A DNA stretch of 64,000 nucleotides, taken from the NCBI GenBank assembly GCA_040377305.1, contig JBEIPA010000004.1:160001-224000 (forward strand), given 5' to 3'. Position numbers and translations under genes: made by a program. The notes beneath the pieces are model-generated. The model was not told the DNA's origin and did no database searches. It saw nothing but the letters and a program-made list of their open reading frames with translations. This DNA comes from Flavobacteriales bacterium. Its GTDB lineage: Bacteria > Bacteroidota > Bacteroidia > Palsa-965. Positions 1 to 64,000 of this stretch are shown in pieces. The first letter of the stretch is position 1. Each line of letters begins with the position of its first letter.

Positions 1-2
1 AT

Positions 3-287
3 CAGGAGCATCAGAAACGTGACGCTTCAATTTCTGTTTTCGATTTTCTGGTCATGCACTATGCTGGTGATGACAAGACTGATGCAGATCATGATCGCGA
101 CATGCAGTTGCCTTTTAAAACATCAGATCACAATGTTGTTTCCGGTATTTCATTCGCAATTAAAACGGAAGGTGCTTCTATTGCTGTCGCTCCGATCTTT
201 TTGATTCCAACATTGCGCGCTTTCTCCTGCGATAATTACAATTCTCTGCACGCCAGTGATATTTGGCAGCCACCTAAGCAGGCTTAA
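3..287 (+). CDS. Small His-containing protein upstream of the heavy-metal RND pump (5' truncated by window)
   Basis: The frame is open from base 3 (QEHQKRDASISVFDFLVMHYAGDDKTDADHDRDMQLPFK...IWQPPK). This pattern is typical of the small ORFs that precede cusA/czcA in Bacteroidota. Confidence 0.7.
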   Translation, partial: QEHQKRDASISVFDFLVMHYAGDDKTDADHDRDMQLPFKTSDHNVVSGISFAIKTEGASIAVAPIFLIPTLRAFSCDNYNSLHASDIWQPPKQA

Positions 288-364
288 TCAATTCGACTTC
301 TTGTTTTCGCTGTAAACATTCTTACTGAATGTTGCTGCGTCATGTCTTGATTAAACCTTCTTCT

Positions 365-3300
365 ATGCTCAAATCAATCATTGGATTCTCAATCCACAAT
401 AAATTAATTGTCGGCATTTTTACCCTCGTTCTAATTGTCTACGGAGCGTATAGTGTAACACGTTTGCCGATCGACGCAGTACCTGATATTACTAATAATC
501 AGGTAATGATAATTACCACATCGCCTTCTCTCGGAGCTGCTGATATTGAGCGGCTCATCACTTTTCCTATTGAACAAAATACACGGAACATTCCGGGAAT
601 CATCGAGCAACGTTCATTCTCCCGGTTCGGACTTTCTCTTGTAACGCTTGTGTTCGATGATAACACGGACATCTATTGGGCCCGACAACAAATCAGCGAA
701 CGACTTGTACAAGTTCAGGAACAGATACCGTCCGGTCTTGGTGTTCCGACAATGGGTCCCGTAACAACCGGCTTAGGTGAAATTTTCCAATATGTAATCC
801 GACCTGAACCTGGATATGAATCGAAATATGACGCTACAGAACTGCGCACGATTCAGGATTGGGTTGTCCGTCGTCAATTGCTTGGCACAAAAGGGGTGGC
901 AGACGTGAGCAGCTTCGGTGGTAAACTCAAGCAATATGAAATAGCAGTGAACACCGACAAGCTGGAGGCACATAACCTGACCATCACCGATGTGCTGGTT
1001 GCTCTCGAAAAAAATAATCAGAATACGGGCGGCGCGTATATAGAAAAAGGCCCCGCAGTATTATACATCCGCACAGAAGGTCTATTGAATACAATGGACG
1101 ATATAGGTGCTACTCCGGTATTACAAACCGACAACGGAATTCCAATACTTATTCGTGACATCGGAACTCTGCATGAAGGATACGCAACACGATATGGAGC
1201 GATGTGCTACAACGGCGATGGCGAAGTAGCGGGCGGCATTGTGATGATGCTGAAGGGTGCAAATTCTTCTGACGTAATAGAAGATGTGAAATCCAAAATT
1301 GCATTAATACAGGAAACACTTCCGGAAGGACTAAAGATTGAAGCGTTTCTGGATCGAACGAAGATGGTCGATAATGCACTGGATACTGTAACAACCAACC
1401 TGCTCGAAGGCGCATTGATAGTCTTGTTTGTGTTGGTGCTGTTTCTTGGGAATTTCAGAGCGGGACTAATAGTAGCATCCGTTATTCCCTTAGCCATGTT
1501 GTTCGCGGTAATCATGATGAACTTATTTGGTGTTGGCGGAAACCTGATGAGTCTTGGCGCGTTGGATTTCGGTCTGATCGTAGACGGAACAGTGATCATT
1601 GTTGAAGCAATTCTCCACCGCATTGAAACCAACAAGCTCTTCCATGGCGTTCACAAAATTGATCAGCAGACCATGAACGAACAAGTAGAATATTCATCCG
1701 GAAAAATCATGAAGTCCGCAGCGTTTGGACAAGTCATTATTCTGATTGTATATCTGCCATTCTTCGCGCTTCGTGGAATTGAAGGAAAAATGTTTCAGCC
1801 CATGGCTATGACAGTTTCATTCGCAATTATCGGAGCCTTTATCCTTTCTCTCACTTATGTTCCCATGATGAGTTCACTGTTTCTCAGCAAAAAGATTTCG
1901 CATCGAAAAACATTTGCAGACAAAATGATGGCGGGCATACAACGCGTCTATCAGCCCATGCTTGAAAAAGCACTAAGGTTTCCAAAGACAATTGTATTCG
2001 CCTCGATCGCACTATTCACGCTTTCCGTTTATGTACTCGGTAGTTTAGGTGGAGAATTCATTCCTGAGTTGGAAGAAGGTGATTTCGCTGTTGAAACGCG
2101 CGTGCTTCCCGGAAGTTCACTCACTACCACTATTAAAGCGACTCAACAAACAGCCGCAATACTTGTTGATCAGTTTCCTGAAGTAGAAAAAGTGGTAACG
2201 AAAATCGGCAGCGGAGAAATTCCAACTGATCCAATGCCCATGGAAGCTTCCGATATGATGGTCATTCTCAAACCGAAAAGTGAATGGACGTCGGCAACAA
2301 CATTTGATGAGCTCGCTGAAAAAATGAGTGCTGCTGTAAGTGTAATTCCGGGCGTAACGGTTGGATTCCAGTTTCCGGTTCAGATGAGATTCAATGAGCT
2401 TATGACCGGAGCACGACAGGATGTGGTGTGCAAGATATTCGGTGAAAATCTGGATTCACTTGCGTACTACGCCGGTCTTGTTGGTGCAATTGCTCAAACT
2501 GTCGAGGGCGCCAAAGACATCTATGTAGAACCCGTTACAGGTATGCCGCAAATCGTAGTCAACTACAAGCGCGATGTAATAGCACAGCACGGGTTAAACA
2601 TTGAAGACGTAAACCGTGTAGTTGAAGCTGCATTTGCCGGAACCGTTTGCGGTCAGGTTTTTGAAAATGAGCGCCGCTTTGATATGGTGGTGCGCCTGGA
2701 GAGTGAGTCGAGGAAGAGCGTCGAGGATGTACAGAATCTACTCATATCATCTCCCGAAGGTTCGCAGATCCCGCTTCGTCAGCTTGCAGATGTTACCATT
2801 CAGGTTGGCCCTAATCAAATTCAAAGAGAAGAAGCACAGCGCAGAATTACAGTGGGCTTCAACGTGCGCGGGCGCGATGTTCAGTCGCTCGTGAAAGAAC
2901 TCGAACAGAAAATCAAAGGGCAAATCAAACTGCCAAGCGGATACTACGTTACCTACGGTGGCCAGTTTGAAAATCTCACGGCAGCAAAACAACGTTTAGG
3001 TTTAGCGGTACCCGTTGCGCTGCTGCTGATTTTTCTCCTGCTGTATTTTGCTTTCCATTCTGTTCGGCAGGGATTACTGATCTATTCAGCAATTCCTCTT
3101 GCTGCGATTGGTGGAATTCTCACGTTGTGGCTGATAGGAATGCCGTTTTCAATTTCTGCAGGTGTGGGCTTCATCGCACTTTTCGGTGTTGCCGTGTTGA
3201 ATGGAATTGTTTTGATCACTGAATTCAATTCGCTGAAGGCCGATGGCGTCAAAAATCAACACGAAAGGATCATCACCGGAACACGGATATTACTTAGACC

Positions 3301-4786
3301 AGTTCTCATGACCGCAGCGGTTGCTTCATTGGGATTCTTACCCATGGCACTGAGCAACGGCGCTGGTGCAGAAGTGCAACGTCCACTGGCAAGTGTTGTA
3401 ATCGGAGGTTTAATTACGGCAACAATACTCACACTATTCGTGCTTCCTGTGCTGTATAATATCTACAACCGCGATGGTAAACCACAAAAACACAGAAGCG
3501 GACTTGCCCTTTTGAGGTTGCGACTTCGGGCTATCAAAAAGCGAAAGAACTCACGACGAAATTTGGGATTCGTATTATTCTTTCTCCTTTTCACTATCCC
3601 TTCCTGGAGTCAATCGCCAACGATTTCACTGGAGAATGCAATCGACTCCGCGATGAACAATAACCTCGATGTGCTTGTTGCGGCATTAAATAAAAATGCT
3701 GCTGCTTCAGCTGAGAAAACGGCGTGGCAAATACCGGCAACCGAAATTGGATTTGAGTCCGGACAAATAAACAGCTATGCAACTGATAATCGGTTTACAG
3801 TTGCTCAGTCGTTTGACTTTCCAACTGTGTACACCGAACGCAGCAAATTACTACGCGCCGAAAGCGGTATCGCTGCAGAAAATGAACTTCTTACGCGACT
3901 TGAAGTGCGCAGGCAGGTTACTACACTGTATTATCGCTTACTGGTGCTGGATGAAAAACGAAAAATCCTGCGTAGTTATGACTCAATTTGCAATCTGCAA
4001 TCGCAACGACAGACTGATGCGTTGACGTCCGGAGAATCAACAATTCTTGAGAAAGTCTCTGCAGAAAGCAAGCAACAAAGCGTAGCCATGGAGCTCAGCC
4101 AGGTAAATGCAGCGTTTCTTTCCGCACAAATTGCTTTGTCGCAATTAATGCATACGCAGATTCTCTATCGACCCGACTCGCGGGATATACGGTTAAGCGC
4201 AGTAGTCACCACCGACACCTCCGCTGCGCGTGCCCATCCAATATCAAGAATTGCGGCTTATGAACGTGATGTTGCGTTTCGGAATATGCGAATTGCTAAA
4301 CAATCTTTTCTTCCGCGATTCTCTGTCGGCTATTACAACATGAGCATCGTGGGGTGGCAGTTAGTCGATCATACAGATCGCTACTTCAATAGTCGTTATC
4401 GTTTTGCATCGGTAGCTGTCGGTATTTCCGTACCGCTTTCCTTTAGAGCGACTTCTGCGCAGATAAGACAGCAACAATTCCGCTACCAGGCTATGTCCAT
4501 GCAATATTCGGCCACCACATGGTACTGGCAGAATGAAATCCGCATTGTGAATTCCGACCTCGCCCAAAGCGCCTCATCTCTTTTATACTTTGAAACTTCG
4601 GGACTACCGAATGCGGCATTAATTGAATCCGCTGCGCAAACGCGATTCGCTGAAGGAGACATTTCCTATTTCGAATGGATGATCCTCATGGAGCAAGCCA
4701 TTACTATCCGAAAAGATTATCTCAGCACAGTTGAGAAATGGAACAATAATATTATCACGGTCAAATACACATCTGCAAATCTTTAA
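365..4786 (+). CDS. CusA/CzcA family heavy-metal efflux RND transporter fused to a C-terminal TolC-like outer-membrane efflux domain
   Basis: Motifs LPIDAVPDITNNQV, GALDFGLIVDG and RPVLMTA. About 400 extra C-terminal residues are TolC-like (ISLENAIDSAMNNN...FLPRFSVGY...VGISVPL). Probable start is ATG 365 (MLKSII). Confidence 0.93.
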   Translation: MLKSIIGFSIHNKLIVGIFTLVLIVYGAYSVTRLPIDAVPDITNNQVMIITTSPSLGAADIERLITFPIEQNTRNIPGIIEQRSFSRFGLSLVTLVFDDNTDIYWARQQISERLVQVQEQIPSGLGVPTMGPVTTGLGEIFQYVIRPEPGYESKYDATELRTIQDWVVRRQLLGTKGVADVSSFGGKLKQYEIAVNTDKLEAHNLTITDVLVALEKNNQNTGGAYIEKGPAVLYIRTEGLLNTMDDIGATPVLQTDNGIPILIRDIGTLHEGYATRYGAMCYNGDGEVAGGIVMMLKGANSSDVIEDVKSKIALIQETLPEGLKIEAFLDRTKMVDNALDTVTTNLLEGALIVLFVLVLFLGNFRAGLIVASVIPLAMLFAVIMMNLFGVGGNLMSLGALDFGLIVDGTVIIVEAILHRIETNKLFHGVHKIDQQTMNEQVEYSSGKIMKSAAFGQVIILIVYLPFFALRGIEGKMFQPMAMTVSFAIIGAFILSLTYVPMMSSLFLSKKISHRKTFADKMMAGIQRVYQPMLEKALRFPKTIVFASIALFTLSVYVLGSLGGEFIPELEEGDFAVETRVLPGSSLTTTIKATQQTAAILVDQFPEVEKVVTKIGSGEIPTDPMPMEASDMMVILKPKSEWTSATTFDELAEKMSAAVSVIPGVTVGFQFPVQMRFNELMTGARQDVVCKIFGENLDSLAYYAGLVGAIAQTVEGAKDIYVEPVTGMPQIVVNYKRDVIAQHGLNIEDVNRVVEAAFAGTVCGQVFENERRFDMVVRLESESRKSVEDVQNLLISSPEGSQIPLRQLADVTIQVGPNQIQREEAQRRITVGFNVRGRDVQSLVKELEQKIKGQIKLPSGYYVTYGGQFENLTAAKQRLGLAVPVALLLIFLLLYFAFHSVRQGLLIYSAIPLAAIGGILTLWLIGMPFSISAGVGFIALFGVAVLNGIVLITEFNSLKADGVKNQHERIITGTRILLRPVLMTAAVASLGFLPMALSNGAGAEVQRPLASVVIGGLITATILTLFVLPVLYNIYNRDGKPQKHRSGLALLRLRLRAIKKRKNSRRNLGFVLFFLLFTIPSWSQSPTISLENAIDSAMNNNLDVLVAALNKNAAASAEKTAWQIPATEIGFESGQINSYATDNRFTVAQSFDFPTVYTERSKLLRAESGIAAENELLTRLEVRRQVTTLYYRLLVLDEKRKILRSYDSICNLQSQRQTDALTSGESTILEKVSAESKQQSVAMELSQVNAAFLSAQIALSQLMHTQILYRPDSRDIRLSAVVTTDTSAARAHPISRIAAYERDVAFRNMRIAKQSFLPRFSVGYYNMSIVGWQLVDHTDRYFNSRYRFASVAVGISVPLSFRATSAQIRQQQFRYQAMSMQYSATTWYWQNEIRIVNSDLAQSASSLLYFETSGLPNAALIESAAQTRFAEGDISYFEWMILMEQAITIRKDYLSTVEKWNNNIITVKYTSANL

Positions 4787-4796
4787 TCACACGATC

Positions 4797-5930
4797 ATGA
4801 AAAAGCTAATTTATATTCTCATTACATCAACGTTGGTATGGTCGTGTAACAGCGCCCCCGTTGAAAAGGCGGAAAATACTTCTACGCCACAAGCCCTTCA
4901 GCAAATAACATTTACGGAAGCACAAATGCTGAATGCTGAAATACAAATAGGGACGGCAGAACTGAAGGATCTGGCTGCTGTTATCAGAGCAAATGGTGTT
5001 GTTGATGTTCCACCTCAGAATCTCGTAAGCGTTAGTTTTCCGCTTGGTGGATATCTACGTTCTACCAACCTTCTCCCGGGCGCAGAAGTAAAACGCGGAC
5101 AAGTAATCGCAGTTATGGAAGATGTTGCTTACATCGAGATGCAGGAACAATATCTTGTTGTTAGCGCACAATTAGAGTTGCAGAAAAAAGAAGTTCTGCG
5201 TCAGCGCACATTGAATGCAACGAAGGCCTCGAGCGACAAGACCGTGGAACAGGTAGAGACTGAATTCGCGACACTTGAAGCCAACCATAGTAGTCTTCGT
5301 GAGAAATTATTGCTAATCGGGATCGCGCCCGATAAGTTGACAGCTGCAAACATTACGGGCAAGGTGAATATTTATTCTCCGATCGACGGATATGTTTCTG
5401 ATGTATTCGTAAACATTGGAATGTATCTGAACCCTTCCGATATATTGTTTGAGTTGGTGAATCCTACAGATCTTCATGTGGCACTTACGGTTTTCGAGAA
5501 AGATCTTCCTCTGCTTCAGGCTGGACAAAAAATAAGATTCAATACAACCAGCGACCCAACCAATTTTTTCGAGGGAGAAGTTGTTTTGGTAGGTCGCAAG
5601 CTTGATGAAAATAGATCGGCGGAGGTTCACTGCCATTTTAGTGCGGCTAACAAGCAACTGATTCCCGGAATGTTCGTTACCGGAGAAATCGAGGTCACCA
5701 GATCTGTTGTCAAGTGTGTTCCCGAGGACGCAGTGGTGCGGCTTGCTGATTCTGAATACATCTACATTCAGGAGGCAGAGGGAACATTCCTGCGATCCAA
5801 GGTCACGACCGGTGTTATTCGCGATGGATGGATCGAAATCCTAACAAGTGAAGTTGGGTTGACAGACAAAAAACTAATTACTCACAATGCCTGGTCCGCG
5901 CTTATGCTGCAAGAGAATACGGGCGAGTAG
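4797..5930 (+). CDS. Efflux RND transporter periplasmic adaptor (CusB/CzcB-like lipoprotein)
   Basis: Lipobox LVWSC, motifs GVVDVPPQNLVSVS and IYSPIDGYV, and position directly after the RND gene. Probable start is ATG 4797. Confidence 0.92.
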   Translation: MKKLIYILITSTLVWSCNSAPVEKAENTSTPQALQQITFTEAQMLNAEIQIGTAELKDLAAVIRANGVVDVPPQNLVSVSFPLGGYLRSTNLLPGAEVKRGQVIAVMEDVAYIEMQEQYLVVSAQLELQKKEVLRQRTLNATKASSDKTVEQVETEFATLEANHSSLREKLLLIGIAPDKLTAANITGKVNIYSPIDGYVSDVFVNIGMYLNPSDILFELVNPTDLHVALTVFEKDLPLLQAGQKIRFNTTSDPTNFFEGEVVLVGRKLDENRSAEVHCHFSAANKQLIPGMFVTGEIEVTRSVVKCVPEDAVVRLADSEYIYIQEAEGTFLRSKVTTGVIRDGWIEILTSEVGLTDKKLITHNAWSALMLQENTGE

Positions 5931-6048
5931 CTGCCTGGAATAGTGTAGCGATTTAAACATTCCTCGCTCCGCTTAAAATGGTAGGTGTGTTTTGGTTGCA
6001 ATGCAAGTTGAAACGCATGTGCAGCTAAAACACGCCTACCTTTACTAC

Positions 6049-6678
6049 ATGTGGGAATTCCTCAAACAGCTTACAGATCCCGAATCAATCATCTCCTACG
6101 GTGGACTTGCGCTGCTGTTGTTTGTGGTCTTCGCTGAAACAGGTCTGCTCATCGGATTCTTCCTTCCCGGAGATTCTCTCATTTTTATTTCCGGACTAAT
6201 CTGTCGCACGAAACCGGACCTGCTCACGCCCAATATATTTATCCTGCTACTGCTCCTGACCACTGCTGCCGTATTGGGTAACATGGCAGGCTACTGGTTC
6301 GGATGGAAAGTCGGCCCCTCCCTATTCAACCGCAAGGATTCCTGGATTTTCAAAAAACGTTACCTCGAAACTACCCAGGCATTTTATGAGAAAAATGGAG
6401 GAAAAACGCTCATTTTAGGTCGATTTTTGCCAATAATTAGAACTTTTGCCCCGATTTTGGCCGGAATCATCAAAATTCCGTTCTCCAGATTCATGTTCTA
6501 TAACATGACCGGAGCGGTTGCTTGGATCGGCTCGCTCGGACTTGCCGGCTACTATCTCGGACAAATCAAATGGGTTCAGGACAATATTGGCTGGATCGTG
6601 CTGGCTCTCATCGTGGTTACGCTTATTCCGGTAGCAACCACTTGGATCCGCAGCAAAAAACCCTCTTCTCCCCAATGA
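6049..6678 (+). CDS. dedA: DedA/VTT family membrane protein
   Basis: Motifs FAETGLLIGFFLPGDSL and GRFLPIIRTFAP. Confidence 0.92.
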   Translation: MWEFLKQLTDPESIISYGGLALLLFVVFAETGLLIGFFLPGDSLIFISGLICRTKPDLLTPNIFILLLLLTTAAVLGNMAGYWFGWKVGPSLFNRKDSWIFKKRYLETTQAFYEKNGGKTLILGRFLPIIRTFAPILAGIIKIPFSRFMFYNMTGAVAWIGSLGLAGYYLGQIKWVQDNIGWIVLALIVVTLIPVATTWIRSKKPSSPQ

Positions 6679-6963
6679 AATCTGAATAGAGCGCCGTGTA
6701 CGCCGGATGGGAATCGGTCATCTAACACCAAGCACCTTTCGCCGTTTCCCTGTTTCGCCGTGGAGGCTCGCTGCAAGCGTCGGCGTCGTGTTTGAAGCAA
6801 TCCACCTGTAATGTGTTTCAAGCCAGTTATCAAAACCCGCTTTTTCTAACGGAATGTTGTGCGCAACTTCGATTCCACAACAGCATTAAAGTCCCCTTTC
6901 TCCTTCTGAAGGAACGCCTTCGTCGCAATGAAAAATGGACTTTTTAGTCTAAACATGATTTTG

Positions 6964-6971
6964 TAAGTTTG
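6964..6971 (+). promoter_or_regulatory. Putative Bacteroidota housekeeping -7 promoter element for the exbB operon
   Basis: TAAGTTTG matches TAnnTTTG, about 130 bp upstream of exbB. Confidence 0.5.
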
Positions 6972-7101
6972 ATCCCCTTGAAAAGAGGCTTGTTTACAGA
7001 AATTTAACTTCACAAAAATCGAAGGCTAATTAAATACTGGTAACATCGCATCCCCAAGAGTAACAACGACTAATTAAATAAACAACCAAACAAAAATCGC
7101 T

Positions 7102-7902
7102 ATGAGCAAGAAGAAGTCCTCGAATATTGCGGCTTACTTCACGATTGGAATTTTTATCGTGGAATTAATCATTAGTATTCTCATCTACACTCAAGTTTTG
7201 GGCAATCCGTCCAACTTCGAGAATATGGATCCAGAGAAAGGTCATCCGATTAACATTCTCGGGACAGTTCACAAGGGTGGAATGATTGTACCGGTTCTTA
7301 TTTGCATCAACCTGATCATTCTTACTTTCTTCATCGAGCGCTTGATTACACTGTTGCGTGCTCGTGGAACAGGTAACGTTTCAAACTTTGTGGCGAACAT
7401 CCGCGAACTCGTAGAGAACGATCGTATCGATGAAGCAATGGCTGCATGCGACCGTCAGAAAGGTTCTATCGGAAACGTAGTTCGTGCCGGACTTGAGAAA
7501 TACACACTTGTTGCAAACGATTCTACTATGGACAAAGAATCTAAAGTTGCAGCTATCCAGAAAGACCTTGAAGAAGCAACTTCATTGGAGCTTCCTATGC
7601 TTTCTAAAAACCTCGTTATCCTTTCAACTTGCGCTTCGATCGCGACTCTCGTGGGTCTTATCGGAACAGTTGTAGGTATGATCAAAGCGTTCCAGGCCCT
7701 TGCTAACGCAGGTGCTCCTGATGCGAACGCCCTTGCAACGGGTATTTCTGAAGCCTTGATCAATACTGCACTCGGTATCTTCGGTTCTTGCCTTGCGATC
7801 ATTTTCTACAACATGTTCACAACGCAGATCGATCGTATCACTTACGGTATCGACGAAGCAAACTTCAGTATCGTACAAACTTTCGCTGCTAAGAAACACT
7901 AG
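7102..7902 (+). CDS. exbB: MotA/TolQ/ExbB proton channel protein
   Basis: Motifs ATLVGLIGTVVGMIKAF and LATGISEALINTALGI. Confidence 0.93.
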   Translation: MSKKKSSNIAAYFTIGIFIVELIISILIYTQVLGNPSNFENMDPEKGHPINILGTVHKGGMIVPVLICINLIILTFFIERLITLLRARGTGNVSNFVANIRELVENDRIDEAMAACDRQKGSIGNVVRAGLEKYTLVANDSTMDKESKVAAIQKDLEEATSLELPMLSKNLVILSTCASIATLVGLIGTVVGMIKAFQALANAGAPDANALATGISEALINTALGIFGSCLAIIFYNMFTTQIDRITYGIDEANFSIVQTFAAKKH

Positions 7903-7938
7903 TAGTTTTCATTTTCTGAAACATTAAACTGAAAAGGA

Positions 7939-8616
7939 ATGCCTAAAATTAAAATGGGTCGCGGAACACCGTCGTTGGATATGACTCCAATGGTGGATCT
8001 TGCGTTCCTTCTGGTAACCTTCTTCATGCTTACTGCAACGATGCGGACTCCCGAGCCCGTACTCGTTGATACTCCTAGTTCAATTTCTGAAGTCATTCTT
8101 CCGAAGAACACCATGCTTATCACAATCGATACAGCAGGACGTGTATTCTTCAACCTCGAAGGAAAAGAAGTTCGCATGAACATGCTTAAGCGCATGATGA
8201 ACAAGTTCCCCGCTGTGAAATTCACAGAAGAACAAGTTCAGCGTTTTGGCGCAATGCAATCTTTCGGAGTACCCGTTGCTAATCTGCCGGCATACATTGA
8301 TGCAGACGAAGCAGGTCGTAAGAAGATAGACGAAGAAACAAAAGGAATTCCTATCGACACAGTTGACAACAAAGACGAGCTTTCGTTCTGGATCAACTTT
8401 GCACGTGTAGAAGAATTCACTTGGAGAAAAGCGCAGGAAGCAGAAGGAAAGACCGTAGAAGAAATGCGTGTAGCCTTGAAAGCAGATGGAAGATCTGAAT
8501 ACAGGAAAATTGATGCGGTAATTGCTGTGTTTAAAAAGCAAGATGTATTCCGCTTCAATCTTATTACTGACCTGGAGTCCGACCCGAACGCGGGTGCTCC
8601 AGCTCCTGCACATTAA
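7939..8616 (+). CDS. exbD: ExbD/TolR biopolymer transporter (copy 1)
   Basis: Motif DMTPMVDLAFLLVTFFML and C-terminal ALKAD...Y. Confidence 0.92.
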   Translation: MPKIKMGRGTPSLDMTPMVDLAFLLVTFFMLTATMRTPEPVLVDTPSSISEVILPKNTMLITIDTAGRVFFNLEGKEVRMNMLKRMMNKFPAVKFTEEQVQRFGAMQSFGVPVANLPAYIDADEAGRKKIDEETKGIPIDTVDNKDELSFWINFARVEEFTWRKAQEAEGKTVEEMRVALKADGRSEYRKIDAVIAVFKKQDVFRFNLITDLESDPNAGAPAPAH

Positions 8617-8659
8617 CTTGCCTACTTAAAAGACTTAAAAACTTATCCCTAAATAGACA

Positions 8660-9520
8660 ATGGCAGAAATTGCAGACAGTGGCGGTGGTGGTGGTAAACA
8701 CGGAAAAAAAGGGCGCAAGAAAGGCGGCATGCCGAAGGTAGATATGACCCCAATGGTCGATCTTGCCTTCCTTCTCCTTACGTTCTTCGTCCTCACCTCT
8801 AACCTAAACAAAGCAAAGACATTGGAAATGGCTGTGCCGAAAGACGATCCTCTGGCTCCTAAAATGGAAGTAGATGACGATCTCGCGAACACAATCATTC
8901 TCGATGGAAACAAAGACGGAATCATTTATTACTACCACGGAAAATTAACTCCGGATAGTACTGAATTGTTTGAGCTCGTACTTGATCCGGCAGCGAAACA
9001 GAACATTCGCAAAACAATCAACGATCAGAACAAGGGCATTCAGGAAAAAATGAAGTTCGTTCGCGACACGTACAAGAGCGGAAAGCTAAGTGCGGACGCG
9101 GTTTCGAAAATCAAAGGCTACGTTGTTGAAGCAACACAAATCACAGCGAAGGATCCTGAAGTAATTCAGAATACCAAGAAGGAGAACTATTCTGAGTGCG
9201 CAACACGTCTCGATGCCGATTTGCAGAAGGGTGAAATGGGTGATACAACTTACCGCCGTATTTCTTCTGTTATTCGCGGAGCAGACAATGCGCCATTCTT
9301 CATTGTGAAATGGGGTGGTGAAGCAAAGTATGGTGATGTGATAAACATTATCGATGAGCTAAAAATCGGAGACGCTTCGAAATACGCGCTTACTGATGTT
9401 TCCTGTACAGAGCTTCAGGCCCTGAACGCATATCAGGCTGGTCACGGTCAGGCTGTACGCGTTTACAAGGAATTGCAGAGCGCAGAGTGCCAGGAACCGG
9501 AAGCAGCACCAGCAGAATAA
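8660..9520 (+). CDS. exbD: ExbD family protein (copy 2) with a helical insertion
   Basis: Motifs DMTPMVDLAFLLLTFF and VINIIDEL; 286 aa. Confidence 0.9.
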   Translation: MAEIADSGGGGGKHGKKGRKKGGMPKVDMTPMVDLAFLLLTFFVLTSNLNKAKTLEMAVPKDDPLAPKMEVDDDLANTIILDGNKDGIIYYYHGKLTPDSTELFELVLDPAAKQNIRKTINDQNKGIQEKMKFVRDTYKSGKLSADAVSKIKGYVVEATQITAKDPEVIQNTKKENYSECATRLDADLQKGEMGDTTYRRISSVIRGADNAPFFIVKWGGEAKYGDVINIIDELKIGDASKYALTDVSCTELQALNAYQAGHGQAVRVYKELQSAECQEPEAAPAE

Positions 9521-9529
9521 CGAAACACA

Positions 9530-10303
9530 ATGGCTGAAGCAGTAGAAAATACAGGCAACGAACAACCGAAGAGAAAGCGGGCAGGGAAAAAAGTCCCTCG
9601 CATCGACATGACTCCTATGGTTGATCTTGCTTTTCTGTTGCTTACGTTTTTTGTGCTGACTTCAAATCTTAACGAACCGAAAGCGATCAGTGTTACTTAT
9701 CCTGACACAGGAGTGCCGGCTCAGTTGGACAATGATCTTGCGCGTACAGTTCTCATCGATGGAAGCGGAAGTGTTTATTACTATTCCGGAAAACTCGAAG
9801 ACAATTCAACGCTCGAGAAACTTGACATGGGCAGTTTCCGTGATATAGTCGCAGAAGAGAATGCAAGTATTCAGACTGATGTTGATTATCTCGCTGGAGT
9901 TTACACTTCTGGAAAATTCACAGCGGAAAATTACTCGCGTCTTGAGCAAATTGTTGCGAAGTCTACCCAGACCAGTAGCACCCAAGCTCTGATCGTAAAG
10001 ACGAAAAGTGACGATTACTCAGCTTCTGTGACGTTGATGGATGCGGATGTAAATTCAGGCACGATGTCTGAAGCTACTTTCAAGAAGCTTGGCTCAGTAA
10101 TTCGTGGTCGTGATGAAGCACCCGTATTTGTGGTTAGATGGGGTGGAGAAGCAAAATACAACGAGGTAATCGACGTTATTGATGAACTCAGAATCGGAAA
10201 TGTTTCGAAGTATGTAGTTTGTGAAATTTCACTGGCTGAATACCGGGAATTGCACGAACAAACCGGAAGAAATTACCCGGAACTCCAAAATCAGGCGAAA
10301 TAG
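9530..10303 (+). CDS. exbD: ExbD family protein (copy 3), paralog of copy 2
   Basis: DMTPMVDLAFLLLTFFVLTSNLN and WGGEAKY...IDEL.IG are shared with copy 2. Confidence 0.9.
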   Translation: MAEAVENTGNEQPKRKRAGKKVPRIDMTPMVDLAFLLLTFFVLTSNLNEPKAISVTYPDTGVPAQLDNDLARTVLIDGSGSVYYYSGKLEDNSTLEKLDMGSFRDIVAEENASIQTDVDYLAGVYTSGKFTAENYSRLEQIVAKSTQTSSTQALIVKTKSDDYSASVTLMDADVNSGTMSEATFKKLGSVIRGRDEAPVFVVRWGGEAKYNEVIDVIDELRIGNVSKYVVCEISLAEYRELHEQTGRNYPELQNQAK

Positions 10304-10375
10304 CTTGTATGGATTTATGGAATACCAGATGCGAAAGCATCTTTAGAGTAGAATAAACATTAAAAAAATAAAGAG

Positions 10376-11173
10376 ATGGCAGACTGGAGTAACGAGATTT
10401 CCGCCGAACGCAACGATATGGTGTTCGAGTCGAGAAACAAAGACTACGGAGCGTACCAGATCCGTCGCAGCTATGGAAAAATAGTTGCGATTGCAGGTGG
10501 TAGCGCAACGCTTTCGTTGATCTTCTTCCTGTTCGTGTACCGCATTATCAATGCACCGGACGCAGAAGACACTTCGAAAAAAGACCAGCAAAACGTTGAG
10601 GTAATTCTCAAAGAACCGCCTCCGGTAGACAAAACGGCTCCACCGCCACCACCGCCACCACCACCGCCACCACCACAAGTGAAGATGTTCCAGTTCACTG
10701 AACCGGAAATCGTGGAAGAACCTGAAACTCCTCCTGTAAACGTTCAGGAAGACGACAAGAAAATCGGTGCGGAAAACCAGGACGGTGATGAAGATGCTCC
10801 ACCTGAAGTAATTCCTGAAACGGTGACTCAGCAAATCGCAGAAGCACCAGACGAGGTACTCTCTTTCGCTGAGGAAATGCCGAAATATCCGGGAGGCGAA
10901 GCTGCTTTTCAGGCGTATCTCCAGGCAAACGTTCGCTATCCGCAAATGGAAAAAGAACAGGGCAAAGAAGGTACTGTTTACATCTACTTCGAAGTCTCTA
11001 AAGACGGCACAGTAGGCAATGTGAAAACTGCGAAAGGCGTACCGGGAGCTCCGGGACTTTCTAAAGAAGCAGAACGCGTTGTACGCTCTATGCCACCTTG
11101 GGAACCAGGAAAAATGAACGGCCGCACAGTAAAAGTGAGCCAGACAGTTCCTGTTCGCTTTACACTTAAGTAA
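10376..11173 (+). CDS. tonB: Energy transducer TonB
   Basis: Bacteroidota N-terminal VFESRNKDYGAY, a TM segment, a poly-Pro linker and a TonB_C domain (YPQMEKEQGKEGTVYIYF...WEPGKMNG). Confidence 0.93.
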   Translation: MADWSNEISAERNDMVFESRNKDYGAYQIRRSYGKIVAIAGGSATLSLIFFLFVYRIINAPDAEDTSKKDQQNVEVILKEPPPVDKTAPPPPPPPPPPPPQVKMFQFTEPEIVEEPETPPVNVQEDDKKIGAENQDGDEDAPPEVIPETVTQQIAEAPDEVLSFAEEMPKYPGGEAAFQAYLQANVRYPQMEKEQGKEGTVYIYFEVSKDGTVGNVKTAKGVPGAPGLSKEAERVVRSMPPWEPGKMNGRTVKVSQTVPVRFTLK

Positions 11174-11184
11174 TCGATTTTAAT

Positions 11185-11418
11185 TTGTTTCTGAACAGCC
11201 CAGGCCGAAGTAAAGTATCATTGATTGTTTCCGCATCAATGGTACTCGTCTTCCTAAGTCTGGGCTGTTTATTTGTATTCACTGATGTGAAAATCGACGA
11301 TTACCCACGTCCTTACCGCAACTACATCGGTTACTTACTGGGAGGATGGGCAATTTTCCGCGGAGTAACTGTCTGGATGAAATTCCGGAGTTCACAACAA
11401 CAAGACGATGAAGAATAA
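11185..11418 (+). CDS. Small two-TM membrane protein in the tonB-pstS-like operon
   Basis: Two hydrophobic segments; fills the gap between tonB and the next gene, overlapping its start. The start codon is uncertain. Confidence 0.65.
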   Translation: MFLNSPGRSKVSLIVSASMVLVFLSLGCLFVFTDVKIDDYPRPYRNYIGYLLGGWAIFRGVTVWMKFRSSQQQDDEE

Positions 11419-12391
11419 CAATACGCAATGCATAATGCGCAATACGCAGTCACGTATATCCACGGTAACTGCGTATTGCGCATTGTTTATTGCGTATTGC
11501 GCATTGTCTTCTTGCGGGCCAACGAATACAGCCGAAGTTCTCGACACACCGACTTCCGGAAAGATCACGCTCTCGGTTGATGAAAATGTAGAGTCGATTG
11601 CGCAGGAACTCATTGACGTTTTTGAAGATGAATATCAGAATGCATTTCTGATTACTTCATTCAAACCCGAGAATGAAATCGTTCGCGATTTATACAACGA
11701 CTCATCTCGCTTAGCAATCATGACGCGTCGTTTGAACGCAGAAGAAACTGCTTACTTCGAGAACGACCTGAAATTCGGAATCGAACACATTAAAATTGCT
11801 TCCGATGCAGTTGTGTTTATCGTGAACAAAGAAAACACAGACACCGCATTCACAACCGAAACACTGCGCAAAATTCTCCTCGGACAAGACACACTTTGGT
11901 CGCAGGTTGATTCCGCATCAAAACTTGCGCGTATAGACGTCATTTTCGACAACGGTGCTTCATCCACGCTGCGTTTCCTTACCGATTCCCTCATGGGAGG
12001 TCAAAAGCCCGGTAACAACGTTTTTGCAGCCGAGAATGTGGACTCTGTTATCGCTTATGTTGCGCGAAATCCTTCGTCAATTGGAATAGTCTCACTGAAC
12101 GCCATAGGCGATAAGGACTCGCAATTGGCAATGAGCCGCAAAAATCAAATAAAAGTGTGCGCGGTGGGTTTCGATTCACTGTCGGCATACAAACCCAGTC
12201 AATCGGCTGTTGTTGCCCGAAAATACCCGTTTGTACGCGATATCTGGATCATCAAGATCGGCAAACGTGCGGGCCTTGGCACAGGCTTTGCCTCCTTTGT
12301 AATGGGAGAGCGCGGACAATTGATCGTGCAGCGTGCAGGATTAGCACCCGCAGCCCCGGCTGAAAGAACAATTGAATTAACCACGTACTAA
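11408..12391 (+). CDS. PstS-like (PBP_like_2) substrate-binding lipoprotein
   Basis: Lipobox LSSC and motifs DTPTSGKITLSVDE, IASDAVVFIVN, YPFVRDIWII and GLGTGFASF...GQLIV. Confidence 0.85.
   Translation: MKNNNTQCIMRNTQSRISTVTAYCALFIAYCALSSCGPTNTAEVLDTPTSGKITLSVDENVESIAQELIDVFEDEYQNAFLITSFKPENEIVRDLYNDSSRLAIMTRRLNAEETAYFENDLKFGIEHIKIASDAVVFIVNKENTDTAFTTETLRKILLGQDTLWSQVDSASKLARIDVIFDNGASSTLRFLTDSLMGGQKPGNNVFAAENVDSVIAYVARNPSSIGIVSLNAIGDKDSQLAMSRKNQIKVCAVGFDSLSAYKPSQSAVVARKYPFVRDIWIIKIGKRAGLGTGFASFVMGERGQLIVQRAGLAPAAPAERTIELTTY
11419..11499. repeat. ~32-bp imperfect inverted repeat built from 7-nt units (AATACGC/AATGCGC) inside the signal-peptide coding region
   Basis: caatacgcaatgcataatgcgcaatacgcagt (11419-11450) pairs with actgcgtattgcgcattgtttattgcgtattg (11468-11499). 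Confidence 0.85.
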
Positions 12392-12474
12392 GGAAGTAGT
12401 TATTTTTGCGGTCTTCTTACATCCTCCGGCTCTGGTCGGATGACAAGAAACCACCAATTCAACAGGAGTAAATT

Positions 12475-14186
12475 ATGAATAAAATGCATCTTAAAATCGC
12501 AGCAGGAATTGCCCTCACAATTTTCACCAGTGTTTCTGTGAATGCACAGACCCTCGCTGATGGAATCCGCCTGACTGAAAACGAGCAGTACACTGCCGCT
12601 AAAGCTGTCTTCAAGAAGCTGGTAGCCGCAGAGCCTACAAATGGAGACAACTTTTTCTACTTCGGAGATCTTCTTCTTAAAATGGAAGATCCGGATTCAG
12701 CATTGATCGTTTTCAAAAAAGGCGTGGACATAGAACCGTCGAATCCGTTAACTCACGTTGGTTACGGACGCGCACTTGCTTACAGCGGAAAAGTTGAAGA
12801 GGGCTTGAAAGAGCTTTCACAGGCGGACGCACTAATTACTGCGCAGAGCGGAAAAAAAGGTACGTTAACTCCGCAGAAGCAAGCTGTTATTCTTTGCGAA
12901 CTTGCAGAGACCTACACGTTCATGCCTACTCCGAATTTCGACAAGGCCATTGATTACACGAACCGTGCAGAGAAACAAGATGCTACCATGCAGATATTTT
13001 CCTCGCTCGTGGCGACGCCTTGCTGGCGAAAGATCCTGTGAACGCAACGCCGGCAATTGAAGCTTACAAGAAAGCTGCTGCAGTTAATCCAAAGTCTGCC
13101 CGTGCAAACGTGCGTATCGGTCGTGTGTACATGCGCGGTAAGAATCCGGGTGAATCAATTAAGTATTACAACCTGGCATTGGCCAGCGAATCAAACTACG
13201 CTCCTGCTTACAGAGAAAAAGCAGAATCGTTTTTCCAGCTCGCAAAAGTTGATTCAGCGACCTTCTACTACGAAAAGTACCTCGCGATCAACCCTGATTG
13301 TTACGCGACTTACCGTTATGCAGCGTTCCTGTATGTGTCTGGTGATTACGACAAAGCAATCGAACAAGGTAACCGCGTTCTTGCTTGCGACAGCAATCTG
13401 GTAGTTGTTGTATACCGTATTATCGCTCGATCATATCTCGAAAAGCAAAATCCTGACTACCTAAAGGCTACTGAGTTTTTCAACCTCTTCCTGGTGAAGC
13501 AGGCTAAGTACGGCAAGCCAAAAGTGATGGCAGACGATTACCTCATGCGCGGACGAGCTTACGCAGGAATGAAAAACGACTCGCTCGCAATTCTTGATTA
13601 CCAGAAAGCGATTACTCTGGACACTGCAAAGAAAGATGTGTTCTTCGATATCGGAAACGCCTATTTCAAACAGAAGAAGTATGACCAGGCGGCCGTATGG
13701 TACATGAAGAAATACGTTGCAGAAATAAATGGTTCAAGTGCTGTTCGAATCACCAACCTGAATGCGTTTGCACAAGCGCTTTACCTGAACAAAGAATATT
13801 CGCGTGCAGATAGTGCGTATGCTGCTGTAATTGCAATCGACTCTACGTTAACTTACGGTTGGATCGGCCGCGCGAAAAGCAATGGTAAGCTCGACAACAA
13901 TGCAGAGAAAGAATTAGCGCGTCCGTACTACGAGCGTTACATCACTATCGCAAACGTTGATTCGGTTTCACAGAAAAAGAATTCCAAAGATCTTGTGATC
14001 GCTTCATTGTACCTCGCGTCTGTTCACGCACGCGCTAAGAACTTCGGATGTGCCAAAGCATATTACGAACTCGCTGCGAAACTCGATCCGGCGAACACAA
14101 CTGCAAAAAGCGGATTAGAAGATAAAGACGTGAAAGCTGCAACTGCTGCTGCTGATTTCGGAACCTGCGTGTTGCCGAAGAAATAA
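12475..14186 (+). pseudogene. Periplasmic TPR protein split by a 1-bp frameshift near 12988 (real lesion or sequencing error)
   Basis: ORFs 12475..13041 and 13020..14186 join into one continuous TPR protein (...KQDAT-N-ADIFLARGDALLAKDPVN...) if one A is added at acc-atg (12985-12990). Confidence 0.8.
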
Positions 14187-14206
14187 GGCGAAAGAAATTT
14201 GAAAGG

Positions 14207-14245
14207 AATCCCGTTCTGTCCCTAAATATCAGAACGGGATTTTTT
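14207..14245 (+). terminator. Rho-independent terminator of the exbB-TPR operon
   Basis: Stem aatcccgttctg / cagaacgggatt followed by a T run. Confidence 0.85.
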
Positions 14246-14260
14246 GATTAACCCGTAACC

Positions 14261-14503
14261 ATGAAGATCTCTCTTACAAAATGTGCAAGTGCTTATCTTG
14301 ATATTGACAGAGATACGCATGCGAACATCTCTTCAGAATTGATCATAAACATTGTTCCTGTTTCAAAAAGCCTCGGAATCGGCAATGCAATTGTGTTTCT
14401 GCGCGATGGCACTTCACTCAACGTAACCGAATCGATAGGCGAAATTTATCTTCAGCTGAACGTAGTGAAAAGTTATTTTGAACTAGGATTCAGCAAGAAC
14501 TGA
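14261..14503 (+). CDS. Small hypothetical protein, possibly FlbD/SwrD-like
   Basis: ATG start after the terminator; 80 aa; pattern ISSELIINI...IVFLRDGTSLNVTESIGEI. Confidence 0.55.
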   Translation: MKISLTKCASAYLDIDRDTHANISSELIINIVPVSKSLGIGNAIVFLRDGTSLNVTESIGEIYLQLNVVKSYFELGFSKN

Positions 14504-14524
14504 AAACAATTTCCGGCCGCTTCT

Positions 14525-15934
14525 TTATTTGTATTTCGCAATCCCGCTCTTAAGCCGGTTCCCGATCGCTGTAAGAATTCCACTCTCTGCAAGCACCACA
14601 ATCGCAAGTAGTGGCAGCAACCAAATAACGCGCGACTGATAACGCGGATTAATAATCGAAATCGCGCCACAGATAAATGCATTGCAATACATCGCGAACA
14701 GTGTGAAGACAATCAGTTGCACGATGCGCGGGAATTCTTTTCGGTATCCGAACAAAAAGAGCGTGATAGCAGCACCCGAAAAGAACAAGAGCCAATTCTG
14801 TCTTCTGTTCTGGTCTTCATACAACAGCACAGAGTTGAATTGTTCCGAATAACCATACTGGTTTATTTCGTTCGCGTAAAACTTCTTCACACCTGTTGTT
14901 GCGGGCGACCATTCATCGCAGCGTGGCGATTCAAACCAACCGTTCAGCTGAAATGAGAAAAACTGTTCGGCGGATTGACCCAGCGCGCGGTGTGCTAACC
15001 ACGTCCACATCTTCGGCGTAGTAATAATGTCTTTGCAGACTACTCCGAAAACTCCTTTGGAATTATCCCAGCCTCCATACTTGTACAAAGGGCTACGGTT
15101 ATAATCCCAGAGGAAATCCAATCCCGCCAGCGAATCTTTGTACTCACACATGATGTAACGTGGATTTTTCTCGCACTCTATGCACAAGAATTTGCGCATG
15201 GTTCCGTCGTGGATGAAATGCCCGGCGAGGAAAATATCCCCGTTGCGTGAGACAAAGAATTTATCGGCATATGAATAATTGATCAACCCCGCCGTTAACC
15301 ACCAGACAGGAAGCAACGCTGCACAGAAAAGAATTCGCTTCCACGCAATGAAATTAAACGACACCCATTTTCTCCATTTCAGTAAGGCTGCGAAAACAAG
15401 TACCAGTAAAAAGATGTACGCGTTACTGTAGTGCACACAGCACGCTGTTACAATGCCTACTGACGCAATGATCAGATGCACACGGGAAATCTCCTGTGTG
15501 CGCAACAACAAAACGGCTCCGAACAACAACGCAACCGGTGTAAAAATATCCGGAAGGATAATTCCTGTTTTGATCGGAAGTCCTGTCGCAAAACACAACA
15601 ACCCCATTGATGCCACAAATGCAAACCTTCGGATACCGATTCTGCTCACAAAGCTGCGAATGAACAACCAAACTGCGTACGATGTCATTATTCCCTGGAA
15701 CAGAATCGTGAACCACAATGATTCACGTAAACTCGTTGCTTTCAAAAACAAGCCGTAACCGATCGGACGATCTGTGGGAACGTATTTGTCCCAGCCGCTG
15801 TACAAGTAAGTTCCCGTGTCGGGATAAACAAGCGGATAACGATTTTTGAAAGCGATCCAGCACAATGCAATGCCCCCAAGAATGATCAGAGCGATATCCG
15901 GTAAATGATGGCGAAGCTTGCGCAGGAAGTGCAT
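14525..15934 (-). CDS. Multi-TM membrane protein, probable GT-C-fold glycosyltransferase
   Basis: About 11 hydrophobic segments, an acidic first loop (YPDTGTY...DRPIGY), a PDIF motif and C-terminal PRYQSRVIWL. Confidence 0.65.
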   Translation of the reverse strand: MHFLRKLRHHLPDIALIILGGIALCWIAFKNRYPLVYPDTGTYLYSGWDKYVPTDRPIGYGLFLKATSLRESLWFTILFQGIMTSYAVWLFIRSFVSRIGIRRFAFVASMGLLCFATGLPIKTGIILPDIFTPVALLFGAVLLLRTQEISRVHLIIASVGIVTACCVHYSNAYIFLLVLVFAALLKWRKWVSFNFIAWKRILFCAALLPVWWLTAGLINYSYADKFFVSRNGDIFLAGHFIHDGTMRKFLCIECEKNPRYIMCEYKDSLAGLDFLWDYNRSPLYKYGGWDNSKGVFGVVCKDIITTPKMWTWLAHRALGQSAEQFFSFQLNGWFESPRCDEWSPATTGVKKFYANEINQYGYSEQFNSVLLYEDQNRRQNWLLFFSGAAITLFLFGYRKEFPRIVQLIVFTLFAMYCNAFICGAISIINPRYQSRVIWLLPLLAIVVLAESGILTAIGNRLKSGIAKYK

Positions 15935-15949
15935 GGAATCAAAGTAACT

Positions 15950-15990
15950 AAAAAAATAGTCCCGACGATCCTTTCAGATGCCGGGACTAT
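15950..15990 (-). terminator. Terminator after the 16006..18309 gene
   Basis: Stem atagtcccg / cgggactat with an A run on the + strand (U tract on the - strand). Confidence 0.75.
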
Positions 15991-16005
15991 ACCATTAAAA
16001 GTTTT

Positions 16006-18309
16006 TTATCGCTGAATGACCACTTTCTTCGTTACTGATTCTTCCGAAGTTATGACACGTACGAAGTACACACCATCCGCAAGGTCGCCCGAATTCATTT
16101 CCTGGTTTACGACATTCACGTTGTTGTACTGTGTTGCAGAAATTACGCGCCCGGAAATATCTGTCATTTCAACGGTCACGTCTTTAGATTCGTTGAGCAG
16201 GAAGGTAACTGTGAAGTGACCATCATTCGGATTAGGATAAATGCTGATCGAATTCTCCAGCGTCTCCTCGCCGATTCCTACATCGACAATAGTCACTGTT
16301 TGCGTGTACGTTTCTGTTCCGCACGGGCCAGTCACAGTAAGTGTAACCGTATAAACTCCGTTTACGGTGTACGTGTGTGCTGGTGTTTGTGAGTTGTCGA
16401 GCGGACTTCCATCATCAAAATTCCAGCTGTATGACCAGGCGCCGGTAGATTGGTTTGTGAAATAAGCTGTAGCCATTGAAACGGTGTGTGTGAACATTGC
16501 CGTTGCCGGCGTTAGAAGAGACACGATTACAATTTCAGAAGCTTCACACCCATTCGCATCTGTTCCGGTTACGTAGTAAGATGTATTTGTAGTCGGACTA
16601 ACCGTGAGCGGATTCGAAGGAGAGTTGTTGCTCCACAAATAAGAGAGCGCACCAGTTGCCGTGAGCGTTGCAGTTCCTCCTGGACAAATTGCCGTGTCCT
16701 GACTCACTGATACGTTAGGAGGTGTGTTTGTAGTAACAACAATGGTGTCGCCAACAGTACAGCCGGAAGGATCTGTTACAGTAACAGAATATGTTCCGCT
16801 TGTTACTGTAATCGTTTGTGAGGTCATTGCATTGCTCCAGAGGTACGTGCTTCCCGGATTGCCCGCATCAAGTACTACGCTCGATAAACAAATTGCAGTG
16901 TCAGGTCCGAGAGTCTGCGTCGGTTGACTGTTAATCGTAACGTTGATTGTGTCGCTGTCAGAGCATCCTGCTGCAGTAAACACGGTTACGGAATAAGCTC
17001 CGGAGCTGCTTGCAGTTGTTGTCTGAGATGAAGTACTGTTCGACCAGAAATACAGATTGCCTGGATTTCCTGCATCTAGCATTACACTTCCTCCGCACTG
17101 AGTAATGTCAGCACCAAGACTAACATTTGGTGCGGGGCTCAGCGTTACGATGATAGAGTCGTTCATCACGCAACCATTCGCGTCAATTACTGTTACTCCC
17201 ACGGTATCGTTGATGTTGACAGAAATTGTCTGCGTAGTAGCACCTGTTGTCCACGAGTAACTCGAGTATCCGCTGCCGGCATCTACAACGAGTGCAGTGC
17301 CACACGTGAGTGTATCGTTACCAAGTGTGTAGAATGGCGGTTGGCCAAGTGTCACCGTAATCGCATCAGTTCCTGTACAACCTTGTGGAGTAATCAGGTT
17401 TACTGAATATGTTCCGCTGGTTGTAATGCTGATTGTTTGCGTGCCTTGTCCTGAACTCCACAGATAACTGCTTCCGGGATAGCCAGCGTCAAGCAAGAAT
17501 GATGTTGCGCACACGGAGGTATCACCACCGAGGGTAACCCCGACCGCTGCGTTGATTGTAATAAATATTGGAACACGCGTACTTGAACATCCGCTGTTTT
17601 GTGTTTCAACCCACATGGTATCGAGACCGGCCGTTGGATATACCGGAGTTGTAAAAGTTGGTCCGGTTCCTTGAGCGGTTCCGCCTGTTGCAACGTCAAA
17701 CCATGTAAGAGTTCCGCTTGTTGTTGATGCGTTCAAAGTTGCAGTTGCTCCGGCACACGTTGTTACTGGTGATGTAACAGTTGGTGTTGGTGGGGTTGTG
17801 CAAAGTACCACGGCATAATCTTCACATTCGCCGAAAGAGTAAGAGCCGCATGGATCCATTGGAACACTTGCGAATGAACAAACAACACGCATCGTCACCT
17901 GACCAGACGCAGGTGGTACGACGAACGAAGACGTGAATGAAGATGTTGACGAGAAGCCGGAGTTGTAAATGAATTCTCCCGCATCATAAAACGAACCGTT
18001 GTCGTTCCAGTCAACCCAAATTCCAAAACCTTGAGACCACGATGACCCGGACTGAACAGTGAAGGTTATCGTTGCAGCCGGAACCGTAGTCAGTATCTGT
18101 GTCGACGAATAATCGATGTAATTATTGGGCATACCATTACAACCCGAGAATAAGTTGGTGATGTTGGTTGACCCTCCTGTCGTGCTGAAATTTTCAATGT
18201 AGTCGGCGCTACTGCAGGCTACAGAGTAGAATGGCTGACATTGAGAAAGTGCCTTCTGCGCAAATCCGAACAAGCCGATAAAAAATAATGCCGTGTAAAG
18301 TCTTCTCAT
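16006..18309 (-). CDS. T9SS type A cargo: GEVED-like N-terminal domain, Ig-like beta repeats, PKD domain, CTD
   Basis: Signal peptide MRRLYTALFF; WVDWNDNGSF...GECEDY; repeated LDAGNPG...YLWS...GTYSVTVT...GC; WNFDDG PKD; IYPNPN...GVYFVRV CTD. Confidence 0.88.
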   Translation of the reverse strand: MRRLYTALFFIGLFGFAQKALSQCQPFYSVACSSADYIENFSTTGGSTNITNLFSGCNGMPNNYIDYSSTQILTTVPAATITFTVQSGSSWSQGFGIWVDWNDNGSFYDAGEFIYNSGFSSTSSFTSSFVVPPASGQVTMRVVCSFASVPMDPCGSYSFGECEDYAVVLCTTPPTPTVTSPVTTCAGATATLNASTTSGTLTWFDVATGGTAQGTGPTFTTPVYPTAGLDTMWVETQNSGCSSTRVPIFITINAAVGVTLGGDTSVCATSFLLDAGYPGSSYLWSSGQGTQTISITTSGTYSVNLITPQGCTGTDAITVTLGQPPFYTLGNDTLTCGTALVVDAGSGYSSYSWTTGATTQTISVNINDTVGVTVIDANGCVMNDSIIVTLSPAPNVSLGADITQCGGSVMLDAGNPGNLYFWSNSTSSQTTTASSSGAYSVTVFTAAGCSDSDTINVTINSQPTQTLGPDTAICLSSVVLDAGNPGSTYLWSNAMTSQTITVTSGTYSVTVTDPSGCTVGDTIVVTTNTPPNVSVSQDTAICPGGTATLTATGALSYLWSNNSPSNPLTVSPTTNTSYYVTGTDANGCEASEIVIVSLLTPATAMFTHTVSMATAYFTNQSTGAWSYSWNFDDGSPLDNSQTPAHTYTVNGVYTVTLTVTGPCGTETYTQTVTIVDVGIGEETLENSISIYPNPNDGHFTVTFLLNESKDVTVEMTDISGRVISATQYNNVNVVNQEMNSGDLADGVYFVRVITSEESVTKKVVIQR

Positions 18310-18342
18310 GGGTAAATCGTGTTTAAAGCCACTGCAATTTAC

Positions 18343-18374
18343 AAAAAAAATAGGACCGGATAAATCCGGTCCTA
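18343..18374 (-). terminator. Terminator between the two paralogous T9SS genes
   Basis: Stem taggaccggat / atccggtccta plus an A8 run on the + strand. Confidence 0.85.
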
Positions 18375-18399
18375 CCACTGAAATCATAGCTTTTTCGCG

Positions 18400-20616
18400 C
18401 TATTTCTGCACTGCGATCTTACGGGTTACTGTACCATCGATTGTTGTGATGGTTACGAAGTAAATCCCGTTAGCAAGGCTTTCGTCGCCCAGTTCGCGGG
18501 TAAATGAGCTTACCGCGTCCTGTTGTAGTGTGCTGATTTCGCGTCCCGAAAGATCTGTAAGGCGAATTGTTACGTCTTTTGCTTCTGCAAAGTTGAAGCT
18601 CACCGTAAACTCTCCACCGTTCGGGTTCGGGTAAATAGTGAGCGAATTTTCAAGTTCGCTGTCTTCCAGACCTACATCAGTGATCGTAACTGTCATGGTG
18701 TGCGTGTCAGTTCCGCACGGACCTGTTACAGTCAGTGTAACTGTGTAAACGCCATTCACTGTGTAAGTGTGCGAAGGACTTGCTGTATTATTCACGGGGC
18801 TTCCGTCACCAAAATCCCAGGTGTACGTGTAAGCGCCAGTCGATTGATTCGTGAAGAAAGCGGTTGCCATTGCAACAGTATGCGTGAACATTGCCGTTGA
18901 ATTTGGTAGCATGGAAACAATCACAACATCCGATGCCTGACACCCGTTCGCATCAGTTCCGGTTACGTAGTAAGATGTACTGGTTGTTGGAGAAACACCT
19001 GTAGGATTCGATGTTGCCAGATTGCTCCACAAGTAAGAAACCGCTCCTGTTGCTGCGAGGTTTGCAGTCCCTCCAACACAAATTGCAGTGTCGTTGCTTG
19101 CTATAACATTTGGTGGTGCGTTCGTTGTAACAACAATGGTGTCACCCACAGAACAACCTGCCGGATCAGTAATTGTAACTGAATATGTTCCGCTCGATAC
19201 AGTAATTGTTTGCGATGTCATTGCATTGCTCCACAAGTACGTGCTTCCTGGATTACCTGCATTAAGAACAACACTCGCCAAACAAATTGAAGTATCAGGA
19301 CCGAGGTTCTGTACCGGCTGATTGTTGATTGTTACATTAATTGTATCGCTGCTTGCACAACCAGCCTGAGTCAACACGTTTACAAAGTATGTTCCGGTTG
19401 TACTTACAGTTGTAGTCTGAGATGAAGTACTGTTCGACCAGAAGAATAATGCGCCAGGATTTCCAGCATCAAGTTGTGCTGAACCGCCGCACTGTGTAAT
19501 GTCCGGACCAAGGTCAACAAGTGGCGCAGGATTCAGAATGATACTGATTGAATCAGTCATTGTACAACCATTCGCGTCAGTAACAGTTACGGCAACTGTG
19601 TCGGTAGTGGTAATCGTTTCTGTTTGTGCTGATCCGCCTGTGCTCCATGCGTACGTCAGATATCCATTTCCGGCGTCGAGAACAAGGTTGTTTCCGCACG
19701 AAGAAGTATCACTGCCCAACGTGTATGTTGGTGGAGTATTTAATGTTACAGTGATTTGATCCGTATTGATGCATCCCGAAGGAAACTGCACAGCTACCGA
19801 ATAAGTTCCGCTTTGAGTTATGGTAAGTTGTTGTGTGCCTGCTCCGGTGTTCCACAGGTACGCACTACCTGGATTGCCCGCGTCGAGCACGTAACTCGTT
19901 GCGCAAACTGTAGTATCGTTTCCAAGTGTTACCGGCGCTGCGGCCTGAACTGAAACCTGAACCTCGTCGCTCGCTGTACAACCATTTGCATCAGTCAACG
20001 TAAGCGTATAAGTTGCAGTTGATGTAACTGTTGTAACTACAGAAGAGGCTGTTGTAGGAGTGGTAAGGTTAGTTACTGGCAACCACGAATACGCATATGG
20101 TGGCAATCCGCCTGACCCGTTTCCTGCTATTCCGATGGTATCCGGATTACCGAAGCATGTTGTTTGATCGGGTGCCGCAACAAGCGTAGGTGCTGCGCCG
20201 GCCGTGTTCTGAGTCATTGTTACCGGACACTGTGCTCCTGATGCATTGCAGAAATACTGGTCAAGAAGAACCCGTACATAACCACAAATATTTGAAGTAA
20301 AACTTACGCTGCTCTGAAGTCCGCAAAAATCATCGTTGTATACAACGAAGTTTCCGGATACATCCTCATAAACGGAAATCTGCGTATCGTATGATGAAGT
20401 AGCGCATGTAGTAACCGTGTAGTTTGCGCCGAACTCAACATACGCCAACACGTATTGACCCGCCCCATACGTTTGTGTGGTTGACAAGGAAACTCCCGGA
20501 GGTGTAAGGCTTCCGGCAGTGAGCGTGTTGTCGTTTGCGCATTGTGCGTTAATAGTTTGTACGCCCGTAAGAAGCAGAATTGCCGACAGTGCGAAGCCTA
20601 GTAGAGATTTATTCAT
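18400..20616 (-). CDS. T9SS type A cargo with Ig-like repeats and PKD domain; paralog of 16006..18309 with a different N-terminal domain
   Basis: Signal peptide; YTVTTCATSSYDTQISVY...YNDDFCGLQS head domain; same repeat stalk; WDFGDG; IYPNPN CTD. Confidence 0.88.
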   Translation of the reverse strand: MNKSLLGFALSAILLLTGVQTINAQCANDNTLTAGSLTPPGVSLSTTQTYGAGQYVLAYVEFGANYTVTTCATSSYDTQISVYEDVSGNFVVYNDDFCGLQSSVSFTSNICGYVRVLLDQYFCNASGAQCPVTMTQNTAGAAPTLVAAPDQTTCFGNPDTIGIAGNGSGGLPPYAYSWLPVTNLTTPTTASSVVTTVTSTATYTLTLTDANGCTASDEVQVSVQAAAPVTLGNDTTVCATSYVLDAGNPGSAYLWNTGAGTQQLTITQSGTYSVAVQFPSGCINTDQITVTLNTPPTYTLGSDTSSCGNNLVLDAGNGYLTYAWSTGGSAQTETITTTDTVAVTVTDANGCTMTDSISIILNPAPLVDLGPDITQCGGSAQLDAGNPGALFFWSNSTSSQTTTVSTTGTYFVNVLTQAGCASSDTINVTINNQPVQNLGPDTSICLASVVLNAGNPGSTYLWSNAMTSQTITVSSGTYSVTITDPAGCSVGDTIVVTTNAPPNVIASNDTAICVGGTANLAATGAVSYLWSNLATSNPTGVSPTTSTSYYVTGTDANGCQASDVVIVSMLPNSTAMFTHTVAMATAFFTNQSTGAYTYTWDFGDGSPVNNTASPSHTYTVNGVYTVTLTVTGPCGTDTHTMTVTITDVGLEDSELENSLTIYPNPNGGEFTVSFNFAEAKDVTIRLTDLSGREISTLQQDAVSSFTRELGDESLANGIYFVTITTIDGTVTRKIAVQK

Positions 20617-20696
20617 CTGTATAATGTTTGCTGGCGATAAAAGTACGAAATGCTACAGAGGAACCTACCAATATTGCTTATTTTCGACCATCCTAA

Positions 20697-22877
20697 ATGG
20701 CAAAGAAAACCAGCAAATCGACTGAGAAGCATTCCGGTCCAACCAAAGGGGCAAATTCTGCCTCGTCCGGATCGAAATCCGGACCGAAAAATCAAGGATT
20801 CTTTCGCAGAAACCGCCTTTCGGTAATCCTTTTTTGCCTGACGTTTATTGTATTCGGAAATTCGATTTACAACGAATACGCGATGGACGATGAGTTTTAC
20901 ACCGCTGGCTCCAACAAGCTCACGCAGCAGGGTATTGATGGAATTGGTGAAATTTTTACGACACGCACCTTCTTCAACAATGACGGTTCCGGGTACTCCT
21001 ATCGGCCCGTTGCCCTTACATCATTCGCTTTGGAGATCCAACTCTTCGGCGAGAAAGCACGAACCAGCCATTTCATCAATGTGCTGATCTACGCCTTCAC
21101 ATTGATTCTGCTCTTCAGTATTCTGAAGCGCTGGTTCAAAAATCAGGGCGAGTGGTTCGCGTTTTTTGTTTGTCTGATTTTTCTGGTGCACCCGATACAC
21201 ACGGAAGTGGTAGCAAACATCAAATGCCGTGATGAGTTGCTTGCTTTTTTCTTCGTGTTGGTTACAATCCGACTCGTTTGGGCGCACCTCGAAACAAAAA
21301 AACTCTGGCTGTGGCCGCTCATGGGTATTGCGTTTATGTTCGCGGTTTTATCGAAGACCTCGATCGCAGCCTTCTTCCTGTTGATTCCGATTTCCGTTTG
21401 GTACTTCACCGATGCAAGCTGGAAAAAAGCGGCATCGTACATTTTGCCACTGGTTGGCGCACTACTCTTCGTGAAACTTGTTCTGCTCGCGAATATTCCG
21501 GAAATGAGTCGCACGTTACAAGGTTTTGAGAATCCGGTTGGGGCAATGCCGTATAGTCAGCAATCTGCAACTGCAGCGTATGTTATGGGTCGGTATCTCT
21601 ACCTCATGTTCATTCCGTTCCCTCTGATTTTCTATTACGGATTGAACGAAGTTCCGGTATGTACATGGTCAAATCCGATTGTGATTCTTTCCTCGATTGC
21701 GCATTTAGCTCTGATAGGTTGGATGATTGTCGAGCTGAAAAAGAAAAGCATAATCGGTTTCGGAATTCTGATGTACGGTGCAAACCTCATTCTCTTTTCC
21801 AACCTCCTTGCTCCTGCACCGGGAATCATGGCAGAACGATTTGCGTACAGCGCGAGTCTTGGTTTTATAATCGTACTCGTCGCGTTGTTATTCAAGTACA
21901 CGAAGGTCGATTCCGCTTCGTTCAGCTGGAAGTCGCCTAACTATTCGACGGTGCGCAACGTGATATTGCTGCTGGTGGTTGTATTCGGAATTCGTTCCAT
22001 TATCCGCAATGAAGTTTGGCAGGATAAAGAAACCTTGTATCGTAATGATGTTGCATTGGCTCCGGAGTCCGCGAAAATCAACATGCTGCTTGCTTCTTTT
22101 CTTTCCTCAAAAGGCGCACAGATGAGCTTTGACGCACAACGTCATTTACAATATGCACAGCAGCTCATGCAGCAGGGACAACAACAGGCAGCGGCTATAC
22201 AGCAAGACAGTGCACGAATGATGCGCGATGAATCGTATGCTATTTTCCGGGAAGCACGTGCGTATTACGTACAGGCAACTTTAGTATGGCCAGGTTACTA
22301 CACGGCGTGGAGTAATCTCGGTACGGCTTATTATTTCACGCAGGAGTACAAGGGGGGAATTCCATACTTCAAAAAAGCGATCGAAATCAAACCCGATTAT
22401 GCAGAAGCATATTTCAACCTGGGGATGTCATACGAGCAAATTGCGCGAACGAAAACAGATACAAATCTAATGCTGCTTGACTCCGCGTTCTATTTCTTTG
22501 AGGAGGGAATACGACAGGACTCTTCTTACGTGAACTCAGCAGAGCAATTGAGCCGTTTGATTTTCGTTTATCGAGGCGATTCTGCAATGGCATTGCACGT
22601 ACTGAACGAAGCTGTGAAAGACAACCCTGAATCGGATGTCCCGTGGAACGCGATGAGCAGTATTTTCTTTCAGTCGAAAGACACTGCGAGCGGATTGATT
22701 GCGTTGGAAACGGCGGCTCGCCTAAACCCTGACAATATCCAGCGCCTGGGGAATCTTGCAAGCTATTATAATTCGAAAGGAAATACTTCGAAAGCGGAAT
22801 ATTATAACGCGCTGTACAATCAGAAGTATGGTGAGTATCTGCAGCAGCAGAAGATGATCGGAAAAAAACGGCGCTAA
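20697..22877 (+). CDS. TMTC/DUF1736-like GT-C protein O-mannosyltransferase with C-terminal TPRs
   Basis: Motifs MDD, SYRP, HPIHTEVVANI..RDELL, ENP, AERFAY and RNEVW...LY, followed by TPRs (AWSNLGTAY...AIEIKPDYAEAYFNLG). Confidence 0.82.
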   Translation: MAKKTSKSTEKHSGPTKGANSASSGSKSGPKNQGFFRRNRLSVILFCLTFIVFGNSIYNEYAMDDEFYTAGSNKLTQQGIDGIGEIFTTRTFFNNDGSGYSYRPVALTSFALEIQLFGEKARTSHFINVLIYAFTLILLFSILKRWFKNQGEWFAFFVCLIFLVHPIHTEVVANIKCRDELLAFFFVLVTIRLVWAHLETKKLWLWPLMGIAFMFAVLSKTSIAAFFLLIPISVWYFTDASWKKAASYILPLVGALLFVKLVLLANIPEMSRTLQGFENPVGAMPYSQQSATAAYVMGRYLYLMFIPFPLIFYYGLNEVPVCTWSNPIVILSSIAHLALIGWMIVELKKKSIIGFGILMYGANLILFSNLLAPAPGIMAERFAYSASLGFIIVLVALLFKYTKVDSASFSWKSPNYSTVRNVILLLVVVFGIRSIIRNEVWQDKETLYRNDVALAPESAKINMLLASFLSSKGAQMSFDAQRHLQYAQQLMQQGQQQAAAIQQDSARMMRDESYAIFREARAYYVQATLVWPGYYTAWSNLGTAYYFTQEYKGGIPYFKKAIEIKPDYAEAYFNLGMSYEQIARTKTDTNLMLLDSAFYFFEEGIRQDSSYVNSAEQLSRLIFVYRGDSAMALHVLNEAVKDNPESDVPWNAMSSIFFQSKDTASGLIALETAARLNPDNIQRLGNLASYYNSKGNTSKAEYYNALYNQKYGEYLQQQKMIGKKRR

Positions 22878-24331
22878 ACCGGTGCTGTTTTCGTATTCAG
22901 CCACGTGTTGTAGTTGATCAGGTCTCCAACGGTGTTTTGTTGTTTATCAAGGAAGGTTCTGATCTTTTTCTGAAGCAATTTATTCCGCAGAACATTTTCG
23001 GCAGTTGCAAATTCACTGAGCAGATTCAACATTTCCTGATGACGTTTTCCTTCGCGGGATTTAAGCTGAACAGCAAATTCCTTCTTCACTTGTTCGATGC
23101 GTTTCTCGAGGAATTCTTCGTCTTTGAGCTCGTAACGGATAATCAATTCCGCTATCGTAATTTTCATGCGCAGGTTCACGTCCAGATTTATGTACCCTTC
23201 CTCCATGGTCAGTCGCACGAGACTTCGCAAGGCCTGCTTGTAATTCTGCCCGTCGAAATTAAGCACAGTTAGATTCACATAAATGAATACATGGTAATGC
23301 GGTTGTTTCATAATAACCGCATTCTCTTTGATTTCATTCAACACTTCAATTGCCTTGTCGCGATTATTCGTTGAGTAATTAATGACAAGAATGTTGTAAT
23401 AGAAGAAGAGATACTTGTCGTGCAGCAATCCACCAAACTCCGCCATCGCAGCCTTTAGCTTTGCGGCAGTCTCCAGCGATTCTTCCATCTTCATATTCTT
23501 GAACTGCGCATTCGCGAGATAGGTAAGCATCTGCAGTCGCGTATCGTGCGTATTCCGATTGAAAAGTTTTTCCTTCGTGAATTCCGACAGCGTGTCCAGC
23601 AGGTATTTCTCCAGCGATACGAAGTCGTGTTTCTGCAAGAGAATTCTGCTTAGCGAGTGATACACTTTGAATCGAAGCTGAATACTTTTCGAAGCGGCTT
23701 TCTTTAATCCTAAACCCGAAACACGTTTGCGAAGATTCTCGATGATGCGATAATCTTGTCCCGTGAAGTTTTGTGTGGTGCGTACTTTGTAAACTACTTC
23801 AGCAAGTATGTCGTCAATCTCCTGCAGGCGAGCTAAGTCTTCACGATTCTCTCTTCGTTTGCGTATGTATTCAGTCGGATTCACACCAAGCGTTTCCTGC
23901 GAATACCTGATGTATTCAGAATAGATAAGATCAAGCAACTCATGATTCTCAACCGAGATAGCCCGCTTTTCCGCTTTTCCTAAATAATGCAGGGCAAGCT
24001 GGAACTGAGATCCCACCAAAAAGTGCCTTGCCAGCTGCAAAAACATGGCAACCTGGTTAAAATCGCTCTCATCGGAGTACTGAAGCGCCAAACTTTTCGC
24101 CACATCATCCAAAAGCCGGTTTTTCAGGCGATAAAGAGCATTTTTATCGCTTGTTCCGTAAAGTTTTGCCTGAATCTTATCCTCGTCGTAATCTTCCGGA
24201 CGCTGACGGATATAATCGAAAAGCTCAATATCCTTTCGATCTGACCCCGAATTGGTCCTTCCCATGAAAAGCTTGAGGTGGCGAACCTCCTCCTTATTCA
24301 TAGATGCTATGATCTGCTGTAACGTATTCAT
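22874..24331 (-). CDS. Hypothetical cytoplasmic alpha-helical (TPR-like) protein
   Basis: 485-aa ORF with no signal peptide; N-terminal LQQIIASMNKEEVRHLKLF and helical repeats. Confidence 0.75.
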   Translation of the reverse strand: MNTLQQIIASMNKEEVRHLKLFMGRTNSGSDRKDIELFDYIRQRPEDYDEDKIQAKLYGTSDKNALYRLKNRLLDDVAKSLALQYSDESDFNQVAMFLQLARHFLVGSQFQLALHYLGKAEKRAISVENHELLDLIYSEYIRYSQETLGVNPTEYIRKRRENREDLARLQEIDDILAEVVYKVRTTQNFTGQDYRIIENLRKRVSGLGLKKAASKSIQLRFKVYHSLSRILLQKHDFVSLEKYLLDTLSEFTKEKLFNRNTHDTRLQMLTYLANAQFKNMKMEESLETAAKLKAAMAEFGGLLHDKYLFFYYNILVINYSTNNRDKAIEVLNEIKENAVIMKQPHYHVFIYVNLTVLNFDGQNYKQALRSLVRLTMEEGYINLDVNLRMKITIAELIIRYELKDEEFLEKRIEQVKKEFAVQLKSREGKRHQEMLNLLSEFATAENVLRNKLLQKKIRTFLDKQQNTVGDLINYNTWLNTKTAPV

Positions 24332-24427
24332 GGGTGAACGCGTAAGATAATTGTAAATCTAAGTGTTTTATTGAATAAGTCGGGCTATTTTTGTTATGGC
24401 AAATACTCTTAATAAAAACAAACCATC

Positions 24428-25144
24428 ATGAGGTACACAAACCCATACAAGCTGCTGCTACCAGTGTTGCTTGCATTCTTGCTGAATGCGGTACCTGCGA
24501 AGTCGCAGAACCTCCTTGGTTTTTCTCCCAATGCATTATCGGGTTGGCGCGACACAGTTGAAGTTGGAGATACAGTATTGGTGATGGGACTTCTGAAAAA
24601 CTATTCTCCAACGAATAACTTCACTGACACATTAATGTTGCAGGGAAGTGTTGATACGGGTTCCGGGCCTGTACCGTTTGCAATAATAATCCCTCAGCAA
24701 TTATTTATCAGTCCGTTAGACAGCATTCCTTTATTATACTCGTTCATATTCGACACTGCGGGCGTTGGAGCGCCACAGTTTCACGTCGGTAATAACGTGG
24801 TCGTCGTGTGGCCAATCGGCGTTGGGCCGGGCGGATGGCAACCAAAAGACTCTTTGCTCTTAAATGTTCTGGTTGTCGATTCAATGAGCAGCGTCAACGA
24901 ACCACCAACCGAATTTGTACGCATCTGGCCTGTACCGGCTAACGGTCCTCTATACATTAGTAGTGTTAATAGTCAGTATGAATTCACCTACGTAATCATT
25001 CGCGATGCGCTTGGACAAACCGTTTACTCCGGAATTCCAACAGGGCAAGCGATTAGTACAGATGCATGGTCCCGCGGACTATATACGGTAGAAGCAGGAC
25101 TCAGCAATGGCACTGTAAGCTGGTTTAAAATTATGAGGCAATAG
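24428..25144 (+). CDS. Small T9SS type A cargo protein
   Basis: Signal peptide (AKS-Q) and a CTD (IWPVPA...IRDALGQTV...GLYTV). Confidence 0.8.
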   Translation: MRYTNPYKLLLPVLLAFLLNAVPAKSQNLLGFSPNALSGWRDTVEVGDTVLVMGLLKNYSPTNNFTDTLMLQGSVDTGSGPVPFAIIIPQQLFISPLDSIPLLYSFIFDTAGVGAPQFHVGNNVVVVWPIGVGPGGWQPKDSLLLNVLVVDSMSSVNEPPTEFVRIWPVPANGPLYISSVNSQYEFTYVIIRDALGQTVYSGIPTGQAISTDAWSRGLYTVEAGLSNGTVSWFKIMRQ

Positions 25145-25184
25145 CGATACTTAGTTAGTTGCTTGTTTGGTTAATTAAATGTTG

Positions 25185-25220
25185 CATCCCGGAGATACCT
25201 CACTCCGGGATGTTTCTTTT
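25185..25220 (+). terminator. Terminator
   Basis: Stem catcccggag / ctccgggatg followed by tttctttt. Confidence 0.8.
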
Positions 25221-25582
25221 ACCGCTGCGGCGCTGCGTAACGGGCGACGCCGAGTAACAGTTCAATCTATTCATATATGAAGTAAGGTGTTGACTTTACA
25301 CCGTGTTCAATCCATTCGTTAATCTATTCCTACGATCGCTCCGATCTTCATGTGCTGAATACAACTTCTCAGCCACTGGCTGTCTTTACGCTAGCAAGCC
25401 GCTTCCTGAATATTGATTATTGAACATTGCGTCGTGGTCAGTACACTCTTCTTTTTAACACGAAACTTAATCGTTGTGCGCTGAACATTACATCGCAATC
25501 AAGGCGACGTACTTCATATTGTCTCAATACGCATGCGCGATGTCCCTGGCGAACAAGTATAAACGCTCAACGTACCGCAAAC

Positions 25583-25610
25583 AAAAACCCCGATCTCGCG
25601 ACCGGGGTTT
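25583..25610 (-). terminator. Terminator after the 25634..28798 gene
   Basis: Stem aaaccccg / cggggttt with an adjacent A run on the + strand. Confidence 0.75.
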
Positions 25611-25633
25611 CAATTTCTGTTGTGTCGTTATGA

Positions 25634-28600
25634 CTAAGGTCCCGTTACGAGTTGAACGAATCCGCTCATCGGATACGTTTTCGTATCGTAACCAATTGCT
25701 GTTACAACGTAGTAGTAAACGCCGTCTGTAGCAGGTTTGCCTTTGTCTTTTCCGTCCCAGAGATCAATCACCTGAGGTGCTGGTGCAAGTCCTGATTGTT
25801 CGCCGTTGTAAATCAACGTTCCCCAACGGTCAAACACTTCAACTTTGATATCGCTCACTCCGCTAACGGTAGCTGCAAACCAATCGTTTCTCGTATCGTT
25901 GTTCGGTGTGAACACGTTCGGAAGTGCCATTGTTGCTTCTTCAACTACAGTCACGTAAATCGTATCGTATACTGCACAACCCGGGCTGCTGTTGTATGCC
26001 ATCACAACTACTTCGTAAACTCCCGGAGCTCCATAGATATTCGTTGGCGCCTGTCCGTTGCCTGTGTTAGAATCTCCGAAAGTCCATGTCCAGTTTGTAA
26101 GTCCCGGTGATCCTGATGCACCGAAGTTCACCGTTAATGGATATGTACCGAAGTTAGGATCTGCCGAAGCGTTAACGAAAGCAGTATTCTGTGTAAACAC
26201 AGTTACGCCAGTAACACCTGAGCAACCGTTAGCATCCGTATAAGTTACAGTGTAGCTTCCCGGCGCAAGTCCTGTGATAGGCATTGTATATGTAGTGCTG
26301 CCAATCTGATACGTGAACGGCGCAACACCAGATACAATCTGATCCAGGTTAATTTGTCCTGATGTGTCTCCACACTCTGATGCAACGCTTACGAAAGAAA
26401 CGTTTGGATCAATGCTGTAAACATCTACACCAGCAAGTCCTGTACATCCATTAGCATCTGTATACGTAACAGCATACAAGCCGGGACCGATTCCTGTGAT
26501 AGGCATCGTAACCGGATTAGATCCGATGGAATAAGTAAACGGAGGTGTTCCTCCAATTGATCCAAAGAACTGAATGCCGCCTGTTGCGCCACCGCAAACA
26601 GAAGATGTGCTCGTGAATCCAACTTGTGGAACAGGGTTCACCACAATGGTAATTGATGCACTTGAAGTACATCCGTTAGCGTCTGTTCCTGTAACTGTGT
26701 AAGTTGTCGTGTTTGATGGAGTCGCCTGGTTGTTTGCTGCTGTCTGAGACTGAAGCGCAATGTTTGGCGTCCAAACGTAGCTCAATCCACCAACACCGTT
26801 GATCAGTGCTGTTTCACCAAGACAGATTGTGTCGTCTGGTGTACTTGCAGTAATGTTTGGCTGCTGGTTAACTGTAACGTTAATCGTGTCTGCAGAAATA
26901 CAACCGTTAGCAGCTATTACGTTAACTGTATAAGATGTGTTTCCTGTTGGAGCAGCAACAACCGACTGTGTGTTGGTTGCACCTATGATGCTTCCTGCAG
27001 GAGACCATGCATACGTTCCGCCCGCTACACCAACATTCAGTGTTACTTGAGTTCCACCGCAAACACTGAAGTCAGGACCTGCGTAAACTGATGGTGCCGG
27101 AGAAACGTTCACGATTACCGTGTCAGTAGTAATACAGTTGTTTGTGTTTCCTGTTACCACGTACGTTGTTGTGGTTGTCGGATTAACCGTAACAGAACTT
27201 CCTGTCATGTTGCCAGGGCTCCACGAATACGATGTTGCTCCTGAAACAGAAAGCGTTGCAATACCGCCTGCGCAGAATGTAGTATCACCTAATGCGGTAA
27301 TCGGTGGTGCGGTAGTAACCTGAACTAATACAGAATCAACTGCAGTACATCCGAAAAGGTTTGTGGCAGTTACCGTGTATGTTGTTGTTACTGTTGGTGT
27401 AGCTGTCGGGTTTGCAGTATTTGCGCCCGTGAGCGTACCCGAAGGTTGCCAGCTATACGTTTGACCTGGCTGACCAGATGCAACAAGAATCGTTGAGTTA
27501 CCGTTGCAGATGCTCACCGATGGGCTTGCGGTTACAACCGGCATTGAAATGTTTACTGTTACCATATCCGAATCAGAACATCCGTTCGCATCGGTTATAT
27601 AGAGTGTGTACGTTGTGGTTGATGGAGGACAAACGTTTACTGTTGATCCCGACAAGTTGCCCGGCATCCAGTTGTAAGTTACGCCACCCGATCCTGTGAG
27701 GTTAGTACAACCTCCGCTGCAAACTGAAGTATTTTGTCCAGCGTCAGCAACCGGCGATTGGTTCACGGTTACCTGTACTGGTGGGGAAACAGAACTTCCG
27801 CACCCCGACCCAGGCCATCCCGTACCTGTAACAATTGCATGATAGAAAAGCGATGATGAAAGTGGTCCGGTGTTGAGTGAGTCGTTGTTTGTTCCAACAT
27901 TGAACCACGTTACGGCATTGGTAGAAACCTGCCACTGAATTGTTCCGGCACTTTGTCCGGAAAGCACAACCCATGAAGATTGTCCTGAACAAAGTCCCGT
28001 TGGTGATGCTGTAGGAACACCGGCACTCGGCGGTGGTCCAATTGATACGCTTACTGTGTCGTCGTTAGAAGTGATAGTGAAGCAACCACCAGTTACTGTT
28101 ACAGTGTAAATCTGAACAGCAGGAGCAGTTTGCAACGTACAAATTGGGTTCGCAATATTGGGGTTACTCAGACCTACAGTAGGAGTCCATGAATATGTGA
28201 AAGTTGCACCAGGACATCCACCGGAAACGCTTGCGTCAAACTGGAAAAGATCGCCAGGACAACCAGAGTACTGAGGGTTTCCTGTTGAAAGGAGTTCAGA
28301 TGTAGTTGAAAGAATTGCCGAAGGAGGCAAGCCTGGAGTTGTGAAAGTAAAAGAAGCTGACCAAGGGCCCGGAGAGGTTGGGTTCTCGACGAGCTCGCGA
28401 ACGCGCCAGTAGTACTGCGTTCCAGGGCAGAGTTGGTTAAACGGAATAACGATTGGAAAATACGGCTCCACTACACAGTTTTCCGGTGCGGGTGGGTTGA
28501 GTAAACTGTGGTACCATGGGGCTGTTCCCCAAAGAGGGCTGCTTGGAACGGGAGATGCACCAGTGAATCCGTTAGGATCACAAGTTACTTCCACTTCCAT

Positions 28601-28798
28601 CCAATACGGTCCACAACCGCATGTTGCTGCGTCAGAGAAACCATTGATGGTTACGTCTGCCGGATTTACTGTTTGGGAGGGGCTAACAATTGTAACACCG
28701 TGACACGCATTCGCAGATTTAACTCCAGCGAAAAGCACCACTGTTGCAATGAAAATTGCCTTGATGAATCCCTTGTACTTCGTAGAAAATTGTTTCAT
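25634..28798 (-). CDS. Large T9SS type B cargo (gliding-motility-associated/CHU_C CTD) with Ig-like, SprB-like and PKD repeats
   Basis: CTD LPNVFTPNNDTRNDWF...VFDRWG...WDG...DGVYYY; Thr-rich repeats; signal peptide ending ANA. Confidence 0.9.
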   Translation of the reverse strand: MKQFSTKYKGFIKAIFIATVVLFAGVKSANACHGVTIVSPSQTVNPADVTINGFSDAATCGCGPYWMEVEVTCDPNGFTGASPVPSSPLWGTAPWYHSLLNPPAPENCVVEPYFPIVIPFNQLCPGTQYYWRVRELVENPTSPGPWSASFTFTTPGLPPSAILSTTSELLSTGNPQYSGCPGDLFQFDASVSGGCPGATFTYSWTPTVGLSNPNIANPICTLQTAPAVQIYTVTVTGGCFTITSNDDTVSVSIGPPPSAGVPTASPTGLCSGQSSWVVLSGQSAGTIQWQVSTNAVTWFNVGTNNDSLNTGPLSSSLFYHAIVTGTGWPGSGCGSSVSPPVQVTVNQSPVADAGQNTSVCSGGCTNLTGSGGVTYNWMPGNLSGSTVNVCPPSTTTYTLYITDANGCSDSDMVTVNISMPVVTASPSVSICNGNSTILVASGQPGQTYSWQPSGTLTGANTANPTATPTVTTTYTVTATNLFGCTAVDSVLVQVTTAPPITALGDTTFCAGGIATLSVSGATSYSWSPGNMTGSSVTVNPTTTTTYVVTGNTNNCITTDTVIVNVSPAPSVYAGPDFSVCGGTQVTLNVGVAGGTYAWSPAGSIIGATNTQSVVAAPTGNTSYTVNVIAANGCISADTINVTVNQQPNITASTPDDTICLGETALINGVGGLSYVWTPNIALQSQTAANNQATPSNTTTYTVTGTDANGCTSSASITIVVNPVPQVGFTSTSSVCGGATGGIQFFGSIGGTPPFTYSIGSNPVTMPITGIGPGLYAVTYTDANGCTGLAGVDVYSIDPNVSFVSVASECGDTSGQINLDQIVSGVAPFTYQIGSTTYTMPITGLAPGSYTVTYTDANGCSGVTGVTVFTQNTAFVNASADPNFGTYPLTVNFGASGSPGLTNWTWTFGDSNTGNGQAPTNIYGAPGVYEVVVMAYNSSPGCAVYDTIYVTVVEEATMALPNVFTPNNDTRNDWFAATVSGVSDIKVEVFDRWGTLIYNGEQSGLAPAPQVIDLWDGKDKGKPATDGVYYYVVTAIGYDTKTYPMSGFVQLVTGP

Positions 28799-28982
28799 GT
28801 TCTAGTTAGGTTCTCGTTCCTGATACCGGCTTGCCGACCGTATTATGTACCGAATTGCAAATCTGCAAAAAAAATCGCAGATTTTGTTAACAAAACAGGC
28901 AAAAAATGCGGTCGGATTTCGCTTATGTTTTGGGTAATTTCGACCCGGTTATCACCCCCGATCCGCCGGTGCGGAGAATTGT

Positions 28983-31352
28983 ATGGCGAGAAAAAGCAAA
29001 AAAAGCGGCTCTTATGTGTTTGAGGACATTCTTAAACTGCTCGAAAATCATCCGGGCAAGGCCTGGAATTACAAACAGGTCGCCTCAGAACTCAGGATCC
29101 ATAGTCACGAAGATCGGGCTATGGTTCAGTTGCTGCTCGATGATCTCGTGAAGAAGGGACAGGTCGAAGAAGTAGATCGCGGCAAATTCAGGATAAAATC
29201 GGGGGATAAAATCGTTACGGGCATTCTCGACATGACCGCTTCCGGTGCTGCATATGTTAAAACGCCGGATCTGGAACAGGATGTTTTCATTGCTCCAAGA
29301 AATACGTTCGGAAGTTTTCATGGAGACACGGTAGCCGTTCAGCTGTTTCGTAAGCGAAAGCCAGGAGCTCAGGAGGAAGGTGAAGTAAAGCAGATCGTAA
29401 AGCGCGGCAGAACAGAATTTGTGGCAACACTCGAAGTTGAAAATCGTGTGGCTTTCGGAATTACTGACAATAAAAAATATCCGGACTTTATCATTCCCAA
29501 AGACAAAATCGGGAAAGCTAAAGACGGAGAGAAAGTGGTTGTGCGCTTCACAGATTGGGAAGATTATTCTGATTTACCTCGCGGGGAAGTGGCAGCTGTT
29601 CTTGGACAGCCTGGCGAGAATAACACCGAGATTCATGCGATTATGGTGGAATACGGATTACCGTATGAATTTCCACCCGACGTTGAGCGCGTTGCTTCTC
29701 TCATTCCAACCGAAATTACGAAGGAGGAAATTGCAAAGCGACGCGATTTCCGCTCGACGCTCACATTTACAATCGATCCATTTGATGCGAAAGATTTCGA
29801 TGATGCTTTGTCGATTAAGAAGCTGGACAATGGTCATTGGGAAATCGGCGTTCACATTGCCGATGTTTCACATTATCTGCATCCCGGAACATTGCTCGAC
29901 AAAGAGGCGATAATACGTGCAACTTCGGTTTACTTAGTTGATCGCGTTGTACCGATGTTGCCCGAAGTGCTGTCCAATTTTGTGTGCTCACTTCGTCCGA
30001 ATGAAGAGAAATTAACTTTCTCTGCTGTCTTTGAACTGGACGAAGAGGGAACTGTTCACTCCGAGTGGTTCGGAAGAACAGTAATCAATTCTGCGAGGAG
30101 ATTTACTTACGAAGATGTTCAGGAAATTCTCGAAGGAGCAGAAGGTGATCATAAAACTGAATTACACGTTCTCGATAAAATTGCGAAGCATTTACGTGCA
30201 GCGCGAATGGCAAAAGGATCACTCACATTTGATAAAGCCGAAGTGAAATTCAATCTCGACGAGAAAGGAAATCCTACGGGCGTTTATTTCAAGGTGATGA
30301 AAGATTCGAATCAGCTCATTGAGGATTTCATGTTGCTTGCGAATCGTCGCGTTGCCGAATACGTTGCACTCCAGCGCAAAGCTGGCGAAGCTCCGAAAAA
30401 ACAAACTGATAATCGTCGTCCGTTTGTTTATCGAATTCACGCCACGCCAAATCCGGATAAAATTTCAGAGTTCTCGAATTTCGTTGGCACTTTCGGCTAC
30501 AAGATAAATGCAGGAAGTGACGGAGCTATTGCTCAATCGCTCAACAAACTTCTGAAAGATGTTCAGGGAAAACCCGAACAGAGCATGATTGAAACACTTG
30601 CAATCCGTACAATGGCGAAAGCTATTTATTCAACCAACAACATTGGTCACTACGGATTAGGCTTTCAGTTTTATTCTCACTTCACATCACCAATTCGTCG
30701 TTACCCGGATGTACTTGCGCATCGGTTGCTGCAATTGTATCTCGATCGCGACGCTGGAAAAACCAAAGAGCTTCCTCCGGATGTTGAATCACTTGAAGAG
30801 GAGTGTAAACATTGTTCGGAGCGAGAAAAGCTCGCAGCAGAAGCAGAGCGCGCATCTATTAAGTACAAGCAGGTTCAGTTCTTACAGGATAAAATCGGAC
30901 AGATTTTCCCGGCACTGATTTCCGGTGTAACTGAGTTCGGATTGTTTGCTGAGCTTGAAGGCAACAAGTGCGAAGGAATGGTGCATGTACGCAATATGAA
31001 AGATGACCGTTATGTATTCGAAGCGGAAAGCTACCGTATGCGCGGAATACGAACTGGTCGTTTGTTTCAGCTTGGAGATAAAGTTCACGTACGTATTAAA
31101 TCTGCCGATTTGCTCAAGAAGCAAATTGATTTTGAGTTGGTAGATGGAGAGGGTGGAGAAGATCTCAAAAGGGAAACTGCCGCCGAGCGCAAAACTCGTT
31201 TCGATCGCGAAGAAGAAGAGGGAGGAAAATTTCATCCTACGAAACCGCAATTGTGGAATCCGGCAGGTGAACTAGGTACAGGCGGCGATCGCAAGCCAAA
31301 ACACCGCAGCAAAGACCAGCGCGACAACAAGGGAAAGAAAAAGAATCGTTGA
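28983..31352 (+). CDS. rnr: Ribonuclease R
   Basis: RNB motifs TIDPFDAKDFDDA, GVHIADVS and HFTSPIRRYPD, plus a C-terminal S1 domain. Confidence 0.96.
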   Translation: MARKSKKSGSYVFEDILKLLENHPGKAWNYKQVASELRIHSHEDRAMVQLLLDDLVKKGQVEEVDRGKFRIKSGDKIVTGILDMTASGAAYVKTPDLEQDVFIAPRNTFGSFHGDTVAVQLFRKRKPGAQEEGEVKQIVKRGRTEFVATLEVENRVAFGITDNKKYPDFIIPKDKIGKAKDGEKVVVRFTDWEDYSDLPRGEVAAVLGQPGENNTEIHAIMVEYGLPYEFPPDVERVASLIPTEITKEEIAKRRDFRSTLTFTIDPFDAKDFDDALSIKKLDNGHWEIGVHIADVSHYLHPGTLLDKEAIIRATSVYLVDRVVPMLPEVLSNFVCSLRPNEEKLTFSAVFELDEEGTVHSEWFGRTVINSARRFTYEDVQEILEGAEGDHKTELHVLDKIAKHLRAARMAKGSLTFDKAEVKFNLDEKGNPTGVYFKVMKDSNQLIEDFMLLANRRVAEYVALQRKAGEAPKKQTDNRRPFVYRIHATPNPDKISEFSNFVGTFGYKINAGSDGAIAQSLNKLLKDVQGKPEQSMIETLAIRTMAKAIYSTNNIGHYGLGFQFYSHFTSPIRRYPDVLAHRLLQLYLDRDAGKTKELPPDVESLEEECKHCSEREKLAAEAERASIKYKQVQFLQDKIGQIFPALISGVTEFGLFAELEGNKCEGMVHVRNMKDDRYVFEAESYRMRGIRTGRLFQLGDKVHVRIKSADLLKKQIDFELVDGEGGEDLKRETAAERKTRFDREEEEGGKFHPTKPQLWNPAGELGTGGDRKPKHRSKDQRDNKGKKKNR

Positions 31353-31418
31353 GTTTCATGTGATGTGATTGGGAAGTGTTCTATATTAGTTATGGCAACA
31401 CACTTTTTCCTGAATCAC

Positions 31419-33194
31419 ATGCGCAAACTTCTACTCTACTCCATTCTGTTTTCGTGCGGAACATCATTTGCACAATCTGCGCTTCCTGTAATTGAATGGG
31501 CGAATTACGCTACCGGAACACCCGGTGTAGCAACCTATTCCTATTCCTCGTGCTACGACAGAAACGGGAATTCATTTATACTGGGAGCTTTCAACAATCA
31601 ATCGGGAACGCTCGATATTGATCCTTCTGCCAACACATGTCTTCTGAACGACTATGTGGGTATGTTCATTGCGAAGTATGACCCAAACGGCTCTATGCTT
31701 TGGGGAAAGCAGATAGACATCACCACGCTTCAGATGCAATCAAGTGTAACGCCTAGAAATATTGCCTGTGATGATTCCGGAAATGTTTACATCACAGGTG
31801 CGCTCACCGATGTCAATGTAGATTTCGACATGGCGAACGCCTCGAATCCTGTTCTCACCACTGCGGGTGGTTTCGATTTATTCCTCGCGAAGTATTCTCC
31901 GGTGGGAAATCTTGTCTGGGCTTTTCTTCTTGGATCAACTGCACATGAAGAAGGTTTGAGTATGGTTTCTTACGGCGACAAACTATACATCGCCGGACAA
32001 TATGGTTGCTTCACCGATTTTGATCCCGACACGGGTACGCATGTCCCTCCTATTTCACAATTCTGTGTTTCCGGATTTCTCGCTTGCTACACCACAAACG
32101 GAGATTTTGTTTGGCAGAATTCGTATTGCGGGCCTTCTCTTTCTGCTGCGGGCTATGGAATTCCGAATACGGTTCGCATGGATTCGAATTATGATCTCGT
32201 GATTTGCGGGCGAATGGGTGGTGTGGTCGATTATAATCCGGGCGCGGGACTCGACACTCTTTCTGTTCAACCAACAGGAGGCTCTGATGGCTTCTTCGCG
32301 AAGTTTGACACAAGCGGGAATTTCATTTTCGCGAAATCGCTCGCGACCATTACTGATATGGTGTTTCCATATCTTGATGTAGATGGAAACGATAATATCA
32401 TCATCGCAGGTTCTTTCAACGGTATTGTTGATTTCGATCCGTCTGCAAGTGTTTACACCGATACTGCGAGCGATTATCTGGTTTCGGGCGCCACCGATGT
32501 GTTTCTGGCGAAGTACAACAGCAGCGGAAGTTTGCTCTGGGAAAAATCGTTCGGCAGAACCGGTTATGAAGATCTTGTTACGTTGGCTGTTGATGATGCA
32601 AACCATATTCTTCTCGGTGGACAATTCGGAGATTCGGTCGACATCGATTTTGGTTCTGGCGTCTATATGTTATACGATCCTCTTAATAACAACGGTCTCA
32701 CCGATGCATTCGCAATCAAGTACGACGAGAATGGAAATATCCTGTTTGGATTTTCAATTTCCGGTGCGTCGTATGATCGCGTGTCTAGTGTTTCATGTTA
32801 TAACGAGCAATTCATTATAAGCGGAACGCATACTGCAACGTGGGACTTTGATCCGACGTCTGGCACATATACGGTTCCTGCGCTCACAACGAATGGTCCG
32901 AATTATTTCCATGCGCAGTATTTCGATACGGCCATGGCGATTTCTGTTCCCGAGTTGTTCGTTGACAACGGTTTATTCGCATATCCGAATCCGTGCACAG
33001 AATACTTGTACGTTCCCTCTGCGAATGAATTTGAATCGTATACCATCGTTGACGCCCAGGGAAGAATAGTTGTTTCATCGAAATCCAACTCCACAATTGA
33101 CGTTTCGTCGCTTGCCCCCGGAGTTTATTACCTCTCATTCTTCGCAGAAAACGCAGGAGTTGCGCGAATGTCGTTCGTAAAAACTGAACCGTAA
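31419..33194 (+). CDS. T9SS type A cargo with SBBP-like beta-propeller repeats
   Basis: Repeated D..GN.(Y/I)I.G...VDFDP...D.FLAKY...G...W units and a YPNP CTD. Confidence 0.85.
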   Translation: MRKLLLYSILFSCGTSFAQSALPVIEWANYATGTPGVATYSYSSCYDRNGNSFILGAFNNQSGTLDIDPSANTCLLNDYVGMFIAKYDPNGSMLWGKQIDITTLQMQSSVTPRNIACDDSGNVYITGALTDVNVDFDMANASNPVLTTAGGFDLFLAKYSPVGNLVWAFLLGSTAHEEGLSMVSYGDKLYIAGQYGCFTDFDPDTGTHVPPISQFCVSGFLACYTTNGDFVWQNSYCGPSLSAAGYGIPNTVRMDSNYDLVICGRMGGVVDYNPGAGLDTLSVQPTGGSDGFFAKFDTSGNFIFAKSLATITDMVFPYLDVDGNDNIIIAGSFNGIVDFDPSASVYTDTASDYLVSGATDVFLAKYNSSGSLLWEKSFGRTGYEDLVTLAVDDANHILLGGQFGDSVDIDFGSGVYMLYDPLNNNGLTDAFAIKYDENGNILFGFSISGASYDRVSSVSCYNEQFIISGTHTATWDFDPTSGTYTVPALTTNGPNYFHAQYFDTAMAISVPELFVDNGLFAYPNPCTEYLYVPSANEFESYTIVDAQGRIVVSSKSNSTIDVSSLAPGVYYLSFFAENAGVARMSFVKTEP

Positions 33195-33232
33195 ATCCTT
33201 TTTTATATCTTTTCTAAAGCAAACTTCTTCTC

Positions 33233-34267
33233 ATGAAAAAATATTTACTCGTAGTTTCTGCATCGTTCGTAGCTCAATTTTCTTTTGCACAGGTTGTAGT
33301 TTCTCCGTCGGGTTCGGCTGGACAAATCGCGACATTGCTCACTGGTAACGGGGTAGTAATGTCTAATGTGGTCATCACGGGCGACACGAACGCTTACGGC
33401 AACTTTACATCAGTAGGTTCTTCGCTGGGAATGAACGGCGGATTAGTAATCACTACCGGTGCTGCGTTGAATGTGGTCGGTCCTAATAATAATACCGCTC
33501 AGGGAACATGCAATGGATCCACCTTTACCGATCCTCAGCTAACGGCAGTTGAACCAATGGCATTCAACGATGTGTGCATTATTGAAATGGATTGCGTTCC
33601 TAACGACGATACGCTCTACTTCAATTATGTTTTTGGCTCTGAGGAATATCCGGAGTTTGTCTTCGCATCATTCAATGATGCGTTCGGAATTTTCGTCGAT
33701 GGGACAAATCCGGCCGGTGGAAATTACACTGGATCAAATATGACCCTGCTGCCAACCGGAGGGCCCGTTACAATCAACAATGTGAACGCTACCGTAAATA
33801 GCCAATACTACGTAACGAACAACGATACCATGTTGCAGTATGATGGCTTAACAACCAATTTAACAGCAGTCATTCCTGTTGTTCCGGGACAGACTTATCA
33901 CCTGAAAATTATTGTAGCAGATGCGGGCGATTGCATTTACGATTCCGGTGTATTTCTTCAGGCGGGAAGTTTCCGTTGTGCGGGACAACCGCTTGATGCA
34001 CCAGCGCCAGTTGCGCCTAAATCAACCGTTGCGGTCTATCCGGTTCCAACATCAACAAATCTGAATTTCTCATTCTCAACATTGACGAATGAAAATGTGG
34101 ATATCGTGTTCTATTCTCTCGATGGAAAAGCTGTTTTCGCTCGCAATTCACAAGCTGTGAACAATGTTGTTTCTGTGGATGTTTCTGCGCTTGCGGAAGG
34201 AATGTACATCGCGGAAATTATACACGACGGGGTTCGCGAAACAAAACGGATTGCAATCAGCGAGTAA
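33233..34267 (+). CDS. Choice-of-anchor L domain T9SS protein
   Basis: Motifs FNYVFGSEEYPEFV...FNDAFG, QYDG.T and YHLKIIVADAGD..YDSGVFL; VYPVP CTD. Confidence 0.85.
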   Translation: MKKYLLVVSASFVAQFSFAQVVVSPSGSAGQIATLLTGNGVVMSNVVITGDTNAYGNFTSVGSSLGMNGGLVITTGAALNVVGPNNNTAQGTCNGSTFTDPQLTAVEPMAFNDVCIIEMDCVPNDDTLYFNYVFGSEEYPEFVFASFNDAFGIFVDGTNPAGGNYTGSNMTLLPTGGPVTINNVNATVNSQYYVTNNDTMLQYDGLTTNLTAVIPVVPGQTYHLKIIVADAGDCIYDSGVFLQAGSFRCAGQPLDAPAPVAPKSTVAVYPVPTSTNLNFSFSTLTNENVDIVFYSLDGKAVFARNSQAVNNVVSVDVSALAEGMYIAEIIHDGVRETKRIAISE

Positions 34268-34351
34268 TTCTTTCCGCCTTCGACGGAGTTTGTGCTGAGC
34301 GCGTCCCGATAGCTAACGGGAAAAGCGCAGAGTCTGATCAGAATTAACTTT

Positions 34352-34407
34352 CGCGGAAGAATTTCGGGCAGCACTTTGTTTTACTCGCGTAGCGAGTCGA
34401 AAATTTT
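34352..34407. repeat. Copy 1 of a degenerate ~55-bp repeat abutting the stop codon of the 34408..34899 gene
   Basis: cgcggaagaattt ... gcgtagcgagtcgaaaatttt. Confidence 0.7.
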
Positions 34408-34899
34408 TTAACGCGCCGGCTGTTTTATCGGAATCGCTATTCCTTTCTCGTTAAGCTGCTCATCATTCACCGAATCAAGGTCGACGAATTCGAATTGCAC
34501 GTGGCTGTAGTACACTTTGCCCAGCGCTTTCCGAATGGATTCCAAATCCACTTTTGCGAAATCTCTTGATCGCAGCCCGACAAAAAAGCTGGTTTGGTCT
34601 GCGCGCTCCAGAAATTTTATTTCTGTAATTCCCAGTGAATCGCAATCAAGTCCGGCGAATACTTTTCTGAAGTTGATAATGTCGGTTTGAAGCATGGCCG
34701 GGCCTTCAATGTGATGTTCCTTATCTGTTTCTCTTTTTTTGAAAAACACATAAACATATCGCGCAGCCGCAAGTGCAATAATTACGACGAGGTATTTTCC
34801 GATGCCCCAGCCGGTTTCTTTCAGGAGCATGGCGCTCACGAGTAATGTTAGAAACAGGGCAACTACAAACGCGAGGGCGGCGAGAAGATATTTCAGCAT
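34408..34899 (-). CDS. Hypothetical protein with two N-terminal TM helices
   Basis: 163-aa ORF with ATG start and two hydrophobic segments followed by a soluble domain. Confidence 0.7.
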   Translation of the reverse strand: MLKYLLAALAFVVALFLTLLVSAMLLKETGWGIGKYLVVIIALAAARYVYVFFKKRETDKEHHIEGPAMLQTDIINFRKVFAGLDCDSLGITEIKFLERADQTSFFVGLRSRDFAKVDLESIRKALGKVYYSHVQFEFVDLDSVNDEQLNEKGIAIPIKQPAR

Positions 34900-34936
34900 G
34901 AGAATTTTGAAATGGAATTACCAAGCTAAGAAAACC

Positions 34937-34988
34937 CGCGGAAAAAATTCTGGTGGGTGGTTGGAATGAGCGTAGCGAGTCGAAATTT
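34937..34988. repeat. Copy 2 of the degenerate repeat, abutting the stop codon of the 34989..35441 gene
   Basis: cgcggaaaaaattc ... gcgtagcgagtcgaaattt. Confidence 0.7.
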
Positions 34989-35441
34989 TTAAGACGGCGG
35001 AAGACGTTCGTCGTATTCAAATGGGTTTCGTCCCTCTACACTTAGATCGTGCACGACCTTTGCATAAGTATAACAGCGGCTACAGAAATCATACTTCATA
35101 CGTCCACGTTTCGTTGTTCTTGAGACCATGTCCTTATTGCATCGAGTACACGTGGACGCCCACGAACGAAATATTACTATACCAAGAACGAATATTGCTA
35201 ACGCGCCGAAACCTAATACAAGCAGATTGAAAGATAGGAATGCAATCAGAGTGACGAACAGAAGAAGAACACCGCAAATTTTTAAAGTGTTTAATAATGC
35301 ACCCGTTCGAACCGTCCTTATCCTTTCCATATTTAAGAACTCTACCTTCGCATCGTACGGTATATTGGCATTGGAAACCTCCAGAGAAGCTTTTGTCTCC
35401 AAAAGTTTTTGAATGCGGTTTGCCGTTGATTCTATATCCAT
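34989..35441 (-). CDS. Hypothetical two-TM protein with a C-terminal CxxC...CxxC zinc ribbon
   Basis: Two TM segments, then CTRC...CSRC. Confidence 0.65.
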   Translation of the reverse strand: MDIESTANRIQKLLETKASLEVSNANIPYDAKVEFLNMERIRTVRTGALLNTLKICGVLLLFVTLIAFLSFNLLVLGFGALAIFVLGIVIFRSWASTCTRCNKDMVSRTTKRGRMKYDFCSRCYTYAKVVHDLSVEGRNPFEYDERLPPS

Positions 35442-35468
35442 AAAAAATCCCGGTAATTAGCCGGGATT
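35442..35468 (-). terminator. Terminator after the LytTR regulator
   Basis: Stem aatcccgg / ccgggatt with an A run on the + strand. Confidence 0.75.
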
Positions 35469-35474
35469 CCCTTT

Positions 35475-36227
35475 TTATACTTGATTGATCTTTTTCGTCA
35501 GTTCGTCTTTGTATGAACCTCCGATCGGAATCGGTTTCTTTTCGTCTTCGAGCAGCAGGTTTGGCGACTCGATTGCAACGATCTTGTCGATACGCACAAT
35601 GAACGAACGGTGAACACGCACAAACTCGTTTGGAGAAAGTTTGCGTTCGATATCTTTCATTGTAGAGTGGATCGTGTAACGCGCATTGAGCGTATTGATC
35701 ACCACGTAGTCTTTCAAAGCTTCGATGAAGTAAATATCCTTTGTGCGGACTTTCACCAAACGCGAATTTGATTTCACGAAGATGATGTCTTTGAAATCCT
35801 TGTTCTCGACAATCGAGTACAGGAAGTCGCGCTCTTTGCGGATATCAGTTTCTTTCTGGTGCTTGTATTGCGCCATCTCGATAGACGTGCGCAAATCAAT
35901 TTCCTTGAAAGGCTTAATGATGTATCCGTAAGGCTCAGTAATTTTTGCTTTGCTGAGCGTGCTTTCGTCGGCGTATGCCGTGAGGTAAATGATTGGAATG
36001 TTGAAGCGGGCGCGTATTTGCTCCGCTGCTTCAATTCCGCTCATCTCGCCTTTCAGCATGATGTCCATGAGCACAAGATCAGGGGAATGTTCTTCCGCTG
36101 CACGGATTGCATCTTCACCATTGGAGCAAAGAGCGACTACGTTGTAGCCAAGCTTGCGCAACGACATCTGAATGTCTTTGGCAACGATGCTCTCATCCTC
36201 AACGATCAGGATATTGGTTTTAGACAT
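35475..36227 (-). CDS. Response regulator (REC + LytTR)
   Basis: ILIVEDE, DLVLMDI and KPF in the REC domain; IYFIEALKDYV and FVRVHRSFIV in the LytTR domain. Confidence 0.93.
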   Translation of the reverse strand: MSKTNILIVEDESIVAKDIQMSLRKLGYNVVALCSNGEDAIRAAEEHSPDLVLMDIMLKGEMSGIEAAEQIRARFNIPIIYLTAYADESTLSKAKITEPYGYIIKPFKEIDLRTSIEMAQYKHQKETDIRKERDFLYSIVENKDFKDIIFVKSNSRLVKVRTKDIYFIEALKDYVVINTLNARYTIHSTMKDIERKLSPNEFVRVHRSFIVRIDKIVAIESPNLLLEDEKKPIPIGGSYKDELTKKINQV

Positions 36228-36232
36228 ATCGG

Positions 36233-39200
36233 CTATTGATTAGTCCGGGGTGGAACAAATTCGATGGTGAATTTACTTCCTTTTTTCGTTTCAAGGGCTA
36301 TTTTCCCGTTGATTTGCTCCACGAGCGTGACTACAAGCTGTAATCCGAGCGATTCTGTGTTGCGGAAATCGATGTTTTCGGGCAATCCTTTTCCATTATC
36401 GGCTATTACGATTATTAGCGTTTCTCCCGAAGTCTTAACCACTACATCGAGTCTTCCCGCTTCTTTTCCTTTGAACGCATACTTGAGCGCATTTGAAATG
36501 AGCTCGTTGATGATGAGTCCGCATGGAATTGCCGTATCGAGATTGAGCTGGATACTTTCGAGATCCATGTTCAGCTGCGGAGGATTATCCGGGTTAGAGT
36601 ACGAATGCACCAGGTTGCTGCAGATGTTCTCCACGTACGAAGAGAAATTGATGTTCGAGAAGTCTTTTGTTTGATATAGGCTCTCATGTACAAATGCCAT
36701 CGACTTAATCCGGTTCTGAGATTCGAGCAACAAGTCCAGACTCTTCTTGTCTTTTACGTAGGAAGACTGGAGATTCAGGATAGAAGAAATTACCTGCAGG
36801 TTGTTTTTCACCCGGTGGTGAACTTCCTTCAGGAGCACTTCTTTTTCCTTCAGCGACTGCCGGATATTTTCTTCGGCGCCTTTCTGATCGGTGATATCGT
36901 GAGCAATGCAGGAAACTTCAATTACGTTATCGCGCTCGTCTTTAATTGGGTTGAGAAAAACTTCCCGCCAATGAGGAACGCCTCGCTTGTTCACATACTC
37001 GGTTTCAAACTTGATTGTCTCTCCCTTAAACGAGAGATCAATTTTTTCCCTCCAGAACGTATTGTAGCTCTCGGTCGAAACCATGCTTCCCGAAAGGAGG
37101 GGCATTCCCACGTAAGGCTTGATATCGTAATTGTCACGTAGCCATTTCGCCTGGTTGTTGTTGAATGAAACCAATTGATAGTTGTGGTCCATCGTCCAGA
37201 TCATGTGCGAACTACTCTCGAATACTGCACTGAGCTTCGCGGCCTGCAAACGGATTTGTTCTTCCGCCCTGCGCTTCGGCGTTATGTCCTCATAGACATA
37301 CACAAAGTGCAAGGGTTGTCCTGCGGGATCCTTCACCAGTGAAATCGTGATATTCAGAATTACTTCACGTCCTGCTTTATCGCGATAACGTTGCTCATCG
37401 AATACGCGTTCAAATCCGCGCTTGATGAATTCTTTACCTGACGGCAAATGAGAAAGGTCTCCTTTGAGGCGAAGTTCCTGTACGGTCATTCGCTGGAGGT
37501 CTTCCATTTCGTAACCGAGAATGTCACACAAGCGCTGGTTGACTTCGATGAACTTTCCGTTGTCTTTGTCGACCAGTGCAATTCCGATGTAAGCCTGCGA
37601 ATAAATCGCGCGGTATTTTTCTTCGGAAAGACGCAATTCTGTTTCGGCATTTTTGATCGCAGAAATATCCCGCGATACGCCCATGGAACCAATGATATTT
37701 CCGTCCTGATCTTTCAGAATACTCGCGGAAAGAAATGCGGTGAATGATGTTCCGTTTTTCCGCTTGTTCACTACTTCGCCGGAAAAGAAACCATCCTGAA
37801 TCATGAGCATTTCCATCACTTTCATTCGCTCCTCCGGAACCTGATAAAGCATGGTGACGTGTTTGCCGATCACTTCATCGCGCGTATATCCGAAAGTTTG
37901 TGCTGCTGCCTTGTTGAATTCTGTGATGAGTCCAGAGGGATCGGAAGCACAGATCATATCGAGTGATGAGTCAACGAGCATTCGAAGATTTTTTTGCGCT
38001 GCGTTGAGCTCGCGCTCCATTGCAATTCGCTCTTCGATTTCGCGCTGGAGTTTTCGGTTAGTTTCTTCGACGAGTTGCAAGCGCAACTGCTCCGTTTCAA
38101 GTAATCGCTCTGCTGTTATATCGCGGAGAAATATTAATAGACTTTCTTCTCCCTGATATTGGTATTTCGCCGGACGCGATTCCATTTCTATCACTTCGCC
38201 TTTGGTATTCACAAGCTGAATGATTTCGAACGGCGCGTATTGTCCCTGCTTCACTTGTTGCACGCGTTGTGAAGAACGAGCCTGTTGCTCCGGAGTAAGG
38301 AACTTCATGATGTTCTGACCAACGATCTCCGATTCCTGCTCTATTCGGGTTATGCGAAGAACAGCAGGATTGATGAATACAATTTTTCCGGCATGATCGG
38401 CAATTACGATTCCTTCCGGATGTTGTTCTACAAGCGACCGATAACTTTCACGACTATCGATCAGCGCGTTCTCGGCGTGTTTACGTTGTGTGATATCGCG
38501 CGAAATTCCTTCGATGCCCACCACTTTTCCTTCTGCATCAAAGACCGGACGATTACTGGTCTCTGTCCACACCTCTGTTCCGTCTTTCCTGAGTGATCGA
38601 AACACCAGTGGTGGTGCTTCCGGAGAAAATACTTTCGGCGAGTTCTGCATCATGAGCGCAGAAGCCGCTGCCATCTTTTCTTTATCGTCGGGATGACACA
38701 CTTTGAAGCCGAGTCCTGCGTCGGCGTAATACTCTTCCTGCGTGTATCCGGTAATTTTTTCTACCGACGGGCTGATGAATTCGTATCTCGGTGCGGGATA
38801 AAATGTGAGCTTATAAATAATGTCATTTGCGTTCTGAGCAAGTAATCGGAACCGTTCTTCACTATGCAATAGCTGAGTTCTGTTATGAACTTGTTCGGTG
38901 ATGTCTCGTGCAATGCCAATAACTTCTGTCTGATTTCCGTCCTTATCGAACGTAGGAACCACGCGTTCTTCAATCCAGATAAAAGAGTCCGTTTGCTTTT
39001 TGAAATAACGATACAGAAAAGTTCCGGCTTGCTTTGCCTTGCGAAGAGCTTCGGCTTTTTCCTTAACACCGATGATGTCTTCCGGGTGACAGTTATTCAT
39101 GAACATGTTCTGTCCCGTGGTAAACTCCTCGCGTGTGATGCCGAATATTTTTTCGATGTTGCTTCCCACAAATCGAATGCGTTCTTTCTCCGGCTTCGTT

Positions 39201-39382
39201 AAGTCAATGTGGTAAACAACTTCGTCGAGTGAATTCAAAACTCCTTCGAGCGAACTATGCCCGTTCCCGGAAAGTCCATTGCCATTTACCGCAGCGTTCA
39301 GCTTCGCGATTTCATTCAGCAATTCATCTTTAGTAAGCTTTGAATATTCGCTGAGATCCTTTTTTGTGATTTCCTTTTTCAC
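36233..39382 (-). CDS. Cytoplasmic multi-PAS sensor histidine kinase (HisKA_2 type)
   Basis: About six PAS/PAC units ending (R/H)DI(T/S); H-box LLKEVHHRVKNNLQ; NELISNALKYAF; DNGKG; SLGL. Confidence 0.92.
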   Translation of the reverse strand: MKKEITKKDLSEYSKLTKDELLNEIAKLNAAVNGNGLSGNGHSSLEGVLNSLDEVVYHIDLTKPEKERIRFVGSNIEKIFGITREEFTTGQNMFMNNCHPEDIIGVKEKAEALRKAKQAGTFLYRYFKKQTDSFIWIEERVVPTFDKDGNQTEVIGIARDITEQVHNRTQLLHSEERFRLLAQNANDIIYKLTFYPAPRYEFISPSVEKITGYTQEEYYADAGLGFKVCHPDDKEKMAAASALMMQNSPKVFSPEAPPLVFRSLRKDGTEVWTETSNRPVFDAEGKVVGIEGISRDITQRKHAENALIDSRESYRSLVEQHPEGIVIADHAGKIVFINPAVLRITRIEQESEIVGQNIMKFLTPEQQARSSQRVQQVKQGQYAPFEIIQLVNTKGEVIEMESRPAKYQYQGEESLLIFLRDITAERLLETEQLRLQLVEETNRKLQREIEERIAMERELNAAQKNLRMLVDSSLDMICASDPSGLITEFNKAAAQTFGYTRDEVIGKHVTMLYQVPEERMKVMEMLMIQDGFFSGEVVNKRKNGTSFTAFLSASILKDQDGNIIGSMGVSRDISAIKNAETELRLSEEKYRAIYSQAYIGIALVDKDNGKFIEVNQRLCDILGYEMEDLQRMTVQELRLKGDLSHLPSGKEFIKRGFERVFDEQRYRDKAGREVILNITISLVKDPAGQPLHFVYVYEDITPKRRAEEQIRLQAAKLSAVFESSSHMIWTMDHNYQLVSFNNNQAKWLRDNYDIKPYVGMPLLSGSMVSTESYNTFWREKIDLSFKGETIKFETEYVNKRGVPHWREVFLNPIKDERDNVIEVSCIAHDITDQKGAEENIRQSLKEKEVLLKEVHHRVKNNLQVISSILNLQSSYVKDKKSLDLLLESQNRIKSMAFVHESLYQTKDFSNINFSSYVENICSNLVHSYSNPDNPPQLNMDLESIQLNLDTAIPCGLIINELISNALKYAFKGKEAGRLDVVVKTSGETLIIVIADNGKGLPENIDFRNTESLGLQLVVTLVEQINGKIALETKKGSKFTIEFVPPRTNQ

Positions 39383-40932
39383 CTTGGATCCGGATCTTCG
39401 AGTTTGATTTTTACTCCGTCAAACTTCGTCTCAACTCCATCTTTGTAAGTAATCGTTAACAGCAGAACGCCGTCTTCTTCCTGATAATATTTCCAGTCTC
39501 CTTCTTTACGCCCGTAAATGTATTTTCCCTTTTGCCACGTCTTGCCGGTGTTGTACCAGTATATATGATCGCCGTCGGGCTGACCATTAATAAAGCTACC
39601 CTGGAAGCGAGGCTTACCTGTTGTGGTGTACGTATGTTTCCACTCGCCTTGTCTTTCTCCGGCAACGTAATTTCCTTCTTCGCGATAATCTGCAATCTGG
39701 AAAAACCAGAATCCTTCTTTCAGCCCGTCGATGTATTCTCCTTGAGTAATGACAAGTCCTGTCTCATCATATTCAACAAGAGTGCCGTTTCTTACACCGT
39801 CGGTGTATTGTTCCTCGCGAAGCAACTGTTTGTTCTCGTAATACCAGCGCCAGGTTCCAACAGGACGACCGCGTGAATCATATTTTCCTTTCTGATCTGT
39901 TGCTCCATCGGGATAGAAAAACTGCCAGTCGCCAACACGAACGCCGTCCTTGTAGTCGCCTTCTGCTTTTAATTCTCCCGTGTCATGAAATTCTTTCCAA
40001 TGACCCTGCTCTTTTCCGCCGGTATCATAAATTCCTGTGCCAACGAGTATGCCGTCTTTATAAACTTCAGCACCCGAAATTTTTCCAAGTGTGTCGTACT
40101 GACGAAATACACCTTCCGGAAATCCATCTTTGTAATTGCCAACTTCTTTTACGCGACCGTTTTCGTAATATGAAGTCACTGTTTCAATCTTCGCGAGCTC
40201 CGGAGGATTCTCAACAAGCACTCCATTCTCCCACTTGGCAGCATTGAGTAGATTTCCTACTTCATTATATTCTTTGAAGTACCCATGCTTCTTATCATTC
40301 ACATAACGGCCTTCCGACTTCACTTTTCCGTTCGGCCAGAATTCTTTGTGTAGTCCTTGCTTCAATCCATTTGCATCACGACGATTAATTCGGTCTGTGC
40401 TTTGAGTGAAGCCTGCTTTATAAGTTGTAATAGCGATGATCGTTCCGGTGGAGTCATATTCGTAACCTATACCATCTTCCCGCCCTTCCTTGAACGGAAT
40501 TGACTTCTGTACTTTTCCGTTCGGATGATACTCGTACGAAAGACCATGCTTGATATTGGATGTGAAAGTTTCTTCGGTAATTAGTTTTCCGTCTTTATCA
40601 TACGTCTTTAACGGTCCGTCTTTCTTTCCTTCTTTGTACGTGTACTCGAGCGTGAGTTTACCGGCTTCACTATAAAATTTCCAGGTTGAATCGAGCTGGA
40701 AGTTTTTTCTGTTCCCTTCCGATTTTATTTTCCCGTTTGTGTGATAGGTTTTCCAATATCCATCCGGCTTTCCTTCACGCAAAGGACCTTCACTGGAAAT
40801 CTTTCCATTCTCATAGAAATACTTCGTGTACACAGAAGTGTCTTCGGGAGAAGCAAAGAGCGTGCTTGTCCAAAGGAACATACCTGCGAACACTAACTGC
40901 CAGGAAAGTTTACGGTTATTCAATCTCATCAA
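39379..40932 (-). CDS. Exported MORN-variant repeat protein (YwqK-like)
   Basis: Signal peptide and many G.W..Y..NG....EG.Y..G repeats. Confidence 0.85.
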   Translation of the reverse strand: MMRLNNRKLSWQLVFAGMFLWTSTLFASPEDTSVYTKYFYENGKISSEGPLREGKPDGYWKTYHTNGKIKSEGNRKNFQLDSTWKFYSEAGKLTLEYTYKEGKKDGPLKTYDKDGKLITEETFTSNIKHGLSYEYHPNGKVQKSIPFKEGREDGIGYEYDSTGTIIAITTYKAGFTQSTDRINRRDANGLKQGLHKEFWPNGKVKSEGRYVNDKKHGYFKEYNEVGNLLNAAKWENGVLVENPPELAKIETVTSYYENGRVKEVGNYKDGFPEGVFRQYDTLGKISGAEVYKDGILVGTGIYDTGGKEQGHWKEFHDTGELKAEGDYKDGVRVGDWQFFYPDGATDQKGKYDSRGRPVGTWRWYYENKQLLREEQYTDGVRNGTLVEYDETGLVITQGEYIDGLKEGFWFFQIADYREEGNYVAGERQGEWKHTYTTTGKPRFQGSFINGQPDGDHIYWYNTGKTWQKGKYIYGRKEGDWKYYQEEDGVLLLTITYKDGVETKFDGVKIKLEDPDPR

Positions 40933-40940
40933 AAACGCTA

Positions 40941-41930
40941 TTACATTCCAAACGAAGCAGACATTTCAAGCATACGCCTGATTGGCTTTTCTGCTGCTGC
41001 CCGAAGCGATTCCGGTAGTATGATTTCCGGCGTTTCGTGCTTCAAACAAATATACAGTTTTTCGAGGGTATTTAACTTCATGTGCGGACAGTCGTTACAA
41101 GCACAATTATTGTTGGGCGGAGCAGGAATAAATGTCTTTGCCGGCGATTCTTTCTGCATTTGATGAAGGATCCCGGTTTCAGTTCCAACTATGAATTCTG
41201 TTGCAGCATCTTTCTTAGAAAAGTTTAACAGTGCTGTTGTGGACCCAATGAAATCGGCCAATGCTAAAACCGGTTCTTCACATTCCGGATGCGCAATAAA
41301 TTTTGCCTTTGGATGCTGCGCTTTTAACCGTGTAATGCGTTCGAGAGAAAATATTTCATGCACCATGCACGAACCATTCCAAAGCAACATTTCTCTTCCT
41401 GTTTGCTGACTTACGTAACGACCAAGATTTTTGTCGGGAGCGAAAATAATCTTCTGGTCTTTCGGTAAACTTTCTACAATTTTCACTGCATTGCTCGAGG
41501 TGCAGATTATATCACTGAGCGCTTTGATATCTGCGGTGCAGTTGATGTAAGAAATCACAATGTGATCGGGATTTGCTGCACGGAATTTTGCGAATTCATC
41601 TGCCGGACAGGAATCGGCAAGTGAACATCCGGCTTTCAGATCCGGTAATAAAACTTTCTTAGCCGGGTTGAGAATCTTAGCTGTTTCTGCCATGAAGTGC
41701 ACTCCGGCAAAAACAATAATATCTGCGCTGGTAGCAGCTGCTTTCTGTGCCAGGCCAAGACTGTCGCCAATGTAATCAGCAACATCCTGAATATCTCCGT
41801 CCTGGTAATAGTGGGCAAGTAGAACTGCATTTTTTTCGCGCTTGAGTTTTTTTAACTCTGCAAACATATCCAGAGTTGGATCAACTTTTACATCCAGGTA
41901 TCCTCGCTCTAAAACCTCTTTATTAATCAT
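40941..41930 (-). CDS. nadA: Quinolinate synthase
   Basis: Motifs [39 protein letters not shown] and CPHMK. Confidence 0.96.
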
Positions 41931-42330
41931 ATATCTTTCTTTTAAAAGAATCTACTACTACTACTAGCTTGTTAGTTCTGTGTAGAAATCGTTCCACATT
42001 ATTTAGGTTTCTTCACTTATGACCAGCTACTAACATGTTATTGACATACAGGTTGTCTTAAATGCTTTGATTGCCATACTTCTAAAGAAACAGTTAACAG
42101 CGTGTTAGTAACGCTATCAACCGCCAAATGTGTGTAATTGATATGCACAAAGGTCGGTATCTTTCACTGTATTTCTTCTCGCTTAGTGTTTTTCAACATC
42201 TATTGCATATTCCGATTAATTCCACATACGGCACAGTTATTGAGACCACCAAAGATTTCTTCGCTAATGTTATCAACTGATTATATAGTTATGCACGTAT
42301 CGTATGTGAATAACGCAGGTTCTAAGTAGC
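41931..42330. other. Putative chromosomal replication origin (oriC)
   Basis: AT-rich tract 41931-41951, (CTA)5 at 41952-41966, one TTWTNCACA match (tgtgaataa 42305-42313) and about ten degenerate DnaA-box-like 9-mers in a gene-free divergent interval. Confidence 0.65.
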
Positions 42331-42404
42331 TCACTTTCAGCACTGATACTTGTCAGCAACTTACCGATTGTTGGCCGACAATGACTATCGAATGCATTTG
42401 CCCT

Positions 42405-42412
42405 TAACTTTG
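42405..42412 (+). promoter_or_regulatory. Putative -7 promoter element for rpiB
   Basis: TAACTTTG, 20 bp before the ATG. Confidence 0.55.
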
Positions 42413-42431
42413 AAGCTCATCACACCACAAA

Positions 42432-42866
42432 ATGGCATACAAAATCTCCATCGGCGCCGATCATGCAGGCTATAAACTAAAAGATACGATTAAAAAGCAC
42501 CTCGAAAGTGCCGGTCACTCGGTTACTGATTATGGCACACATACGGCCGATAGCGTAGACTATCCGGACTTTGCACATCTGGTGGCAAACGATGTCGAAG
42601 GAGGGAAGGCGGACTTTGGTGTTCTTATCTGTGGCTCGGCAAACGGCATAAGCATGGCAGCAAATAAGCACGCCGGAATACGCGCCGCTATCTGTTGGAA
42701 ACCAGAAATTGCTTCTCTGGCTCGCCAACATAACAATGCAAATATTTTGTCGCTTCCGGCGCGATTCATCAGCGAAGAAGACGCAAAAGCTTGCGCAGAT
42801 GTATTCTTCTCTACCGAATTCGAAGGTGGTCACCACGCCAATCGTGTAGCGAAGATTTCCTGTTAG
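42432..42866 (+). CDS. rpiB: Ribose-5-phosphate isomerase B
   Basis: Motifs GADHAG, SVDYPDFA, LICGSANGISMAANK and ARQHNNAN. Confidence 0.95.
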   Translation: MAYKISIGADHAGYKLKDTIKKHLESAGHSVTDYGTHTADSVDYPDFAHLVANDVEGGKADFGVLICGSANGISMAANKHAGIRAAICWKPEIASLARQHNNANILSLPARFISEEDAKACADVFFSTEFEGGHHANRVAKISC

Positions 42867-42950
42867 TGGCTCTTTTTCACGATGTGCGTGTGTATAAGTC
42901 CGCTGCTCATATACACTGAACACACATTGCCGTAACCTTATCTTTGTGTA

Positions 42951-44549
42951 GTGATGAAAAAGCAACACACAATCCTTCTTCTTGCTGCTACTGCGCTGAT
43001 TTTTTCTGCGGCAATGAAAAAAGGTGGACCCAACCCCACCAAATACGCAGAGTCGATAACAGCGAACGATCTTCGGACACACCTCTCCATTCTGGCTTCT
43101 GATGAATATGAAGGACGGGAAACGGGAGAAAGAGGACAGAAGATGGCTGGAGAATACATCTCAAAGTTCTTCAGTACAATCGGAGTTCCTGCACAAAAAG
43201 ACGGCAGCTGGTACCAGGAAGTGAAGCTGGTGAAAATCTCAGGTGGAACATCATCCTTCGAGATTGTGAATAACGGAACCAGTACAAAGTTCAGTAACCA
43301 GACTGACTATTATTATGCAGCATCCACCCCAGGTGTATCGATCACGGCGAACGAATTAGTTTTTGCCGGATTCGGGATTGACGACGAGAAATATTCCGAC
43401 TACAAGCTTCATGATTCCTCATATTACAACGGGAAGGTTGTAGTGATCCTCGACGGAGAACCTCAGAACGGCGGAGTGTTCACAATTACAGGAGAAACAA
43501 AGCCAGGCAAATGGACAAAACAGCGCCGCTCCAAACTGGAAGCAGCAAAGAAGTACAAGGCGCGCGCTGTCATTATAGTGCCACTGGATTTTGCAAAGAG
43601 CAAGGAAATGGCTCAGCACTCCATTGACGGTTACTCGCTTCTGCTCGATGAGCCCGGAGCTGGCGCAGATCCTAATCCGCCGGTGTTTTATGTGAGTGAA
43701 GCAGCGTTGAATACCATTCTTGCTTCTGCAGGAGAGAAACAAACGATTGCGGACCTGAAGAGCGGAATTAATTCTACGGGCAAACCTGTTGGTCTTTCCA
43801 TTAAAACTACGGCGTCGATTCAGGTCACGCGCAACGAAGAAAAGATCATTACCGAAAACGTTCTAGGATTTGTAGAAGGAAGCGACCTGAAAGATGAAGT
43901 GATAGTGATAACAGCGCACTACGATCACCTTGGAAAACACGATGGTGTTGTGTTCAATGGTGCAGACGACGATGGGACAGGAACCGTGGCCGTGATGGAA
44001 CTTGCCGAAGCATTCATGAAAGCAAAGCAAGACGGATTTGGTCCGCGCCGCAGCATGTTGTTCATGGCGGTGAGCGGAGAAGAAAAAGGTCTTCTCGGCT
44101 CAGCATGGTATGTACATCATCCGGTTTACCCGCTGGAGAAAACAATGTGTGATCTGAACATTGACATGATTGGTCGCGTCGACGAAGAACACTCTGCAGA
44201 CAGCAACTTTATTTATGTGATTGGATCCGATAAAATTGCTCCTGATCTGAAGAAATGCATTGAAGCGCAGAACAAAAAGTACACGAATCTTAAGCTCGAT
44301 TATCGCTTTGACGACGAGAAAGATCCGAATATGTTCTACTATCGTTCCGATCACTACAACTTCGCGAAGAATGGAATTCCGGTTGCGTTTTTCTTCAACG
44401 GAACGCATGCAGATTATCACAAGGAAACCGACGAAGTTTCGAAGATCAACTATAGCCTGATGCAGAAACGCACACGACTGGTGTTCTACACGGCGTGGGA
44501 TTTGGCGAACAGAAATAAAACACTCGCCCGCAAGGCAGTTAAGAAATAA
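42951..44549 (+). CDS. M28 family aminopeptidase with PA domain
   Basis: Motifs TAHYDHLG, NGADDDGTG, GEEKGLLGS, NIDMIGR, RSDH and DYH; TATCTTTG -7 motif at 42939. Confidence 0.93.
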   Translation: MMKKQHTILLLAATALIFSAAMKKGGPNPTKYAESITANDLRTHLSILASDEYEGRETGERGQKMAGEYISKFFSTIGVPAQKDGSWYQEVKLVKISGGTSSFEIVNNGTSTKFSNQTDYYYAASTPGVSITANELVFAGFGIDDEKYSDYKLHDSSYYNGKVVVILDGEPQNGGVFTITGETKPGKWTKQRRSKLEAAKKYKARAVIIVPLDFAKSKEMAQHSIDGYSLLLDEPGAGADPNPPVFYVSEAALNTILASAGEKQTIADLKSGINSTGKPVGLSIKTTASIQVTRNEEKIITENVLGFVEGSDLKDEVIVITAHYDHLGKHDGVVFNGADDDGTGTVAVMELAEAFMKAKQDGFGPRRSMLFMAVSGEEKGLLGSAWYVHHPVYPLEKTMCDLNIDMIGRVDEEHSADSNFIYVIGSDKIAPDLKKCIEAQNKKYTNLKLDYRFDDEKDPNMFYYRSDHYNFAKNGIPVAFFFNGTHADYHKETDEVSKINYSLMQKRTRLVFYTAWDLANRNKTLARKAVKK

Positions 44550-44551
44550 GC

Positions 44552-45934
44552 ATGGCCGATTTACTCCAGCAGTTCATTGCCGATTCAGAAAAGAAAGTTG
44601 CCGATAAAAATCATCGCGCAACTGTGCAATTCAATATCGGAAAGTACAATGCAGCTGTTGTAGGCGGTAAAGAACAATACGCGCGACTGGACCTCGCCCG
44701 TTCGCGCGCGGCAGGATTGCGCAGCCGTGTGATTGAGAATCTCGACAAGTATCTGATTGAATTCGAAACAAACTTTCTGAAGCGGGGTGGAAAAGTAATT
44801 TGGGCGCAAGACGCAGAAGAAGCGAACAAAGAAATTCTCGCTCTACTGAAAGCCAAAGGTATTTCGGAGGTGGTGAAATCGAAATCGATGATCACTGAAG
44901 AGATTCATCTCAATGCAGCACTGAAGAAGGAAGGAATTAATAGTGTCGAAACGGATCTCGGAGAATTTATACAGCAAACCGACGGAGAAGCGCCCTATCA
45001 TATTGTAACGCCCGCGATGCACAAGTCGAAGGAGGACGTAGCGCGGTTATATGCAACGAAGCTAGGCGCACCTGCGGATATGTCGCCCGAGGAAGTTACC
45101 GGGTGGACACGCAAACACCTGCGCGCTAAATTCAAAAAAGCAGGAGCGGGAATTACCGGAGCGAATTTTCTGGTAGCAGAAACCGGGTCAGTTGCTCTGA
45201 CAGAGAACGAAGGTAACGCCTGGATGTCTATCGCAGGTCCGAAGCTTCACATTGTAGTTGCGGGGATCGAGAAGATCATTCCATCGCTTACTGATCTCGA
45301 TATTTTCTGGCCACTGCTTGCCACATTCGGCACCGGACAGAAAATCACGGCATACAACAGTATTGTTTCGGGTCCACGCAACAATGGAAGTGACAGCGGT
45401 CCCGAAGAAATGGTGATTGTGCTTGTCGATAATGGCCGTACAAATGTTCTTGCACAAACCGAGCAACGTCGTGCCTTGAGCTGCATTCGTTGTGGGGCGT
45501 GTTTAAATGCTTGTCCGGTTTATGAAGCTGTTGGCGGACACACCTACAATGCAGTTTACAGCGGACCAATTGGCTCCGTGTTGATGCAGCACATGCAACC
45601 AGATGCGGGCTTTCGTCATTTGAGCTACGCTACAACATCTTGCGGAAAATGTACCGAGAGTTGTCCGGTGAATATTGACATTCACAAACTGCTGCTCTAT
45701 AACCGCAAAGACAATGCGGCGAATGCGCCAACCAGCAAAACCGAAAACATGATGTGGTTTTTCTGGAAGGGTGCAATGATGAAGCGCAACAACATGGATA
45801 AAGGCGGAGCAAAGCTCAAGAACTTTATGTTGCGCCAATTCTTTCGCAAGTCATGGGGCGATCAACGTGAGCTTCCCGCCGTAGTCTCTAAGTCGTTCAA
45901 CCAAATGTGGCGGGAACGAAAAGGGATTAAGTAG
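44552..45934 (+). CDS. lutB: Lactate utilization protein B (LUD domain + 4Fe-4S)
   Basis: Motifs KSKSMITEE, ETDLGEFI, HIVTPAMH, ENEGN and CIRCGACLNACP. Confidence 0.9.
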   Translation: MADLLQQFIADSEKKVADKNHRATVQFNIGKYNAAVVGGKEQYARLDLARSRAAGLRSRVIENLDKYLIEFETNFLKRGGKVIWAQDAEEANKEILALLKAKGISEVVKSKSMITEEIHLNAALKKEGINSVETDLGEFIQQTDGEAPYHIVTPAMHKSKEDVARLYATKLGAPADMSPEEVTGWTRKHLRAKFKKAGAGITGANFLVAETGSVALTENEGNAWMSIAGPKLHIVVAGIEKIIPSLTDLDIFWPLLATFGTGQKITAYNSIVSGPRNNGSDSGPEEMVIVLVDNGRTNVLAQTEQRRALSCIRCGACLNACPVYEAVGGHTYNAVYSGPIGSVLMQHMQPDAGFRHLSYATTSCGKCTESCPVNIDIHKLLLYNRKDNAANAPTSKTENMMWFFWKGAMMKRNNMDKGGAKLKNFMLRQFFRKSWGDQRELPAVVSKSFNQMWRERKGIK

Positions 45935-45939
45935 TCGTC

Positions 45940-46557
45940 TTATAAAACATCGAACACTACAAGGAGCGCGAGCACAACTGCGAGCAAGCCCAAGCCGCCG
46001 ATGTAGCCATATCCGAAGCCACCAAATAGGAATGTGCCTCCAATTATCCAGCAGATAAGTGTAATCCAGAACATCGACGTTACGCCTTCTTTGAGATAAA
46101 CAGCAAGAGGCGGAATCAGGATTGCAAGAATCACCAGAAGTATAAGCCGGTCGTCTGAAGCCCCGGAAGAAGGCTCACTGTTTCTCTTTGCATGTTTTGC
46201 AACCGGCGTCTGCATTTGCTCACCTTTTGAATTTGAAACAGACTGCACTTCGTCATTCGCTGGTGCAATCGTGATTACTTCTTCTGGTGCAACTGCGGTT
46301 GGATTTTGCTCGCAGTTGTTGCAGTCAGAAAGTGCCGGAGAAACAGGAGTTGCACTCTGCTGTTCTGCTGGAGCGACTTCGACTGGCACTGTTTTTTCTT
46401 CAGACTCAGTGTGCTTTGCGGTTGCCTGAGGCTTCTGGTTGTTACCGAAGTCAACATACCAGCCTTTATTGTGGTGTCGTTTGTCAATGCGTAACGATGC
46501 GCAGGAGGAGAATCCAACAAGAGCTGCAATCGAGAGAAACAGTAGATATTTTTTCAT
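45940..46557 (-). CDS. Lipoprotein with a C-terminal YqaE/Pmp3 membrane domain
   Basis: Lipobox FSSC and C-terminal LLVILAILIPPLAVYL. Confidence 0.8.
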   Translation of the reverse strand: MKKYLLFLSIAALVGFSSCASLRIDKRHHNKGWYVDFGNNQKPQATAKHTESEEKTVPVEVAPAEQQSATPVSPALSDCNNCEQNPTAVAPEEVITIAPANDEVQSVSNSKGEQMQTPVAKHAKRNSEPSSGASDDRLILLVILAILIPPLAVYLKEGVTSMFWITLICWIIGGTFLFGGFGYGYIGGLGLLAVVLALLVVFDVL

Positions 46558-46682
46558 GTGCAATGGTTTGGTCACTTCAAAGTTCATCAAATCATTTCAA
46601 TAGCGCTATCAAATAAATCTATTATATCAACACAATCGCTGGCGGATGATAGTGTAACTTTGAGATACCTAAAAAAGAACGC

Positions 46683-47204
46683 ATGTTATCTAAAAAAATA
46701 GAAGCAGCCCTTAACCAACAAGTGGCGCTCGAGGGAAACTCCTCACAATATTATCTCGCAATGGCATCCTGGGCGGAGACGCAAGGGATGGACGGTGTTG
46801 CAACTTTTCTGTTCGGACACTCCGACGAAGAGCGCGCGCATATGCTCAAGCTTTTGCGTTTCATAAACGAGCGTGGCGGACACGCGATCGTTCCGGCACT
46901 GGAAGAGCCACCGAAGAAGTTTAAGTCGGTACAGGCCGCGTTTGAGTTAGTATTATCGCACGAGATTCTGGTGTCTACAGAAATCAACAAGCTCGTGGAG
47001 ATTTGCCTGAAGGAGCGCGACTACACCACACACAACTTCTTGCAGTGGTATGTATCGGAACAAATTGAAGAAGAAGCTCTCGCGCGCAAGGTTCTGGACA
47101 AGCTCAAGCTCATTGGCGGAGAAAAAGGCGGACTTTATTTGTTCGACCGCGATCTTTCCAGCATCCGGGCGACAGGTCCCGGCGGAACAAACGCAGCAGA
47201 ATAA
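46683..47204 (+). CDS. ftnA: Non-heme ferritin
   Basis: Motifs LNQQVALE, YLAMASW, EERAHM, HE and FLQWYVSEQIEEE; TAACTTTG -7 motif at 46655. Confidence 0.94.
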   Translation: MLSKKIEAALNQQVALEGNSSQYYLAMASWAETQGMDGVATFLFGHSDEERAHMLKLLRFINERGGHAIVPALEEPPKKFKSVQAAFELVLSHEILVSTEINKLVEICLKERDYTTHNFLQWYVSEQIEEEALARKVLDKLKLIGGEKGGLYLFDRDLSSIRATGPGGTNAAE

Positions 47205-47219
47205 TAAATAAGGAGTTAT

Positions 47220-47262
47220 AAACCCGTCCCGACAGCGAAATTCTGGTCAGGACGGGTTTTTT
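47220..47262 (+). terminator. Terminator after ferritin
   Basis: Stem aaacccgtcc / ggacgggttt plus a T run. Confidence 0.8.
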
Positions 47263-47393
47263 CGTGCAAGTAATTAACAATGTGCGCCGATCGGTTAATT
47301 ACTATTAACAGCTTTTGGTGTTCTGTTCATAAATGGATGCAACACGCGCAAGGTTAAACGCGTTTTAATTGAGAAATTTGAGAAAGCCCACTT

Positions 47394-47627
47394 ATGACCC
47401 GCAACGAGTTTATACAAGTGAATGATCGTCCTTGCCGCTTCAAGTTGAAGTCGGGTAAAGAGTTCTTCGGCGTGCTTTGGCAAAATACTTCGGAAGGAGA
47501 TTCTTCCTACTACTTCTCCAGCATGGGTGAACGCTTCGATCCGCGCAACACAGGTAACGTAGGTGTGCGTGTCGATCTGGACGAAATCGTAGGAGCGGAG
47601 CTCATCAACAGTTCACTCGTAGGTTAG
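47394..47627 (+). CDS. Small hypothetical protein (possible Sm-like fold)
   Basis: 77-aa ATG ORF filling an intergenic gap; alternating beta-strand pattern. Confidence 0.65.
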   Translation: MTRNEFIQVNDRPCRFKLKSGKEFFGVLWQNTSEGDSSYYFSSMGERFDPRNTGNVGVRVDLDEIVGAELINSSLVG

Positions 47628-47722
47628 TCCCCCCGCTTTTCACAATATTGGTTTCATAATTTCCGCCGCGGTTCCGCGCTGCTACATCTCTGCGGTTGTA
47701 TCTTGACGGATATTTTCCGCCC

Positions 47723-48271
47723 ATGAACTTTTTCGTTACCTGTCCTTGGTGTAAATCTCAATTCAGGAATTCCTACGTCTCTAATTGCGCAAACTGCGGA
47801 GGTTCTTTACCAATCGCAGAAGGAGGAGGTCCAGGTGATCCTCCGCCACCGGCGCCACGAGAACTTACTAAGTCGTACATCAAAGCCGTGAAGTACACGA
47901 GCAATGTGTACACAATCATCGGAATTATTTTCACTATTCCGTTTTTCTGGAGCGTGATCTTCCCGATTATCGGAATCATACTCTGGAGAAAAGGATTGCG
48001 CGACGCAAAGGCCGAATTGCAGCCTTTGCAATTTGGAGCCCACACGAAAGGCGAAATCACCAACATCACCACCGATTTCACAAAGCAGATCAACGGACGT
48101 AGGCCGAAAATTCTTGAGTTCGCTTTCATGGCGAATGGTCAGCGCTGGATTGGCACCGTTCCGAATATTATGGATCCGATTGAACACTGGAAACGTCCAG
48201 GCGATCAGATCTGGGTTGTATACCTGCAGGATAATCCACAACTCAGCAGCGCGTGGCCTCCAATGAAATAA
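47723..48271 (+). CDS. Zinc-ribbon plus membrane protein with a C-terminal beta domain (DUF3592-like)
   Basis: CPWC...CANC, a Pro-rich linker, a TM hairpin, then GEIT...GDQIWVVY. Confidence 0.7.
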   Translation: MNFFVTCPWCKSQFRNSYVSNCANCGGSLPIAEGGGPGDPPPPAPRELTKSYIKAVKYTSNVYTIIGIIFTIPFFWSVIFPIIGIILWRKGLRDAKAELQPLQFGAHTKGEITNITTDFTKQINGRRPKILEFAFMANGQRWIGTVPNIMDPIEHWKRPGDQIWVVYLQDNPQLSSAWPPMK

Positions 48272-48278
48272 TAAGCGA

Positions 48279-49829
48279 ATGATCGAAGCGTTCTCCGGAT
48301 TACAATGGTCTTGGCTGCTCAGCGGATTTCTATTCGTTGTTGCAGCAATCATTTTATTTCAGAGAGGAAAAACAACTTTAGCGCTCATCGTTCTAACGGT
48401 CGCAGCTTTTGTGTTGCGGTTGCTGATGACCAATACAGATCCGTTTCTGTACGACTGGGACGAACAGTATCACGCGCTCGTTGCGCAGCACCTTGCATCA
48501 CATCCAGGCACACCTACATTGTATGACGATCCGCAATTGCCGGTCGACATTACGCGCTGGGCGCACAATCACATCTGGCTGCACAAACCGCCACTGTTTC
48601 TTTGGTTGATCGCGATGTCGGTGAAGATATTCGGGGCAACGCCATTCGCCGTGAAGTTGCCATCTGCAATTCTATCTGCGCTGATGGTTCCTGCTTTGTA
48701 TTCAATTGTGAAGCGAACCGTTACAGAGCGTGCAGGATTTATTGCTGCGATTTTACTTGCGGTTCACTCCTACTCTGTTCAGCTCATCAGCGGATTCAGA
48801 AACACAGATCACAACGATGTGATTTTTGCTGCATTCGTTTTGTTCTCTTTCTGGGCCTGGATTCGCTACACGGATTCCGCAAGTAAACGAAACGCAATGC
48901 TTGTCGGATTACTCGTTGGTGGTGCAGTGCTGGTGAAATGGCTTCCGGGAATTCTCGTGTTCGGTCCCTGGGGATTGTGGCTCTTTCAGAAAACACATCG
49001 GAAAGACAGGACGAAATGGATTCATCTCTCCATAGCGGCGCTTTCGGCTGCTGCAGTTGTTTTGCCATGGTACTTTTATATCTATAAAAACTTTCCTGCA
49101 GAAGCCGCTTATGAATCGCAATACAATTGGCTGCACATGACAATCGCAATGGAGGGTCACGAAGGTCCGTGGTATTATCACTTCGATCAGTTCCGCGAGT
49201 TACTCGGCTGGACGTTCGCTATTCTTGCTGTGCCCGGAATATTATTGTTCGCAATTCAGGACACGAAACAAAAGCGCGCACTGTACATCACAGCAGGAGT
49301 TTTGTTTTTCTTCTTCTTCTATACGATCGCAAAAACGAAAATGCCGCTCTTTATGTTGCCGGTAATTCCCTTTTTGCTGGCAGGAATTGCAGTTGTACTG
49401 GATAAGCTTGGAGATGCGATCCTCAGGAAGAAAATTCTGGCAGGAGTTGTTGTGTCTTTCGTTGCCCTGTTCGCGCTTGATGTTCCGTCTATAGTTACCA
49501 ATCACAGCTCACTATCTGAACTGGCATGGTATCGCGATGAAATGCAGGGAACGCGGAACAAAGCGGAATTCTATCTCAGGCAAAAGCAAGAAGCCGGAGA
49601 AACAAGACGCGGCGTTATCTTCAATTTTCCCGAAAACGAACGCGCTGCATTTATGTTTTATACGGGTGATATCGCGTACACGGAGACACCATCGGTTGAT
49701 TCACTGCACATGATCGAAGGAAAAGGATTTGTTGTGAGCGCCTATGAAAATCAGCTCTTACCGGCAGCTTACAAAAGCGACTCTACACTTCGCCTGTACT
49801 TTGGACATTTAACTCCGCCAGCTCAATAA
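48279..49829 (+). CDS. ArnT/PMT_2 family glycosyltransferase
   Basis: Motifs [20 protein letters not shown] and H.GPWYY; multiple TM segments. Confidence 0.88.
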
Positions 49830-50589
49830 AGTCGAACTGGTGAACATCAAACAAGTGCGAAGTATGGACGTTTGATAACGCGGTGAGCATCGTTTCTTTG
49901 CGGTTCGGATATTTCTCTTCCCACTCCTGCATCATTTTCTTCATCACTTTGCGCTGCATATTTTCCTGTGAGCCGCACAAGTTGCACGGTATTATCGGGA
50001 ACTGCTTTTCTTCGGCATAAGCTGCAATATCTTCTTCTTTGCAGAATGCGAGCGGACGAATTACAATGTTGCGTTCATCATCGGTCTTGAATTTTGCGGG
50101 CATCGCTTCAAGTTTTCCTGCGAAGAATAGATTCAGGAAGAATGTTTCAAGAACATCTTCCCGATGATGTCCCAAAGCAATTTTCGTAACACCCATTTCT
50201 ACAGCCGCATCATATAGAATCCCGCGACGCAAGCGAGAGCATATCGTGCACATCGTTTTTCCTACAGGCGTTTTCTCGGTCACGATAGAATAGGTGTCGC
50301 GCTCCAGAATTCGGAACGGAACATTCTTCGACGTTAAGTATTCCGGTAAAATATGTTCCGGAAAATCCGGCTGTTTCTGATCAAGATTCACTGCAATAAG
50401 CTCAAAGGAATTATCCATCGCACGTTGCATGTGCAATAGCATATCGAGCATCGTGTAACTGTCTTTTCCTCCGCTCAAACAAGCCATGACTTTATCGCCC
50501 GGCACAATAAGCTGGAATTTCTCCTGCACTTCCCACACGGCTTTTCGCAAACGCTTTTGCAGTAGTTCCGACTCTGAATGTATTGGCAT
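49783..50589 (-). CDS. ttcA: tRNA 2-thiocytidine(32) synthetase
   Basis: PP-loop [27 protein letters not shown] and [11 protein letters not shown]. Confidence 0.95.
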
Positions 50590-50704
50590 GCCGCAAAGAT
50601 AATGGGTTGCAGCCGCAATCGATCGCCCGAACGCAGCAAAGGGTCGAATCTTCAAAACCGCATTCTGACTCCCCCGTTAAATTTGTTACATAAAATCTGG
50701 TACT

Positions 50705-51427
50705 ATGAAGCCCTTCAAAATTGTCGTCATAATTGTTTTTACTGCGCTCGCTATTGGCGGGTGCCGCAAAGACAATATCGAAAACGGGCCATTTGCCATT
50801 GAATCGAAAGACTATCTCTCTTCAAAGAAGTATGAGAAAATGCTTGTTGAGATTTGTTACGTCGACGGATATGCTCCTGAACAAGCGTCGATCGATCATC
50901 TCAAATCGTTTCTTCAGGCACGCTGTAATAAGCCGGGCGGAATCACCTTTAATTACACGAGCATTGGATCTCCAGGAAGGAGCACATTCAACATAAGTGA
51001 CCTTGATGAAATTGAGAAAGATCATCGCAAAGAGCATTCGAGAAAAGATCAGCTTGTTGTATTTGTATTCTTTGCAGATGCAGGATACAGTTCAGCGAAC
51101 ATCCTGGGAGTTGCTTACGGAACTACATCATGCGCGATATTTGAAAAACCCGTAAAAGATAATTCGGGCGGCATTGGTCAACCAACTCAATTTGTGCTCG
51201 AGGCTACTGTTCTCGAACATGAATTCGGTCACTTGTTAGGCTTGGTTGACAACGGAACAGACATGGTTACGGCGCATTCAGCGAACGATCGCCATTGTAA
51301 CAACGAAGACTGTTTAATGTATTACGCAGTTGAAACAATGGACTTCCTTGGCAACCTTGCCGGGGGCGATATCCCGGAACTCGACGCGAATTGCATTAAA
51401 GACCTGCAGGCGAACGGAGGAAAATAA
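50705..51427 (+). CDS. Zinc metalloprotease lipoprotein (HExxH)
   Basis: Lipobox IGGC, HEFGHLLGL and HC...CLM. Confidence 0.85.
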   Translation: MKPFKIVVIIVFTALAIGGCRKDNIENGPFAIESKDYLSSKKYEKMLVEICYVDGYAPEQASIDHLKSFLQARCNKPGGITFNYTSIGSPGRSTFNISDLDEIEKDHRKEHSRKDQLVVFVFFADAGYSSANILGVAYGTTSCAIFEKPVKDNSGGIGQPTQFVLEATVLEHEFGHLLGLVDNGTDMVTAHSANDRHCNNEDCLMYYAVETMDFLGNLAGGDIPELDANCIKDLQANGGK

Positions 51428-51452
51428 TTTCTCCACACGTCTTCTATATATG

Positions 51453-51487
51453 CCCCCGGACTTAAGAGGTTCGGGGGTTCCCTTTTT
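51453..51487. terminator. Hairpin between convergent genes
   Basis: Stem cccccggac / gttcggggg (includes a G-U pair). Confidence 0.55.
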
Positions 51488-51495
51488 CAGGCAAT

Positions 51496-52434
51496 TTATT
51501 TTCGTACTGGATTATAGTTTACCGGCTCGCCGCGACCCTTGACGGGGATTAATTCTTTTACACCTTTTCCTCTCAACAGCATGTACTGTATTCCGTCCTT
51601 CGTGGTCATGTAAACGGTGTCACTTCCCATTCCTTCCCAGGTGAATCCTTTGCAGGTGTAATAAGGTGCGTTCAGCATAAGATCATCGTCCAGTTTGTAT
51701 GTGTACGGTGGGAAAGGTTTGTATCCCGTGGTTACGCCCATGCTCCTTGACTTGTCCTTATTGTATCCTTCATCTTGAACTCCACTATGCACAAGCGGTT
51801 TTTTCCACTTAGAGCGATTTGCAGAATCCTCAACGATCACATGCTTAGATCCACCCACGTGCGGGGTTTCATCACCAAGTAAGTACGTATTGTCATGAAC
51901 AAACCTTACAGCAACTGTTTCCCGCACAGCAACTCTGCCTTCGCCCCCACTCTTGAAAATTGAATCCAGATTCGGATCAAGCATTTGTTCGTTGCAGCTG
52001 TCGATACTGTTCTCAAGTCCGCTGCTGTCGGCACTTAGTATTGCCTCTTGCTGAAAACCATCGCCATTTTCATCGTGACCTTCGGTGCTGGTGTGTTGAG
52101 TTGTGTACACGTAGATTGCGATCGCTACCGCAATTGCAACAATTAAACTCGTTAGGGCCCACCAATATTTTTTAAAGAACGACTTCTTGTTCACTGCCGG
52201 CTCATACCTCTCTACTTCATCAAATGCAACTCCGGCAATCGCACCGGCAATAGTTGACTTCATTACGCTGCGTCCTTGTTGTTTCATTCCGCCAAGCATT
52301 GTGTTCAGCCATTGAAATTCAGCGCGCAATTCTTCATTCGCGTTCATTCGCGATGTAAATGCACTTTTCTCTTCGGTGTTCATCTGCGAATGAAAATACC
52401 GGTCGAGATCGCTGTATGTTGATTCGTCAATCAT
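51496..52434 (-). CDS. Putative membrane-anchored anti-sigma factor
   Basis: Overlaps the ECF sigma stop; N-terminal LDRYF...EEKSAF..RM...EEL; a single TM segment. Confidence 0.75.
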   Translation of the reverse strand: MIDESTYSDLDRYFHSQMNTEEKSAFTSRMNANEELRAEFQWLNTMLGGMKQQGRSVMKSTIAGAIAGVAFDEVERYEPAVNKKSFFKKYWWALTSLIVAIAVAIAIYVYTTQHTSTEGHDENGDGFQQEAILSADSSGLENSIDSCNEQMLDPNLDSIFKSGGEGRVAVRETVAVRFVHDNTYLLGDETPHVGGSKHVIVEDSANRSKWKKPLVHSGVQDEGYNKDKSRSMGVTTGYKPFPPYTYKLDDDLMLNAPYYTCKGFTWEGMGSDTVYMTTKDGIQYMLLRGKGVKELIPVKGRGEPVNYNPVRK

Positions 52435-52978
52435 GCGCCGTGTTTGTTGCGTACAACGCTTTTAATTTCTGAATGCATTTATACTTCTGCGCTTTCGCGT
52501 TGTCTGCGTTGGTGTAGTTCAGTTCAGTTGCTATTTCTTCCATCGATTTTTTGAAGTAATAGAACAACAGGAGAATCTTCCTGCAACCAACACCTAGCCT
52601 GCTCATGCTTGTCCGCAGCACTTCATGCTCCACTGAATTTTCTTCTTTCACTTCCTCAACGAGATCGAACTTCTCAAAATCAGTGAAGCGATAGTTTTTC
52701 TTTTTCTTCTCGAGCTGCTTCAGCCATTTGTTTCTGCAAACAGCATAAATCCACGTCTTGAGTGAAGAAGTCAATTCAAAATTCCCCTCGTTCGATTTCT
52801 CATACAACAACACCATGGCTTCCTGAAAAATATCTTTCGCTTCGTCTTCCGTACCGCTGTTGTTGACAATCATGTAGCGCACCATGCCGAAATATTCGAC
52901 ATAGACTTCACGAAAAGCTTTTGAATCGCCATTGCGTATGCGTTCCAGGATATCCGTTTTCACGGCAGAATGGTCCAT
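52427..52978 (-). CDS. ECF-type RNA polymerase sigma factor
   Basis: Region 2 (EAKDIFQEA...LKTWIYAVCRNKW) and region 4 (SMEEIATELNY...KAQKYKC). Confidence 0.93.
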   Translation of the reverse strand: MDHSAVKTDILERIRNGDSKAFREVYVEYFGMVRYMIVNNSGTEDEAKDIFQEAMVLLYEKSNEGNFELTSSLKTWIYAVCRNKWLKQLEKKKKNYRFTDFEKFDLVEEVKEENSVEHEVLRTSMSRLGVGCRKILLLFYYFKKSMEEIATELNYTNADNAKAQKYKCIQKLKALYATNTAHD

Positions 52979-53081
52979 TTGATAGTTTATTCCTCGCGAA
53001 TTCTAAAGGTAACCGGAATCCCGAAGAATATTTTTGACCGCGTATGGTTACTTTTTGGCTACCAAAGCATTAAAAGACAAA

Positions 53082-53176
53082 GCCAATCAATGGGAAAGTG
53101 TTGTGCGTATAGGAGCTACTTTTTCTGAGCGAGATTGATTGGCAGCTCCTCGTTGGCAACATCGGGGAGTTTTTTT
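53082..53176 (+). ncRNA. Candidate structured small RNA or attenuator-like element
   Basis: Perfect 10-bp stem 53082-53091 / 53134-53143, terminator hairpin 53146-53169 with T7, and an alternative 7-bp pairing 53111-53117 / 53144-53150. Confidence 0.45.
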
Positions 53177-53315
53177 GTCATGCCCGGCGACGAGCACGTT
53201 TTTCGAGAGCCTCTATAAAAGCAAAAAGCAGTACTGCCAACCCTGATGCGCTGTAAGCGATCAGGATCCCGACTTAAACGTCGGGATTGCAATACTGCGT
53301 CCTGCCTGCTGTTTC

Positions 53316-53332
53316 GAGGTCCCGAGCGGATT
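53316..53332. repeat. 17-bp duplicate of the tRNA-Cys 3' end (att-like)
   Basis: gaggtcccgagcggatt is identical at 53316-53332 and 53491-53507. Confidence 0.9.
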
Positions 53333-53448
53333 ACTTGCGTGATCCGCATTGGGAAGCCTAAAGTCAAAATTCAAATGCTCCGCTTCGCTACTTTTCATTT
53401 CACGTCTGGCTGCTCTGAAGCAAGCTTCTCGCACCCTTCCATAAAATG

Positions 53449-53475
53449 AAAAACCTCACGCGAAAAGCGTGAGGT
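53449..53475 (-). terminator. Terminator of tRNA-Cys
   Basis: Stem acctcacg / cgtgaggt with an A run on the + strand. Confidence 0.75.
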
Positions 53476-53491
53476 GCATTTGAATTTATTG

Positions 53492-53562
53492 AGGTCCCGA
53501 GCGGATTCGAACCGCTGTAGCAGCTTTTGCAGAGCTGAGCCTAGCCACTCGGCCACAGGACC
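53492..53562 (-). tRNA. tRNA-Cys (GCA)
   Basis: GGTCCTG acceptor stem, anticodon arm CAGCT-CTGCAAA-AGCTG, T-loop GGTTCGAATCC, U discriminator. Confidence 0.97.
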
Positions 53563-53657
53563 TTTTATTTTCTCAAACTATTACAGCCTTTGTGGAGCAG
53601 CATTATTTTGAGAGGGACACAAAAGTAATAAAAACGGGCAAACGACGGCACAATTGA

Positions 53658-54965
53658 TTAACGCACAACCGAGAATTGGCTTTTAACCCGTTGACCAGCA
53701 ATCTCTGTTTCTGCGTAATAGATTCCTTCCGCAAAGCCGCCAGTTTCGATACGAACCTCGGTTGTGGTAGGAATGAATGGGTACGTGCCTTTGAGTCGCC
53801 CAAGCGCGTCGTAAATGTGAATCTCGCCACTGTTACGCGATGGTTCCGAAAAACGGAAGGTACACCAATCTGTAGTCGGATTAGGTGCCACAGTTATTGT
53901 AACGGGATTAATTCCATACATCGCAATACCAGTGAGCACATTATCGCAGCTATCGACAGCCCAGATATTGGTATTGGTTGCCGACACACAGTTGTTGCAC
54001 ATAATGCGCTTGATAAAGCAACTCGAACGTTTTATAATGCTCTGCTTCGGGTATGAACAGTGATTAACACTATTCACTACGGTATTCAGTTCTGTGCATA
54101 CGCCCATGTTTGTTAGGCGAGTGTTCACCAGCTGTGATCCGTCTGCATAATAGAAGGGCTGACAAAGGCAACTAATTACCTGGCCGCTCGCGTAGGGCAC
54201 AACACAGTCGAGCTGATCATGAAAACTGATCACGGGAATTGTTCCGTTGTTCATCAATGCACTATCATTTGCAATAGCACCGCAATTGTCAATGAGTCCG
54301 CGCACAACCCAGGTATTCGGAAGAGAATTTCCAGCTGTATCAAGTGTGCCCACTGCGGCAACAGCCCATGAGCAAAATGAATTTGCTTCTGCCTGATTCC
54401 AGAATGTAGCGTGGTACGCTGTAATTGCACCTGCGCTTTCTCCGCCAATGAATAACTTGTTCGCATCCGCATTCCAAGTTGCGCAATTCGCATTGATGTA
54501 ACGTAAAGCCGCGCGACCATCTTGTGCAGCTGCGTACGTCGCCGTTTTCAGATCGAGATTATTTCCCTGACAAAACACGCAGACGCCCAGCAAATCGGTA
54601 GCTGCACAATTCCATCCAAGGCGATATTGAATGGTAGCTGCAACAAATCCACGACGTGCATATTCCATGCACTCGTAAGCCATGTCGTTGCGATTGCCCC
54701 CGAGAAATGCGCCCCCGTGAATCAGCAGAATGAATGGCCGGTTCTGCATGGTGTCTGCAGTTGCAGATGGATAATAAACATCCATCATCAGACTTTGTGT
54801 TACGCCGGTGAAATAGTTTTTCGAAACGGCGTAAACAATATTGGAGTCTTTACGGATTTCAGAACTGTCGAACATGGGTGTTTCTGAAAATCGGCCGGGA
54901 TAACAGACCTGTGCGGAAAGTTTTAGCGCGAAAAGCAGCAGCAGTGGTAGTAGGAATTTTTTCAT
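53658..54965 (-). CDS. T9SS-secreted alpha/beta hydrolase (carboxylesterase/lipase)
   Basis: HGGAF oxyanion motif, GESAG nucleophile, D..VP and a VAPNP CTD. Confidence 0.88.
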   Translation of the reverse strand: MKKFLLPLLLLFALKLSAQVCYPGRFSETPMFDSSEIRKDSNIVYAVSKNYFTGVTQSLMMDVYYPSATADTMQNRPFILLIHGGAFLGGNRNDMAYECMEYARRGFVAATIQYRLGWNCAATDLLGVCVFCQGNNLDLKTATYAAAQDGRAALRYINANCATWNADANKLFIGGESAGAITAYHATFWNQAEANSFCSWAVAAVGTLDTAGNSLPNTWVVRGLIDNCGAIANDSALMNNGTIPVISFHDQLDCVVPYASGQVISCLCQPFYYADGSQLVNTRLTNMGVCTELNTVVNSVNHCSYPKQSIIKRSSCFIKRIMCNNCVSATNTNIWAVDSCDNVLTGIAMYGINPVTITVAPNPTTDWCTFRFSEPSRNSGEIHIYDALGRLKGTYPFIPTTTEVRIETGGFAEGIYYAETEIAGQRVKSQFSVVR

Positions 54966-54976
54966 TTATAGGGTTA

Positions 54977-55327
54977 TTATGCAATTATCTCAACACTTAC
55001 ATGATCAACAGCGCCATTCATCGGCGGATTGATCTTCGTCACCCGTACCAGAAACGAACCCACTTTCGGGTAGTGCATTCTCAGATTGGTTCCTATACGG
55101 CGCGCCACATGCTCAATCAATTTCGAACGAATTGCCATTTCTGCTTTCACTGAATCGTGAATGATGCAGTAGTCAACAGTATCTGTCAGTTCATCCGATT
55201 TTTCTGCCGAGGAGAAATCCGTTTCAACACGAACATCCACAATATATTCTCCGCCGATCTTTCCCTCTTCAGGCAAACATCCGTGGTATGCGTACACTCG
55301 AATTCCGTTTACGTTTATTATGCCCAT
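54977..55327 (-). CDS. folB: Dihydroneopterin aldolase
   Basis: Motifs YAYHGCLPEE, TVDY, LIEHVA and K.NPP. Confidence 0.95.
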   Translation of the reverse strand: MGIINVNGIRVYAYHGCLPEEGKIGGEYIVDVRVETDFSSAEKSDELTDTVDYCIIHDSVKAEMAIRSKLIEHVARRIGTNLRMHYPKVGSFLVRVTKINPPMNGAVDHVSVEIIA

Positions 55328-55348
55328 CAGCTAATCAGAAATTAGAAA

Positions 55349-57385
55349 TCAGCTAATCGAATTTACCGCGCGATCAAGTCTCTGGACAACTACATCTTTT
55401 CCCAGAAGAGCAACCATTTCAAACAACACCGGCCCACCTCCTGCTCCACTTACACAAACACGGAACAACTGCATTACACTGCCCGGATTTGTTCCGGTTG
55501 CTTCTGCAGTATTCTTAAAAACGCCCTCAAACAAAGCAGCAGCAACTACTCGATTACCTGAATCCGGGGAGTAAATCATTTCTTTTATTTGATCATCATT
55601 CGCATCGAAAGCTGCATAAGCATCACGTAGAGCTTCAATAAACAATTTGGATGAAGGATTCCAGCGCTTCTTGATCACAGTGTCATCGTAACTGATAGGA
55701 GCCTCAAAGAAGAATCTTCCATCTCGAATTATTTCGCTAGTGAAGGTCACCTTTTCCTTCATTAAACGACAGACTTCTTGTAAGTAGTTGATGTGTAGAT
55801 TGCCTCCCTGTCGACTACAATGAGTGGAAAATGCTTCAAAGTTTAATGCAATATTTTCTCCGGGTTCGACGACTGTTTGAAAAGACGTCTGCGCGTGAAG
55901 CATAACATTCACAGGGAACTCAACAACAGGAATTTTGGAATTAATCGAATGAACAACAGGCAAGAACACCTCTTCGGACCAAGGAGATTTGAGCGTTAAT
56001 TCATTCCCAAGTTGCTTGTGTGATGAGGAATGATAGTTTAAGGCAACCAAAATACTAGGCTCAGAACGCAGCGTATTTTTAAAAGTTTCGTAACTAATTT
56101 GTGCTGACCGCTCTACAATAACGCCTTCCGGAATACTTTCATTAGCAAAGAGACGGACGGTTTTTTTCTCAGTGGTCGGGTTGGATATCCGAAGTTGCAA
56201 ATCGTAGCGCGTTCCACTTAAGGGCGTATTTTTCAAAAAAGACTCCTGATAAACTTGTGGTAAAATCTCAAATGCCAGTTCGAGATCAGTCTTCATTCTC
56301 AAATATTGTTGATTAAACCACTTTGTCTTTTCCGCATCAAACTTCGCTCCCGACTTGCTCACGCGCTCCAGTGAAAACTCCTGTATCAATTCCTCTTTCG
56401 AGAAAATCTCCTGGTTCCCGCTGCTGTGCCAGCCGAGCAAGGCAAGCATGTTGATAAACGCTTCCGGGAAATATCCGCTCTCACGATAGCCGGTGAAAAT
56501 TTCCGGCTGCCCGGTTTTTACATCTGGCAACGTGCCGCTCAGCGGAAACACGGGAAATCCTAATCGATCTCCGTCGCGCTTGCTTAGCTTTCCGTTTCCA
56601 TCAGGACGTAACAACAAGGGCAAGTGAGAGAACTGCGGCATTACATCTTCCCATCCGAGAAAACGATACAGCAATACGTGCAACGGCGCAGACGGCAACC
56701 ACTCTTCACCGCGAATGACGTGCGTGATTTTCATCGAGTAATCATCCACAATATTCGCCAGGTGATACGTTGGCATTCCGTCGCTCTTGAACAAAACCTT
56801 GTCATCAAGCTGTGATGTGTGCACGACAACCCAGCCACGAATCAAGTCATTGAAACGAACTTCTTCGTTGCGGGGAATTTTTGTACGGACTACATACGGC
56901 TCTCCGGCAGCAATTCTGCGGTTGACTTCATCTTCAGAAAGGGTCAATGAATTCTTCAGCTCCTGACGTGTCAGACCGTTGTACGCAAACGTCTTCTTCA
57001 TTTTCTCGTAACGCTCACGCTGCTCATCAAGTTCTTCTTTCGTGTCGAACGCGTAGTAAGCATTTCCGGAATCAATGAGTTTCTTCGCATACTCCTCATA
57101 AACGCCTTGTTCCTTGCGCACACTTTGCTTGTACGGCGCACAGGGGCCATCACCGAATCCAACTCCTTCGTTGGGCTCAATGCCGCACCACTTCAATGCT
57201 TCAATGATGTATTCTTCTGCTCCCGGAACAAAGCGCTCCTGGTCAGTGTCTTCGATGCGAAGAATAAAATCTCCGCCATGTTTCTTTGCAAAAAGATAAT
57301 TGTACAGCGCAGTCCGCACTCCGCCCATGTGAAGCGGACCTGTTGGACTTGGCGCAAATCGTACGCGAACTCTACGGTTTTCCAT
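55349..57385 (-). CDS. gltX: Glutamate--tRNA ligase with a large insertion in the anticodon-binding region
   Basis: RFAPSPTGPLHMGG (HIGH), LRIEDTD, HVIRGEEW and KLSKR (KMSKS); 678 aa. Confidence 0.95.
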   Translation of the reverse strand: MENRRVRVRFAPSPTGPLHMGGVRTALYNYLFAKKHGGDFILRIEDTDQERFVPGAEEYIIEALKWCGIEPNEGVGFGDGPCAPYKQSVRKEQGVYEEYAKKLIDSGNAYYAFDTKEELDEQRERYEKMKKTFAYNGLTRQELKNSLTLSEDEVNRRIAAGEPYVVRTKIPRNEEVRFNDLIRGWVVVHTSQLDDKVLFKSDGMPTYHLANIVDDYSMKITHVIRGEEWLPSAPLHVLLYRFLGWEDVMPQFSHLPLLLRPDGNGKLSKRDGDRLGFPVFPLSGTLPDVKTGQPEIFTGYRESGYFPEAFINMLALLGWHSSGNQEIFSKEELIQEFSLERVSKSGAKFDAEKTKWFNQQYLRMKTDLELAFEILPQVYQESFLKNTPLSGTRYDLQLRISNPTTEKKTVRLFANESIPEGVIVERSAQISYETFKNTLRSEPSILVALNYHSSSHKQLGNELTLKSPWSEEVFLPVVHSINSKIPVVEFPVNVMLHAQTSFQTVVEPGENIALNFEAFSTHCSRQGGNLHINYLQEVCRLMKEKVTFTSEIIRDGRFFFEAPISYDDTVIKKRWNPSSKLFIEALRDAYAAFDANDDQIKEMIYSPDSGNRVVAAALFEGVFKNTAEATGTNPGSVMQLFRVCVSGAGGGPVLFEMVALLGKDVVVQRLDRAVNSIS

Positions 57386-57515
57386 TGGACTGCAAAGATA
57401 TGCGTTTCAATAGGCAGTTGGCAGTTGTGCGGCAAGCAGAATTATAAACCGAAATAATGTTGACTGCCTACTGCACTCCTGCAAGACTGCCTTCTGTATT
57501 GCTATCTTTGCGCGA

Positions 57516-58388
57516 ATGCAACTCATCTCACCTTCCCGCTGGAAAGACTACGAACTCCTCGACTCCGGTCAGTTCGAAAAACTGGAACGTTTCGGGAAAT
57601 TCATCACGATTCGTCCCGAGCCACAAGCGGTGTGGGATTCTGTTCTTCCACGCACAGATTGGTTAAAACTTGCGCACGTTGAGTTTGTTCCCAAAAGCAG
57701 CTCCGCAGGAGAATGGAAGCAACTCAAGCGCGATGCTGTCGATCGCTGGAATATTCGTTATGCATTGCCGGGAGGAAAAGAAATTGTGATGCGATTGGCG
57801 CTCACCTCATTCAAACACGTTGGAGTGTTTCCGGAGCAAGCAGCGAATTGGGATTATATCTACACGACTCTTCAGTCAATGAAGACAGAGAAACCAAAGT
57901 TTCTTAATCTCTTCGCATACACCGGCGGGGCAACTCTCGCGGCGCGTGCAGCTGGAGCAGATGTAACGCACGTTGATTCCATCAAACAAGTCGTAACGTG
58001 GGCGAATGAAAACATGCAACATTCAGGCCTCGATAATATTCGCTGGATGGTTGACGACGCTCTGAAATTTGTGAAGAAAGAACAACGTCGCGGCAATACC
58101 TACAATGGAATTATTCTCGATCCTCCTGCTTATGGCCACGGTCCTAACGGAGAAAAATGGAAACTCGAAGAGAACATCAACGAAATGGTTAAAGCTGTTG
58201 TTGATCTTCTCGATCCGAAAGAACACTTTCTCATTCTCAACGCATACTCGCTTGGTTTTTCTGCCATGATATTGGAGAATCTTTTCCGCGACAGGAAGAA
58301 AGACCTGGAAGTCGGCGAACTCTTCCTGAATGCCAAACACGGCGGTGTTCTTCCACTGGGCGTATTTGGTAAGCTGAAGAATTTCTGA
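57516..58388 (+). CDS. Class I SAM-dependent methyltransferase (RlmI/YwbD-like)
   Basis: Motifs FKHVGVFPEQ, LNLFAYTGG and ILDPPAYG. Confidence 0.9.
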   Translation: MQLISPSRWKDYELLDSGQFEKLERFGKFITIRPEPQAVWDSVLPRTDWLKLAHVEFVPKSSSAGEWKQLKRDAVDRWNIRYALPGGKEIVMRLALTSFKHVGVFPEQAANWDYIYTTLQSMKTEKPKFLNLFAYTGGATLAARAAGADVTHVDSIKQVVTWANENMQHSGLDNIRWMVDDALKFVKKEQRRGNTYNGIILDPPAYGHGPNGEKWKLEENINEMVKAVVDLLDPKEHFLILNAYSLGFSAMILENLFRDRKKDLEVGELFLNAKHGGVLPLGVFGKLKNF

Positions 58389-58400
58389 TAGTTTTCCATT

Positions 58401-60350
58401 GTGAAAACCCATATTCGCACCCCGTTTTTTCTTGGCATTTTTCTTATCCTGATTCAACTGACGTCTTTCGCTCAGCAGAAAGCAAAGATTGACTCTTTGC
58501 TGGAAGTAGCTGAAGATGCGGAAACAGATTCTGCTGCCGCGAACACTTACCGAAAGCTTTTCAACGCATTTGTTGTGTCGGACATGGACAGCGCAGAAAT
58601 TTTTCTCGCGCTTGAGATGGAATATGCAACCAAATCGGGCAAACCCACACTGATTGCCGACGCGAATGAGGACTATGCGCGGATCGCCTGGCAGAGAAAC
58701 AAAATGCCGGAAGCGCTGGGTTATCTTCAAACAACATTGAGCCTGCGGGAAAAGGTTGGCGATCAGAAATCCATTGCCAACTGCGAGAACAACATCGGCA
58801 TCATTTACTGGAACATGAAGAACAGCGATGAGGCCCTGAAGCACTATCGCAAATCAATGGCTATGCGCATGCAATTGAATGACTCTGCAGGAATGGCCGC
58901 CTCTTACGGTAACATGGGGTTGATTTTTCGGGAGTCAGGTAAAGCCGACAGCGCAGATCTTTATTACCGACGCTCCACGCAACTCCGGGAAATTCTAGGT
59001 GATCAGCAGGCCCTCGCAATCGCGTACAGCAACATGGCCATTCTGTACATCACAAGCGATCCCGATTCAGCTATTCTCTACACCGAGAAATCAATGGCCG
59101 CACACAAAGCGTTCAACGATATGTACGGCTATGCAGGTTGTCTGAACAACCTGGGCGTTGCTTATCGCAACAAAGGACTACTTGAGAAAGCAGAAGAGGC
59201 ACAAAAAGAAGCTGCACGCCTGAGCATTGAGCTCGACAACAAAGAGGTCATGAAAAATGCATTCGGCGAACTTGCTTCTATCAATGCCGAGAAAGGAAAC
59301 TACGCGGAGGCGTATCGGTATTTCAATCTGAAAGATTCCTTAAAGGATCTTATCTATAACGAAAATATTTCACAGCAGGTAACCGAAGCCGGAGCGAAAT
59401 ACGAATCGGAGAAGAAGCAACACGAGAACGATCAACTCAAGGCCGATGCCGAAGAAGATGCAATGCTGAATAAATTTCTGATTGCACTCGCGTTACTTGG
59501 AGCGATCGTAACGGGATCGTTGTTCTACGCATATCGCAACAAGCGCAAATCGAATCAGCAACTCGCATTGCAGAATGCACAGATTGAATCGCAGAAGAAG
59601 GAAATTACGGACAGCATCAACTATGCACAGCGAATTCAACAGGCTATTCTTCCGCCGGAGACTACACTGAAGAAGCATTTTCCCGATTCATTCGTTTTCT
59701 ACTTGCCGAAGGCAATTGTGAGTGGCGATTTCTGGTGGATGCTTGAGAAAGACAATTATGTTTTCGTTGGTATTGCCGATTGCACGGGACACGGTGTACC
59801 GGGTGCATTCATGAGCATGCTCGGCATGGAAATGCTCAACGATATTGCACGTGAAACATCAGAGCCATCAGAAATTCTTGCGCGATTGAGTTCTGCAATC
59901 AAGCGCTCGTTGCGACAAACCTCGGCAGAAACACAGAGCCGCGACGGAATGGACATAGCACTTCTGCGTTTTAATCTCAACACGCGCGAGCTCGTTTATG
60001 CCGGAGCAAATCGCCCGTTGTGGATTCGTAAAGCAAGTGGCGATGTGGTGGAACTCTCTGCAACGAAAGCTCCAATCGGTGGTCCCGCCGACGACTCTCA
60101 GCAATATGAATCGCATAAAATTGCATTAGCAACGGGAGACACACTTTATGCTTTCACCGACGGATACGCAGATCAGTTCGGTGGCACAAAAGGCAAAAAA
60201 CTAAAGACATCGGGAATGCGGGGGCTATTGGAACAGCACGCAATGCTACCTATGGTATTGCAGGAGCAAGAACTCTCGGCACACTTCCATCGCTGGCGCG
60301 GGAATCTCGAGCAGGTTGATGATGTGCTCGTTTGCGGAATCAGAATTTAA
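58401..60350 (+). CDS. TPR sensor - TM - SpoIIE/PP2C phosphatase
   Basis: Periplasmic TPRs, a TM segment, then SINYAQRIQ, VSGDF, ADCTGHGVPGA, DGMD, TDGYADQFGG and QVDD. Confidence 0.92.
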   Translation: MKTHIRTPFFLGIFLILIQLTSFAQQKAKIDSLLEVAEDAETDSAAANTYRKLFNAFVVSDMDSAEIFLALEMEYATKSGKPTLIADANEDYARIAWQRNKMPEALGYLQTTLSLREKVGDQKSIANCENNIGIIYWNMKNSDEALKHYRKSMAMRMQLNDSAGMAASYGNMGLIFRESGKADSADLYYRRSTQLREILGDQQALAIAYSNMAILYITSDPDSAILYTEKSMAAHKAFNDMYGYAGCLNNLGVAYRNKGLLEKAEEAQKEAARLSIELDNKEVMKNAFGELASINAEKGNYAEAYRYFNLKDSLKDLIYNENISQQVTEAGAKYESEKKQHENDQLKADAEEDAMLNKFLIALALLGAIVTGSLFYAYRNKRKSNQQLALQNAQIESQKKEITDSINYAQRIQQAILPPETTLKKHFPDSFVFYLPKAIVSGDFWWMLEKDNYVFVGIADCTGHGVPGAFMSMLGMEMLNDIARETSEPSEILARLSSAIKRSLRQTSAETQSRDGMDIALLRFNLNTRELVYAGANRPLWIRKASGDVVELSATKAPIGGPADDSQQYESHKIALATGDTLYAFTDGYADQFGGTKGKKLKTSGMRGLLEQHAMLPMVLQEQELSAHFHRWRGNLEQVDDVLVCGIRI

Positions 60351-60439
60351 CTTTCTCCAACCGCGGGATATGAACCCACGCGACGGAAGAAATTTCCCTT
60401 CACGTTTCGACTGCCTACTGCCCTACTGCTTACTGCCTA

Positions 60440-60604
60440 CTAGTATTTCTGCTTCTTCTTCCACTTCTTCGTCTTCTTTCCAAAGTCGTGATTCCCCGCA
60501 ATAAGTTTCTTGTTGTTGTTCTGTGCTTTTTTGCATTGGCTCTGACAACTTCCCAGTGAGAGCGAGAGCACAAAAAATCCAGCGAGCGTGAGGTAGCGTA
60601 GCAT
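60440..60604 (-). CDS. 54-aa highly cationic lipoprotein (not in the ORF track)
   Basis: Manual translation: MLRYLTLAGFFVLSLSLGSCQSQCKKAQNNNKKLIAGNHDFGKKTKKWKKKQKY*; lipobox LGSC. Confidence 0.7.
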   Translation of the reverse strand: MLRYLTLAGFFVLSLSLGSCQSQCKKAQNNNKKLIAGNHDFGKKTKKWKKKQKY

Positions 60605-60821
60605 TGGGGCCGCGTTTATTTTTCTAACGTAAATCTGCGAAAGAAATTGTTAAAAATGAGCTACGTATTTCAGGTGGTTTTAACATATGTAAATTGCGAC
60701 TGCCTACAGTATGTGTGGAATGTTTGTGACAGAAGCATCTTTTAACAAACTTCCCTTAGTAAGACCCGTATCAGCTATAGCGAACGGCGTTATTAACACG
60801 TAAATTTGTTTGATAGGCCCA

Positions 60822-63800
60822 ATGGAAAACAAGAGCACATACACCACACTGATTAGTAAACTTGACGAGTTCATTCGCAAGTACTACAAGAATCAACTCA
60901 TTCGTGGTTCATTGTATACAGTGGCGATTGTTCTCGCAGGCTATCTAACAATTTCTCTTCTTGAATATTTCGCGCACTTCGATTCAATAGTTCGTACGGT
61001 TTTGTTCTGGTCTTTCCTTGCAGCAACAGCTTACGTGGTCGGAAAATTCATTGTGTTGCCATTGACAAAAATCAATCGCATCGGAAAAATTATTTCCCAC
61101 GAACAAGCGGCAGAAATCATTGGGCGTCACTTCGGAAACGTGCAGGATAAATTGCTCAACGTTTTGCAGCTTCAGAAAACAGGAAGCGGAACCGGCGCAA
61201 GCAATGCACTTGTTGAAGCGAGCATCAATCAGCGCATCAGCGAACTCCGACCGGTTCCATTTACTTCGGCGATTGATCTTAAGCAAAACCGCAGATATGT
61301 AAAGTGGGCGTTGATTCCGCTGCTCGCAATTGTGGTCATTGTTTTCACGAATGCAAATCTTCTCACAGAGAGTGCGAATCGTTTGGTGAACCACTCCGAC
61401 TACTTCGAGGAACAAGCGCCATTCACTTTCAATATTCAAAACTCGCTTGAAGCCATTGAAAATGAGGACTTTACCCTCGACCTGAAAATGACCGGCGCCG
61501 AAGTTCCTGCGAATGTGGTCCTGCTTGTCGATGGTAACGAGTACACCATGAGTCGTGAGAACACAATCGATTTCAGTTATGTGTTCCGCAACGTTCAGGG
61601 AGAAAAGACATTCCGCTTCTTCGCCGATGGATTTACTTCGAAAGAGTACATCCTGAAAGTTCTTCCGAATCCAATCGTACTCAACTTCGATGCGGAACTC
61701 AAGTATCCTGCTTACACCGGGAAGAAAAACGAAACTGTTCGCAACACGGGCGATCTTGTTGTTCCTGCCGGTACTGTTATTAACTGGAATTTCTCAACGC
61801 GCTCTACCAATGCGTTTGTGATGAAATTCATTGACAGCACATACAAACTCGGTCAGGTTGGCGAAGACCGTTTTGAATTCACCAAGAAAGTACTCGAGAG
61901 CGAGCGCTACTCCTTACACACTTCAAATCAATTTCTGAAGGGGAAAGATTCAATCGACTACACCATCAGCGTTGTTCCCGATTTATATCCGGCAATTTCT
62001 GTCGAGGAGAAGAAAGATTCTATCTCCCGCCTCCGCCTCTACTTCACCGGAGAAGTAAAAGACGACTATGGTTTCTCGCGTTTGCAGTTTACTTACCGTC
62101 CGCTCAACAAGAAAGATTCTCTGGGCAACGATGTTGATCCTACCACACAATTTGTAACAATTCCTGTAAGAACAAACCTTGTACGCGACCAGTTCTATTA
62201 CTTCTGGGATCTTTCTGCTCTTGGAATTGAAAGCGGAGATGAGATTGAGTACTACTTCGAAGTGTGGGACAATGATGCCGTGCACGGTGCAAAATCTACC
62301 CGTTCGCAACGGATGATTTTCAAAGCGCCAACGGCGAAGGATCTTGCAAACATGAACGATTCTGCAAACGCGCAGATTGAAAAAGACCTGGAAGCAGCCC
62401 TCGAAGAATCGCGTATGCTTCAGGAGGACATCGACAAGCTTCACCAGCAGATTCTCGAGAAGAAAAATGTAGGTTGGGAAGAAAAGCAAAAGCTGGATCA
62501 GCTTAAGACAAAACAAGCCGCACTGCAACAGCGCATTGATCAGCTGAAGCAGCGCAACGCACAGAACCAACAACAACAACAGGAATTCAACCAGCAGGAT
62601 CCAGAGCGCCAGCAGGAGATGGACGATCTCTTTAATCAGCTTTCTACCGAGGAAATTGAGAAGATGATTAAGAAGATGGAGGACTTGCAGAAGAATCCGA
62701 AAAAGGACGAAACGCAGAAGGCCCTCGAAGAGGCGAAGAAAGATCAGGAGAACACGGAGAAAGACCTTGATCGTACACTTGAGCAATTCCGTGAAATGCA
62801 GTTCCGCCAAAAGCTGGACGATGCAATTCAGAAACTTGATACACTGCAGAAGCAACAACAGGAACTCGCTAATCAATCGGAGCAAAAGAATCTGAGCAAG
62901 AAGGAGAAGGAGCAGATTGCAGCAAAACAAGACAGCCTGAATAAGGAGTTTAACGAATTGCGAAATGAACTCGATAAGGTTGATTCAATCAACCAGAAAC
63001 TCGAAGAGCCACACGAAATGCCGAATACGGATCTCAAGGAAATGGAGATTCAGAAAGATCAACGCGACGCCTCCAAAGAGATGAAAGACGGTGGCGATCC
63101 TAAAGAGGGCTCAGACAAACAGCAAGACGCTTCAGATAAAATGGAGCAAATGGCTCAAAGCCTAAAGGAAGCCCAGGAAAGTATGGACAAGGAAGAGAAC
63201 GCGGAAGATGTTCAGACAGTCCGCACCCTTCTCGACAATCTACTCCAGCTCTCATTTGATCAGGAAGCACTGAAGGATAAAGTGAAACAGACAGGCACGT
63301 CCGATCCGCAATATCCTGCATTGGCACGCGAGCAAAATCGTTTACGTGATAATGCGCGCATGATCGAAGACTCATTGCTCGCTTTGACCAAGCGCAATCC
63401 ACAGATCTCTCCATTAGTAAATAAGGAAATCACGAACATCAACTTCAACATGGATCAATCCATACGGAAGTTGTCGGATCGTGAAACCGGCGAAGCGCAG
63501 AATGTTCAGCAACGTGCAATGACTTCCATCAACACACTTGCGTTGATGTTGAACGAATCGCTTGAGAACATGATGATGCAAATGAACCCGAAGAATCAGG
63601 GCGAGCCTAAAGACTGTAAGGGAGGAAACTGCAAAAAGCCAGGCAATGGAAAGCCTAAGCCCGGATCAGGAGCTAAACCCGGAAAGCAAGGAAACAAGCC
63701 GGGCATGAGCGGCATTCGTCAGCGTCAGGAAAAGTTGAATCAGCAAATGCGTAACGCCAAAGAGAAAGGTCAAAACGGCCAGGGTGGCGCAAGCGCGGAA

Positions 63801-64000
63801 GAGCTCGCGAAGATGGCTGCCGAACAAGAGCAGATTCGTCGCCTAATGCAAGAGTCATTACAGGACACCGAGAACGATGGAGGCGGAACACCGGGCGGAG
63901 ATGCTGCGGACAAAATGGAAGAGACCGAAGAGGATCTCGTGAACAAGAACATCAATGCAGAAACCCTCGAGAGACAGCAACAGATTCTGGATAAGATGCT
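60822..64000 (+). CDS. DUF4175-like large membrane-anchored coiled-coil protein (3' truncated by window)
   Basis: ATG 60822 MENKSTYTTLISKLDEFIRKYYKNQLIRG...; DDYGF and YYFEVWDND motifs; Gln/Glu coiled-coil C-terminus; TAAATTTG -7 motif at 60801. Confidence 0.85.
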   Translation, partial: MENKSTYTTLISKLDEFIRKYYKNQLIRGSLYTVAIVLAGYLTISLLEYFAHFDSIVRTVLFWSFLAATAYVVGKFIVLPLTKINRIGKIISHEQAAEIIGRHFGNVQDKLLNVLQLQKTGSGTGASNALVEASINQRISELRPVPFTSAIDLKQNRRYVKWALIPLLAIVVIVFTNANLLTESANRLVNHSDYFEEQAPFTFNIQNSLEAIENEDFTLDLKMTGAEVPANVVLLVDGNEYTMSRENTIDFSYVFRNVQGEKTFRFFADGFTSKEYILKVLPNPIVLNFDAELKYPAYTGKKNETVRNTGDLVVPAGTVINWNFSTRSTNAFVMKFIDSTYKLGQVGEDRFEFTKKVLESERYSLHTSNQFLKGKDSIDYTISVVPDLYPAISVEEKKDSISRLRLYFTGEVKDDYGFSRLQFTYRPLNKKDSLGNDVDPTTQFVTIPVRTNLVRDQFYYFWDLSALGIESGDEIEYYFEVWDNDAVHGAKSTRSQRMIFKAPTAKDLANMNDSANAQIEKDLEAALEESRMLQEDIDKLHQQILEKKNVGWEEKQKLDQLKTKQAALQQRIDQLKQRNAQNQQQQQEFNQQDPERQQEMDDLFNQLSTEEIEKMIKKMEDLQKNPKKDETQKALEEAKKDQENTEKDLDRTLEQFREMQFRQKLDDAIQKLDTLQKQQQELANQSEQKNLSKKEKEQIAAKQDSLNKEFNELRNELDKVDSINQKLEEPHEMPNTDLKEMEIQKDQRDASKEMKDGGDPKEGSDKQQDASDKMEQMAQSLKEAQESMDKEENAEDVQTVRTLLDNLLQLSFDQEALKDKVKQTGTSDPQYPALAREQNRLRDNARMIEDSLLALTKRNPQISPLVNKEITNINFNMDQSIRKLSDRETGEAQNVQQRAMTSINTLALMLNESLENMMMQMNPKNQGEPKDCKGGNCKKPGNGKPKPGSGAKPGKQGNKPGMSGIRQRQEKLNQQMRNAKEKGQNGQGGASAEELAKMAAEQEQIRRLMQESLQDTENDGGGTPGGDAADKMEETEEDLVNKNINAETLERQQQILDKM

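Follow-up and report, generated by a model that had tools for sequence, protein, structure and literature searches.

How did some 145 residues that relatives do without come to lie inside the only glutamyl-tRNA synthetase (GluRS) of this genome, and what are they? The question is raised by gltX, which lies on the minus strand of the window (the whole 64,000-nucleotide stretch of DNA analysed here). A first-pass annotation had described a GltX of 678 aa interrupted in frame by a beta-rich segment of about 150 aa, which it likened to uncharacterised phage proteins. The features needed at the outset are:

55349..57385, minus strand: gltX, glutamyl-tRNA synthetase, 678 aa, sole copy in the genome
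55793..56251, minus strand: large in-frame insert, residues ~379-531, placed by alignment with 29 relatives and by spacing in 149 GltX
55835..56212, minus strand: predicted single jelly-roll domain, residues ~392-517, from the family alignment, AlphaFold and fold searches

The enzyme and its large insert

GltX is the only GluRS encoded by the genome, which is 99.99% complete; a tblastn search with GltX returned this copy, a paralogue of GluQRS length and one weak match, and nothing else. The protein scores 443.7 bits against TIGR00464 (curated cut-off 289.95) and carries the Pfam catalytic and anticodon domains, PF00749 and PF19269. The HMGG motif (residues 19-22, window positions 57320-57331) and the KLSKR motif (residues 266-270, positions 56576-56590) are both intact. 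Since this is the sole copy and its motifs are preserved, GltX presumably charges tRNA-Glu, and we take this activity to be normal.

The large insert consists of extra residues that the GltX of relatives are without. Alignment with 29 relatives of 507-556 aa (20 from the same genus and 9 from the same class, including G012/L010, an unpublished genome that is nowhere the sole basis of a claim) places about 145 extra residues between EILPQV and INYLQEV, at residues ~379-531, with edges that can be fixed only to within ~10 residues, since the native linker differs in length from one protein to the next. This puts the insert in the loop joining the first and second helices of anticodon domain IV. 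Spacing across it is 179 residues here, compared with 30-41 residues in 143 of the 149 GltX measured, and none of the remaining proteins exceeds 69; one more of the 150 sequences examined was not measurable. The best 120 database relatives of GltX are 411-541 aa long, and the exact protein was not found in a 15-billion-entry collection. The annotation had given about 500 aa and a short linker at this point for the Bacteroidota enzyme. The segment is missing from all 148 other measured GltX and is not a widespread GluRS subdomain.

The loop itself is known to vary. It is described as insertion-bearing, as adjoining the helix that carries the C36-binding Arg358, and as considerably expanded in Gloeobacter (PMC12088422). 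The insert occupies the same site as those variable alpha12-alpha13 loop inserts, but it adds a whole predicted domain of ~125 residues, whereas relatives add at most ~35. Inserts of the latter size, different from ours and homologous to each other, are found at this loop in the GltX of L024 (G031) and P0084. RLMKEK (~55750-55765) presumably contains the equivalent of the C36-reading Arg358 position. The presumed C36-reading residue is Lys here instead of the usual Arg; Lys is also present in 142 of the 149 GltX measured, so the large insert is not the cause of this substitution.

Among all genomes searched the insert was seen in one only, which, together with the absence of the exact protein from the large collection, might suggest that it was created by misassembly, that gltX is no longer functional, or that the insert is spliced out as an intein or intron. 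The data make such explanations very unlikely. One Logan contig of 5,110 bases from run X1 covers positions 55329-57600 with 0 differences, at a depth of 18.7 that is flat over the insert; the assembly is not the chimera that the annotation had named as a possible refutation. X1 is the sole run with the insert, no RNA run being listed for it, and may be the source sample; the contig therefore excludes assembler error and does not amount to an independent isolate. The sole gltX also keeps its reading frame and its motifs. As for splicing, the insert resembles inteins in being an in-frame insertion in an essential gene, but it lies in a variable loop and not in a conserved motif, it matches no Hint or nuclease family in Pfam or NCBIfam, in agreement with the first reading of the sequence, and its ends lack splice-junction residues. 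No direct or inverted repeats of at least 8 bases and no target duplication were found at its junctions.

A jelly-roll family of uncultured tailless phages

Direct searches with the large insert gave little. No homologue was detected in Pfam, PHROGs, annotated phages, viral contigs, PDB sequences or 26 other genomes of the genus, and word-based protein searches returned nothing. The only NCBIfam match was arsC_related (E 0.022), far under the cut-off of that family. A search of 1.84 billion representatives, a set in which any fused form might be clustered under a GltX of ordinary length, gave 0 matches at E <= 0.001, and 5 matches in 400 genomes of the class were at chance level. The ESM Atlas gave no usable match and later three clusters at 0.88-0.89, which we treat as leads only, and all 79 viral loci retrieved with a pattern from the insert N-terminus were attributable to chance.

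The lead to a viral family was a resemblance to a short motif of phage proteins, and it constitutes an uncounted multiple test. Eighteen of the 24 viral loci retrieved with this motif were members of one family, which profile searches extended to 100 domains (41 after dereplication). Its members are single-jelly-roll proteins of uncultured tailless phages of 70-100 kb (IMG/VR records, e.g. L135, L204, L241-L260 and G468), and they fall into three types. The first is a conserved protein of ~232 aa whose gene closely follows that of a P-loop ATPase and precedes genes for small membrane proteins, the second comprises charged full-length paralogues, and the third consists of short, vertex-like paralogues in which strands one and two are missing. 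At least one member occurs in each of the 50 viral records searched, and most have two. One complete record of 72.5 kb has inverted terminal repeats, a GC content of ~0.30 and 87 ORFs, among which there are two endolysin matches and no match to a terminase, portal or head protein; this gene content fits a large tailless phage. Gene context and fold together suggest a capsid role for the family. We found no paper on this phage group in the open-access literature, and the portion of PMC5894146 available to us did not describe it.

Several features of these viruses may be recorded here. Genes adjoining short paralogues (L269:6609-7793, L209:6774-7142, L246:923-1201 and L247:3-275) start with two strands like those that the short paralogue lacks, and these strands also resemble the start of the insert; possibly, strands are complemented between vertex proteins in the viruses. 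Some viruses carry many copies of the family, with 6 in G463, and the copies at L203:5824-7017, L203:3247-3711 and L176 include a tandem two-domain protein and a stand-alone charged copy of 154 aa. Eight family loci lie on genome contigs; these look viral and come from MAG bins of mixed content, so the host cannot be read from them. Contigs of the virus group, L226 (JBBAJS010000009.1) and L227-L232, occur in MAGs labelled Sediminibacterium, Chlamydiae, Ignavibacteria, Gammaproteobacteria, Bacteroidetes and Legionellales, and are probably in part mis-binned.

Probable relationship of the insert to the viral family

The cleanest profile was built from 22 short paralogues gathered by family searches, none of which had been chosen for likeness to the insert. 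With this profile GltX came out on top of the 3,877 host ORFs (local E 0.067); its glocal score was 16.5 bits, whereas the best of the 3,876 other ORFs reached 8.7 and none of 1,000 shuffles scored as high. A profile of all 40 rows again ranked GltX first (E 0.28, 16.3 bits), and none of the 3,876 ORFs or 1,000 shuffles reached this score. The 11 major-capsid-like paralogues alone placed GltX at rank 948, with 87 of the 3,876 ORFs scoring as high, and the 7 charged paralogues alone placed it at rank 1,231, with 117 as high. Single-sequence E-values for the insert improved as the family grew, from 0.11 to ~0.01 and then to 7e-5, and hhalign of the insert against 31 family rows gave E 0.64. In a phmmer search among 4,097 viral segments the best match of the insert was a family member (E 2.8), and the family supplied 5 of the top 20, these rows being kin. 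When a pattern was derived jointly from the insert and L208, 6/6 of its matches were family members; this result is circular, was not counted, and the rows concerned were omitted from the profile tests above.

The alignment of insert and family is collinear and runs end to end, stopping at residue 516-517. Both ends of the domain lie just within the insert and leave a linker of ~13-14 residues at either end. Its only gaps are a 5-residue hairpin deletion and a shortened first loop. Identity to family rows is 7-22%. The insert keeps the invariant Tyr of the family, a conserved Gln and Thr and the hydrophobic pattern, but is without the near-invariant hairpin Gly and the DPYQ motif. In the tree it falls on the short-paralogue side, although grouping with the charged paralogues is not rejected (p-AU 0.285); the domain is likely closest, by sequence, to the short vertex-like paralogues, and closer viral relatives may exist.

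A jelly-roll fold is also predicted by modelling. AlphaFold run on the insert alone gave a pLDDT of 34.1, and fold matches to that model are meaningless. With 54 family rows it returned a mainly beta jelly roll lacking any membrane helix, at pLDDT 85.7 and pTM 0.78, a model that leans on the supplied family alignment, was run without a control, and mainly shows the fold of the family. A Foldseek search with this model matched the coat of the satellite virus STMV (E 8e-4) and some unnamed viral proteins. In VIA the model matched 2y26 (Z 7.5, rmsd 3.0, 101 residues aligned), 6q5u_O, which we take to be the PR772 penton (Z 7.4, rmsd 3.0, 98 aligned), and the cellular HDT1 nucleoplasmin (Z 7.5, rmsd 3.0, 91 aligned), which ties with the viral folds. 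Jelly-roll virion proteins make up most of the top fold matches, and all Z-scores are below 8. The insert would thus share a predicted single jelly roll with the PRD1 and PR772 vertex proteins, satellite-virus coats and the FLiP major capsid protein 5oac (Z 6.9-7.5), but no sequence link joins it to these small viral jelly rolls, and a Z below 8 may reflect a common fold only. The beta-rich, jelly-roll character proposed from the sequence alone is in keeping with these models.

These observations leave room for the view that the insert belongs to some other jelly-roll or beta-sandwich family, cellular or of unrelated viruses, and that its match to the phage proteins is convergence at the level of fold. 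Such a reading would account for the low identity, for local E-values of 0.07-0.28 and for the tie with cellular jelly rolls in the fold search. It would also account for the loss of signal when motifs are masked: with the central segment masked, 5 of 2,000 shuffles and 23 of 3,876 ORFs scored as high, and with the two best-matching segments masked these numbers rose to 69 of 2,000 and 260 of 3,876. It does not readily explain, however, why the insert outranks 3,876 other host ORFs when the top decoys include beta-rich repeat proteins, why the spacings between conserved positions match those of the viral family almost without gaps, or why a family member was its best phmmer match among the viral segments. 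We regard convergence as unlikely. Homology of the insert to the viral jelly-roll family is in our estimation quite likely, though not proven, because identity is 7-22% and the local E-value 0.07. The resemblance to phage proteins that had been suspected at first sight can in this way be tied, by profile ranking, to a specific candidate family.

The annotation had suggested looking for the domain free-standing, in phages and in other housekeeping genes. A candidate phage family was found, and no other cellular copy was: with the family profiles, 400 genomes of the class, 34 of the family and 400 of the phylum gave chance-level matches only, apart from the G000 match in the family and phylum scans, which arises by construction. 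The insert lies within gltX and outside the viral gene context of ATPase and membrane-protein genes. No relic of a tailless virus was found in the host genome, where an ATPase query had no match, and gltX was present in 0 of 5 viral records.

Origin and possible role of the insert

The insert probably stems from a shell protein of a large tailless bacterial virus and would be a decayed version of it. Our leading account, to which we give about an even chance, is that it is a viral passenger, a jelly roll from a tailless-phage shell protein that is tolerated on a working GluRS and is not spliced out. The passenger reading is supported because the insert occurs in one genome only and sits on a very long branch (3.66). 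The domain would have been captured by one recombination event during infection, possibly together with an AT-rich stretch taken up in place of the 3' third of gltX. The modelled barrel, at residues ~392-517, would be tethered to the loop by its two linkers, and the insertion may have been survivable by virtue of both barrel ends running into short linkers within a loop that accepts insertions. Because the conserved hairpin and the DPYQ motif are gone, we infer that the domain no longer builds capsids.

Retention of frame and hydrophobic pattern over so long a branch could, on the other hand, mean selection for function. The viral domain may have been put to use, binding incoming or nascent virion proteins as a decoy or sensor, or shielding GluRS from a viral takeover factor. 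The placement nearest vertex-like paralogues agrees with such a use, as do the open frame and predicted foldability that persist despite the branch of 3.66, and the fast evolution of the adjoining GluRS helices. The vertex proteins P31 and P5 of PRD1, which work by hetero-oligomerising, offer an analogy. A defensive use is nevertheless quite improbable, given that the domain is found in one genome, that the conserved motifs of the family are lost, and that neither a defence-like gene arrangement nor a partner gene was observed. The sensor, decoy or interaction module raised by the annotation is so far unsupported, the insert being seen once and at a site where insertions are known to be tolerated. 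The specific proposal that a vertex protein of the bacterium's own tailless virus, grafted onto GluRS, acts as a decoy or tripwire, either capturing virion subunits and poisoning assembly or linking infection to a loss of tRNA-Glu charging and translation arrest, we hold to be a shade more doubtful still. If it were true, the fusion would be a molecular fossil that names a Bacteroidia lineage as host of uncultured large tailless phages.

A viral domain might also have acquired a housekeeping role, localising or oligomerising GluRS or binding tRNA or partner proteins. Appended domains have precedents in class I synthetases, GluRS included (PMC4893482), and the insertion site adjoins the anticodon-reading helix as described in PMC12088422. 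The closest parallel in that first source is CAAD, a cellular membrane anchor and Curt1 homologue of demonstrated function present in 102 of 279 cyanobacteria. Like the CAAD synthetases, GltX would have recruited a free-standing family as an extra domain of a class I synthetase that has no second copy. But CAAD recurs and has two transmembrane helices with Curt1 homology, whereas the insert has no Pfam match, was seen once, and is predicted by its mainly beta model to be soluble, all-beta and free of membrane helices, in addition to being likely viral. A housekeeping role appears to us improbable, to the same degree as defensive use.

Returning to the passenger reading, the insert resembles the phage single jelly-roll proteins in its collinear profile match, equal length and predicted fold, and differs from them in being fused inside a host enzyme with no viral genes nearby. 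Extra synthetase domains are already known; an origin in a virus shell would be the new element here. We found no report of a virion-derived domain in a tRNA synthetase in the open-access literature, and a prior description is possible. If the homology holds, a viral structural protein has been captured inside a core translation enzyme, and the fusion supplies a clue to the host of an uncultured phage group. The weight of these implications is limited by the single genome and the marginal statistics, and any role of the insert is putative.

The 3' third of gltX and its neighbours

The large insert is not the only peculiarity of this gene, and the following features complete the description of the locus:

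55349..56320, minus strand: 3' part of gltX with raised AT content, starting at codon ~356 and including both inserts, defined by the GC3 change point and the long C-half branch
55550..55603, minus strand: second insert, ~18 aa, residues ~595-612, in domain V, from the alignment and a homologous insert in GltX P0016
54977..55327, minus strand: downstream gene, folB-like, with a similar ORF after gltX in 4/4 relatives checked

The AT-richness of the 3' third, first noted by eye, is confirmed by codon composition. Up to codon ~356 GC3 is 0.55, and from there it is 0.37 with no recovery before the stop codon, a shift matched in 0 of 500 permutations, and in 3 of 500 when both inserts are removed. 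Ten relatives have weaker GC3 shifts (z at most 2.5 vs 4.7 here). Both the N- and the C-terminal halves of GltX are native and group in trees with one sister of the genus, L002; the C-half branch is long, 0.48 compared with 0.076 for the sister. Replacement of the allele from a distant lineage is not supported, as both halves join this same sister.

The second insert, also noticed initially, is missing in all 29 genome relatives. A homologous insert occurs in P0016, which belongs to a different GltX lineage and is without the large insert. Identity over the patch around it is 52% to P0016 and 37% to the sister, whereas over the N-terminal part of GltX the corresponding values are 82% and 93%. 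The long C-half branch, the fall in GC3 and the P0016-like second insert together make the 3' third look patched by recombination, and the sharing of the second insert with P0016 points to patchwise exchange of gltX 3' ends.

The gene downstream of gltX (54977..55327) is folB-like. Because this neighbour is the same as in relatives, there is no provirus at the 3' end of gltX. The only tRNA gene in the window is that for tRNA-Cys, at 53491-53562 on the minus strand.
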